Below are positions 1 through 64,000 of a stretch of DNA of 64,000 nt, piece after piece. Position 1 is the stretch's first letter; every line of letters begins with the position of its first letter. The stretch is from contig JAICWS010000005.1 of assembly GCA_025934695.1 (NCBI GenBank), positions 146,206 to 210,205 on the forward strand, given 5' to 3'. The notes beneath the pieces are model-generated. The model ran no database searches and was not told the origin of the DNA. It worked only from the letters and a program-made list of their open reading frames with translations. This DNA is from Alphaproteobacteria bacterium (GTDB lineage Bacteria; Pseudomonadota; Alphaproteobacteria; Micavibrionales; UBA2020). The position numbers and the translations under genes were made by a program.

Positions 1-602
1 GCTCGGACACCGAAAGCCGCATCCGCCATAACTTCGGCATGTCGCGGCCTGAAGGGTACCGCAAGGCCCAGCGCCTCCTGGACCTCGCCACCCAGTTCAA
101 GCTTCCCGTTGTGACCCTCGTGGATACGGCCGGGGCTTATCCCGGCATCGAGGCCGAGGAACGCGGCCAGTCCGAAGCCATCGCCAAATCCATTGAATCC
201 TGCCTGCGTGCGACCGTGCCCATCGTCTCGGTCATCATCGGCGAAGGCGGGTCGGGCGGCGCGATCGCGATCGCCACCGCCGACCGCGTCATGATGCTGG
301 AACATTCGATTTACTCAGTCATTTCGCCGGAAGGTTGCGCCTCGATCCTCTGGCGTTCGGCCGAATTCGCCAAGGATGCCGCCCGCGCGCTCAAACTGAC
401 GGCCCAGGACCTCAAGCAGCTCGGCATCATCGACGCGATCATCGAGGAACCGATGGGCGGCGCTCACCGCGAGCCCGACCGCACCGTCGACGTCGTCGGG
501 GACTACGTCGAAACGGCGCTGACCGAACTGTCGAAAATGGACGGCGACACGCTCAAACTGCGCCGCCGCCAGAAATATCTCGAAATGGGCCATACGGTTT
601 GA
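1..602 (+). CDS. accA: acetyl-CoA carboxylase carboxyltransferase subunit alpha (C-terminal part; 5' end outside window)
   Basis: Frame is open from the window edge to TGA 600-602. Contains [29 protein letters not shown] and [14 protein letters not shown], typical of AccA. Confidence 0.95.
546..602 (+). repeat. accA 3'-terminal 57 bp, copy 1 (functional gene end)
   Basis: Aligns without gaps to 1886..1942, with 50/57 identities by hand alignment. Confidence 0.85.
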
Positions 603-1813
603 TCACGGCCGCCGCTTCCGGTTTTCGCAATGCACTTAAATATGCCGACTGGTTGACGCCGGAACGATGCTGGCTATGGGCCCGCGCTTTTGCTTTCGCC
701 TGGATATTCCTTCTTATTTTCGATTTCGTGACCCATTCAACGCATGGCGTCATGGATGATAAGGGCGAGCATATCGGCCGCGACTACATCAATTACTGGG
801 CGGGCGCGAAACAGGCGATCGCGGGCAGAGCGCCCGCCGTCTACGACCTGACAGGCTTTTGGGACTATGAGAAGTCGCTTGTCGGCGACATTTCCGAAGC
901 CAAGATGTACAGCTATCCGCCCGTGCTTTTGCTTCTGACGCTGCCCCTGGGCCTCCTGCCTTTCCTGCCGGGCTATTTCCTCTGGAGCATTCTGGGCGTG
1001 GCGGCGGGAACATTGCTTCTGCGCGCGCAGACCGGATGGAAATGGCCACTGGCGTTGACCGCCGCTTTCGCCGCGCCAGCCTCGGCGTGGAATCTGATTG
1101 CCGGACAAAACGGATTTTTCACCGCTGTTTTCCTGGGCGGCGGGCTTCTCATGATGGGACGCCACCGCCCCATCCTCGGCGGGATTCTGCTGGGCTTTTT
1201 GTGTTACAAGCCGCAGCTTGGATTGCTGCTGCCGGTCGCCTTGCTTGCGGGGCGTGAATGGAAAGCTTTCTTCGCCGCTTCCGTCACGGTCGTTTCCGTC
1301 GTCGCTCTTTCTGCCTTGGTCTTCGGCATCAATGCCTGGCTCGGCTTTATTCACCAGGCACATACGCAGAGCATAATGCTGGATATGTCGCACTGGCCCT
1401 TGAGAATGCCGACGGCCTATGCCGCTTTGCGCGTTTTGCATGCTCCAGGTGTCCTTGCCTACGCAGCGCAGATCATATCAACGATCTGTGCCGCGGCCCT
1501 TGTGGCGAAAATCTGGCATAGCAAAACCTCCTATGCCGTCAAAAGCGCGGCGCTTTGCATGGCGGCATTCCTCGCCACACCCTATGCCTGGGACTACGAC
1601 ATGATCGTGCTGACCTGCGCGATGATCTGGATGATCATGGAAGCGCAGCGTACCGAATTCCTGCCGTGGGAAAAATTTACCTGGATGCTTGTCCTGTTGC
1701 TGCCGACGCCTCTCATGGCAGCCGCGCAGTTTTTAGGCTTTCAACCCGGCCCCTTCGTTCTCTGGGCGGCGCTCCTTCTGATCTTCCGCCGCTCGCGGCG
1801 CCTCAGCCCGTAA
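599..1813 (+). CDS. polytopic membrane glycosyltransferase-like protein (GT87/DUF2029-like)
   Basis: Many hydrophobic segments and a [17 protein letters not shown]...VYD region like DUF2029. The ORF-track start at 335 lies inside accA. I place the start at in-frame TTG 599, which overlaps the accA stop (TTGA). The start is uncertain. Confidence 0.6.
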
Positions 1814-1885
1814 TCCTGCGGGTATCCTTACCGAAGCGATAGATGATCTGCTGGACCGCTTGCGTAAGGATTGGGGAATAAACGC

Positions 1886-1942
1886 GACAGGCTCAAGCTG
1901 CACCGCCGCCAGAAATATCTCGAAATAGGCCACACAGTCTGA
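1886..1942 (+). repeat. degenerate duplicate of the accA 3' terminus (gene-end remnant)
   Basis: Encodes DRLKLHRRQKYLEIGHTV* against acc[19 protein letters not shown], including the TGA. An in-frame TAA at 1865-1867 shows it is a remnant rather than a gene. Confidence 0.8.
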
Positions 1943-1948
1943 GGCGTC

Positions 1949-3943
1949 TTAGCTACGCGACCAAGTCGTCGCGCGCCGGATATCACGACCGAGCCGGTAG
2001 ATGATCGGCTGGACCTGCACCGACCAGTTCAGCACGCTCGCGATATAGGGGTGTTTCGCCTTCGCATCGGCGTAATAACGGTCATATGCCGAGCCGCTCG
2101 CATAGGGATTCGGAAACAGGCGGGGCAGCGCCAGCAGCATGCTGATGAACATGGCGGCGACGGCGGCGCGGCCGATATATAGCCAGCGTTTCTCGATCTT
2201 CTTTTTGCCCGAGAGCAGCACGAGGTCCATGAAGGCCATGAAGCCGCGCAGCAGCGTCAGCACCACGACCGACAGCGAGATGACGAGTGAAATGGCCGGA
2301 ATATAGACGGCCTCCACATAGTCCTTGCCCTCGTCCATGCCTGACTCCCAGGGCGGATATTTGTCCCTGTCCTTGTTGAGCTCGGCCATCATCTCGTCGA
2401 CGATCTTCTGGTTGCCGGGAAGAACGACTTTCTTGTAGAAATCATCCTCGCTCATGATGAGTTCGGCGGTGGTGGGAATATTGCCGACGCCGGCCGCGGC
2501 CAGGAATTTATCTTCGTCGAGGCCGGGCTGCAGCTTGTCCCCGAACCGCGCCTTCCAGGCGGCGCCGGCGCGGCTGCTGATCATGTCGGCGATGCTTTTG
2601 CCGAAGGTGGCCGGATCGTACTTCCAGTCCTTGGGCAGCGTGAACGAGGGCATGTTGAATCGCTGCTGGATCATGGGCTCGACGCTCTTGCGGATGCGTT
2701 CCTGCGTCGGCGGCTGAGCGGCGAAGGTCGCGCGGTCGGGAATATCGGAATGGTAGCCGGTGCGGTTATAGAATTCGCGCTCGGCGCGGTCCTTGGCCTC
2801 GGCCATCGTCTTGCGGATATCGACGTTCGGGCAGTTGCCGCCGCTGCAATAGGCGTTCACCCGCCCCGCATAGGGCAGCATCTGCTGCAGCGAAACGTCG
2901 GCAATGACGCTGGCGCTCTGCTTGTAATCATGGACGCCGTCCTGGTAGGTCTTCCAGCCTTGGTCGATGCCCGCTTCGACTTCGGCGACGGCCTTGTCCG
3001 CCTCCGCCTTCGCGGAGGCGGGGTCGGCGGCTTGCTTGTAAATCTCGGACGCTTTGAGGTAGGGTTGATAATATTTCCGGTCGACCTCGTCGAGATATTT
3101 GCCGCGCGTGTCGGAGACTTTCCTCACGTATTTGGCGTAGAGGTCTTTCGACGAAAACCAGGTCCCGCTGGCCGCCGCTTTCTGCACGATCTCGTCCTTG
3201 CGCGCTTTCAGGTCGTTCAGAACCTTGTCGGGCGCCAGCATCCACAGGCTGCTGATGACGATGCGTGCGGATTTCATGCTCGCTTCGCCGCGGCTGGCGT
3301 CGCAGAACTGCAAACCACCCACGTCCAGCTTGCAGTCCTCAAGCCCGCCGCGCAGCATGAGGATGTACCGCGCATCCTGTCGCGTCTCCCAGGTCGTCCT
3401 GTCGATGAGGTAGCGCTCGATCAGCAGCTTCTGGCCCAGGAACATGGCGGGCCAGGCCATCAGGACGAGCCCGACGATCAGGTGAACCCGGAACTTCCCT
3501 GCGCTCAGCAGCACCGCGGCAAAACCCAGGAATGGCAGCATGGAGATTTGCGCGTCCCAAGGCTCGTCGTTCTGCGGCGCAGTCGTATTGTTGATAACGC
3601 CGAAGATGGCGTCGGCGAATTCCATGAGGAATGGAATAAAGCTGAAAGCGGCGAGCATGCCGAAGAGGGCCCAATGGCGCTTGTCCTTGAGCTGAAATCC
3701 GAAGGTCGCGAAAACGCCGATCGTCAGCAGCGAAAACCCATAACCCGATACCGCCCGGCCGAAATGCTGGAGGCTGCGGATGTCATCGGGATTGGATTTG
3801 ACGCTGCCCGCGACCTCGACGAGCTTCATGTTGAACAGCGCCTCCGCACCGATGTAGACCGTGCTCAAGGCAAGCAGCGCGAGGCCGAACGGCGAAAACA
3901 GCCGTTTCAGATTGTCTTTGCTGGAATGTTTGCCTCCGCCCAT
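1949..3943 (-). CDS. large hypothetical membrane protein (N- and C-terminal TM bundles around a ~350-aa soluble domain)
   Basis: 664-aa ORF with high GC3. Hydrophobic helices at both ends and a charged central region (KAEADKAVAEVEAG, CSGGNCPN). I recognise no family. Confidence 0.7.
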   Translation of the reverse strand: MGGGKHSSKDNLKRLFSPFGLALLALSTVYIGAEALFNMKLVEVAGSVKSNPDDIRSLQHFGRAVSGYGFSLLTIGVFATFGFQLKDKRHWALFGMLAAFSFIPFLMEFADAIFGVINNTTAPQNDEPWDAQISMLPFLGFAAVLLSAGKFRVHLIVGLVLMAWPAMFLGQKLLIERYLIDRTTWETRQDARYILMLRGGLEDCKLDVGGLQFCDASRGEASMKSARIVISSLWMLAPDKVLNDLKARKDEIVQKAAASGTWFSSKDLYAKYVRKVSDTRGKYLDEVDRKYYQPYLKASEIYKQAADPASAKAEADKAVAEVEAGIDQGWKTYQDGVHDYKQSASVIADVSLQQMLPYAGRVNAYCSGGNCPNVDIRKTMAEAKDRAEREFYNRTGYHSDIPDRATFAAQPPTQERIRKSVEPMIQQRFNMPSFTLPKDWKYDPATFGKSIADMISSRAGAAWKARFGDKLQPGLDEDKFLAAAGVGNIPTTAELIMSEDDFYKKVVLPGNQKIVDEMMAELNKDRDKYPPWESGMDEGKDYVEAVYIPAISLVISLSVVVLTLLRGFMAFMDLVLLSGKKKIEKRWLYIGRAAVAAMFISMLLALPRLFPNPYASGSAYDRYYADAKAKHPYIASVLNWSVQVQPIIYRLGRDIRRATTWSRS

Positions 3944-4041
3944 TCCCGGATTGTACCACGCGAGTTTTGATAAAATATAAACGCGCCCCGCGAATGAAGC
4001 TCGCTTGGCTTACAGTAAATATGGAATTGATCTAAACCGGA

Positions 4042-4302
4042 TTAAGGCAGATATTTGTCGAGGATTGCCTTCACCCGCTTGCGGGCGGCGTCCTTGTCCT
4101 GCGAGCCGGGCCTCAAGCTATTGGTAATGGCGTCCAGCGTCAGCTCTTTGGGCATATGCGAGAGCCGGTTGAAATACTGATGCAGGATATGGTCGATCGG
4201 GTCTTCCTTCGCCACGGTTTCGGGCCCCGGTTCCTTGTCGCCGAAATCTTTCAGCAGCTCTTCTTTTACTTTTTTGATATCAACCACGAGGGATCTCCAC
4301 AT
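4042..4302 (-). CDS. small hypothetical protein
   Basis: ORF 4042..4329. The internal ATG at 4302 (MWRSLVVDIKK...) has a GAGGAT Shine-Dalgarno 6 nt upstream. Confidence 0.45.
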   Translation of the reverse strand: MWRSLVVDIKKVKEELLKDFGDKEPGPETVAKEDPIDHILHQYFNRLSHMPKELTLDAITNSLRPGSQDKDAARKRVKAILDKYLP

Positions 4303-4504
4303 TGTTCGATCCTCTACACCCGCCGTCATGAAATTTTGAATAATTCCGGTCAGTTAATACCCATAAAGCGGCCGAGTCAACGTTAAATTTTCAACCCCCT
4401 ATTGAAATATGGTAAAATAAATTAAATAAGCTTTATCAATGGGAAGAGAGCGCCCAGCCAAGCGAAGCCTTGTCATCACAAGGCAGGAAAGTCATAATTT
4501 GCCG

Positions 4505-5134
4505 ATGTGGAATTTCAGATTCACCTTCCTGGGGGAAAACTCCGACGAAACGTTGCCGGCCTTGCGCAAGGGCTGCGATATTTCGGGTTGCCCGCACCAG
4601 GGTGAATACCGTGCGCCCAAGTCGCGCTACGACCTGCGCAGCTATTACTGGTTCTGCATCGACCATGTGCGCGAATACAACCAGAACTGGGACTTCTTCA
4701 AGGGCATGAGCCGCTCGGAGATCGAGCATCACATGCACAAGACCGCCGTCTGGGACCGCCCCACCTGGCGCATGACCCAGGCCGGCTTCAACGAGGAACA
4801 GACCCGCCAGCGCGTCTATGAGGCCTTCGCGCGTGGCGAAAGCGTTTTCGGCGATTTCAACGGGCGCGGTCAGGAAGAGGAAGAGCCCAAGGAAGCCCAC
4901 ATCGACGTCGGCGCCATTCCGCACCCGTCGCTGGAGGCGCTGGCCGTCATAGGCTTGGCCCCGCCGATCCAGTGGGATGAAATCAAGGCCCGCTATAAAC
5001 AGTTAGTCAAGAAGTACCACCCCGACACGAACGGGGAGGACAAGGAATCGGAAGAGCGGCTGAAGAAGATCAACCTCGCCTATTCCATCCTCAAGCTGTC
5101 GTATCAACATTACATCAAACTGGACGAAACATGA
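4505..5134 (+). CDS. J-domain protein with Cys/His-rich N-terminal region
   Basis: C-terminal J domain ([18 protein letters not shown]...[12 protein letters not shown]). The stop overlaps the cobS ATG (ATGA at 5131-5134). Start taken at MWNFRF; the ORF-track start at 4439 is also possible. Confidence 0.75.
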
Positions 5135-6111
5135 CCGTCACCACGAACCCCAGTCTCAAGCGCGTTCCCGATATCATGGTCTCGGTCAAGCAGCTGTTCG
5201 GCATCGACACTGAAGACCTGCAGGTGCCGGCCTTTTCGCAGAAATGGGATAACGTGCCCGACGTGGACGAGGCCTATCGCTTCGACAAGAACACGACGCT
5301 TGCCATCCTCGCTGGCTTCGCGCACAACAAGCGCGTGATGGTCCAGGGCTATCACGGCACGGGTAAGTCGACGCATATCGAACAGGTGGCCGCGCGTCTT
5401 AACTGGCCCTGCGTGCGCATCAACCTCGACAGCCATGTGAGCCGCATCGACCTGATCGGCAAGGACGTCATCACCCTGCGCGAAGGCAAGCAGATCACCG
5501 AATTCAAGGAAGGCATCCTGCCCTGGGCGCTCAAAAATCCCGTCGCCATCGTCTTCGACGAATACGACGCGGGCCGTCCGGACGTCATGTTCGTCATCCA
5601 ACGCGTGCTGGAAGCCGAAGGCAAGCTGACGCTGCTCGACCAGAATGAAGTCATCCGCCCGCACCCCGCGTTCCGCATCTTTGCGACGACGAACACAGTG
5701 GGCTTAGGGGACACGACCGGCCTCTACCACGGCACGCAGCAGATCAACCAAGGCCAGATGGACCGCTGGAACATCGTGGCGACCCTAAACTATTTGTCGC
5801 CCGAAGAGGAAATCGAGATCGTCCTTGCCCGGGTGCCAGCCTACAAGACCGACGAAGGCAAGAAAACCATCGCCGCCATGGTGCGCATGGCGAACCTGAC
5901 GCGCAAAGGCTTCATCGCGGGCGACCTGTCGACCGTCATGTCTCCGCGCACCGTCATCCATTGGGCCGAAAACGCGCAGATCGTGGGCGACATCGACTTC
6001 GCCTTCCAGCTCACCTTCCTCAACAAGTGCGACGATCTGGAGAAGTCGGTGGTATCCGAATATTACCAGCGCTGCTTCGACCGCGCGCTGATCAAGACGA
6101 AGGAAGATTGA
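5131..6111 (+). CDS. cobS: cobaltochelatase subunit CobS-like AAA+ (MoxR-type) ATPase
   Basis: Walker A at [33 protein letters not shown] and RIFATTNT blocks are typical of CobS. Confidence 0.9.
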
Positions 6112-6120
6112 AGTACCATT

Positions 6121-6222
6121 CCACCCCGGACTTGTTCCGGGGTCCAAAAGGCCATCCGGCCGTCACATGACTCATATGACGCGCAGACGCGCTTTTGGAT
6201 GCCGGAACAAGTCCGGCATGGC
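6121..6222. mobile_element. MITE-like palindromic element, copy 1 (between cobS and cobT)
   Basis: Terminal inverted repeats CCACCCCGGACTTGTTCCGGGGTCCAAAAG ... CTTTTGGATGCCGGAACAAGTCCGGCATGG. A second, inverted and slightly longer copy is at 19332..19445. Confidence 0.75.
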
Positions 6223-6239
6223 CACAGGAGAGATTGCAC

Positions 6240-8099
6240 GTGACCGACGCCAGCGATCCGGTAGAAAATTTCAAGCACGCCACGCAATCGACCGCGCGGG
6301 CGCTCTCGGGCCGCGAGGATATCGATGTCAGCTTCGGCGGGCATATCGCTGAGCTGTCGGATAAATCGATCAAGCTCCCGGCTCTTCCCAAGAACCTCGA
6401 GGACAATGAAGCGCAGCTGATACGTGGCCTCGCGGATACATTTGCCTTGCGCATCCATTATCATGACGCCACGCTGCACCAGAAACTGACGCCCGCCGAA
6501 CCACGCGCCCGCGCGGCTTACCAAGCACTGGAGGAAGCGCGCATCGAGGCGGTCGGCACGGCAGATTATCCGGGCGTCGCCTCGAACATCGAGGCCGCGC
6601 TGAAGGCCGAAGCCAAGCGTCAGCGGCTCGAGCAGGTCTCGAACATGGACGATGCGCCGCTGTCGGAAGCCATCCGTTTCATCGCGCGCGAAAGCTTCAC
6701 GGGCCGCAAAGCGCCGAAGGAAGCGCAGCGCGTCATCAAGGTCTGGAAGCAATGGCTGGTCCAGCATTTGGGCGAAGACGGCTTCGATGCGCTTAAAAAA
6801 TCGCTTTCCGACCAGGAATCTTTCGCGAAGATCGCGCACCAGCTGATCGACCGCATGGACATGACCTCTACGCCGGCGGAGCCGCCGCCCGCCTCCGAAC
6901 AGGGCGAAGATCAGGACGACCAGAAGAAGGACGACAAGAGCAAGAGCGCCGAGGATAATTCGCAATCGAAAAGCACGCCGCCCGTCGGCATGACCGAGGA
7001 ATCGGAAGCCGGCGACATGGCCGAGCAGGACGCCGAGACGATGGGCGGCCAGGAGATCGACGACCAGGACGCGGTCGAAGATGCCGAGGAGCGCGAAAGC
7101 CAGCGCCGCGCCAACCCGCGCGACGGCGGCATGAACCAGCTTTATGCCGATTACAATATCTACACGAACCATTTCGACGAGGTCGTCAACGCCAAGGACC
7201 TGTGCGAGCCCGAGGAGCTGCAAAAGCTGCGCAAGATGCTGGACAAGCAGCTGACGCACCTGCACGGCGTCATCACGCGCCTCGCAAACCGTCTGCAGAG
7301 AAAATTAATGGCGCAGCAGACGCGCTCCTGGCAGTTCGACCTCGAGGAAGGCATTCTCGACAGCGCCCGCCTCTCGCGCGCCATCGCCAATCCCTATTTC
7401 CCGGTCAGCTACAAGCAGGAAAGCGAAACCGAATTCCGCGACACGGTCGTCACGCTGCTGATCGACAATTCCGGCTCGATGCGCGGGCGGCCCATCACCA
7501 TCGCCGCGATGAGCACCGATATTCTCGCCCGCACGCTCGAGCGCTGCGGCGTGAAGGTCGAAATTCTCGGCTTCACGACGCGCGCCTGGAAGGGCGGCTC
7601 GGCCCGCGAAAAATGGCTCTCCGACGGCAAGCCCGGCAATCCGGGGCGCCTGAACGACCTGCGCCATATCATCTATAAATCCGCCGACACACCATGGCGC
7701 CATACGCGCGCGAACCTCGGCCTGATGCTGCGCGAAGGCCTGCTGAAAGAAAACATCGACGGCGAAGCCCTGCTCTGGGCCTACAACCGCCTGATGTCGC
7801 GGCCCGAACAGCGCAAGATCCTGATGGTCATTTCCGACGGCGCGCCGGTCGATGACTCGACGCTCTCGGCCAACCAGGGCAATTACCTTGAGGAGCATCT
7901 GCGCCGCGTCATCCACTGGATCGAAGCCAAGACGCCGATCCAGCTTCTCGCCATCGGCATCGGCCATGACGTCACGCGCTATTACCAGCGCGCGGTGACG
8001 CTTGTCGATGCCGAAGAGCTCGGCGGCGCGATCACCGAAAAGCTCGCCGAGCTGTTCGGCGAGACGCCGCCGAAGTCCGGCAAACGGCGGCTGCACTGA
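6240..8099 (+). CDS. cobT: cobaltochelatase subunit CobT-like vWA-domain protein
   Basis: Acidic middle region and a C-terminal vWA/MIDAS block ([14 protein letters not shown]). Start set at GTG 6240 with GGAGAG upstream, because the ORF-track ATG 6195 lies inside the MITE. Confidence 0.88.
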
Positions 8100-8100
8100 G

Positions 8101-9081
8101 ATGAAAGCCTTCCTCCTCGACAAACCCGGCGCGCCTGAAAGCCTGCGGCTTGGCGACGCGCCGCTGCCGCAACCGGGCGCGGGACAAGTGCGCGTGAAGG
8201 TCGAGGCCGTCGGCCTTAATCCTGTCGATTACAAGCTGATCGAGCGCGGCCATGCCCTGTGGTCCTATCCCTTCATTCCGGGCGTCGATGCGGCAGGCAT
8301 TGTCGACGCCGTTGGCGCCGGCGTATCAAAATGGAAAACGGGGGACCGGGTCTATTATCACGGCGATTTGCGGCGGCCCGGCGCTTTCGCGGAATTCGGG
8401 CTGGCGGACGCTCATGCGATCGCCGCCATTCCAGCCAATGTGACCAAGGAGCAGGCAGCGGCGCTGCCGACGGCGGGTTTTACGGCCTGGCAGTGCGTTT
8501 ACGGCCGCGCGCGCCTCGATGCGGGAATGACCATTCTCGTCCATGGCGGATCGGGCGGTGTGGGCGGTTTTGGCGTTCAGATGGCGCGCCGTCTTGGCCT
8601 TACCGTTTTCTCCACCGCTTCGCCGCAAAATGCGGCGCGCGTAACCGCCTTGGGTGCCGCGCATGTCATCGATTACAAATCCGACGTCGCGGCCCGCGTT
8701 CGCGAGCTGACGAACGGCCGTGGCGTCGACGCTGTCATCGACACCGTCGGGCCCGACAGCGCGACGCAATCCCTGCGCCTGCTGGCCTTCGGCGGTCATG
8801 TGATGTGCGTGTTGGGGCTGCCCGACTTCTCGGCCTGGCAACCCTTTACGAAAGCGATCTCCGTCCATGAAATCGCCCTCGGCGCGGCCTATGCCTCGGG
8901 CGATCCCGCGGCCATCGCGAAACTGGCGCAGGCCGGAGAAGAGGTCGCCACCCTGGTTGCGCACGGCCATATCGACCCGCTGGTGGGCCTCGTCGTTCCT
9001 TTTGCCGAACTGCCGCAGGCCTTAAGCAAGCTGCACCGCCGCGAAGTTCCGGCCGGAAAAGTCGTCGTCCGGGTCGACTAG
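8101..9081 (+). CDS. zinc-type alcohol dehydrogenase / NADPH:quinone oxidoreductase family (MDR)
   Basis: MKAFLLDKPGAPESLRLGD...VRVKVEAVGLNPVDYK and an HGGSGGVGGFGVQ nucleotide-binding motif. ATG lies 1 nt after the cobT stop. Confidence 0.85.
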   Translation: MKAFLLDKPGAPESLRLGDAPLPQPGAGQVRVKVEAVGLNPVDYKLIERGHALWSYPFIPGVDAAGIVDAVGAGVSKWKTGDRVYYHGDLRRPGAFAEFGLADAHAIAAIPANVTKEQAAALPTAGFTAWQCVYGRARLDAGMTILVHGGSGGVGGFGVQMARRLGLTVFSTASPQNAARVTALGAAHVIDYKSDVAARVRELTNGRGVDAVIDTVGPDSATQSLRLLAFGGHVMCVLGLPDFSAWQPFTKAISVHEIALGAAYASGDPAAIAKLAQAGEEVATLVAHGHIDPLVGLVVPFAELPQALSKLHRREVPAGKVVVRVD

Positions 9082-9093
9082 ATTTCTCTTCCA

Positions 9094-9201
9094 CCACCCC
9101 GGCGAAAGTCGGGGTCCAGTTTATAAACACACTACCTCGACATATTTTATGAGATAGAAGTTAAATAACTGGACCCCGACTTTCGTCGGGGTGGTTTTTT
9201 T
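9094..9201. repeat. palindromic hairpin-repeat element (full, two arms) with T-run; probable terminator
   Basis: Arms are CCACCCCGGCGAAAGTCGGGGTCCAGTT (9094-9121) and AACTGGACCCCGACTTTCGTCGGGGTGG (9167-9194), followed by TTTTTTT. Confidence 0.8.
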
Positions 9202-9278
9202 ATTCGATTTTCCAGCCAAAATTCGTATTTATTCACAGCGATGGCTGGGCTACTATCGCCACACAAGGCGGTATTCCC

Positions 9279-10595
9279 ATGAGCGAACAGAAAATCTACA
9301 AACCCAAACCCATCAGCGGCTTTCCGGAGTGGCTGCCGGAGTATCGCGCGGTGGAACTGGAGTGGATGGACAAGATCCGCGCCGTCTTCGAAAGCTATGG
9401 CTTCTGCAACATCGAAACGCCCGCCGTGGAGGAAATCGACGCGCTCACCGCGAAAGGCGGCGAGACGGAAAAAGAGATTTACACGCTGACGCGCCTGCAT
9501 GCGGAGGAAGGCGACAAGGAAGCGCGCCTCGCCCTGCACTTCGACCTCACGGTCCCGATGGCAAGATATGTGGCGCAGCATTTCGGCGCGCTGTCGTTTC
9601 CCTTCAAGCGTTACCAGATGCAGAAATCCTGGCGCGGCGAGCGTCCGCAAAAGGGCCGCTACCGCGAATTCTACCAGTGCGATATCGACGTCGTGAACAT
9701 CGACGATTTGCCTCTTCATTTTGATGCCGAGCTGCCGGCCGTGCTGTTCGAGGCCTACCAGAAACTGGGCATCCCGCCCGTCGAACTGCGCATCAGCAAC
9801 CGCAAGATCATCATGGGATATCTGGCGGGCCTCGGCATCAACGATCCGGGCGTCGTCACGCGCACCCTCGACAAGCTCGACAAGGTCGGCCCCGACGGCG
9901 TCCTCAAGATGCTGGCCGCGGCCGGCGTGTCCGAGACAGTCGCGCAGAAAGCGCTCGCCTTCGTCAATATCAAGACGGCCGATTCAGGCTTCGCCGAGCA
10001 GGTGCAGTCGCTGGGCGTCTCGTCCGAGCTGCTCACGCAGGGCGTGGCGGAGCTGAAATTCGTGACCGACAACCTGTCGCACCTCCCCAAAGGTTCCATT
10101 GTTGCGGATCTCGGCATCATCCGCGGCCTCGATTATTACACCGGAACCGTGCTGGAAGCGCGCTTTCGCGAGGGCGATCCGCTGGCGATCGGCGGCGGCG
10201 GACGGTATGACGACTTGGCCGGTTCGTTTATCCACCAGAAACTGCCCGGCATCGGCGTCTCCATCGGCCTCACGCGCCTCTTCGGCCTGCTAATGGACAA
10301 GGGCGCCATCCAGCCAGGATCCAAGTCGCCGACGCAATTGCTGGTCGTCCTCCCTGAGGAAGCGCGGCGGGCTGAAGCCTCGGCGACCGCACAGAAACTG
10401 CGCACCCGCGGTTATAACGTCGAGCTTTATCACTCCGACACCAAGATCAAAAAGCAGCTCGCCTATGCCGAGAAGAAAGGCATTCCCTACGTGTGGTTCC
10501 CGCCCTTCAAGGACGGCCAGCCGCATGAGGTGAAGAATATGAAAAGCGGAGAGCAGGCGCAGGCCGATCCCGCCACCTGGGCTGAAAAAAAATAG
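9279..10595 (+). CDS. hisS: histidine--tRNA ligase
   Basis: 438 aa with class II aaRS motifs (FRGERPQKGRYREFYQCD-type block, GGGRYDDL). Confidence 0.93.
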   Translation: MSEQKIYKPKPISGFPEWLPEYRAVELEWMDKIRAVFESYGFCNIETPAVEEIDALTAKGGETEKEIYTLTRLHAEEGDKEARLALHFDLTVPMARYVAQHFGALSFPFKRYQMQKSWRGERPQKGRYREFYQCDIDVVNIDDLPLHFDAELPAVLFEAYQKLGIPPVELRISNRKIIMGYLAGLGINDPGVVTRTLDKLDKVGPDGVLKMLAAAGVSETVAQKALAFVNIKTADSGFAEQVQSLGVSSELLTQGVAELKFVTDNLSHLPKGSIVADLGIIRGLDYYTGTVLEARFREGDPLAIGGGGRYDDLAGSFIHQKLPGIGVSIGLTRLFGLLMDKGAIQPGSKSPTQLLVVLPEEARRAEASATAQKLRTRGYNVELYHSDTKIKKQLAYAEKKGIPYVWFPPFKDGQPHEVKNMKSGEQAQADPATWAEKK

Positions 10596-10666
10596 CGTCC
10601 GGATATTCACTTTTTTGAAAACCTGCTAGACTCATTCCCATGATTTTATTCGGGGATTCTAAATCT

Positions 10667-11248
10667 ATGAAACATACACTCGGGGTTGTCCTGTTTCTCG
10701 GCCTGCTCGTTTTCGCGCCCCTGCGCGCGGCCCAGGCCTATGTTTACATCCATAACGATGCCGAATACAGCATCGACCTGCCCGAGCCGCCGAAAGCTTC
10801 GACGATCTGGGCGGATCAGACCGATCCGATTCCCTTCCTCGACAACCCGCCCAAATACGGTTTCGTGGGCGAGCATGCCTGGCTCAAGCGCGCCGACAAC
10901 GACACGGGCGACACTTTTTCCGTCGACATCACCTTCCTCAAGGCCGACCGCGACTTCCTGCTGTCATTGACGAAGGAGAAGATGCTCGGCGCGCTGAAAG
11001 ACCTGTACAAGGACGTCAGCCTCGACAACGAGGAAGAGCATTTTTCCGCCGGCACCGACACGCTGAAATGGGCGACCATCACGGGCTTCTCGGTCGACAA
11101 GGCGAACAGCCTGCATTACAACGCCGCGCACTACCTGTCGGGCCTTGAAACCATCATGGTCATCCGGGTGGATTACAACGTCGAGAACACGACCTTCCAG
11201 AAGTGGTACGACACGCTGGCGAAATCCATCAAGTACGCCGGGAAGTAA
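10667..11248 (+). CDS. hypothetical exported protein
   Basis: Signal peptide MKHTLGVVLFLGLLVFAPLRAAQA. High GC3. Confidence 0.6.
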   Translation: MKHTLGVVLFLGLLVFAPLRAAQAYVYIHNDAEYSIDLPEPPKASTIWADQTDPIPFLDNPPKYGFVGEHAWLKRADNDTGDTFSVDITFLKADRDFLLSLTKEKMLGALKDLYKDVSLDNEEEHFSAGTDTLKWATITGFSVDKANSLHYNAAHYLSGLETIMVIRVDYNVENTTFQKWYDTLAKSIKYAGK

Positions 11249-11633
11249 AGGCGCGCACTGCTTCTACCATCGAAAAGAAGCCATTCCGGCGGTTCGGGCT
11301 CAGATGCTGGTCGAGTCCCAGGCTTTTGAAGGTGCCGTCGACATCGAGCGCCGCCGCTTCCGCCGCCGTTTTGCCCCGGAACATCGCGATCAGCACGGCA
11401 ATCAGGCCCTTGACGATCTGGGCGTCGCTGTCCGCCGCCATGGTGAGCTTGCCCTCACCATCCCACCCGAGGACGAGCCAGACCTGGCTCATGCAACCTT
11501 TGACTTTGGCGCCCTCGGTTTTCAGGGAATCGTCCATGGCGGGCAGGCTATTGCCAAGATCAATCAGGTATTTGTACCGGTCTTCCCAGTCGTCCAGCGC
11601 GGCGAAATTATCGGCCAATTCTTCTATAGACAT
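11229..11633 (-). CDS. sufE: SufE-family cysteine desulfuration protein
   Basis: FAALDDWEDRYKYLIDLG...KVKGCMSQVWL is the SufE signature with the active Cys. Confidence 0.85.
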   Translation of the reverse strand: MSIEELADNFAALDDWEDRYKYLIDLGNSLPAMDDSLKTEGAKVKGCMSQVWLVLGWDGEGKLTMAADSDAQIVKGLIAVLIAMFRGKTAAEAAALDVDGTFKSLGLDQHLSPNRRNGFFSMVEAVRAFTSRRT

Positions 11634-11823
11634 ATTACCGCTAAGCCTTTATTAACTGCCTACCCTGTTAAAATAAGGGTAAGCGCAGTATTACGCCATA
11701 AATTTGCGAATATCCACAAGCTGCTAGCGCCCTTATTGAGAATGGTTGGCAACCATCCGCAGGTGTTCTATCTTAAAGCTGTGAGCACTGGCGGGTGCCC
11801 GAAATAGAGAAGGAAAAAAGATA

Positions 11824-13140
11824 ATGAGCAAGACCGGGTCGGGGGACTCCAAGAATACGCTGTATTGCTCCTTTTGCGGCAAAAGCCAGCATGAGGTGCG
11901 TAAGCTTATTGCGGGCCCTAACGTATTCATATGCAATGAATGCGTCGAACTCTGCATGGATATTATCCAGGAAGAGGACAAGACCCAGCTCGTCAAGTCC
12001 GGCAAGGGGATTCCCACGCCGCGCGAGATCAAGAAAGTGCTCGACGACTATGTCATCGGGCAGGACCGCGCAAAGCGCGTCCTTTCGGTCGCCGTGCACA
12101 ACCACTACAAGCGCATCGACGAAGGCCTGACGAAAGCCTCGGAAGTCGAGCTTGCCAAGTCGAACATCCTGCTGATCGGCCCCACGGGCTCGGGCAAAAC
12201 CCTGCTCGCCCAGACGCTGGCGCGGATTCTTGATGTGCCGTTCACGATGACGGACGCGACGACGCTGACCGAAGCCGGCTACGTCGGCGAAGACGTCGAG
12301 AACATCGTCCTCAAGCTGCTGCAGAACTGCGACTACAACATCGAGCGCGCGCAGCGCGGCATCGTCTACATCGACGAGGTCGATAAAATCTCGCGCAAGT
12401 CCGACAATCCCTCTATAACACGAGACGTCTCCGGCGAGGGCGTGCAGCAGGCGTTGCTGAAGCTCATGGAAGGCACTCTGGCCTCCGTTCCCCCGCAGGG
12501 CGGACGTAAGCATCCCCAGCAAGAATTCCTGCAGGTGGATACGACGAACATCCTCTTCATCTGCGGCGGCGCCTTCGCGGGCCTCGAGAAGATCATCTCG
12601 CGCCGCGGCCGCCAGAACACGATGGGCTTCGGCGCCGCGGTGCAGGGCCCCGACGAGCGCCGCGCCGGCGAAGTCCTGCGCGAAGTGCAGACGGAAGACC
12701 TGCTGAAATTCGGCCTCATCCCCGAATTCATCGGCCGCCTCCCCGTCCTTGCAACGCTGGAAGATCTCGACATTCCCGCGCTGATCAAGATCCTCACCGA
12801 GCCGAAGAACGCGCTGACCAAGCAATACGCGCGCCTCTTCGACATCGAAGGCGTGAAGCTGACGTTCCAGGAAGACTCGCTGACCGAGATTGCCAAGAAA
12901 GCGATCGACCGCAATACCGGCGCGCGCGGCCTGCGCTCCATCCTTGAAGTGCTCCTGCTCGACACGATGTTCGAGCTGCCCGGCATGGAAGGCGTGGAAG
13001 AAATCGTCGTGAAGGCGGAAAACGTCGTCAACAACACGCCCCCTGTCCTCGTCTATTCCGAGAAGAAGAAGACCAAAGACAAGGAAGAAAAAGGCGGCAA
13101 GAAGAAAAAAGACGAAGAAGAAGCGGCCGCCGCTTCCTAA
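11824..13140 (+). CDS. clpX: ATP-dependent Clp protease ATP-binding subunit ClpX
   Basis: N-terminal zinc finger ([26 protein letters not shown]), Walker A at GPTGSGKT, and IGRLP. Carries an extra Lys/Glu-rich C-terminal tail. Confidence 0.97.
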
Positions 13141-13165
13141 GCCTTCTCTTCCGCAAGAAATACAA

Positions 13166-13199
13166 AACGCCCCGGCCTCAAAACCGGGGCGTTTTTTTT
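13166..13199 (+). terminator. rho-independent terminator after clpX
   Basis: AACGCCCCGG-loop-CCGGGGCGTT followed by T8. Confidence 0.85.
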
Positions 13200-13214
13200 C
13201 ACACACGAAAAAAA

Positions 13215-13490
13215 CTAGATTGCCGCCGCGCGGCGCGGCCTGACCAGCGCGCGCAACATCGCGAGGTCGCGCAGCGACCCGCGCGTCTCGATCACGCGGT
13301 TGACGACGATATCGAGCGGCGCCATTTCCGACGGCTGGAGTCGGCGGCGCAGCGCGGCCTGGTATTGCAGTTTCTGGAGGTCACCCGGGGAGCCCGAGCG
13401 GGCATAATTTTCAGCGGCGATGCCGAAGCTGGTCTTCCCGACCAGCGTGCCGAAATAGGCCCTATGCCTTTTCCAGATAACAACACCCAT
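13215..13490 (-). CDS. hypothetical protein
   Basis: High-GC3 ORF. ATG 13490 has an AAGGGGA Shine-Dalgarno 7 nt upstream. I recognise no family. Confidence 0.45.
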   Translation of the reverse strand: MGVVIWKRHRAYFGTLVGKTSFGIAAENYARSGSPGDLQKLQYQAALRRRLQPSEMAPLDIVVNRVIETRGSLRDLAMLRALVRPRRAAAI

Positions 13491-13583
13491 CCCCAATCCC
13501 CTTGTCCGCTTTCATTTCGCGGGATTAGGCCAGTCTATCCGGGATACGTTAAATTTCGTTAAATATGGATATTGCATTCGGAA

Positions 13584-13621
13584 ATAAAAAACGCCCCGCC
13601 GATCACAATCCGGCGGGGCGT
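13584..13621 (-). terminator. rho-independent terminator downstream of the tiny ORF
   Basis: Minus strand reads ACGCCCCGCCG-loop-CGGCGGGGCGT followed by TTTTTATTT. Confidence 0.75.
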
Positions 13622-13644
13622 CGTTCGTTCAACCTAGAAGCCGG

Positions 13645-13719
13645 TTAGGGCTTCGGGCAACAGGGCTTCGGCGCTTGTTTCGCCGGGGCCTGCGGTTTTT
13701 GAGGAGCAGGTTTCGTCAT
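13645..13719 (-). CDS. 24-codon Pro/Lys-rich micro-ORF (MTKPAPQKPQAPAKQAPKPCCPKP)
   Basis: Below the ORF-track cutoff. GGAGG sits 5 nt upstream of the ATG and a terminator lies 20-25 nt after the TAA. Confidence 0.3.
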   Translation of the reverse strand: MTKPAPQKPQAPAKQAPKPCCPKP

Positions 13720-13944
13720 GAATGCCTCCATTTTTTTTGATGTTGATGTGTAAGCCTATTCAGGCTACGCCTCCCCCGCGGCGCGACAACCGGTGAATGA
13801 GACTTATTCGAAGGTCGCGCGGCAGTTCCCTGAAATCCCAGACAAAATATTTCCGCTTAAATTTTCATAATGAAAAATATTGGCATCGGCGTTTCATTTT
13901 GAACATCTGCGCTTATTGAAAAGACTCGGGGGGCGGAAGCAGAA

Positions 13945-14670
13945 TCAATTCCGCATCAGGATAATCGCCATGCATGCGCATAACCCCGCCTTCAATGCGG
14001 TCGATGCCTTCTGATCCTGTTCCAGCCGCGCATAAGCGACCTCAACGGCACTGAGGCCTGCCGCATAGGTGACCTTCTGCCCGGCATAAGAGGCCGTATA
14101 GGCCTCGGTCGTCCGTGCATAGGCGACGGCATGGGTATAGTGCCAGATGAACGCCCGCACGGCAGCCGCGCGTCCCATGGCGGCGGCGGCGGTGAGCGGC
14201 GTCCAGCCGCTGGCGTTCAGCACGTCGACCTTCAGCCCGTGCGCCACGCCGTCCTTCAGCTGCTGTTCGATTTCGTCGTCCGCCGACCATTTCGCCATGT
14301 ACTGCGCGAGCGTCGAGCCATGCGAGCCGGAACGGTCGTTCAGCTTCTTCGTCCCCCTGCCCTCCAGCGCTTCCTGGAGCCAGTGATTGGTCATGAGCCG
14401 CCCTGACACGGGCGACGCGGGCGCAGCGATATTGAAGGACGTGTCACCCTGTGCATCCGGTTGATGCGGATCAGCGCCCTGTTCAAGCAGCAGGCGCACC
14501 GTATCCTCGACGTCCCTGCCCTCGGCTTCCGCGGCGGCGCAATAATGAAGAACGGTCCAGCCCTTCGCATCGGCCACGTTTACATCGCCCGGCGTCGCCG
14601 CCAGCCAGTCGCCGACATGGACGAAACTATGCTTCGCCGCCTGCTCGAGGATGTCGGCGGTAAGCGTCAT
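13945..14670 (-). CDS. ankyrin-repeat protein
   Basis: ANK repeats (GWTVLHYCAAAEA...LLLEQGADPHQPDAQG; GWTPLTAAAAMGRAAAV). The ATG lies 1 nt after the creA-like stop. Confidence 0.8.
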   Translation of the reverse strand: MTLTADILEQAAKHSFVHVGDWLAATPGDVNVADAKGWTVLHYCAAAEAEGRDVEDTVRLLLEQGADPHQPDAQGDTSFNIAAPASPVSGRLMTNHWLQEALEGRGTKKLNDRSGSHGSTLAQYMAKWSADDEIEQQLKDGVAHGLKVDVLNASGWTPLTAAAAMGRAAAVRAFIWHYTHAVAYARTTEAYTASYAGQKVTYAAGLSAVEVAYARLEQDQKASTALKAGLCACMAIILMRN

Positions 14671-14671
14671 C

Positions 14672-15172
14672 TTACTTCAATTCCGGCTTGCCGGGCGCGA
14701 CGCCGTCCCAAGTCATCGGCGTGACCGCGCAGACCGAGGTCATGGGCGAGCCTTCGATGACGCGCTTGGTGCGCACGACGTAGACGAGCGTGTTGTTCGT
14801 CTTATCGTAGAGGCGGTTGATCTTGAGCGATTTGAAGATCAGCGAGCGGCTTTCGTCGAAGACTTCCTCGCCCTCTTCATCCGTGTCGATCTTGCCGGTG
14901 AAGGAGACGGGCCCCGTCTGCACACAGGAGACCGAGCCCAGGCTGGGATCTTCCGCGAGGCCGAGCGCGCCTTTCACGCCGCCCGTCTTGGGCCGTGCGA
15001 TGTAGCAGGTGATGCCCTTGATCTTCGGGTCCTCGAAGGCCGACACAACGATCTTGTGGTTCGGGCCGATCAGCTGGAACGCCGTGCTCACCGCCCCGAT
15101 CTCCCGCGGCGAGTCGGCCAGCGCGGCGGCTGAGAGAAGTGTCAGGGCGAACGCAAAAATTACTCTAAGCAT
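14672..15172 (-). CDS. CreA-family exported protein
   Basis: Signal peptide MLRVIFAFALTLLSAAALA. FQLIGPNHKIVVSAFEDPKIKGITCYIARPKTGG is typical of CreA. The ORF-track N-terminus (..IPAFAGMT..) is a translated repeat element. Confidence 0.8.
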   Translation of the reverse strand: MLRVIFAFALTLLSAAALADSPREIGAVSTAFQLIGPNHKIVVSAFEDPKIKGITCYIARPKTGGVKGALGLAEDPSLGSVSCVQTGPVSFTGKIDTDEEGEEVFDESRSLIFKSLKINRLYDKTNNTLVYVVRTKRVIEGSPMTSVCAVTPMTWDGVAPGKPELK

Positions 15173-15212
15173 ATACGGACTCCAATTGTAGGTGGCCTTC
15201 TCGACCCGGAAA

Positions 15213-15281
15213 GTCATCCCGGCGAAAGCCGGGATCTCCGGATTTATAAACAGCGGAGATGCCGGCTTTCGCCGGGATGAC
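15213..15281. repeat. palindromic hairpin-repeat element (full, two arms)
   Basis: GTCATCCCGGCGAAAGCCGGGATCTCCG / CGGAGATGCCGGCTTTCGCCGGGATGAC around TTTATAAACA. Same family as 9094..9201. Confidence 0.8.
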
Positions 15282-15285
15282 AAGT

Positions 15286-15572
15286 TTATTTGAGTATCTC
15301 GTCATATAAATCATTCCACTCGGGATTTTCTTTTTCAATCAGCTCGATCTTCCAGGCGCGCTTCCATTCCTTGACGCATTTTCCCGGTGAATGGCATCCC
15401 TGACATCGTCATAAGGCTCGAAGTAAACAAGCCGTGTGCAATTGTATTTCTTCGTAAAACCTGGCTTTACTTTACTGCGGTGCTGCGTCACACGAGTGAC
15501 CAGGTCGTTCGTAACGCCCGTGTATATTACGCCATATTTCTGGTTGGACATGAAGTACATGTAATACGGCAT
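15286..15572 (-). pseudogene. GIY-YIG nuclease family (UPF0213-like) gene with a 1-nt frameshift
   Basis: N-terminus reads YYMYFMSNQKYGVIYTGVTNDLVTRVTQH. The frame breaks in the A-run near 15378-15385. A shift of one nucleotide restores EKCVKEWKRAWKIELIEKENPEWNDLYDEILK*. Confidence 0.75.
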
Positions 15573-15577
15573 TTAAA

Positions 15578-15608
15578 CTCCGGAGATCCCGGCTTTCGCC
15601 GGGATGAC
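15578..15608. repeat. hairpin-repeat half element
   Basis: CTCCGGAGATCCCGGCTTTCGCCGGGATGAC, in direct orientation with the right arm at 15254-15281. Confidence 0.75.
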
Positions 15609-15661
15609 TTTCATTTTGAGATTCCTTTACTCAAAAACGACGCCCGCGACGCCGGCAAGCA

Positions 15662-17011
15662 CTACACGTTCAGCAGCAGGTTCTCGCGTTCCCAGGAGGA
15701 GATGACGGTGTTGTAGGCCTTGAACTCCGCTTCCTTGATCGCGATGTAGCTTTTCACGAAGCGCTCGCCCAAGAGCGCATTGAGCGGCTTGCAGGCCTTG
15801 AACTTCTTGAGCGCGTCGGCCAGGTGGTAGGGGAGCGTGTGCGGCTTCTTGTAGGCGCTGCCCTTGATTTGGTCGGTGGGCTCGATCTCCTCGATGAGGC
15901 CGAGGAAGCCACAGGCCAGCGTGGACGCGATGGTCAGGTACGGATTTCCGTCGGCGCCCGGCAGGCGGTTTTCGACGCGGCGGTTCTCGGGCTTCGAGAC
16001 CGGAACGCGCAGGCCCGCAGTGCGGTTGTCGAGGCCCCATTCGACGTTGATCGGGCTGTCGGTCTGCTTGTGGCCGAAGCGGCGATAGCTGTTCACGTTC
16101 GGCGCGAAGAGCGGAATAGCGTACGGCAGGTAACGCTGCAGCCCGCCGATATAATTGCGGAAGAACTCGGTATCCGCGCCGTTGTCGTTCGAGAACAGGT
16201 TCTTGCCCGTCTTGCGGCTGACCACCGACTGGTGGACGTGCATGGCCGATCCCGGCTCGTTCTGCATCGGCTGCGCCATGAAGGTCGCATAGACGCCGTG
16301 GCGCATCGCGACTTCGCGCGAGGTGCGCTTGAACAGGAAGGCCTGGTCGGCGAGCTCGACCGGATCGCCGTGGTTGAAGTTGACCTCGATCTGCGCGGCA
16401 CCCGCTTCGTGCGACAGGGTATCGATGTCGACGTTCTGCTTTTCGCAGAAGTCATAGACATCTTCGAAGATCGGATCGAATTCGTTGACGGCGTCGATGC
16501 CATACGCCTGGCGGCCGATTTCCTGGCGGCCCGAGCGCCCGACCGGCGGCTGCAGCGGCAGGTCGGAATCCGTGTTCACGGCGACGAGGTAAAATTCCAG
16601 CTCGGGCGCCACGACGGGCGTCCAACCGCGTTTCTCATACTCGCCCACCAGCATCTTGAGCAACTGGCGCGAGGAGATCGGCACCGGCGTGTCGTCGGAG
16701 TAGTAGGCGTCGCAGATGATCTGCGCCGTCGGTTCGGAATACCAGGGCACAAGGCGCACGGTATTCATGTCAGGCGTGATATACACGTCTCCATATGTCG
16801 GCGAAATATGGTCGTCGAGGTCGTCGGGATAGTCGCCCGTGACGGTCTGGACGAAAACGGATTCTGGCAAGGGCATGCCGCGCTCGCGCAGGATGCGCAG
16901 GAGCTTGTCGGCGGGAATGATCTTCCCGCGCGCGATGCCGGACATATCAGGGACAAGACATTCCACTTCCGTTATTTTGTGTTCCCGGATAAACTCTTCT
17001 AGCTTGTCCAC
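15662..17011 (-). CDS. glutamine synthetase family protein (gamma-glutamyl-amine synthetase, PuuA-like)
   Basis: 449 aa with GS beta-grasp and catalytic blocks (VAPELEFYLV, HEAGAAQIEVNF, SAMHVHQS, NRTAGLRVP). Confidence 0.88.
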   Translation of the reverse strand: MDKLEEFIREHKITEVECLVPDMSGIARGKIIPADKLLRILRERGMPLPESVFVQTVTGDYPDDLDDHISPTYGDVYITPDMNTVRLVPWYSEPTAQIICDAYYSDDTPVPISSRQLLKMLVGEYEKRGWTPVVAPELEFYLVAVNTDSDLPLQPPVGRSGRQEIGRQAYGIDAVNEFDPIFEDVYDFCEKQNVDIDTLSHEAGAAQIEVNFNHGDPVELADQAFLFKRTSREVAMRHGVYATFMAQPMQNEPGSAMHVHQSVVSRKTGKNLFSNDNGADTEFFRNYIGGLQRYLPYAIPLFAPNVNSYRRFGHKQTDSPINVEWGLDNRTAGLRVPVSKPENRRVENRLPGADGNPYLTIASTLACGFLGLIEEIEPTDQIKGSAYKKPHTLPYHLADALKKFKACKPLNALLGERFVKSYIAIKEAEFKAYNTVISSWERENLLLNV

Positions 17012-17039
17012 GGGTTTTCTCCCTCAGATATGAAAAAGC

Positions 17040-18332
17040 ATGCTCCACAAAAATGAACGTGAGGATATCTACAATATCCCCTGGTATGCTTTATCGGCCA
17101 ATCGATTGATTGCGACTTTAGGCACTCTCAAGAGTGAAATCAACTGCGATATTTGCGTGGTTGGCGGCGGTTTTACGGGCATTTCCGCGGCTTTGGAGCT
17201 TGCCTTGAAAGGATTTTCCGTCACTCTTCTGGAAAGCCGCAGCATCGCGTTCAGCGCCTCGGGAAGAAACGGCGGGCAGATCATCCGCGGCTTCGCGAAG
17301 GGCATCGGCTGGATGACATCGAAGTACGGCGCGAGCGACGCCGGCTTCATGAACAAGGTTACGATGGAGGGCCTCGCGCTCCTCCTCAACCGCATCTCGA
17401 CCCACGGCATCAAGTGCGACCTGAAGCTGGGCCACCTGACCGCCGCCATGAACAAGCATCACATCGCCGACCTCCGGGCCGAGAAGGAAGCCTGGAAGAA
17501 AATCGGCTACGACGATCTCGAAATGCTCGACGAGCGCGCGGTGCAGGACATCGTGAAGACCAAGAGCTATATCGGCGGCCTCTTCGACCCCAAGGGCGCG
17601 CATTTCCATCCCATCAACTACGCGCTGGGGGTGGCGCAGGCGGCGCAGAAGGCCGGCTGCCGGATTTACGACGAAACGCAGGTGCTCGAGGTCATTCCCG
17701 GCGAGGCCCCGAAGGTTGTCACGGCGCAGGGCAAGGTCAACTGCAAGTTCGTCGTGCTGGCCGGCGTCACGAACGTCAAGGGCGCGGAAATACTGGCGCG
17801 CCGCTCTATCACCGCGACCGCGCATATGATCGCGACGGAACCTTTGGGCCTGCGCCGCGCGCGCAACCTGATGAGCAAGGACGTGGCCGTGTCGGACGCG
17901 CGCTTCATCATGGATTATTACCGCTTCTCGGGCGATTACCGGCTGCTGTTCGGCGGCAACTGCAATTACAGCGACATGGACATCCCCGGCCAGGACGAGC
18001 GCCTGCGCCAGCGCATGACGAAAATATTTCCCGCCATGCGCATGGTGCGCATCGACCATTGCTGGCGCGGTCCTCTGGATCTCACCGTCAACCGCATGCC
18101 CGATGTGGGGCGCCTCACCCCGCAGATCTATTACGCCCACGGCTTCGGCGGCCAAGGCATCATCGCCACCAATATCATCGGCAAAATCCTGGCCGAAGCC
18201 ATCGGCGGGCAGGCCCAGCGCTTCGACGTCTTCGCCAAGGTCAAGCACCGCGATTTCATGGGCGGCGACCTGCTCAAGCGCCCACTGTTCGTGGCCGGGA
18301 TGACCTGGTTCAAGCTGAAGGATTTGGGGTAG
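17040..18332 (+). CDS. FAD-dependent oxidoreductase (PuuB/DAO-like)
   Basis: DICVVGGGFTGISAALELALKG dinucleotide fold. Divergent from the PuuA-like gene. Confidence 0.88.
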   Translation: MLHKNEREDIYNIPWYALSANRLIATLGTLKSEINCDICVVGGGFTGISAALELALKGFSVTLLESRSIAFSASGRNGGQIIRGFAKGIGWMTSKYGASDAGFMNKVTMEGLALLLNRISTHGIKCDLKLGHLTAAMNKHHIADLRAEKEAWKKIGYDDLEMLDERAVQDIVKTKSYIGGLFDPKGAHFHPINYALGVAQAAQKAGCRIYDETQVLEVIPGEAPKVVTAQGKVNCKFVVLAGVTNVKGAEILARRSITATAHMIATEPLGLRRARNLMSKDVAVSDARFIMDYYRFSGDYRLLFGGNCNYSDMDIPGQDERLRQRMTKIFPAMRMVRIDHCWRGPLDLTVNRMPDVGRLTPQIYYAHGFGGQGIIATNIIGKILAEAIGGQAQRFDVFAKVKHRDFMGGDLLKRPLFVAGMTWFKLKDLG

Positions 18333-18445
18333 GCCCGAACCAAGCTGCAAAAGGCATTTTTTGCCTGTTTAAGGTTTTAAAAAAATCTATTATTCTAAGG
18401 AGGTTGAGTTTTGGGACTAAACCTTAGATCAGGGTATTTTACGGA

Positions 18446-19246
18446 ATGAGCAAGACCTCCACCGCCCCCATGCCGGCACCCGTGCCGGAACCGGATTGGC
18501 TGAAGCAATTCGTTTCAGAAGAAGAATCCTTCCTCGTCACGAAGCACGCCCGGCTGGTCGAGGAAATCGCCGAGCGCATCAAGGCCAAAGAAGAAACCGC
18601 CAAGGCCATGCAGGACTCCCAGACCTGGAAGCAGCTGTTCATCACCAGCGGGGAAACCTTCCGCTCCTGGGTAAAACGCGCGCTCGAAGAACTGGGCATG
18701 ACCGTCGAAAACGGCCCCAAGGGGCATGCTGACCTCATCGGCCGCTACGGCGACCTGCTCGTCATGGTCGAAGCGAAAGCCATCAACGCTGCCGCGCGGA
18801 AGCCCGATATCGGACAGGCGGCGGACTATGCCGATGAAATCGAGCAGGCCCTCGAATTCACGGGCGATGAATTATCGGACCACCACCGCGAATACCTCGC
18901 CCTCATCGAAAAGCTCGGCATCTCCGCCGAGGCGCTCAAGAACGACAAGGGGTTGATGCGTAAGGTCGCGATCCTGAATACCAGCAAATCCGATCCGCTC
19001 GACAAGCGCGCTGTTCCCGCGTTCCCGGCCGCCGCCGTGGACGAAATGAAAAACCGCGCCGTCGCGGGCCTGACCGGCGTGCAACTCTTCGGCATCCTCT
19101 CCGCCTGCCGCGCCGGGCGCATCGAGAAGGGAAAAGTGCTGAAGGAGATCCTGGCGACTTCCGGCCAGTTCAAGGACTTCCAGAACTGGCAGACCTTCCT
19201 GACGCCAAAGTCGGAGTCTTACGCGGCTTATCTCGTTAATCCTTGA
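18446..19246 (+). CDS. hypothetical protein with a possible PD-(D/E)xK nuclease-like core
   Basis: The pattern HADLIGRYGDLLVMVEAKA fits D...(E)xK. N-terminal charged helix. I recognise no family. Confidence 0.55.
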   Translation: MSKTSTAPMPAPVPEPDWLKQFVSEEESFLVTKHARLVEEIAERIKAKEETAKAMQDSQTWKQLFITSGETFRSWVKRALEELGMTVENGPKGHADLIGRYGDLLVMVEAKAINAAARKPDIGQAADYADEIEQALEFTGDELSDHHREYLALIEKLGISAEALKNDKGLMRKVAILNTSKSDPLDKRAVPAFPAAAVDEMKNRAVAGLTGVQLFGILSACRAGRIEKGKVLKEILATSGQFKDFQNWQTFLTPKSESYAAYLVNP

Positions 19247-19331
19247 TGCAGGCCTAAACCATCTGCACTGCTCCGCGCGCTCTTGGCCGGTGTCCAAGCT
19301 TGTTGATCCAGAACGAAAGCAAAAGCCATCC

Positions 19332-19445
19332 CCACCCCGGACTTGTTCCGGGGTCCAAAAGCGCGTCCGCGCGTCTCATAACTGCAATAGTTGATTCATG
19401 TGACGGCCTGACGGCCTTTTGGACCCCGCAACAAGTGCGGGGTGG
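19332..19445. mobile_element. MITE-like palindromic element, copy 2 (inverted relative to copy 1)
   Basis: CCACCCCGGACTTGTTCCGGGGTCCAAAAG ... CTTTTGGACCCCGCAACAAGTGCGGGGTGG. The internal segment is colinear with the reverse complement of 6121..6222 plus about 12-14 extra bp. Confidence 0.75.
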
Positions 19446-19521
19446 AAACTTTTGCTTCATTGGGACATCACAAAACTTATAAGCTGGGTCGCTTTTCGCA
19501 CCCCCACCTCCCGCAATTCCC

Positions 19522-19550
19522 TTGACAGCCCTCCGCCCCTCCGATAAATT
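19522..19550 (+). promoter_or_regulatory. sigma70-type promoter
   Basis: TTGACA, 17 nt spacer, TAAATT. Lies upstream of the small ORF and fdxA. Confidence 0.55.
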
Positions 19551-19577
19551 ATGTCAAATAAAAAACGGAGGCCTTTC

Positions 19578-19760
19578 ATGTCTGACACGCCCGAAAAACC
19601 GCTCAGCGGCGATTTCGCCAAGGCCGCGCTGGTGATCTATGCGCCCGATACAGCATCGCAGAAAGCGGCCGAGGCCGCCAAAGAACTGGTGGAGCGCAAC
19701 GGCGGCCAGGTCGAGATCCGCAAGCAGAACCCGCCCTACAGCTATCCCGGCATTCACTGA
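19578..19760 (+). CDS. small hypothetical protein
   Basis: MSDTPEKPL... with GGAGG 7 nt upstream. 60 aa. Confidence 0.45.
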   Translation: MSDTPEKPLSGDFAKAALVIYAPDTASQKAAEAAKELVERNGGQVEIRKQNPPYSYPGIH

Positions 19761-19821
19761 ACTTGAACCCTTGCTTCGAAAGGCGTATATCACCCTTTCA
19801 AAAGAAGGGTGAAAGCCATCT

Positions 19822-20160
19822 ATGACCTACGTCGTCACCGACGTCTGCATCAAGTGCAAGTACACCGACTGCGTGGAAGTCTGCCCCGTGGACTGTTTCT
19901 ACGAGGGCGAGAACACGCTCGTCATCAACCCGGACGAATGCATTGACTGCGGCGTCTGCATTCCGGAATGCCCCATTGATGCGATCGTGACCGATATGGA
20001 CGAGCGGGCCGAGCCCTTCCTCGAGCTGAACCGACAGTACTCGACCGGCCCCTGGCCCAACATCACCAAGAAAAAGCCTGCCCTGCCCGAGGCCGAGGAA
20101 TTCAAGGACAAGAAGGGCAAGATGGATTACTTTAGCCCCGAGCCCGGCACCGGTGATTGA
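19822..20160 (+). CDS. fdxA: ferredoxin, 7Fe type ([3Fe-4S][4Fe-4S])
   Basis: [29 protein letters not shown]...[12 protein letters not shown]. Confidence 0.95.
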
Positions 20161-20167
20161 TGATGCC

Positions 20168-20191
20168 AGCGAAGCTGCCCCTTCGCTTTTG
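20168..20191 (+). terminator. probable terminator after fdxA
   Basis: AGCGAAG-CTGCCC-CTTCGCT followed by TTTT. Confidence 0.55.
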
Positions 20192-20500
20192 GTTGGAAAA
20201 TGTTAGGTATTTCAAGGATTATTCAGCTTACTTTAATGCTGTATCTTCGCTTGCAATGAGCCGCCTCCGCCCTGTTTCGCATTCTGCCTGGTTGACGTCG
20301 CTGATAAGCATCGCCCTGAACTTGTGCATGACCTTGTTGAGCCTACCTATTGCAAACCCTCGATAAAAATATTATGGGAAATAATACCGCGAACCCTCTG
20401 CTCAGACTGCCTTTTCAGCCCCCTGGCAGAGGCGAAAAATCGATCCCGCAACACATCAATTGATAGGCCGCTGGTCTTTAACGATTTTTTAACTTTCTCC

Positions 20501-20528
20501 TTGAATTTTTATGACATTCTGCTATAGT
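20501..20528 (+). promoter_or_regulatory. sigma70-type promoter for carD
   Basis: TTGAAT, 16 nt spacer, TATAGT. Confidence 0.55.
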
Positions 20529-20621
20529 CCTTCTTAACTGGCAGAGGTGTGGCTATACCACAGATAATTCTGTCAAATACAAATGGGTGGAAATTATTCC
20601 GCTCTGTAATTGAGAGGCACA

Positions 20622-21344
20622 ATGGCAAAGATTACCAAGGCTAAAGCGAAAGCCAAAAAGCCTGTTGCGACCAAGCTTCCTCCGGCTAAAAAGACCGCAA
20701 CCGCTGTTAAAGTCACCGTTCAGGGCAAGACGACCATGAAGGTCAATCCCGCTGCCCAGAAGGCCGCGAAAGCGCCCGTGAAGGCTCCCGTTCCCGCGCC
20801 CAAGGCGAAGGCTGCCGAAGCTCCGGCGCCCGCCCCTGCCAAGAAGCCCGAGAAACTCGACTTCACCGCAGGCGATTTCGTCGTTTATCCCGCCCATGGC
20901 GTCGGCCTCGTCGAAGGCGTCGAAACCACGCAGATCGCGGGCATGGAAATCACGCTTTACACCATCTGTTTCGAAAAAGACCGTATGCGCCTGAAATTGC
21001 CGGTTTCGAAGGTGAAATCCTCGGGCCTGCGCAAGCTGTCGTCGAAAGACCGCCTGAAGGATGCTCTGGGCACCCTGCAGGGCCGCAGCCAGGTCAAGCG
21101 CGTCATGTGGTCCCGCCGCGCGCAGGAATACGAAGCAAAAATCAACTCGGGCGACCCGGTCGCCATCGCCGAAGTTCTGCGCGACCTGCGCAAGGACACC
21201 GACGAAGCCGAGCAGTCCTACAGCGAGCGCCAGATCTACCAGGCGGCGCTGGAGCGCCTGGCCCGCGAAGTCGCCGCGATCGAGAAAATCGACGAAAAGA
21301 AAGCCGCCGAGAAACTGGAAGCGGTTCTCTCCAACGTCGCTTAA
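20622..21344 (+). CDS. carD: CarD/CdnL-family transcriptional regulator with an ~85-aa Lys/Ala/Pro-rich N-terminal extension
   Basis: FTAGDFVVYPAHGVGLVEGVE...RMRLKLPVSK...MWSRRAQEYEAKINSGD. The N-terminus is AKAKAKKPVATKLPPAKK... Confidence 0.9.
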   Translation: MAKITKAKAKAKKPVATKLPPAKKTATAVKVTVQGKTTMKVNPAAQKAAKAPVKAPVPAPKAKAAEAPAPAPAKKPEKLDFTAGDFVVYPAHGVGLVEGVETTQIAGMEITLYTICFEKDRMRLKLPVSKVKSSGLRKLSSKDRLKDALGTLQGRSQVKRVMWSRRAQEYEAKINSGDPVAIAEVLRDLRKDTDEAEQSYSERQIYQAALERLAREVAAIEKIDEKKAAEKLEAVLSNVA

Positions 21345-21364
21345 GACATTGAACATCCGTAAAA

Positions 21365-21395
21365 GGGGCGGTCCCGCAAAGGACCGCCTTTTTTA
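21365..21395 (+). terminator. rho-independent terminator after carD
   Basis: GGCGGTCC-CGCAAA-GGACCGCC followed by TTTTTT. Confidence 0.85.
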
Positions 21396-21423
21396 TTGCT
21401 CAAATTCAACTTGCCATAAAAAT

Positions 21424-21452
21424 TTGACATAACCTGAAAACAGGTTTATAAG
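21424..21452 (+). promoter_or_regulatory. sigma70-type promoter (TTGACATAA core)
   Basis: TTGACA, 17 nt spacer, TATAAG. About 145-nt leader to the ATG at 21605. Confidence 0.55.
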
Positions 21453-21604
21453 TCCCTACCAATGAGCGCGCCGGATCGATTTCGATTCCGCAGCCATCGC
21501 ATGCCGCGGCTGACGCATCAGGAGAGAGTTTCCGCTCCACGCTCAAAATGCACAGGTACGAAATCAGTTTTAGCGGCCGCGCGCCGCAAGAAGGGAAGAG
21601 AAAC

Positions 21605-22045
21605 ATGTCATGGAAAGCTAAAGCGCTCTGCGCCGCATTCGGCCTCGCCGTCCTCGGGGGCACCGGCCTTTACGTGAAAGACATGGCCTATGACTATTCC
21701 GACGGCACCCGCACCGGCACCGTCTTCAAGCTCTCCCACAAGGGCGTCCTTTGCAAGACCTGGGAAGGCCAGATGAACATGGACGGCTTCGGCGCGGTCG
21801 ACGGCCAGCGCGGCCAGGTGACGTCGGCGTTCGACTTCACCGTGATGAACAAGGATCTGCTGCCGAAATTCGAGGAAGCCGAGCGCACGCATGAGCGCGT
21901 GGAAATCACCTACCGCCAGGTGAAATGGAAACTGTCCTGCCTCCAGGAAAGCGATTACGTTGCGACCGACGTCAAGAAGGTCGATGGACAGGGCAATGCC
22001 ATCCCCTTCATCATCGCCCTTCCCCCGCAAGGTCCCAAGAGATAA
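21605..22045 (+). CDS. hypothetical membrane-anchored protein
   Basis: MSWKAKALCAAFGLAVLGGTGLYV anchor. GGGAAGAG Shine-Dalgarno. Confidence 0.6.
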   Translation: MSWKAKALCAAFGLAVLGGTGLYVKDMAYDYSDGTRTGTVFKLSHKGVLCKTWEGQMNMDGFGAVDGQRGQVTSAFDFTVMNKDLLPKFEEAERTHERVEITYRQVKWKLSCLQESDYVATDVKKVDGQGNAIPFIIALPPQGPKR

Positions 22046-22063
22046 CGAAAGGCACTTACCATC

Positions 22064-22435
22064 ATGACTGACAAAAACGAGTGGAAGGTCCTGTCCTTCC
22101 GCGACGCCGAAGACGTTCCCGCATCCTCCACCGAAAGCCGCAGCGCGCATATCCGCGCCCGCGCGACGGATAAGTTCGGGCTTAACGACGGCGACTTCAA
22201 TGCCGCGAACATGCCCGCCTATCCCGGCACGGTGAACCTGCGCGACATCGAAAACGGCGGCACCGTGACGCTGCATGTGTTCGACGTGCAGATCACAAAA
22301 GCGGCGGCGGAACGCCTCGCGTCACGCCATCATCCTGATGTGATGCTGATCAGCGACGTCGTCGAGCGGGCGCAACCTGCCCTTGGTGCCTTTGATCCGC
22401 GCCGCCTGCCGAAAGGCCCGAAGATCAAATATTAA
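22064..22435 (+). CDS. hypothetical protein
   Basis: 123-aa ORF with high GC3, 19 nt after the previous gene. Confidence 0.55.
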   Translation: MTDKNEWKVLSFRDAEDVPASSTESRSAHIRARATDKFGLNDGDFNAANMPAYPGTVNLRDIENGGTVTLHVFDVQITKAAAERLASRHHPDVMLISDVVERAQPALGAFDPRRLPKGPKIKY

Positions 22436-22737
22436 TAGTTTTCCTGGACCCAGCTGGGCTTGGGCGGCGCCATGCCGATGAAGATGTTCTTGTTGGCATA
22501 GGCGTCCTTCGATCGCTTGGGCGAGGGCGAAGGCGATCCCGCGAGGGCCGAGCCGGAGCTGTTTGCCGGTTCGGCTTGGTCGTTTTCCTTGCTGACGGGC
22601 GTACCGGCTTCGCCGGACATGAAAATGCTGAAGCCAATGGACGAGGCCGGGTCGGCCATACCGGCCCCGATGCCAATGCCCGTTGACGTCACGTCGACGG
22701 TTTCCCAATCGTCCACATTAAAGAATTTCGACTGCAT
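22432..22737 (-). CDS. hypothetical Gly/Ser/Pro-rich protein
   Basis: High GC3. A perfect TATAAT lies 6 nt upstream of the ATG, so the mRNA may be leaderless. Confidence 0.5.
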   Translation of the reverse strand: MQSKFFNVDDWETVDVTSTGIGIGAGMADPASSIGFSIFMSGEAGTPVSKENDQAEPANSSGSALAGSPSPSPKRSKDAYANKNIFIGMAPPKPSWVQENY

Positions 22738-22743
22738 ATTAGT

Positions 22744-22772
22744 ATTATACCCTATATTACGAAAATTGTCGC
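22744..22772 (-). promoter_or_regulatory. sigma70-type promoter, apparently leaderless transcript
   Basis: Minus strand reads GCGACA, 17 nt spacer, TATAAT, then ACTAAT and the ATG. Confidence 0.5.
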
Positions 22773-22802
22773 TTAAACAATTTCCTTCATAGTTTCAGTA
22801 TC

Positions 22803-23264
22803 TTATTTACTTGAAACCGGCTTCCAATCGTCGGCACGTTGCTTGATCGCGGCAATCTGCGCGTCGGTCAGGTGGCGCGCGGTTTCATCGAGGTCCACGG
22901 CATAGGCGGCGGGGCCTGCCCGGGATGCCAGGGTGAACCAGAAATAAGCGTCCTCGTAACTCTGCTGGGGCACGCCTTTGCCGCGATAATAGAGATCGCC
23001 AAGACGATACTGCGCCTCGGCATTGCCCTGGTCGGCTGCCTTGCGATACCAGATCGCCGCCATGGTGAAATCGGGCGCCGCGTTTTGCGGCGTCGCATAA
23101 TAATTGCCGAGATTGAGCTGCGCATTGCTGTCGCCCTGCAGCGCAAGGTTCTGCATCGTCGGAACATCCGAGGGCGCCTGCGACAGCTGCGCCCATGCCG
23201 GCATGGCGATAAGCAGCCCCAGGAGCGCGATAAAAAGGAAGCCTATGTCGGCGCTGTTTCTCAT
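22803..23264 (-). CDS. Sel1-like repeat (SLR/TPR-family) exported protein
   Basis: Signal peptide. AQLNLGNYY...AAIWYRKAADQGNAEAQYRLGDLYYRGKGVPQ. Confidence 0.8.
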   Translation of the reverse strand: MRNSADIGFLFIALLGLLIAMPAWAQLSQAPSDVPTMQNLALQGDSNAQLNLGNYYATPQNAAPDFTMAAIWYRKAADQGNAEAQYRLGDLYYRGKGVPQQSYEDAYFWFTLASRAGPAAYAVDLDETARHLTDAQIAAIKQRADDWKPVSSK

Positions 23265-24295
23265 GGCGCGGGCGGCGCGGGTTTTTGCAGCAGCTTCTTC
23301 ATCTGCGCATCATAGGCATCGGCGAGTGATTTTTCATCACCATAGGAAACCTTTACCTTGTTCAGCGCCTCGGGGTGCTGTACCGCCCAGTCGTGGGTGC
23401 GTTTGATCGCCTCTTTCAGGTCCACGGGTTCGGTGAACCCGGTGTCGAGGCGGAACCTGGAACAATCCATGACGAAATTGCGCGGATGCTCATCGTTTGC
23501 GCCGCCGAGCGCCTCGGGCGGGACGATGCGGAATTTGAAGGTATGCCCGGCGTTTTCGGCATACAGCTCGGCCCAGCGGCGCTGCGTGCGCACCTCTTCC
23601 TCGCCGAGATTGTAAACCTGCCCTTTGACCTCGGGACGCCCGAAGCTGTGCACCACCGCGGCGGCGACATTCTCGACGTAGCCGTAGGTGAAAATCTGCG
23701 CCTGCTCAGTCGCCGACATGACGATCTCGGGCTTGCTGTCGACGATATGCCGGATAATGCGGCCGTGGCGGTAGGCATATTGCGGATCCCCGGGACCGTA
23801 GACCATCGGCACGCGAAATACGGTTGCCTCGATCTTGCCGGTTTTATGCGCATCAAGCAGCGCGCTTGTCATGAGGTTCTTGTCGTAGTCGGGCAGCCCG
23901 AAGGATTTCAAATAGTGCTGCGTCCTGCTGGTCTCGGATGTCTCGCGCACGGGCTGGTCGGCCTCTTCCCCGCGGTTGAGGCGCTGGAAGGCTTCATAGC
24001 TGTCGGCCGAGCTGAGCGCGATGACATGCGCCTTCGTGCCTTCGAACACGGAGACGAGGTCGTTCGCCTGGCGCTCGTTATAAGCGATGCAGTGGACGAC
24101 GACATCGGGCTTGGCAGCCAGAAGGTCGGCCTTGAATGCCTTGAGGTCTTTCGCATCGCCATTGATGACATCGTAAGGCGCGGAAGGATTACGCAGCCCG
24201 CGGTTGAAGAGCACCACTTCGTGCCCCGCAGCCGCGGCTTTTTCCGCGATCTGCCCGCTGATGAAACCGGTGCCGCCGATAATCAGGACTTTCAT
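23261..24295 (-). CDS. NAD-dependent epimerase/dehydratase family protein
   Basis: MKVLIIGGTGFISGQIAEK Rossmann motif. Stop overlaps the Sel1 gene start. Confidence 0.85.
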   Translation of the reverse strand: MKVLIIGGTGFISGQIAEKAAAAGHEVVLFNRGLRNPSAPYDVINGDAKDLKAFKADLLAAKPDVVVHCIAYNERQANDLVSVFEGTKAHVIALSSADSYEAFQRLNRGEEADQPVRETSETSRTQHYLKSFGLPDYDKNLMTSALLDAHKTGKIEATVFRVPMVYGPGDPQYAYRHGRIIRHIVDSKPEIVMSATEQAQIFTYGYVENVAAAVVHSFGRPEVKGQVYNLGEEEVRTQRRWAELYAENAGHTFKFRIVPPEALGGANDEHPRNFVMDCSRFRLDTGFTEPVDLKEAIKRTHDWAVQHPEALNKVKVSYGDEKSLADAYDAQMKKLLQKPAPPAP

Positions 24296-24398
24296 ATGCG
24301 CTCCCGCCAATGTGTTCGGATGCGCAAACCATAATCAAGGCCGCGTCCCCTGTCAAACTGCCAAAAGGAACGGTCCGGCGGTCAGCCCGGACGGTGCA

Positions 24399-24989
24399 TC
24401 ACTTGGAACCGTAAGCCTTGAAAGGCTCGATCGTCGGCTGCCAGGTGGCCGCCTGCTTCTGAATGATGGCGGCGAGCTCAGGCGGGATATCCTGCTCGAC
24501 TTTCTTGCGGGCGGCGATACGCTCGGGGTTCTTGCCCTCGGATAGCAGCATCCATTTGTAAGTGGAGCTTTTGCCGCCCTGCGCGATGCCCTGCAACTGA
24601 AGCTGGGCCGTCTCCCACTGCGCCTCGGGAACGCCCTGGTTGGCCGCGCGCAGGAACCATGTCGCGGCCTTCTTCTCGTCCTTCGCCACGCCGACCCCGT
24701 TGAGCAGGAGCACGCCCAGCTCGTATTGCGCGACGCGATTGCCTTCATAGGCCTGCACGATGACCGAATGAACGTCTTTCGGCTTCGCGATTTGCGGCGC
24801 AGCCGTTGCCGTGCTAGCCGGCGCTGCGGACTTCTGCTTGGCTTCCAGCATGTCGTCATTATTGGCGTTGGACGAAACGCTGGGCGGCGTCAGTCCCGGC
24901 AGCACTTCCGTCTCGTCCTGCGCGTGGGCGGCAACCATGGCGGCCGTCAGGAATACAATCGCAAGGCATACGGGAACAATGGTGCGCAT
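24399..24989 (-). CDS. Sel1-like repeat exported protein
   Basis: Signal peptide MRTIVPVCLAIVFLTAAMVAAHA. AQYELGVLLLNGVGVAKDEKKAATWFLRAANQGVPEAQ. Confidence 0.75.
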   Translation of the reverse strand: MRTIVPVCLAIVFLTAAMVAAHAQDETEVLPGLTPPSVSSNANNDDMLEAKQKSAAPASTATAAPQIAKPKDVHSVIVQAYEGNRVAQYELGVLLLNGVGVAKDEKKAATWFLRAANQGVPEAQWETAQLQLQGIAQGGKSSTYKWMLLSEGKNPERIAARKKVEQDIPPELAAIIQKQAATWQPTIEPFKAYGSK

Positions 24990-25119
24990 GGGGCAAATCC
25001 TTCTATCTTGGAGGCGCACGAAATTGCGCCCCGAAAAAAAAGCAGGCCCATTATATCCATGTTCCGTTAAAATTGTAAAATGCGTCCCCGCGGCTTAAAC
25101 CGGGTGACATAACACGTCT

Positions 25120-25806
25120 TCAGCGCTTCCAGGAGCCGTGGTGGCGGTGGGCCAGCTTCAGGCGTTTCATGGTCACTGCCTCCGGCAGCCCCTCGGTAAA
25201 GAGCGATATCTGCGCGGCCCGTTCCTCGCGGCGCCGCTTTTCCTCGGCCAGGATCATGTCGGCCTCGGCCTTGTAGCCGAAACGGCGCGCCAATGCCTCG
25301 GCGGTGGAACCCTTGTTGTCGGTGATGTCGGTGCGCACGCCGCGCTCCAACAATAATTTGATGAGTTCCTTCTTCTTTTTCGACATCGGGTGCTTGTGGT
25401 CGTTGTTGTTGCGGTGGGACACCCCGTGATGCAGGACGGTGCGCCCCTGCAGGTCCATAAAGCCCATATCGGCGCCGCGGTCGATCAGCATCTGCACGAT
25501 AGCCTTGAACCCGCTGCGCGCGGCAATCATTACGGCCGTGACGCCGTCGCCGTCCGGCGCATCGATGTCGGCGCCCGCTTTCACAAGCAGGTGGATGGCG
25601 CCGCTATGGCCCACGCGCACGGCGTTGATGAGCGCCGTCCGGTCTTCCTTGTCGCGGACATGCAAAAGACCGGGACCGTGCTTGTCGATCATCTCCATGA
25701 GGGCAACGTTCGAGCCGTGCGCCGCGATCTCCATGAAATCCGCGATGACTTCGGGCGTGATGCCGCCCGCGGCGGCGTTGAAGGTTGCGGCGTTGGCGTT
25801 ATTCAT
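25120..25806 (-). CDS. ankyrin-repeat protein (third gene of the ANK operon)
   Basis: RTALINAVRVGHSGAIHLLVKAGADIDAPDGDGVTAVMIAARSG... Tail is VTMKRLKLAHRHHGSWKR. Confidence 0.85.
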   Translation of the reverse strand: MNNANAATFNAAAGGITPEVIADFMEIAAHGSNVALMEMIDKHGPGLLHVRDKEDRTALINAVRVGHSGAIHLLVKAGADIDAPDGDGVTAVMIAARSGFKAIVQMLIDRGADMGFMDLQGRTVLHHGVSHRNNNDHKHPMSKKKKELIKLLLERGVRTDITDNKGSTAEALARRFGYKAEADMILAEEKRRREERAAQISLFTEGLPEAVTMKRLKLAHRHHGSWKR

Positions 25807-26339
25807 GCGCTTCCCCCTTTGAGGCGAAACTTCGCCGACCGCGCGTTCGCGCGCATGTGCTCGCGGAAATTTTCCGCGCTGAGATCGAGAGCCGCCTGTT
25901 CGGCGCGCACGTGCGCTGCCTGCGCCTCCGCCCGCGTCCGGATTGCCTCGTCCAGCAGTGCGGCCGTGAGCGCCATGCCGGCCGCGCGGGCGCTGTCCGC
26001 CGCATTCCGTCCCTTTTCGTCTGTCGCAAAGATATCGGCGCCGCGCTTTATCAGCGTCTCGGTGGCGGACATATTGCCGCGCGCGGCAGCGATGATCAGC
26101 GGCGTCTGGCCGTGCATGTCGCGCGCCTCAATCTTCGCGCCGTGCGCCAGCAACGTCTCGATGGACTCCGTCTGGCCGCTGCGCGCTGCCCACATAAGGG
26201 CGGTATAGGCCATCGGCTCGCCCTTCGTGACTTCCAGCGCGCCGGGATATTTCTGAATGAAGGCGTCGAGCCCCGGCATGTCGCCGTCCCAGGCGGCATT
26301 CATGAAATGCTTGATATCGTCGAAAGGCGGCAGGGTCAT
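25803..26339 (-). CDS. ankyrin-repeat protein (second gene of the ANK operon)
   Basis: YTALMWAARSGQTESIETLLAHGAKIEARDMHGQTPLIIAAARG. ATGA overlaps at both ends. Confidence 0.85.
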   Translation of the reverse strand: MTLPPFDDIKHFMNAAWDGDMPGLDAFIQKYPGALEVTKGEPMAYTALMWAARSGQTESIETLLAHGAKIEARDMHGQTPLIIAAARGNMSATETLIKRGADIFATDEKGRNAADSARAAGMALTAALLDEAIRTRAEAQAAHVRAEQAALDLSAENFREHMRANARSAKFRLKGGSA

Positions 26340-26812
26340 GACCCTGCCTTCCTGAGGTGGATGCGCCGGCGCACCTTCACCTCAGTCTTCAGTTTCCAGT
26401 GGCGGTCCCGGTGATCCTCGGTTTCCTTTTTGAGCAGGGCGGACACGATCTTGTGTCCCTGTTCTTCCGCCAGGCGTTGCGCCGTGTTGCCGTCGGCATC
26501 GGTGAGTTCGAGGTTGGCGCCGCTGGCGAGGAGTAGCGCCACAGTCGCCTTATGGCCGTTGGCGGCCGCGACATGCAGGGGCGTTGCGCCGCGGCGATCG
26601 CGGTCATTCGCGTCCGCGCCGTGCTCGATGAAAAATTTCAGGACGTCGCCCTGCCCCCGCTTCGCGGCGTAATGCAGGAACGACCAGCCGTTAGTGAAGG
26701 AACGCGTCACCTCGATGATGGACTTCATTTCGTATTTGGAGACAAAAAACGTCAGCGCGGACATGTCCACGGCCTGTACCGCCTCGGCGATTGGCTTGAG
26801 GTCGTAGCTCAT
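26336..26812 (-). CDS. ankyrin-repeat protein (first gene of the ANK operon)
   Basis: WSFLHYAAKRGQGDVLKFFIEHGADANDRDRRGATPLHVAAANGH. Start chosen at MSYDLKP (GAAGGG Shine-Dalgarno). ATG 26860 and TTG 26908 are alternatives. Confidence 0.78.
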   Translation of the reverse strand: MSYDLKPIAEAVQAVDMSALTFFVSKYEMKSIIEVTRSFTNGWSFLHYAAKRGQGDVLKFFIEHGADANDRDRRGATPLHVAAANGHKATVALLLASGANLELTDADGNTAQRLAEEQGHKIVSALLKKETEDHRDRHWKLKTEVKVRRRIHLRKAGS

Positions 26813-26920
26813 GATGCCCTTCTGCTTCGGCAAGTCCGTGCCGCGCAGCTTCCTGGACATATGTTTAAATGCCGACTTCAGCACTTTCACGCAGACCTCA
26901 AAAAACAAAATAATTCAAAG

Positions 26921-26949
26921 ACACTAGCAAATTTGAAATATTATGTCAA
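26921..26949 (-). promoter_or_regulatory. sigma70-type promoter of the ANK operon (TTGACATAATATT core)
   Basis: Minus strand reads TTGACA, 17 nt spacer, TAGTGT. Confidence 0.55.
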
Positions 26950-27009
26950 TTTAATAGTTCGCGCATATCTGCACTGTATGCCTTTGTATCAACAAGTTTT
27001 TTGGAAATT

Positions 27010-27456
27010 TTATCGCGACCGGAGGGCGGGTGCCGATGGTTTTTTCGCCAGGGCGGCGGCCAGCTGCTGCTGCACCCGCTCATCCAGCGCGACCCAGATC
27101 ACCGCGCCCGACGGATGATCATAAGGGATAGGCTTTTCGAGACGCCGCGCCTCGGTCATGACCCAAGCCGTATTCCAGCGCGCGCCCTCGCCCTTGCCGA
27201 TCTCTTCGGCCGGGATGCGGTGACGCACCTGGTTAAAAGCCATCTGGGCGTGGCTGAATGGGCCCTTCACATCGCTCAGGTTCGCAACCCCGATGATCTG
27301 CCCGCTGCCGGCGGCAATCAGCGCCACGGGCCCGCGGATCTTGGTCGCGCTTGTGCGCATTTCCCAATCCTTGCTACCGTCGAGGATCATGCTGATCCAC
27401 GGCTCCCGGATAATAAGACCACGTGTGATCAGGCTTGCCTGCTGCTTGTGTTTCAT
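27010..27456 (-). CDS. ASCH (PUA-like) domain protein
   Basis: LIIREPWISMILDGSKDWEMRTSATKIRGPVALIAAGSGQIIG fits the ASCH fold pattern. Confidence 0.6.
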   Translation of the reverse strand: MKHKQQASLITRGLIIREPWISMILDGSKDWEMRTSATKIRGPVALIAAGSGQIIGVANLSDVKGPFSHAQMAFNQVRHRIPAEEIGKGEGARWNTAWVMTEARRLEKPIPYDHPSGAVIWVALDERVQQQLAAALAKKPSAPALRSR

Positions 27457-27463
27457 AACCTGT

Positions 27464-27492
27464 TTTATAGGCTGGCTATATATTATGGTCAA
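27464..27492 (-). promoter_or_regulatory. sigma70-type promoter, apparently leaderless transcript
   Basis: Minus strand reads TTGACC(ATAAT), 17 nt spacer, TATAAA, then 7 nt to the ATG at 27456. Confidence 0.5.
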
Positions 27493-27652
27493 CGCGAATC
27501 CGCCGCCCAAGCCGGTTTACGGTTCTCTCATTTATGTCGCGGAAAAGCATCGTAAAATCAGAGAGTCAGCCTATCCCACCCGTTCTTTAACATAATTTTA
27601 ATGGTTTACAGATAGTATATTCTCAGTAGTTTCCATGTTGGGGTAGGGCTTC

Positions 27653-37274: not shown

Positions 37275-38384
37275 TTAGATAAGCTCGGGGTTCTTCAGCC
37301 AGCTTTTCATGATGCGCTGGACGTCGAAATCCTTCATCGCGTCGAAGTTCTTGAGCGCCTGGGCCAGCTCGCGCTGGTCGACGATCTTGTCGCCGGTGCG
37401 GATGCCGCGGCTGAGCAGGAAGATCGACGCAAATTCCGATTTCATCATGTTTATGTAGCGGCAGGCCACGACAAAGGGCCGTCCGCCGTCTTTCTGGATC
37501 AGTTTCACCACGTTTTCGGGCGACATCGTCGCGCGCTCGGCGAAGAGCGCCACGAAGAAGCCCACCTGGCCGCGGCGCAGCGTCTTGATCATGAGGTCGG
37601 GCGTATTGTCCTTGCGCTCGGTGAAGCGCTTGGCAAGCACGATCATGTCGGGCGTGGTTTCGCGCAGGCCCTTGGCCTCGTTGCTAAGCTCGTGGATCAG
37701 GCCTTCCAGCGCCTGGTCGAAGACATGGCCCGAGATGACGAATTTGCTCGCGATCTCCTGGCGCAGCGCCTGGCTGACCACCATGTAAAGGTCGATGGCG
37801 ATTTCCGGATCGACTTCGGGTCGGCGCAAGAGGGGCGCCTGCAGCCCTTCGGACTTCAGCGAGAACTTGACCATCTTTTTCATGGAAGTTTTCTGAAGAT
37901 TGACGCGCTGGTTGTCGATGAGGGTCATTACCGTCGCGGTATCGCCCGTGTCGATCAGCTTGTCGGCCACGGTCGGGCTCAGGGTTTCGCGCTTCGCGAT
38001 GGTCTGCCAGTGTTCCTGGCCCTTGGACGCGATGACGTACATCAGGTCGACGTCGTTGAGCACCGGGCTGTGCAGCAGCACATGCCTGGCGACGGAAATC
38101 TGGTCGTTGGCGAGATACACGATGAGTTCGGGCGGAACGTTCGTCTGCACCGACAGGCGTTCGGACAGGGCGGCGCGCAGGTCGATTTCGGCCTGGCGGA
38201 TCAGGTTGAGAAGAATGTCGCTGGCTATCGCTCTTTCTGAATCGGTTAGCTTGCGTTCGTCGAAGAACTGCGAAACGGCTTTCGCGAGGCGGTGACGCCC
38301 GGCCTCGGAAGTGTCCTGTGCGCACTCAAGAAGCTCTTGCGGATCCAATATATTTACCCCTCTGTGTTCCGATGCGCGTGCCAT
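37275..38384 (-). CDS. DUF2336-like protein
   Basis: LLNLIRQAEIDLRAALSERL...PPELIVYLANDQISVARHVLLHSPVLND pattern. Start taken at MARASEH. Confidence 0.65.
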   Translation of the reverse strand: MARASEHRGVNILDPQELLECAQDTSEAGRHRLAKAVSQFFDERKLTDSERAIASDILLNLIRQAEIDLRAALSERLSVQTNVPPELIVYLANDQISVARHVLLHSPVLNDVDLMYVIASKGQEHWQTIAKRETLSPTVADKLIDTGDTATVMTLIDNQRVNLQKTSMKKMVKFSLKSEGLQAPLLRRPEVDPEIAIDLYMVVSQALRQEIASKFVISGHVFDQALEGLIHELSNEAKGLRETTPDMIVLAKRFTERKDNTPDLMIKTLRRGQVGFFVALFAERATMSPENVVKLIQKDGGRPFVVACRYINMMKSEFASIFLLSRGIRTGDKIVDQRELAQALKNFDAMKDFDVQRIMKSWLKNPELI

Positions 38385-38712
38385 CCCCTTACTCCCCTTC
38401 GCGCACGTCCCCATTGTAACCATTTCCCCGGATGGCTGGGTTCGCGTATTTTCATATATCTTATCTAAAATTTTAACGAAATGTCATTAAAGATCATTTA
38501 ATGATGCCGGAATATCTGCATATCAGGGCGATAGCATCTATGTGCCAAGGCGGTTTGTTGCCGATGGCAGATTTCCTTTTTGAACACCGAATCCTCTCTG
38601 CCAAGGACATTGGCAGGTTAACAAAACCTTAACTCCGCACATGTTACGATAAATATGGGACAGTCCATTTTGCCTTCGCCGGCATGTGGATTGAAAAATG
38701 GGAGTGGAGACG

Positions 38713-38982
38713 ATGGTAAACCCGGTGGGCTTCAGCCCACAGCAGGCGGTTGCCCAGCAGTCGAACACAGCGACAGCGCAGGAAGTGCGCCAGCGCAATG
38801 AGCAGACGCAGCCGCGCCAGGCGCCCCCTGCGCAGACGCAGCAGAACACGCTGCAGACGCGGGGCGACGACCAGCGACGCCCGGGTTACCAACCGGGCCC
38901 GCGGCCACGGCAGTTTTCATCAGGGGGAACAGAAAGTCCGGGGAATGGCCGGCGCGGACAGCTGGTGGATATCGTGGCATAG
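38713..38982 (+). CDS. small Gln/Pro-rich protein, possibly YjfB-like (putative motility protein)
   Basis: Q-rich and disordered. The C-terminal RGQLVDIVA resembles the G-x-x-(L/V)-D-(V/I)-x-A end of YjfB-type proteins. Followed by a strong terminator. Confidence 0.45.
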   Translation: MVNPVGFSPQQAVAQQSNTATAQEVRQRNEQTQPRQAPPAQTQQNTLQTRGDDQRRPGYQPGPRPRQFSSGGTESPGNGRRGQLVDIVA

Positions 38983-39019
38983 ACCGCCGCAGCGTCTGCC
39001 GTCAAAAGAAAATCGCACA

Positions 39020-39051
39020 AGGCCTGCCGTTTTCATCGGCAGGCTTTTTTC
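39020..39051 (+). terminator. rho-independent terminator
   Basis: GCCTGCCG-TTTTCAT-CGGCAGGC followed by TTTTTT. Confidence 0.85.
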
Positions 39052-39068
39052 ATTTGCGCGACGACAGC

Positions 39069-39335
39069 TCAGGGCCTGAATACTTTGTAAGGAGACGTAT
39101 AACTATTCGGATGCCTTATTGCCTGATCAGTCATGTCAGCTGCAACGGCAGCCATTTCGCCGAAGCCGCCCAGGTTCCCGGTCATGCAGGCGCCGAGAAG
39201 TCCTTTGACCAGGCCGACTTCAAGGCTGAGCACAGCGGACTGCTGCGGATCGAGATTAAGCTTGGCACCCATAAACGAACTGCCAGTTGGTGACAGCGCC
39301 GGTAGCGAAGGAACGATCCCCGTTGGTATGGCCAT
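39069..39335 (-). CDS. small hypothetical Gly-rich protein
   Basis: GAGGGGG Shine-Dalgarno 9 nt upstream of the ATG. 88 aa. Confidence 0.4.
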   Translation of the reverse strand: MAIPTGIVPSLPALSPTGSSFMGAKLNLDPQQSAVLSLEVGLVKGLLGACMTGNLGGFGEMAAVAADMTDQAIRHPNSYTSPYKVFRP

Positions 39336-39466
39336 TCGAATTACCCCCTCATTGCACCCAGGTTAGATTTATTCATATTACCATAATTACAATCAGCCGC
39401 CAAATGGTGCCAGCTTTCTCAAACAGAATCAGTCTGTTGGGCTAGATTACCGTTCATACCTTATAT

Positions 39467-39495
39467 TTGACATAATAAGACGATTTTGTTATAGT
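39467..39495 (+). promoter_or_regulatory. sigma70-type promoter (TTGACATAAT core)
   Basis: TTGACA, 17 nt spacer, TATAGT. Confidence 0.65.
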
Positions 39496-39523
39496 CAGCG
39501 ACATCATTTTTCTGAGGTCTCTT

Positions 39524-40255
39524 ATGGCTTTCGGCTGGCTGAAACAACTCACAACCACTTTTAAGAGTGCGGCGGACGACCGCTCGCCTTGGGAACAGGA
39601 TCGCGACCGGATGTTCAAAGCCATTAAGACCGGCGATGCAAAAGCCGTCGACGACATCGCGCAGGCCTATCCGGACGAATTCATGACATGGAAGACGAAA
39701 GACGGAACCCCGCTGCAAGTCGCGCAGCAGGAGAATCGTCTGGATGTTTTCGAGACACTTGTCAGGCATGGCGCCGACGTCAATGAGAGAGGCAAGAAGG
39801 ACTGGACTCCCCTCCTGCGCGCCGCCCGCGACACCCAGAAGGATTTTTTTGATTTCCTTGTCGACAATGGCGCGGACCTGGATGCAAAAGCAATCATCAA
39901 GGTATCCTCGAGTGATTACAGTTCGACGACTTACACCGCGACGGCGCTGCACCTCTGCATAAAGAACGACAACAAGGATATGGTCATCAAGTTGCTCGAA
40001 CGCGGCGCCGACCCGAATGTGCAGGCGCATATGACATGGGGCGGATCTGCGGACCGCACGTCCGCGGATTATGCGGAGTACAAGAAAAAATTTACCCTGG
40101 CCGACGCCTGCAAGCGCGCGGACAAAATTCGCGCCGCCTATCTGGCCGAGCATCCGGCGCAACCGGCAGCCGCCATCCCCGTCGACGAGATTGCTGGCAA
40201 GATCACGGTAAACAGCCCGCTGCAGCTGAAAAGGCCCGAAAACACGGCTCCTTAA
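39524..40255 (+). CDS. ankyrin-repeat protein
   Basis: DWTPLLRAARDTQKDFFDFLVDNGADLDAK; TALHLCIKNDNKDMVIKLLERGADPN. Tail is ITVNSPLQLKRPENTAP. Confidence 0.85.
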   Translation: MAFGWLKQLTTTFKSAADDRSPWEQDRDRMFKAIKTGDAKAVDDIAQAYPDEFMTWKTKDGTPLQVAQQENRLDVFETLVRHGADVNERGKKDWTPLLRAARDTQKDFFDFLVDNGADLDAKAIIKVSSSDYSSTTYTATALHLCIKNDNKDMVIKLLERGADPNVQAHMTWGGSADRTSADYAEYKKKFTLADACKRADKIRAAYLAEHPAQPAAAIPVDEIAGKITVNSPLQLKRPENTAP

Positions 40256-40266
40256 TTGCTTTTGCT

Positions 40267-40295
40267 TTGACATAATCATACTAATGTGGTAGAGT
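40267..40295 (+). promoter_or_regulatory. sigma70-type promoter (TTGACATAAT core)
   Basis: TTGACA, 17 nt spacer, TAGAGT. Confidence 0.6.
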
Positions 40296-40320
40296 TTCTT
40301 ATTCTTTCGAGGTGAAGAGA

Positions 40321-40983
40321 ATGTCATTTCCCTGGCTGAACTCGCTTGAAAGCGCTTTCGAACCGCATGCCGCGCATCCGCAGACCACGCTGGAGCGCGA
40401 CCAGAAAAAATTCTGGCATGCCATGCAGACCGAGGCGCTCGACGACATGACCGAAGTCATCGGAAAATACGGCGCACAGTGTCTGACCTGGGAAAGCAAG
40501 GATGGCATGCCGCCGCTCCAGACCGCGCAGGCCTGGGGCTGCTTCCAGTCCTTCGTGCAGCTGGTCAGCCTCGGTCTCAGCACGGATGTGGATTACGGCC
40601 AGGGCTGGACGCCCCTGCTGACAGCCCTGCGCGACAACGACAAATTTTTTATCGAATACATCATCGGTAACAAGCCCAATCTCGACGCCGTCGCCACCGA
40701 CAACAAGGGCCGTACGCACACCGCCCTGCAGTTCGCCGTCGATCATGGCAATATCGACGCGGTGCGCATGCTGATCGAGCGCGGCGCAAACGACAAGCTC
40801 GAGATCGAAGGCAAGGACGGCATGAAGATGCTGCCCGCGGATTACGCGCGCGCGAAGCACGAGGGAAAAATTGCCGAACTCCTCGACCTCGCCCCGCAGG
40901 TACGCGAGATCTACGAGAAACAGCGCGTTCCTTTCGTACCGCCGGCAGCGGCCGCGCCTGATGCACCCGCGGCCCCGAAATAA
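40321..40983 (+). CDS. ankyrin-repeat protein (tandem paralogue of 39524..40255)
   Basis: MSFPWLNSLESAFEP parallels MAFGWLKQLTTTFKS. GWTPLLTALRDNDKFFIEYII; TALQFAVDHGNIDAVRMLIERGAND. GAGGTG Shine-Dalgarno. Confidence 0.8.
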   Translation: MSFPWLNSLESAFEPHAAHPQTTLERDQKKFWHAMQTEALDDMTEVIGKYGAQCLTWESKDGMPPLQTAQAWGCFQSFVQLVSLGLSTDVDYGQGWTPLLTALRDNDKFFIEYIIGNKPNLDAVATDNKGRTHTALQFAVDHGNIDAVRMLIERGANDKLEIEGKDGMKMLPADYARAKHEGKIAELLDLAPQVREIYEKQRVPFVPPAAAAPDAPAAPK

Positions 40984-41083
40984 TCTTTCATCTTATGGCA
41001 AGACGGCGGCCAGCTCGCGAAGAGACTTGACCCTTATGCAAATTTTGTCGTTATATACCCCATTCTTATAGAGAACGGGGCTT

Positions 41084-42208
41084 ATGGCCGATTCAAAACT
41101 CAAAGGCGATTTTGAGAAAAATGCCGCGTCTGGAGATGCGCCCTCTTCGGTCATCAGGACGGACGCGATCATCATCGGCGCGGGTCCCGTGGGTCTCTTC
41201 TCGGTGCTTGAGCTCGGCATGCAGGAGATGAAAGCGCATGTCGTCGACGTGCTCGACAAGCCGGGCGGCCAATGCGCGGAGCTTTATCCCGAAAAAGCCA
41301 TCTTCGACATCCCTGCCCTGCCCGGCGTCACGGGTCAGGAGCTCGTCGACAAGCTGATGCTCCAGATCAAGCCGTACAATCCAACCTTCCATCTCGGCGA
41401 AATGGCCGAAAAGCTGGAAGAGTTGCCGACCGGCGGCTGGCGCCTGACCACGAATACCGGCACCGTGCTGGAAGCGCCGGTCGTCGTCGTGGCGGCAGGC
41501 TGCGGCGCCTTCATGCCGAAGAAGCCCTCGATCCCGCATATCGACGAATATGAAGGCAAGTCGGTGTTCTATAACGTGCGCAGCAAGGACGCCTTCAAGG
41601 GCAAGAAAGTCCTCATTGCGGGCGGCGGCGATTCCGCGCTCGACTGGGTGCGCGAGCTTCAGCCGCTGGCAGCGGAAGTCAACCTCATCCACCGCCGCGA
41701 CGAGTTCCGCGGCGCGCCCGACAGCGTCAGCAAGATGCGCGCGCTGGTCGAGGACGGCAAGGTCGGCCTGCACATCGGAGAAATCATCAAGCTGAACGGC
41801 AAGGACGGGCAGCTGGAATCCGTCACCGTGAAGAACCTCAAGGGCGAAACCTTCAATATCGAGTGCGACACGTTGCTGCCCTTCTACGGCCTCAACATGA
41901 AGCTGGGCCCGCTCGCCAAATGGGGCCTCAACATGGACAAGAACCAGATCGAGGTCGATACCGAGAAATTCCAGACCTCCGCGCCCGGCATCTTCGCGAT
42001 CGGCGACATCAACAGCTATCCCGGCAAGCGCCGCATTATTCTGTCGGGATTCCATGAAGCCGCGCTGATGGCCCACGCTGCCGTCCCCATCGCCTTCCCC
42101 AACAAGAAGCCGAATTTGATGCATTCGACGACGAAGGGCGATGCGGAGAAGAAGGCGGCAAAGAAGGACAAGGCGGCGAAGCCGGAACCGAAGGCGCCGA
42201 AAATCTGA
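41084..42208 (+). CDS. ferredoxin--NADP(+) reductase, thioredoxin-reductase-like type, with Lys-rich C-terminal tail
   Basis: DAIIIGAGPVGLF, GGQCAELYPEKAIFDIP and IAGGGDSALDW. Tail is GDAEKKAAKKDKAAKPEPKAPKI. Confidence 0.88.
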   Translation: MADSKLKGDFEKNAASGDAPSSVIRTDAIIIGAGPVGLFSVLELGMQEMKAHVVDVLDKPGGQCAELYPEKAIFDIPALPGVTGQELVDKLMLQIKPYNPTFHLGEMAEKLEELPTGGWRLTTNTGTVLEAPVVVVAAGCGAFMPKKPSIPHIDEYEGKSVFYNVRSKDAFKGKKVLIAGGGDSALDWVRELQPLAAEVNLIHRRDEFRGAPDSVSKMRALVEDGKVGLHIGEIIKLNGKDGQLESVTVKNLKGETFNIECDTLLPFYGLNMKLGPLAKWGLNMDKNQIEVDTEKFQTSAPGIFAIGDINSYPGKRRIILSGFHEAALMAHAAVPIAFPNKKPNLMHSTTKGDAEKKAAKKDKAAKPEPKAPKI

Positions 42209-42213
42209 ATCGC

Positions 42214-42240
42214 AACCCCGGCGAAAGCCGGGATCTAAAC
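42214..42240. repeat. hairpin-repeat half element
   Basis: AACCCCGGCGAAAGCCGGGATCTAAAC, between convergent genes. Confidence 0.7.
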
Positions 42241-42319
42241 TCTCCCAGGTGAAACGACAGTTCTTGCGATGGAGCCACCGTTCCAACTGTGCCACCTTAG
42301 GCCCTGGCGTACGCGGGGG

Positions 42320-43399
42320 TTACCTTTTGGAGTAGAGCCGCTCCAGCGCCTCGGCAGCGAGCTGTCGGGTCAGCTCTCCCGCCGCAACCGTGCGCGACAG
42401 GCGCGCCGCTTGGCCTGACCAGACGTTCGTAAAATCGTGCCGGCCCGCCGCCTCCGCGGCTTTCTTCAGCGGTGCCAGCGCGGCAGCCGCCTGCGGAAAA
42501 GCGGGCGCAGCGTCGGATATGGGCCCAAGTTCGCGGATCGCCCGATTGACGAGGCCGCGCGCTGGACGTCCGCTGAAAATATTGGTGATGACCGTATTGT
42601 CGTCCCGCGCCTGCGCGAGCGCTTTTTTGTAAACGGAACTGATGATGGCCTCTGGGCAAAACAGATACGCTGTTCCTATCTGGACCGCGGATGCCTCTAG
42701 CATGAAAGCGGCGGCGATGCTGCGCCCGTCGGCGATGCCGCCTGCTGCGATGACGGGCACTTCCACCGCATCCGCCACCTGCGGCACCAGCGCGAAAGTG
42801 CCGGGCTGGGCGGCAACGTCGTTCGCCAGGAACATGCTGCGGTGCCCGCCCGCCTCCACGCCCTGAGCGATGACGGCGTCGCAGCCCTGCTGTTCCAGCC
42901 AGACAGCCTCCGCCACGGTCGTCGCGGAGCCGATCACCTTCGCCCCCGTCGCCTTGACGCGATCCAGAAGCTTCTTTTCCGGCAGACCAAAATGGAAACT
43001 GACGACCTGCGGCCTGAATTCTTCAACCACCGCGCACATGGCCTCATCGAAAGGCGCGCGGTTTGCGGCCGCGACGGTCGCGCCCGGGTCGAGGCCGAGT
43101 TCGGCATAATATTTGTCGAGCTTCTTCTTCCAAGCCACGTCGCGCACGGCGTCGGGAGCTTGCGGCACATGGCAAAAGAAATTGAGGTTAAGCGGCTTCT
43201 TTGAATGCTGCCGGAAATTCGCCAGTTCCTCCCGCGCCTGCTGCGGCGTCAGCATCGCGCAGGGAATGGAGCCGAGACCGCCCGCCTCGCTGACCGCGAT
43301 CGCCATCGCCGACAGGTTGGCGCCCGCCATTGGCGCCTGGATGATCGGCAGTTCGATTTTGAAAAGGTCGAGAATGCGGCGATCCGGCCAGCCGGACAT
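42320..43399 (-). CDS. nitronate monooxygenase (2-nitropropane dioxygenase family)
   Basis: ELPIIQAPMAGANLSAMAIAVSEAGGLGSIP. The ATG at 43399 overlaps the amn stop (TAATG). Confidence 0.88.
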   Translation of the reverse strand: MSGWPDRRILDLFKIELPIIQAPMAGANLSAMAIAVSEAGGLGSIPCAMLTPQQAREELANFRQHSKKPLNLNFFCHVPQAPDAVRDVAWKKKLDKYYAELGLDPGATVAAANRAPFDEAMCAVVEEFRPQVVSFHFGLPEKKLLDRVKATGAKVIGSATTVAEAVWLEQQGCDAVIAQGVEAGGHRSMFLANDVAAQPGTFALVPQVADAVEVPVIAAGGIADGRSIAAAFMLEASAVQIGTAYLFCPEAIISSVYKKALAQARDDNTVITNIFSGRPARGLVNRAIRELGPISDAAPAFPQAAAALAPLKKAAEAAGRHDFTNVWSGQAARLSRTVAAGELTRQLAAEALERLYSKR

Positions 43400-44883
43400 T
43401 AAAGAAACGCCACTTCCGTGAAGCTGCGGAGCTTGCGGCTGTGCAGGCGGCCCGGGCCCATGGCGCGGATTTTCTCCATCGTCGAGACGCCGATTTTCAG
43501 GTGCTGCTCGACGCGCTCGCGGTAGAAAGTATCCGCCATGCCGGGCAGCTTGAGCTGGCCGTGCAGCGGCTTGTCCGAGACGCAGAGCAGCGTGCCGTAA
43601 GGAACGCGGAAGCGAAAGCCGTTGGTGCAGATGGTCGCGGATTCCATATCGAGCGCGACGGCACGGCACTGGCTGAGGCGCTGGACGGGAACCGACTGCT
43701 CCCAAAGCTCCCAGTTGCGGTCGCTGACCGTGGCGACGGTGCCCGTGCGCATGATTTTCTTGAGGTCGTAGTCTTTCAGGCCGGTGATTTCCGACACGGC
43801 CTTTTCGAGGGCGACCTGGATTTCAGAAAGAGCGGGAATGGGCACCCACAAGGGCACCGCGCTGTCGAGAACGCCGTCGTCGCGCACGTAGCCGTGCGAG
43901 AGCACATAATCGCCGAGCTTCTGCGAGTTTCGCAGCCCCGCGCAATGGCCCAGCATGATCCAGGCGTGGGAGCGCAAGACGGCAACATGGTCGGTGATCG
44001 TCTTCGCGTTCGAGGGGCCGACACCGATGTTGATGAGAGTGATGCCCATGCCGTCGCGGCGCTTGAGGTGATAGGCCGGCATCTGCGGCATGCGCGGCGG
44101 CTTCTGGCCCTCGTTGCCGGTCGTTTCGGTATTGGCGTTATAAGTGACGGCATTGCCGGGCTCGACGAAGGCGTAATATTCCTCGCCCCGTTCGTCCATA
44201 CCCTCTTCGGACTTCGTCATCAGCTTGTGGCCGTCGCGCACGAATTCGTCGACATAGAACTGGTAGTTCGTGAACAGCACGAATTTCTGGAAGTGCTCGG
44301 CCGAAGTGCCGGTGTAATGCTTGAGGCGCTGCAGGCTTAAATCCACGCGCTGCGCATTGAAGAGCGCGAGCGGGCCGGGGTCGCCCGGCTTCGTCACATG
44401 CGTGCCGTTCGGGATCGTATCGTCCATATGCGCGAGGTCGGGCTGGTCAAAGATCATCGGCAGCGTCTGTATCTGCTCGGCGGTCAGATCGCGCTCGAGG
44501 TGGAATTTGTCGCCCAGCGCGAAATGCAGCGGGATCGGCAGATCGCTCACGCCCACTTCCAGCTCCGCGTCCGGGTGGTTTGTCAGCAGCAGCGTGAACT
44601 GCTCGAGATAATAATTCCGGTAGAGGTCGGGGCGCGTGATCGTGCAGCTGTAAGTTCCAGGGCGCGAAATGAAGCCGTAGGACAGGCGGTTGTCGATCGA
44701 GGGGCCCTTGGTGGTCGTGATCGCAACGTAAGGATAGGTCGCGCGCACGCGCACGTCGGAATCCCACTCGCTCTTCCCAAACAGGTCGAAGGCGTGGCGC
44801 AGATAATTGACGTTGGCGTCGTAGATTTCCTTGGCCCAGGCAAGCGCCTTGTCGGGGTCGCGAAAACCCCGCGTGGTCATCAT
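43399..44883 (-). CDS. amn: AMP nucleosidase
   Basis: Regulatory N-domain plus a PNP/UDP-type catalytic domain (GITLINIGVGPSNAKTITDH, AVALDMESATI). Start uncertain (44883 or 44922). Confidence 0.88.
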   Translation of the reverse strand: MMTTRGFRDPDKALAWAKEIYDANVNYLRHAFDLFGKSEWDSDVRVRATYPYVAITTTKGPSIDNRLSYGFISRPGTYSCTITRPDLYRNYYLEQFTLLLTNHPDAELEVGVSDLPIPLHFALGDKFHLERDLTAEQIQTLPMIFDQPDLAHMDDTIPNGTHVTKPGDPGPLALFNAQRVDLSLQRLKHYTGTSAEHFQKFVLFTNYQFYVDEFVRDGHKLMTKSEEGMDERGEEYYAFVEPGNAVTYNANTETTGNEGQKPPRMPQMPAYHLKRRDGMGITLINIGVGPSNAKTITDHVAVLRSHAWIMLGHCAGLRNSQKLGDYVLSHGYVRDDGVLDSAVPLWVPIPALSEIQVALEKAVSEITGLKDYDLKKIMRTGTVATVSDRNWELWEQSVPVQRLSQCRAVALDMESATICTNGFRFRVPYGTLLCVSDKPLHGQLKLPGMADTFYRERVEQHLKIGVSTMEKIRAMGPGRLHSRKLRSFTEVAFL

Positions 44884-44908
44884 GCCGTCGCGAATAGGCG
44901 CTGGTACT

Positions 44909-45901
44909 TTAAGTCCGAGCAATGTGGTCTAACCCCGTTAATCCGGCAGCAAAATCCTCGGCGACGAACGGCCTCAGATCATCTACCCCTTCCCCTATAC
45001 CTATAGCATGAACTGGTAAACCAAATCTTTCCACAAGGGAAACCAGGACCCCGCCCTTAGCAGTACCATCCAGTTTCGTAATGATCATCCCAGTTATGTT
45101 AATCATCTGCTTGAATTGTTCGACCTGGCTATGGGCGTTCTGGCCGACCGTGGCGTCCAGCACCAGCAGCGAGGCATGCGGCGCGCCCGGCATCTTCTTC
45201 TGGATGACGCGGACGATCTTGGCCAGCTCCTCCATCAGGTTCTGCTTGTTCTGAAGGCGACCGGCAGTATCGATCATCAGCACGTCGATATCCTCGGCGA
45301 CCGCGCGGTCGAGCGCCTCGAACACGAGGGCCGCGGCATCCGCCCCCTCGCCCTTAGCCACGACGGGGCAGTTCACGCGGCCGGCCCAGACCTTCAGCTG
45401 CTCGACGGCCGCGGCGCGGAAAGTGTCGCCCGCGACTAGCATCACCTTGCGGCCCTCGGTCTTGAACTGGGCGGCGAGCTTTCCGATGGTCGTCGTCTTG
45501 CCGGTGCCGTTCACGCCCGCCACCAGAATGACATAGGGCTTGGCATATTCGCCGAACAGCGGCTTTTCCGCGGGCTCGAGGATCTTTTCGATCTCGGTGC
45601 CGAGCGCGCCGCGGATTTCATCCGCCGTCACTTCCTTGCCGAAGCGCTCCCTGCGGATGCCTTCGACCAGCTTCGCCGCCGTCGCGGGACCAAGGTCGGC
45701 GCTGATCAGCAGCTCTTCCAGCTCCGTCAGCGTCGTTTCGTCGAGGCGCTTGGTGGTGAAAATCTGCGTCACGCCCTCGGTGATCTTCTTCGAGGACTGC
45801 GACAGCTGTTCCTTCAGGCGGGTGAACCAGCCCTTCTTCGAACGCGCCTCGTCCATCGGCTTGGCGACGAGATTGTCTTTCTTTTTGAAGAACCAGATCA
45901 T
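44909..45901 (-). CDS. ftsY: signal recognition particle receptor FtsY
   Basis: VILVAGVNGTGKTTTIGKLA, DTAGRL and TKLDGTAKGG. Start at MIWFFKKK. The longer ORF-track N-terminus runs into a repeat element. Confidence 0.95.
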   Translation of the reverse strand: MIWFFKKKDNLVAKPMDEARSKKGWFTRLKEQLSQSSKKITEGVTQIFTTKRLDETTLTELEELLISADLGPATAAKLVEGIRRERFGKEVTADEIRGALGTEIEKILEPAEKPLFGEYAKPYVILVAGVNGTGKTTTIGKLAAQFKTEGRKVMLVAGDTFRAAAVEQLKVWAGRVNCPVVAKGEGADAAALVFEALDRAVAEDIDVLMIDTAGRLQNKQNLMEELAKIVRVIQKKMPGAPHASLLVLDATVGQNAHSQVEQFKQMINITGMIITKLDGTAKGGVLVSLVERFGLPVHAIGIGEGVDDLRPFVAEDFAAGLTGLDHIART

Positions 45902-45923
45902 ATTGCGGCACCTGAAAAGGGAA

Positions 45924-46132
45924 CCACGAATGGACACGAATTTACACGAATGAAGAATTTGAACCCGAAGACCCGAAGTCCCGAAGAAGAAAAAAGCTGC
46001 GCGCAGCGCAATAAATACCCAGTCCCAGCGCAAACGCGAGAGGCTATTGGGCGCTGGCGCGCCCGCAGGAAAGACTTCGGAACTTCGGGTCTCCGGGCAA
46101 AATATTCGTGTAAATTCGTGTTCATTCGTGGG
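45924..46132. repeat. 209-bp imperfect palindrome with CACGAAT and CCCGAAG sub-repeats
   Basis: Left arm CCACGAATGGACACGAATTTACACGAAT..CCCGAAGACCCGAAGTCCCGAAG is mirrored by CTTCGGAACTTCGGGTCTCCGGG..ATTCGTGTAAATTCGTGTTCATTCGTGG. Confidence 0.8.
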
Positions 46133-46137
46133 TTTCT

Positions 46138-47454
46138 TTAGGCAAGTTCCCCGACAAGCCAGCCCTCGCCAACCGATTGCAGTTTCACGTCGACGAGCGC
46201 GCCGGCTTTGACGTCGGCATTGACGGCCACTTCGGAGAAATAGGCCGTCCGGCCCTTATTACCCTTTTCCATCAGGACAGGCAATGTCCTGCCGACGAGG
46301 GTCTTGAGGTGTTTTTCGACTTGTCTTGCGCCCAATTCGCGCAAAACCCTGGCGCGGGCCTTGCGGATGTCGCCCTGCACTTGTGGCATGCGGGCGGCTG
46401 GCGTGCCGGGACGAGGGGAATAGGGAAAGACGTGCAGATACGTCAGGTCGCACTCGGTCACGGCTTTCAGTGTGTTGTCGAACATCTCGTCCGTTTCGGT
46501 CGGGAAGCCGGCGATGATATCGGCACCGAACACGATGTCGGGCCGCAGTTTGCGTGCCTTATCGCAGACTTCCATCAGGTGGTGACGCAGGTGGCGGCGC
46601 TTCATGCGCTTCAGGATCATATCGTCGCCCGCCTGCATCGACAGGTGCAGGTGCGGCATAAAGCGCGGCTCATCGCCGATCAGCTGCCAGAGATCATCAT
46701 CGATCTCGACCGGGTCGAGCGACGACAGGCGCAGACGCTTGAGTTCCGGCACGAGCGCCAGCAGGCGGCGGATCATCTGCCCGAGCTTGGGCTGGCCGGG
46801 CAGATCGGGACCGTAAGAGGTGATATCGACGCCGGTCAGGACGACTTCATTGTAGCCGCCCGCCACCAGCTTGCGCACCTGCTCCACGATTTCGCCCATC
46901 GGTACCGACCGCGAGTTGCCGCGGCCGAAGGGGATGATGCAGAAGGTGCAGCGATGGTCGCAGCCGTTCTGCACTTGCACGAAAGCGCGCGCATGGCTTT
47001 CGAAACCCGAGATCATGTGCCGCGCGGTTTCCTTGACGGACATGATGTCGTTGACGATGACGCGCTCGGTCTTGGGCTGCGACCAGGTTTCGCCTTTGAG
47101 CTTCAGGTCGTTGCCGATGACCTGGTTCACTTCCGGCATTTCCGCAAAAATCTTCGGGTTCACCTGCGCGGCGCAGCCGGTCACGATGATCTTCGCATCC
47201 GGGTTTTCGCGGCGCGCGCGGCGGATGGCCTGACGCGCCTGACGCTCGGCCTCCGAGGTCACGGCGCAAGTATTGACGATGATCGCGTCATTCAGCCCCG
47301 CGTTCTTCGCATGGGTCTTCATGACTTCCGATTCATATATATTGAGCCGGCAGCCGAAAGTGATGACGCGTGGACCTTCCTTGCCCTGCTCTGCCAGCTG
47401 CGCCTCGGGATCCGGAAGCTCGATCATTTCATCGTTGCTGTCGTGGGGTGTCAT
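46138..47454 (-). CDS. mtaB: tRNA t6A37 methylthiotransferase MtaB (radical SAM)
   Basis: VITFGCRLNIYESE, VNTCAVTSEAERQ and CDHRCTFCIIPFGRG. Confidence 0.88.
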   Translation of the reverse strand: MTPHDSNDEMIELPDPEAQLAEQGKEGPRVITFGCRLNIYESEVMKTHAKNAGLNDAIIVNTCAVTSEAERQARQAIRRARRENPDAKIIVTGCAAQVNPKIFAEMPEVNQVIGNDLKLKGETWSQPKTERVIVNDIMSVKETARHMISGFESHARAFVQVQNGCDHRCTFCIIPFGRGNSRSVPMGEIVEQVRKLVAGGYNEVVLTGVDITSYGPDLPGQPKLGQMIRRLLALVPELKRLRLSSLDPVEIDDDLWQLIGDEPRFMPHLHLSMQAGDDMILKRMKRRHLRHHLMEVCDKARKLRPDIVFGADIIAGFPTETDEMFDNTLKAVTECDLTYLHVFPYSPRPGTPAARMPQVQGDIRKARARVLRELGARQVEKHLKTLVGRTLPVLMEKGNKGRTAYFSEVAVNADVKAGALVDVKLQSVGEGWLVGELA

Positions 47455-48275
47455 AATTCAATCTCGCCGCGATAGGATTCCGCGACCGCGCCTGTCATCA
47501 GGACATGGTTATCGCTTTCGCGCCATTCGATGTCGAGTTCGCCGCCGTCGAGGACAATGGTAACCCGCCTTGCCGAAACCCCGCGCCGCACACCGGCCAC
47601 GGCGACGGCGCAGGCACCGGTGCCGCAGGCGCGGGTGATGCCGGCGCCGCGTTCCCAGACGCGCATGCGGATGCGGCCGCGATTGATGACATGGGCCACT
47701 TCGACATTCACTTTTTCCGGAAACAGCGGATGGTTCTCGACTTTTGGTCCCAGGCGGTCGAGCGGCACATTGTCGATGTCTTCATGCTGCATAAAAAACA
47801 CCGCATGCGGGTTGCCGACATTGACGGCGACCGGGTGCTTCAGCGAGCCTTCCTCCACGGGGAGGGAAAGCGTGTCGGATTCATGGCTTAAAGGAATATC
47901 TTTCCATTCCAGGTAAACATTGCCCATGTCGACGGTGACTTTGTCGTGCTTCTGCACCCCCTGCAGGCGGGCGGCTTTGGTCTCGAGAACGACGGAATCC
48001 TTTTTAAGCTCGTTAATCAACAGGCTGGCGATACATCTTGAAGCATTGCCGCAGGCACTGACTTCGCTGCCGTCGGCGTTATAGATCCGCAGGAAGGCGT
48101 CGGTATCCGCTGATTTCGCGGCATCTATAATGACCAGCTGGTCGAACCCGATGCCCGTGCGGCGGTCGCCCAACTGGCGGATGCGCTCGGCCGGAATCGC
48201 GAGTTCAACTCCCCTGCCATCAAAGATGGCGAAGTCATTGCCAAGCCCTTGCATTTTAATAAAGGCATTTTTCAT
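47451..48275 (-). CDS. dapF: diaminopimelate epimerase
   Basis: FIKMQGLGNDFAIFD, SACGNASRC and RACGTGACA. ATGA overlap with mtaB. Confidence 0.95.
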   Translation of the reverse strand: MKNAFIKMQGLGNDFAIFDGRGVELAIPAERIRQLGDRRTGIGFDQLVIIDAAKSADTDAFLRIYNADGSEVSACGNASRCIASLLINELKKDSVVLETKAARLQGVQKHDKVTVDMGNVYLEWKDIPLSHESDTLSLPVEEGSLKHPVAVNVGNPHAVFFMQHEDIDNVPLDRLGPKVENHPLFPEKVNVEVAHVINRGRIRMRVWERGAGITRACGTGACAVAVAGVRRGVSARRVTIVLDGGELDIEWRESDNHVLMTGAVAESYRGEIEL

Positions 48276-48462
48276 AGAGTGGTTATATCCCGTTTTTATT
48301 TCTTATACAATATTTTAACGCCCCTTTCTCACCTAAAAGGTTGAAACATGGTCAAAAAATTGCTCATAAAGCATGAACTAATATTGCCTTTTCCATTATT
48401 GAAAGCATATAATCTGGGCAGATTCTTACATATAAAAAGACCATCGAAAGCGAAGGAAATCT

Positions 48463-49443
48463 ATGGCGAATTCTTCCTCCAAAGGCTTGACCATTGGCAT
48501 CATCGCCCTTGTGGTTGTGGTGGGCCTCATCTTTGCGATCTCGCGCCACGGCAGCGACGGCGGGGCTTCCCCCGAAGTGGCGAGTGCCTCGAAAGAGAGC
48601 ACCACCCAGAACTCCGCCGACGCAGCGAAGCCGGCGGATACCAAGGCCGCCCCGACCCGGACCGCCGACGCCGCCGACAGCAAGGGCAACGAAACCAAGT
48701 CGGATGCCGGCGGCGACGAGCTGACTTCCCCGTCCGAAGACAGCCAGGCCGCCGAGGCCTCGAAAGCGGCCGAAGCCTCGAAAGATGAAAAATCGGACGC
48801 CAAGCCCGAGGCCAAAGCCGACGACAAGAAAGACGACAAGAGCGTCACGTCCCCTGATACAGCCAATACCGGCAGCCTGCTGGCCGGCCCCTCCTCGCTC
48901 GAAGTTGACGTGGACAAAGCCATGGCCGACCGCAGCATCGGCAGCGCCGACGCCCCCGTCACCATGATCGAATATGCGTCGCTGACCTGCCCGCACTGCG
49001 CGCACTTCTCGAATGACCTGCTTCCCGAAGTAAAGAAGCAGCTGATTGACACCGGCAAGCTGCGCCTGATCTACCGCGACTATCCGCTCGACACCTATGC
49101 GATGAAGGCCGCCCTGATGGCCCGCTGCGCGGATCCGGATAAGTATTTCGACCTCATCGAGGTCATCTTCAAGAACCAGGAACGCTGGGTGAAGAACGCG
49201 GACCCGGTCAAGGGCCTGATCCAGCTCGGCGCGCTCGCCGGCATGAACGAGGATTACATCAAGGCCTGCATGGCCAACGAAGAACTGCAAAGCGCAATTT
49301 TGGCGCGGGTGCAGGACGCCCAGAAGAACTACAAGCTGGACTCCACTCCCACCTTCATTTTCAACAACGGCGCGGAAAAAATGTCGGGTGACAAGGAAGT
49401 CGAAGACTTCGTCAACGTTGTCAAGAAACTGTCGGGAAAGTAA
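48463..49443 (+). CDS. DsbA-family thiol:disulfide oxidoreductase, membrane-anchored with ~120-aa acidic/Ala/Lys-rich linker
   Basis: TM anchor LTIGIIALVVVVGLIF. The CPHC active site is in MIEYASLTCPHCAHF. Confidence 0.85.
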   Translation: MANSSSKGLTIGIIALVVVVGLIFAISRHGSDGGASPEVASASKESTTQNSADAAKPADTKAAPTRTADAADSKGNETKSDAGGDELTSPSEDSQAAEASKAAEASKDEKSDAKPEAKADDKKDDKSVTSPDTANTGSLLAGPSSLEVDVDKAMADRSIGSADAPVTMIEYASLTCPHCAHFSNDLLPEVKKQLIDTGKLRLIYRDYPLDTYAMKAALMARCADPDKYFDLIEVIFKNQERWVKNADPVKGLIQLGALAGMNEDYIKACMANEELQSAILARVQDAQKNYKLDSTPTFIFNNGAEKMSGDKEVEDFVNVVKKLSGK

Positions 49444-49449
49444 GCGCAC

Positions 49450-52400
49450 ATGATGCACTTCAAAAAACTGAAGCTGACGGGCTTCAAATCGTTCGTCGAG
49501 CTGACTGAGTTCGAAATCGGCAAGGGCCTGACCGGCATCGTAGGGCCGAACGGCTGCGGCAAGTCGAACATCATGGAAGCCCTGCGCTGGGCGATGGGCG
49601 AAAACTCGCCCAAGCGCATGCGCTCCTCCGGCATGGAAGACGTGATTTTCGCCGGAACGGAAATGCGCCCGCCGCGCAATTCGGCCGAAGTCACGCTGTT
49701 CCTCGACAATTCCGAGCGCACCGCGCCCGCCGAACTCAACGATTCAGACGAACTCGAAGTCGTGCGCAAGATCGAGCGCGACGTCGGCTCGACCTACAAG
49801 GTCAACGGCAAGGTCGTGCGCATGCGCGACGTGCAGCTGCTCTTCGCGGATTCTTCCGTCGGTTCGCATTCCCCCGCGCTCGTCTCCCAGGGCCGCGTCG
49901 CGGACATGATCAACGCCAAGCCCACCCAGCGCCGCATGGTGCTGGAAGAAGCGGCCGGCATCTCGGGCCTCCACGCCCGCCGCCATGAGGCGGAACTGAA
50001 ACTCAAAGCCGCCGAAACCAACCTGCTGCGCGTCGAAGACGTGCTGGGCGCGATGAACGTCCAGCTCGAAGGCCTCAAGAAGCAGGCCCGCCAGGCGTCG
50101 CGCTACCGCAACCTGTCCGGCCATATCCAGACGGCGGAAGGCTCGCTGCTGTACCTGAAATTCCAGGAAAGCCAGACGGCCGTAGCAGCCGCCCTCGCCG
50201 CCTTCGAAACCGCCGAGAACACCGTGCGCGACCGCATGCTGGTCGTGACCGAACTGACGACGAAACAAACCGAAGCCGCGGCGCAGGTGCCGCAGCTGCG
50301 CCAGACGGAAGCCGAAGCCGCCGCAGCATTGCAGCGCCTGAAGCTCGCCTACGGCAGCCTCGAAACCGAAGAGCGCCAGGTCAACGAAGACCGCGCGAAA
50401 TCGGAAAGCCTGATCCAGCAATACGGCACCGACGTCGAGCACGAAAACCTCCAGAAGACCGAGGCGAACGACACTGTTTCCCGCCTTGGCTCCGAACAGG
50501 CCAACCTCGAGCAGGAAGCCACGACGCAGGCCGGCCGCGAAGAAGAAGCGCGCATCCTGCGCGACGAGACGCAGGCCACGGTCGAGAAGATCGAGACCGA
50601 GCTGACGCAGCTGACGGAGGAGGTCGCGTCGCAGGACGCCGAGCGCCATTCGTCCGAGCGCCGCATCGGCGAATTCGAGCGCCGCATCCAGCAGCTGACC
50701 GACCGCAAAGCAAACCTCGAGAACCAGCACGCGAATATTCTGGCCAATACGCCGGCGAAAGCAGAACTGGAAGAGATCGTCACGCACATCGCGACCGCCG
50801 AAGAGACCTATCAGGCTGCCAGCGCAACCTTCGACCAGACCGAAGCCACTCGCGCGACTGCGGACGCCGCCGTCCATGAAACGGCGGAGACGCTGCAAAC
50901 CGTGCAGCGCACTTTCTCGCAGCTGACGGCCGAGGCCGACGCGCTTCGCCGAATCCTGCGCAACCAGCAGGAAGGCTATCAGCCGGTCATCGACCTGCTG
51001 AACGTCGATGCGGGCCTTGAAAAGGCGCTTGCCGTCGCTTTCGGCGATGACCTGCAAGCAGCACTCGACGGTTCCGCGCCCATCTATTGGCGCGAACTGC
51101 CCGAATACACCAGCGTCTCTCCTCTTCCTGGCAATGCGAAGCCCTTGAGCCAATATGTCCGCGGCCCGCAGGCGCTGAACCGCACGCTGTCGCAGATCGG
51201 AGTGGTTGAGAATGCCGCCGAAGCCGAAAGCCTGATGGCCGGCCTGCAGCCGGGCCAGTGCCTCGTCACGCTCGACGGCGGCGCTTGGCGCTGGGACGGC
51301 CTCACCGTCTCGTCGGATGCCGAAAACGCGTCGGCCATCCGCCTGCAACAGAAAAACCGCCTGGCCGAACTCGAGACCGAGATTGCGACGGTGCAGGTGC
51401 AGCTCGACGCCGCCCGCACTGCCTCCACCGCCGCAAAGGACGCGCGCCTTGTCGCGATCGAAGCGGTCAACGCCGCCCGCCAGGCCTTCCGGCAATCTGA
51501 AGAGGCGCTGAACGGATTGCGCCGCCGCCACACGCAGCTCAGCAACCAGCTGACCGAAGTCACGGCGAAACTCTCAAGCCTGACCGCCAACATCGAAACG
51601 GCGGGCCAGGAATTCGAAGCCGTCGCGCAACAGCTCTCCGAAGCGCGTGAAGCGCACGAGCTGCTGCCCGACACCGCCGAAAGCCGCGAGAAGATCGTGG
51701 CGCTGAAGGCCCAACTTGGCGAACAGCGCCAGACGCTGGCAAACCAGCAGGCCGCCTATGCCGAGATCATGCGCGAGGGCGAGAACCGCAACCGCCGCAT
51801 CAATCAGATCAAGAACGACATCACCGGCTGGCAGGGCCGCCTCGAGCGCATCGACCTGCGCCTCCTCGAACTCGAAGAGCGCATCACGCAGGCGCAGGAA
51901 GTCCTCGACCGGCTGGCCGAGCGTCCTGCGCAGATCGAGCGCGAGAAGCAGGAACTGCTCTCCCGCATCACGGAAGCCGAAGCCAAGCGCCAGGAAGCAG
52001 CCGACATCCTCGTGGCCGCCGAAACTGCGGCGAACGATCTCGCCCGCGAGCTGCGCGCCGCCGAAAGCGGCTTGTCGGATGCCAAGGAAGCCCGCGCGAT
52101 GGCGCAGGCCTCCGTCAATACGACACAGCACACGCAGACCGGCATCGAAGCCTCCATCCAGGAGAAATTCAACTGCACGCCGGAAGAAATGGTTGCCCGC
52201 CTCGAACTCAAAGTCGATGAACTCGGCGACATCGCGAGCTGGCAGGGCAAGCTGGAACGCCTGTTGCGCGAGCGTGACAATATGGGCCCCGTGAACCTGC
52301 GCGCCGAAGTCGAGGCGAGCGAGATCACCGACAAGATGACCGGCCTCTCGACCGAGCGCGACGACCTCGTCGCCGCCATCGGCAAGCTGCGCGAAGGCAT

Positions 52401-52908
52401 CAACACGCTCAACAAGGAAGCGCGCACGCGCCTCCTGTCGGCGTTTGACACCGTCAACACCCACTTCCAGAAGCTCTTCACCCGCCTGTTCAACGGCGGC
52501 TCCGCTTACCTGAAGCTCATCGAAGCCGACGACCCGCTGGAATCGGGCCTCGAGATCTACGCGCAGCCGCCGGGCAAGAAGCTCAGCGTGCTGTCGCTGC
52601 TCTCGGGCGGCGAGCAGACGCTGACCTCCATCGCGCTCATCTTCGGCATGTTCTTGACGAACCCCGCCCCGATCTGCGTGCTGGACGAGGTGGACGCCCC
52701 GCTCGACGAAAGCAACGTCGACCGCTATTGTACGCTGCTCGAAGACCTGGCGAAGGAAACCAGCACGAGGTTCGTTGTCATTACCCACCACCGCATGACG
52801 ATGGCCCGCATGGACCGCCTCTACGGCGTCACCATGAGCGAAAAAGGCGTCTCGCAGCTCGTCTCCGTCGACCTCAAGCAGCACGAACTGCAGCTGGAAG
52901 CGGCTTAA
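49450..52908 (+). CDS. smc: chromosome segregation protein SMC
   Basis: 1152 aa. N-terminal GPNGCGKSN, long coiled coils, C-terminal LSGGEQTLTSIALIF and CVLDEVDAPLD. Confidence 0.97.
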   Translation: MMHFKKLKLTGFKSFVELTEFEIGKGLTGIVGPNGCGKSNIMEALRWAMGENSPKRMRSSGMEDVIFAGTEMRPPRNSAEVTLFLDNSERTAPAELNDSDELEVVRKIERDVGSTYKVNGKVVRMRDVQLLFADSSVGSHSPALVSQGRVADMINAKPTQRRMVLEEAAGISGLHARRHEAELKLKAAETNLLRVEDVLGAMNVQLEGLKKQARQASRYRNLSGHIQTAEGSLLYLKFQESQTAVAAALAAFETAENTVRDRMLVVTELTTKQTEAAAQVPQLRQTEAEAAAALQRLKLAYGSLETEERQVNEDRAKSESLIQQYGTDVEHENLQKTEANDTVSRLGSEQANLEQEATTQAGREEEARILRDETQATVEKIETELTQLTEEVASQDAERHSSERRIGEFERRIQQLTDRKANLENQHANILANTPAKAELEEIVTHIATAEETYQAASATFDQTEATRATADAAVHETAETLQTVQRTFSQLTAEADALRRILRNQQEGYQPVIDLLNVDAGLEKALAVAFGDDLQAALDGSAPIYWRELPEYTSVSPLPGNAKPLSQYVRGPQALNRTLSQIGVVENAAEAESLMAGLQPGQCLVTLDGGAWRWDGLTVSSDAENASAIRLQQKNRLAELETEIATVQVQLDAARTASTAAKDARLVAIEAVNAARQAFRQSEEALNGLRRRHTQLSNQLTEVTAKLSSLTANIETAGQEFEAVAQQLSEAREAHELLPDTAESREKIVALKAQLGEQRQTLANQQAAYAEIMREGENRNRRINQIKNDITGWQGRLERIDLRLLELEERITQAQEVLDRLAERPAQIEREKQELLSRITEAEAKRQEAADILVAAETAANDLARELRAAESGLSDAKEARAMAQASVNTTQHTQTGIEASIQEKFNCTPEEMVARLELKVDELGDIASWQGKLERLLRERDNMGPVNLRAEVEASEITDKMTGLSTERDDLVAAIGKLREGINTLNKEARTRLLSAFDTVNTHFQKLFTRLFNGGSAYLKLIEADDPLESGLEIYAQPPGKKLSVLSLLSGGEQTLTSIALIFGMFLTNPAPICVLDEVDAPLDESNVDRYCTLLEDLAKETSTRFVVITHHRMTMARMDRLYGVTMSEKGVSQLVSVDLKQHELQLEAA

Positions 52909-53019
52909 CCATTTCCTCCTCCCCTTTGGGAGAGGAGGCTTATGCAACCGGGACTCTTCCGCAATTGTTTATCTGGCGCGGCCGATTTACAATCGTTGCG
53001 GTAAGGACCATTGCTCCTC

Positions 53020-53838
53020 ATGCCAAACGCGCCGCTGCCGTTCCGCCCTGAAATCTATCCGCGCATCTACAGGCTTCGCTTTGACCGCGCCGTCGGGGCG
53101 TTGTTTTTGGGATTTGGCGGGCTTTTCCTCGGGCTGGGGCGGCTGTCCGACCTGGGATCGGGCGACGAAGCCGTTCCTTTCGACTTTACCCGTTTCAAGT
53201 GGACCATTATCCGGCGCGTCGCGACCGAGCATCCGCTGCCTTTTTGCAACGAGATCGTAACGATTGCCTGGATGATATGCGTCGGCGTATGCTTTGTCCT
53301 CTTCCCCGCCATGCAAAGAGTGAAATTGACCGCGGATTCAATCGAGGTCGGATGGTTTTTCCGCGCCCGAAAAATGCGGCGCGACGAAATCGAAGGCATG
53401 CGTCTGAGGATCCTGCGCAGGGGCTCCGCCTTCCTGAACTTCCTCGTTCCGAAAGACGAGACCAAAGTGCCTGTTTTCTTGCCGGAACTGAATTTTGACG
53501 GCGACTACGACGCCTGGGTCGGAAATCTCCCGTTTCTTGGCAGTGACATACTGATCTCGCGCAAAGAAATAGTCGAGAATGCCAGGCCGGTCGAATGGCG
53601 GAATCATCAGTGGGTGCCTGCCGACATGCCGCCCGCGAAGCCTGAAAAAGACCTGGTCACACCGGCGGCGCTTTTAGTGGCCTTCGGCCTGCCCGCACTG
53701 ATCGTCGCACTGATTTATTTCGCGACCTCACTTGTTCCGCTGATCTTTCTCAACATCGCGGCGGCGATCGTTCTCTATGCCGCTTATGTTCTCGGTTACA
53801 TTTTTAAGCACAGACCGTCGGGGAGGGATGCGCGATGA
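53020..53838 (+). CDS. hypothetical membrane protein (two TM pairs flanking a soluble, possibly PH-like, domain)
   Basis: Hydrophobic pairs at the N- and C-termini. ATG 53020 is preferred over TTG 53011. Confidence 0.55.
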   Translation: MPNAPLPFRPEIYPRIYRLRFDRAVGALFLGFGGLFLGLGRLSDLGSGDEAVPFDFTRFKWTIIRRVATEHPLPFCNEIVTIAWMICVGVCFVLFPAMQRVKLTADSIEVGWFFRARKMRRDEIEGMRLRILRRGSAFLNFLVPKDETKVPVFLPELNFDGDYDAWVGNLPFLGSDILISRKEIVENARPVEWRNHQWVPADMPPAKPEKDLVTPAALLVAFGLPALIVALIYFATSLVPLIFLNIAAAIVLYAAYVLGYIFKHRPSGRDAR

Positions 53839-53924
53839 GCGCCGTCTCAAGGACACGCGCCCGGGTCGTCGTCGACGCCGGTGCATTAGAAGCTATCCCC
53901 CTCAGCCCCAGAGCAAAAATATAT

Positions 53925-53954
53925 TTGACATAATATTGAAAAATCGGATATAGT
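53925..53954 (+). promoter_or_regulatory. sigma70-type promoter (TTGACATAATATT core), RNA unit 1
   Basis: TTGACA, 18 nt spacer, TATAGT. Confidence 0.65.
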
Positions 53955-53960
53955 ACCACC

Positions 53961-54149
53961 AGCAATGCGCAACCACGGCAGTCGCTTTCAAGCACGCTTC
54001 TCGGCTGACGGTTAAGGCGCAATCTGCAAAGCGGCCAGAAAGCCACCCGACACGGGCGGCGCAGCTGGCTGTTTTCCTCCCGAAAATGGCAGCCCTGAAA
54101 TGAGCCGGACAAACGGCAACCGGGAGAGTGTGTAAAGGAGAACTAAAAG
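53961..54149 (+). ncRNA. conserved structured 5' leader, copy 1 (unclassified; CCUCC-loop hairpin)
   Basis: About 190 nt, colinear with 54657..54851. Hairpins at 54042-54060, 54067-54094 (loop CCUCCCG) and 54104-54117. Shine-Dalgarno GGAG at 54137-54140. Confidence 0.55.
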
Positions 54150-54467
54150 ATGGCTGACCAGAAAATCACCCTGTTCTTTGAAAATGCCGCCGGCGAACGC
54201 GCATTCAGCACGAACAACGGCACGCTGCGCGCGATCTTCGCGCAGGCGAACGTCGAAGCTCCCGAACCGGCTTTCGACCTCCTCAAATCGAAGGATCCCG
54301 TCGTTTCCATCGTCTTTACGGCGCCGGATGACGCCGTGAATAGAGTCGCCAAAGCTGCGAGCGGCTACGAGAATGTCGCCGTCGCCCGCGGCGAGCTGAC
54401 AAATGACAATGTGCGCGAGGTGTTTTCGAAGAAAGACATGATAAAGCTCGCGGTTTGGACGATGTAG
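54150..54467 (+). CDS. hypothetical 105-aa protein
   Basis: MADQKITLFFENAAG... GGAG lies 9 nt upstream and a terminator lies downstream. Confidence 0.55.
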   Translation: MADQKITLFFENAAGERAFSTNNGTLRAIFAQANVEAPEPAFDLLKSKDPVVSIVFTAPDDAVNRVAKAASGYENVAVARGELTNDNVREVFSKKDMIKLAVWTM

Positions 54468-54578
54468 CAGTCTTCAGACGATGCGTGCGGATCTTGTCGA
54501 CGGTGCGCCTCAGTTCGCCAAGAGAACCGGAGTTTGCCTTTGAATCGCCAGATAGAGGCCTTGCGAAGATTCCTTTCG

Positions 54579-54604
54579 AAGGGCGGAGCTACGCCCTTTA
54601 TTTC
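54579..54604 (+). terminator. rho-independent terminator
   Basis: GGGCG-GAGCTA-CGCCC followed by TTTATTT. Confidence 0.6.
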
Positions 54605-54620
54605 AAAAGAAAAAATAAAG

Positions 54621-54650
54621 TTGACATAATATTACGAAATCGGTTATATT
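54621..54650 (+). promoter_or_regulatory. sigma70-type promoter (TTGACATAATATT core), RNA unit 2
   Basis: TTGACA, 18 nt spacer, TATATT. Confidence 0.6.
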
Positions 54651-54656
54651 AATACC

Positions 54657-54969
54657 ACGCAATGCGCAACCACGGCAGCCGCTTTAAAGCACGTTTCTCG
54701 GCTGACGGTAAGGCGCAACCTGCTAAAACGGCCAGATTATTCACCCGGTACGGGTGACGAGCTGGCTGTTTCCCTCCGAATACAGCACAGCTCGAAAATA
54801 AAGCCGGACAAACGGCAAAACGAGTGGTGTGTGTACAAGGAAAACGAAAATATGGCCGGTCAAACCGCCTTTTTCACAAGTTTCAGGACGATCAAATAGT
54901 CTCCGCGCGCCGCGCGGTATCGATGGTGTCTCTGGACGGCCGCCATCGATCCGCGCGGCGCAATTTTTT
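54657..54969 (+). ncRNA. conserved structured RNA, copy 2: stand-alone sRNA-like unit with a 15-codon ORF and strong terminator
   Basis: Hairpins at 54741-54757, 54761-54791 (loop CCUCC) and 54803-54816. Micro-ORF 54852..54899 (MAGQTAFFTSFRTIK). 18-19-bp terminator stem at 54908-54960 followed by T6. Confidence 0.55.
54908..54969 (+). terminator. strong rho-independent terminator
   Basis: CGCCGCGCGGTATCGATGG ... CCATCGATCCGCGCGGCG followed by CAATTTTTT. Confidence 0.8.
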
Positions 54970-54983
54970 CCGAACATCAATAT

Positions 54984-55619
54984 TCAGTTTGAGGGAGAAG
55001 GCGAATCCGCTTTCTTCAGCTTCAGGGGGCCCTTCACTTCGATCGCGCCTGCCGTCGAAACAGCCGCGTCATTGAACGCGTCCGCCGCGCCGGACATCAG
55101 CGGTGAGGCCGCCTGCCCGGGTGCCGGCGGATTGCGCAAAACCTGCAGGACATCCGCAAGCTTGGCGGCATAATCAAACGCCGTCTTCCCCTCGTTATCG
55201 GCCACCAAAGGATCGGCCCCGCGCTCGAGCAGGGCGCGCACAAGCTTCGGCTTCCCCTGCTGCACGGCGCAATGAAGCGCAGTGCCGCCGGTGCTCGTCC
55301 GGGTGTTGATGTCGGCGCCGGCCGCAAGCAGCAGGTCCGTCATTTTCAGGCGGCCGCCCATCGCGGCGAAAAGGACTGCGGGCGTCTTCTCATCTATCGT
55401 AAAAGGCACGAGTATTCCCGCCGCGCCAATGCGGGCCCCGCAACCGGGATTGGCGCCGTCTTTCAGCGCCTTTCCTGCGATCAGCAGGCGGTTGTGGAAG
55501 ACGGCGACTTCGAGACGGTCATTGAGCGTCTTTGACGTCGGCGGCGAAATCTTGTCCTTCAGCGCGAGCAGCGGGATAAGCAGCATTTGCGACGGGGCCG
55601 TCAGCAAATTCCAGTTCAT
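54984..55619 (-). CDS. ankyrin-repeat protein
   Basis: TPAVLFAAMGGRLKMTDLLLAAGADINTRTSTGGTALHCAVQQGKPKLVRALLERGADP. Tail is IEVKGPLKLKKADSPSPSN. Start at the second ATG, 6 nt after GGAG. Confidence 0.85.
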   Translation of the reverse strand: MNWNLLTAPSQMLLIPLLALKDKISPPTSKTLNDRLEVAVFHNRLLIAGKALKDGANPGCGARIGAAGILVPFTIDEKTPAVLFAAMGGRLKMTDLLLAAGADINTRTSTGGTALHCAVQQGKPKLVRALLERGADPLVADNEGKTAFDYAAKLADVLQVLRNPPAPGQAASPLMSGAADAFNDAAVSTAGAIEVKGPLKLKKADSPSPSN

Positions 55620-55629
55620 CTGCATCTCC

Positions 55630-64000: not shown

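Follow-up and report, generated by a model that had tools for sequence, protein, structure and literature searches.

A tandem pair of promoter-linked structured RNAs resembling a cis-acting leader of ORF105-type genes in an uncultured alphaproteobacterium

Results

Two paralogous units, with and without a gene

In the window, by which we mean the whole 64,000-nt stretch of alphaproteobacterial DNA analysed here, two units (53925..54152 and 54621..54855) are colinear paralogues with 85% mean identity in a pairwise alignment that begins at approximately -10 of the -35 box and extends past the ATG by a few codons. Both have a promoter that matches the consensus at 11 of 12 positions, with TTGACA separated by 18 nt from TATAGT in unit 1 and from TATATT in unit 2. 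Thus, the duplicated arrangement of promoter plus RNA, as proposed in the initial annotation, is confirmed. The region has six promoter-like sites (1.1 expected), the TTGACATAAT-type promoter occurs nine times in the 64-kb window (0.37 expected), and the 20-mer GCAATGCGCAACCACGGCAG is found only at 53962 and 54659 (0.01 expected). We rejected a mobile repeat as the origin of the copies, all of which are at one locus. The features are as follows, with transcription starts and ends given as predicted positions.

53925..53954, + strand: unit 1 promoter, TTGACA, 18-nt spacer, TATAGT; predicted start ~53961/53962
53962..54027, + strand: unit 1 5' domain P0-P2, with P0 GCA/UGC, P1 UGCGC/GCGCA and P2 CG.CAGUCG/CGGCUG.CG
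54028..54075, + strand: unit 1 P3/P4, a long irregular hairpin AAAGCGGCCAG...CUGGCUGUUUU enclosing GCC.CCCG-ACA-CGGG.GGC; -29.2 kcal/mol, z = -3.7
54076..54081, + strand: unit 1 CCUCCC stretch, directly 3' of P3 and mostly unpaired
54104..54117, + strand: unit 1 P6 hairpin, GCCG-GACAAA-CGGC
54135..54140, + strand: unit 1 Shine-Dalgarno sequence, AAGGAG
54150..54467, + strand: ORF105, small protein of an uncharacterised family, supported by codon statistics
54580..54605, + strand: unit 1 terminator, AGGGCG-GAGCUA-CGCCCU then UUUAUUUC; modest
54621..54650, + strand: unit 2 promoter, TTGACA, 18-nt spacer, TATATT; predicted start ~54657
54659..54723, + strand: unit 2 5' domain P0-P2; 54/54 nt identical to the L002 orthologue
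54725..54771, + strand: unit 2 P3/P4 hairpin; -26.0 kcal/mol, z = -4.65
54772..54777, + strand: unit 2 CCCUCC stretch; UCC predicted to pair with GGA of the Shine-Dalgarno sequence, probability 0.86
54803..54816, + strand: unit 2 P6 hairpin, as in unit 1
54837..54842, + strand: unit 2 Shine-Dalgarno sequence, AAGGAA
54852..54899, + strand: 15-codon ORF MAGQTAFFTSFRTIK, the remainder of an ORF105-type start
54907..54969, + strand: unit 2 intrinsic terminator, 21-bp stem then AAUUUUUU; -44.9 kcal/mol, z = -5.2

As first described, unit 1 continues into a Shine-Dalgarno sequence, a 105-aa ORF and a terminator, the last being modest, while unit 2 continues into a short ORF and a very strong terminator with a T6 run, giving a predicted transcript of ~310 nt from ~54657 to ~54967. 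Codon statistics favour ORF105 being a genuine gene, with GC contents of 0.585/0.396/0.726 at the three codon positions and codon log-odds that are positive in the ORF105 frame only. Its remote homologues are P0125-P0127. Searches with ORF105 against Pfam, NCBIfam, PHROGs and PADLOC yielded no significant match (best DUF982, E = 0.077), and a Foldseek search against the PDB with the AF2 model (pLDDT 74) gave no match below E = 0.05. As a side observation, no leader was found at the locus of a 2009-aa repeat protein, and one giant protein contains the ORF105-type domain as 21 tandem repeats.

A 5'-terminal stem-loop domain is followed by a stable hairpin

Three distinct sequences, namely the two units and a distant homologue, L384, described below, each give the same predicted architecture of P0-P1-P2 plus P3 when folded alone. 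Their conserved core is a 5'-terminal three-tier stem-loop, P0-P2 (nt 1-66), and in each of the three, P0 pairs from the start of the transcript onward; in unit 1, the apical loop of P2 is 17 nt. P3/P4 (nt 67-114 of the leader) lies between an A-tract and a U-tract, and its counterpart in L384 has a predicted folding energy of -11 kcal/mol (z = -2.6). The U-tract after P3 is UUUU in unit 1, UUU in unit 2 and U6-8 in L384, with the tails 3' of P3 reading UUUUCCUCC, UUUCCCUCC and UUUUUUCAU, respectively. In the window, this U-tract is short and C-interrupted, and the site is not called by a simple terminator scan; we regard P3/P4 of unit 1 as a candidate leader terminator. On inspection of the folds, we saw no conserved antiterminator-like pairing of the 5' domain with the 5' strand of P3. 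The hairpin that was initially described as differing in sequence but not in pairing corresponds to P4 and is indeed present in both units, between which one C-G pair is compensated to U-A and one A.C mismatch is repaired to A-U; the P6 hairpin, described as invariant, is identical in the two units.

A second hairpin with CCUCC in its loop had been given prominence, and this emphasis is not borne out. The hairpin can be drawn in both units; however, it uses GGCUGUUU(U), i.e. the 3' strand of the far more stable helix P3, and is therefore mutually exclusive with P3, which is the helix that L384 keeps, while the CCUCC motif is absent from L384. Constraining unit 1 toward this hairpin changed the predicted energy from -70.4 to -64.2 kcal/mol, and the hairpin was only partly formed in the returned fold. 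The CCUCC "loop" is not the conserved part of the leader. The suggestion that CCUCC masks the Shine-Dalgarno sequence in cis is matched by the predictions for only one of the two copies: the predicted pairing is strong in unit 2 but not in unit 1, where the predicted alternative partner of CCUCCC is CGGGAG at 54122..54127 rather than the Shine-Dalgarno sequence. Overall, the 3' halves of the two units have different predicted folds.

A homologous leader precedes a remote ORF105 homologue in another lineage

A covariance model built from units 1 and 2 matches L384 at 1983..2185 with 16.2 bits (E = 8e-4), compared to a highest unrelated score of 9.8 bits in a background of ~97 kb searched with filters off (85 kb from relatives and 12 kb from L386) and in the window under default filters. 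The matching leader begins 7 nt 3' of a TTGACG-17-CAGAGT promoter and is upstream of P0127, an ORF105 homologue with 32% identity from another lineage. The leader is thus linked to the ORF105 gene family, and the initial reading as a leader gains support from this remote homologue with its homologous, covarying leader. The upstream spacers of the P0125 and P0126 homologues are 447 nt and 227 nt.

Over 27 pairs, L384 differs from unit 1 by six two-sided changes that keep the pairing, which fall in P1, P2 and P3, three one-sided changes that keep it and one that breaks it. Among the three sequences in all, identity between unit 1 and L384 is 38/54 in paired columns and 16/48 (33%) in unpaired columns, so that junction and loop nucleotides vary between the lineages. 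By the tool's count, 97.3% of paired cells can pair, as opposed to 27-41% if the partner is slid, although the L384 alignment came from a structure-aware model and is biased toward pairs. With three distinct sequences plus one truncated copy, the covariation statistics are weak, the observed value being reached in 6 of 500 shuffles. Judged from these three sequences, P1-P3 covary and have the compensatory changes generally expected of a structured RNA. A DNA operator was rejected as an explanation, because compensatory changes point to RNA pairing.

The 5' domain is also constrained over shorter distances. The two units differ at 5 of 66 positions in this domain (92% identity, in line with the initial estimate by eye of about nine-tenths over ~80 nt) compared to 26 of 82 in the 3' part (p = 4e-4). 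In L002, the orthologue of unit 2, a truncated copy on a contig that stops inside the leader and covers its 5' but not its downstream part, has 0 changes in 54 nt of the 5' domain, while 36/179 third codon positions and 18/89 flanking non-coding positions (~20%) differ in the same comparison (P ~5e-6). Based on these counts, the 5' domain is under purifying selection, and the idea of the RNA being more strongly constrained than the sequence around it is borne out. By contrast, the related claim that the RNA is better conserved than the coding part is better explained by the end of the duplication just past the start codon, homology between the units ending ~12 nt 3' of the ATG, than by relaxed selection on the coding sequence.

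The RNA matches no Rfam family and has a narrow distribution

That the RNA is unclassified was checked with cmscan against Rfam 15, which gave no match at gathering score in the whole window; at E<=10, nothing credible was found in 53800..55100 (the best sub-threshold matches were unrelated, namely a CRISPR repeat and a snoRNA that scored 17 bits where the cut-off is 60), and the L384 leader had no match at E<=10. A scan of the genome collection with GCGCAACCACGGCAGNCGCTTT had no matches, and the 119 genome matches to the invariant P6 17-mer were rejected as chance, with only a 17-21-mer in common. Similarly, the metagenome pattern AACCACGGCAG-N18-30-CGGCTGACGG had 14 matches, all of which were in unrelated coding sequence. 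Viral scans with 14-15-mers gave chance matches only, among the matches listed, a protein-guided viral scan gave no homologue, and blastn and tblastn against plasmids and phages gave none. In the smc-flanking regions of five relatives (SMC identity 79-87%), the RNA was present in 0/5, and the stretch is a variable island that is highly divergent among these relatives. Two further candidates were not counted as members. In L001, where the upstream gene has a 44% homologue, the promoter type alone is shared. The L258 leader has the same promoter type, a P0-like closing helix and a P3-like A-tract/hairpin/U7 terminator; however, its score is only 10-11 bits (E 0.3-1), and the 539-aa gene that it precedes is unrelated.

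Discussion

Taken together, we suggest that the two units are a paralogous pair of a new cis-acting leader that belongs to ORF105-type genes, is narrow in its distribution and is absent from Rfam, a reading for which we consider the balance to be about even. In this model, a strong sigma-70-type promoter would initiate a transcript whose first 66 nt immediately adopt the three-tier P0-P2 stem-loop. The very stable P3/P4 hairpin would form directly afterwards, and a less conserved 3' segment would connect it to the Shine-Dalgarno sequence. The leader would probably act in cis on the downstream gene after initiation, with P3/P4 as an attenuator or by control of stability or translation. P3/P4 could be a leader terminator or a roadblock, with its effect set by the 5' domain; a bound factor seems likelier in this role than a small-molecule pocket. 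The paired 5' end may also shield the mRNA, and CCUCC just 3' of P3 may provide a local option for masking the Shine-Dalgarno sequence in this lineage. In unit 2, the gene body would either have been lost or never have been present, and the strong terminator would give the ~310-nt RNA; this unit may function as a titrating or decoy copy or may be a young remnant. Termination at P3/P4, binding of a factor and the role of unit 2 are what we infer, as are the transcription starts and ends. A more elaborate version, which we offer as speculation and consider improbable, is that P0-P2 is the recognition element of a new post-initiation circuit controlling a family of small effector-like proteins, and binds a lineage-specific factor, maybe the ORF105 protein, that chooses between termination and read-through at P3/P4, and that unit 2, conserved in a sister species, is the decoy, i.e. 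the tandem duplication created a leader/sponge pair.

The overall design has parallels in attenuating leaders, for which riboswitch-terminated RNAs such as SreA/SreB of Listeria and EutX/Rli55 are examples. As in these systems, a strong promoter is followed by a structured, sensor-like 5' domain, next by a hairpin and its U-tract, and finally by a Shine-Dalgarno sequence and gene, and, as in their gene-less derivatives, a paralogous copy ends without a gene. However, no conserved junction nucleotides or antiterminator were found here, and the U-tract in the window is weak.

Alternatively, the 5' stem-loops could passively protect a highly expressed mRNA, with unit 2 as a non-functional leftover of a partial duplication, an explanation that we consider unlikely. 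The pairing of P0 from the first nucleotides in three of three sequences fits this explanation, as does the loss of homology between the units within the ORF, ~12 nt from its start, a pattern expected from a segmental duplication, and the high variability of the surrounding island among relatives. By contrast, the absence of changes in the 54 nt shared with L002 against ~20% at neutral positions, together with the much lower divergence of the 5' domain than of the rest of the leader, argues for constraint beyond that of a generic protective hairpin, and the two-domain architecture is retained across a protein distance of 32% identity. The same holds in comparison with the ompA 5' UTR, an example of a 5'-terminal stabilising stem-loop: in both cases the transcript begins directly with a helix, but the sequence-level constraint and the conserved second domain exceed what such a hairpin would require.

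We consider it distinctly unlikely that one or both units, and especially the gene-less unit 2, are released as trans-acting sRNAs in which single-stranded CCUCC pairs with the Shine-Dalgarno sequences of other mRNAs. Unit 2 has its own promoter and very strong terminator, CCUCC is in a mostly unpaired stretch directly 3' of a stable hairpin, the 5' domain of the unit 2 orthologue is unchanged in L002, and Alphaproteobacteria are known to have tandem anti-SD sRNAs (PMC8844928, PMC4615179). However, L384 keeps P0-P3 without CCUCC, conservation peaks in the 5' domain and not in the CCUCC region, cmscan gave no match to ar14, ar15 or any sRNA family, targets complementary to the P2 and P6 loops were looked for in the window and none were seen, and unit 1 is evidently a gene's 5' UTR. 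Among known systems, AbcR1/AbcR2 (alpha-r15) are homologous sRNAs arranged head to tail, each with its own promoter and terminator and an anti-SD motif (PMC8844928). The present units share all of these properties; however, they are ~190-310 nt as opposed to ~110 nt with CUCCCA-type motifs, match no Rfam model, have a 105-codon gene of a conserved family behind one of them and are conserved in the 5' stem-loop domain rather than in the anti-SD motif. Similarly, alpha-r14/"cuckoo"/CcsR/NfeR1 are short stand-alone sRNAs with the nonamer CCUCCUCCC in the loops of at least two hairpins (PMC4615179, PMC8034643, PMC10746234). The alphaproteobacterial host, the multi-copy or tandem RNA and the C/U-rich, anti-SD-like unpaired stretch are common to both, while the RNA described here has a single CCUCC(C) per unit, outside the conserved fold, lacks the nonamer, is the 5' UTR of a protein gene and has no cmscan match.

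For a riboswitch or RNA thermometer, in which a ligand or temperature would toggle between P3 and the CCUCC hairpin to free or mask the Shine-Dalgarno sequence, the two mutually exclusive pairings of GGCUGUUU(U) and the predicted pairing of the CCUCC region with the Shine-Dalgarno sequence in unit 2 could provide the basis. We regard this as very unlikely, given that P3/P4 is stable by ~26-29 kcal/mol and forms first during transcription, that neither the alternative hairpin nor CCUCC is kept in L384 and that no riboswitch, ROSE or fourU model matches. The poor conservation of the unpaired nucleotides between lineages is, moreover, unusual for a ligand-binding aptamer, as far as three sequences can tell. 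ROSE and fourU thermometers resemble the present leader in being 5' UTR hairpins in Alphaproteobacteria with possible masking of the Shine-Dalgarno sequence; here, however, this sequence is outside any conserved hairpin and its masking is predicted in one of two copies.

Finally, a leader peptide, MRNHGSRFQARFSADG, that is translated from an ATG 4 nt past the RNA start (53965/54662; 16 codons in frame in unit 1) to control the downstream gene is hardly probable, and a conserved uORF was rejected: two of the three substitutions between the units in this stretch are synonymous as read from the alignment, but they are also compatible with the RNA helices and loops, the ATG has just 3-5 nt upstream of it and no Shine-Dalgarno sequence, a 1-nt indel shifts the stop to give 31 codons in unit 2 and L002, and the ATG is ACG in L384.

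If the cis-acting leader is confirmed, it would add a new family to the structured leader RNAs, from an uncultured clade of Alphaproteobacteria whose closest relatives in culture have SMC proteins of only ~49% identity. The practical value would be limited by the tiny family and the uncultured host; nevertheless, the gene-linked and gene-less pair could illustrate how a 5' UTR becomes a stand-alone RNA. The locus itself lies within a variable island of ankyrin-repeat and orphan genes with one common promoter type.

Two tandem units and the RNA they encode

The duplicated element is a real, previously uncatalogued structured leader RNA, which is present in tandem here and has a very narrow known distribution. 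The initial annotation had called it unclassified. This holds against Rfam 15, a library that includes riboswitch, ROSE, ar14, ar15 and other alphaproteobacterial sRNA models: the whole window gave no match at the gathering score, and 53800..55100 gave only weak, meaningless matches at E<=10. The sequence description of the two units in that annotation is also borne out by inspection and by a MAFFT alignment in which 53900..54200 and 54596..54900 are colinear with a mean identity of 85%.

Features of the locus
53925..54152, unit 1, promoter and leader RNA, with the Shine-Dalgarno (SD) sequence AAGGAG near its 3' end
54150..54467 (+), ORF105, encoding a small protein of 105 aa
54580..54605, modest terminator of unit 1
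54621..54855, unit 2, promoter and leader RNA, with the SD sequence AAGGAA near its 3' end
54852..54899, 15-codon ORF
54907..54969, very strong terminator of unit 2 (-44.9 kcal/mol, z = -5.2)

In both promoters, TTGACA and the -10 box (TATAGT in unit 1, TATATT in unit 2) are 18 nt apart and agree with the sigma-70 consensus at 11/12 positions; across the 3-kb region, 6 promoter-like sites were counted where 1.1 are expected. The predicted transcription starts at ~53961 and ~54657 give leaders of ~188 nt (unit 1) and ~195 nt (unit 2). The window contains the initial 20-mer of the RNA at two sites only. Similarity between the units ends ~12 nt past the ATG, and no trace of the remainder of ORF105 was found behind unit 2. 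The start of the 15-codon ORF (54853..54867, GGCCGGTCAAACCGCC) resembles the invariant sequence GCCGGACAAACGGC of hairpin P6 in the leader, which may be an internal echo or chance.

ORF105 homologues and a distant copy of the leader

ORF105 has GC contents of 0.585/0.396/0.726 by codon position and an in-frame codon score typical of a real gene. A word-indexed protein search returned no match except itself, and comparison with Pfam, NCBIfam, PHROGs and PADLOC assigned it to no family. An exhaustive HMMER search identified the homologues P0125, P0126 and P0127 (102-111 aa, 32-38% identical, N-terminus conserved) as well as proteins in which the domain is repeated, 5 times in P0128 (515 aa) and 21 times in P0124 (2009 aa; L386 3001..9030), the latter with its repeats in tandem, from a low-GC organism and adjoining IS66 genes. 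Thus, the domain is a reusable module. Its AF2 model is beta-alpha-beta-alpha-beta-alpha (pLDDT 74), and Foldseek gave no significant match in the PDB.

Sequence-pattern scans of genome, metagenome and viral collections for related copies of the leader yielded chance matches only (for the viral collection, among the matches listed). The identical contigs L383, L384 and L385 all carry the P0127 gene, preceded by a 440-nt spacer in which a covariance model of units 1 and 2 has a full-length match (L384 1983..2185, 16.2 bits, E = 8e-4), beginning 7 nt past a TTGACG-17-CAGAGT promoter. The top unrelated score was 9.8 bits (~97 kb with filters off and the window with default filters). On the minus strand, the model also scores 16.6 and 22.7 bits at 54029..54075 and 54726..54771; we rejected an antisense gene here as a search artefact, because the P3/P4 hairpin is nearly palindromic. 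In L258, an unrelated orphan gene of 539 aa is preceded by a leader (6465..6605, minus strand) that shares the promoter type of the units and combines a closing helix similar to P0 with a terminator-like element (A-tract/hairpin/U7) ~100 nt from its start. With only 10-11 bits from the models (E 0.3-1), this leader could be either very remotely related to the units or a case of convergence.

One predicted fold in three sequences

RNAalifold on units 1 and 2 and independent MFE folds of the first ~115 nt of unit 1, unit 2 and L384 give one common architecture.

Helices in units 1 and 2
P0, GCA/UGC
P1, 5 bp
P2, 2+6 bp with a large apical loop
P3, 11 bp, AAA(A/G)CGGCCAG / CUGGCUGUUU(U), directly 3' of P0-P2
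P4, borne on P3, in units 1 and 2 only

In L384, P1 is CGUGC/GCACG in place of UGCGC/GCGCA, P2 changes from CG/CG to UG/CA and from CAG(U/C)CG/CGGCUG to CAGGCG/CGCCUG, and the two top pairs of P3 are altered. Overall, of its 27 pairs, 6 carry compensatory changes on both sides, 3 a single change that still allows pairing, and 1 is broken, and column identity is 70% at paired and 33% at unpaired positions. In a hand-made alignment of the three sequences, 97.3% of cells are paired versus 27-41% with slid partners, and the observed covariation value was reached in 6/500 shuffles; this count is supportive of the fold, not conclusive. P3/P4 is exceptionally stable (-29.2 and -26.0 kcal/mol, z = -3.7 and -4.65 in units 1 and 2, respectively) and is flanked by an A-tract on one side and a U-tract on the other. 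The third hairpin, P6 (GCCG-GACAAA-CGGC), is identical in the two units, as had been noted; L384 has a colinear GGACAACG, but not in the form of this hairpin.

The 5' domain is under purifying selection

In the close relative L002, a 1.26-kb JGI contig carries a 90%-identical homologue of the 275-aa gene upstream of the units, together with one copy of the unit whose RNA is truncated at 54 nt by the contig end. Judged from shared diagnostic substitutions, an indel and the upstream 50 nt, this copy is the orthologue of unit 2. Between the window and L002, the adjacent gene differs at 36/179 third codon positions and the non-coding flank at 18/89 positions, versus 0/54 in the RNA (P ~5e-6); units 1 and 2 differ from each other at 26/82 positions of the 3' part versus 5/66 of the 5' domain (p = 4e-4). 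Therefore, the first ~60 nt are under strong purifying selection. Comparison of window 53835..53905 with L002 535..1110 also shows that L002 has a gene of ~186 codons, possibly a paralogue of the 275-aa gene, between that gene and the RNA unit. All that the window retains of it is ~15 nt from its beginning (ATGAGCGCCG...) and ~20 nt from its end (...GCCGGTGCATTAGAAGC); therefore, the unit 1/ORF105 region has been remodelled by deletion or replacement.

A proposed model for leader function

A conserved, covarying two-domain leader lies behind a strong promoter and is tied to ORF105-type genes; it is a structured 5' leader, possibly of the attenuator type. Our best guess is that it would act in cis, after initiation. 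The 5' domain would be a recognition element for a factor, which we favor over a small ligand, as the nucleotides of junctions and loops vary between lineages yet are frozen within a lineage; the paired 5' end would also be expected to stabilize the mRNA. P3/P4 would be a leader terminator or roadblock, as suggested by a stable hairpin with a U-tail in the window (3-4 U) and L384 (6-8 U) and by the similar U7 element of L258. Counting against a terminator, the U-tracts after P3 are poor in the window. No antiterminator pairing was found in the leader, and the predicted 3' halves of units 1 and 2 are mutually inconsistent.

The emphasis of the initial annotation on CCUCC loops is not borne out. 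The CCUCC hairpin requires GGCUGUUU(U), the 3' strand of P3, which is transcribed first and can fold before it; a constraint meant to force this hairpin in unit 1 raised the energy by ~6 kcal/mol and the returned fold formed it only partly. L384 keeps P3 and lacks CCUCC. In the predicted ensembles, CCUCC is single-stranded; in unit 2, UCC of this region pairs with GGA of the SD (p = 0.86), and in unit 1 CCUCC prefers CGGGAG (54122..54127), leaving the SD largely open. Together, these findings make anti-SD action at most a possible lineage-specific add-on rather than the conserved function.

Unit 2, whose 5' domain is conserved in L002 over the 54 nt covered, could be a derivative that works as a decoy or resembles an sRNA, or else a young remnant. 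It may act in trans as an anti-SD sRNA, but the conserved part is not CCUCC, and neither a family nor, in the window, a target was found. The earlier leader/sRNA reading is partly supported, in its leader part. A passive stabilizing UTR with a dead duplicate fits the duplication boundary but leaves the 0/54 changes unexplained. A leader peptide, MRNHGSRFQARFSADG, starting 4 nt from the RNA start, would lack an SD, its stop moves between copies and its ATG is ACG in L384. A riboswitch or thermometer has neither conserved pocket nucleotides nor a model match in Rfam 15.

A variable island with a shared promoter type

The SMC protein encoded directly ahead of the island (49450..52908) shares 87% identity with proteins from uncultured "Alphaproteobacteria bacterium" MAGs, but only ~49% with those of Azospirillaceae. 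Five relatives keep a backbone of a thioredoxin-like gene, smc, an island, a 158-aa gene, an ion channel, rhodanese and PMSR; in the window, both units are located in this island. The stretch from smc to the 158-186-aa gene (window 52909..56984; L257-L262, L382; SMC identity of relatives 79-87%) is hypervariable, and its content ranges from none (L259) to a number of orphan, ankyrin, DUF6782 or DUF1963 genes. In the relatives, a REP- or MITE-like intergenic element …gaagtaccccaccttcccgcgc…ccccaaaggggaggaagagagcgcc… is repeated (L257 13990..14110; L382 4290..4370 and 5360..5440), with none seen near the units in the window.

The extended promoter motif TTGACATAAT(ATT) has 9 sites in the window versus 0.37 expected (<=2 mismatches), among them 19545, 26937 (minus strand), 27587, 39467, 40267, 53925 and 54621. 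Where checked, it also precedes ankyrin-repeat genes with short leaders (39524 and 40351) and, outside the window, an ankyrin gene in L001 and the 539-aa orphan gene in L258. Thus, the motif is shared among these island genes rather than specific to the RNA, and looks like the common promoter of an effector-like gene set.
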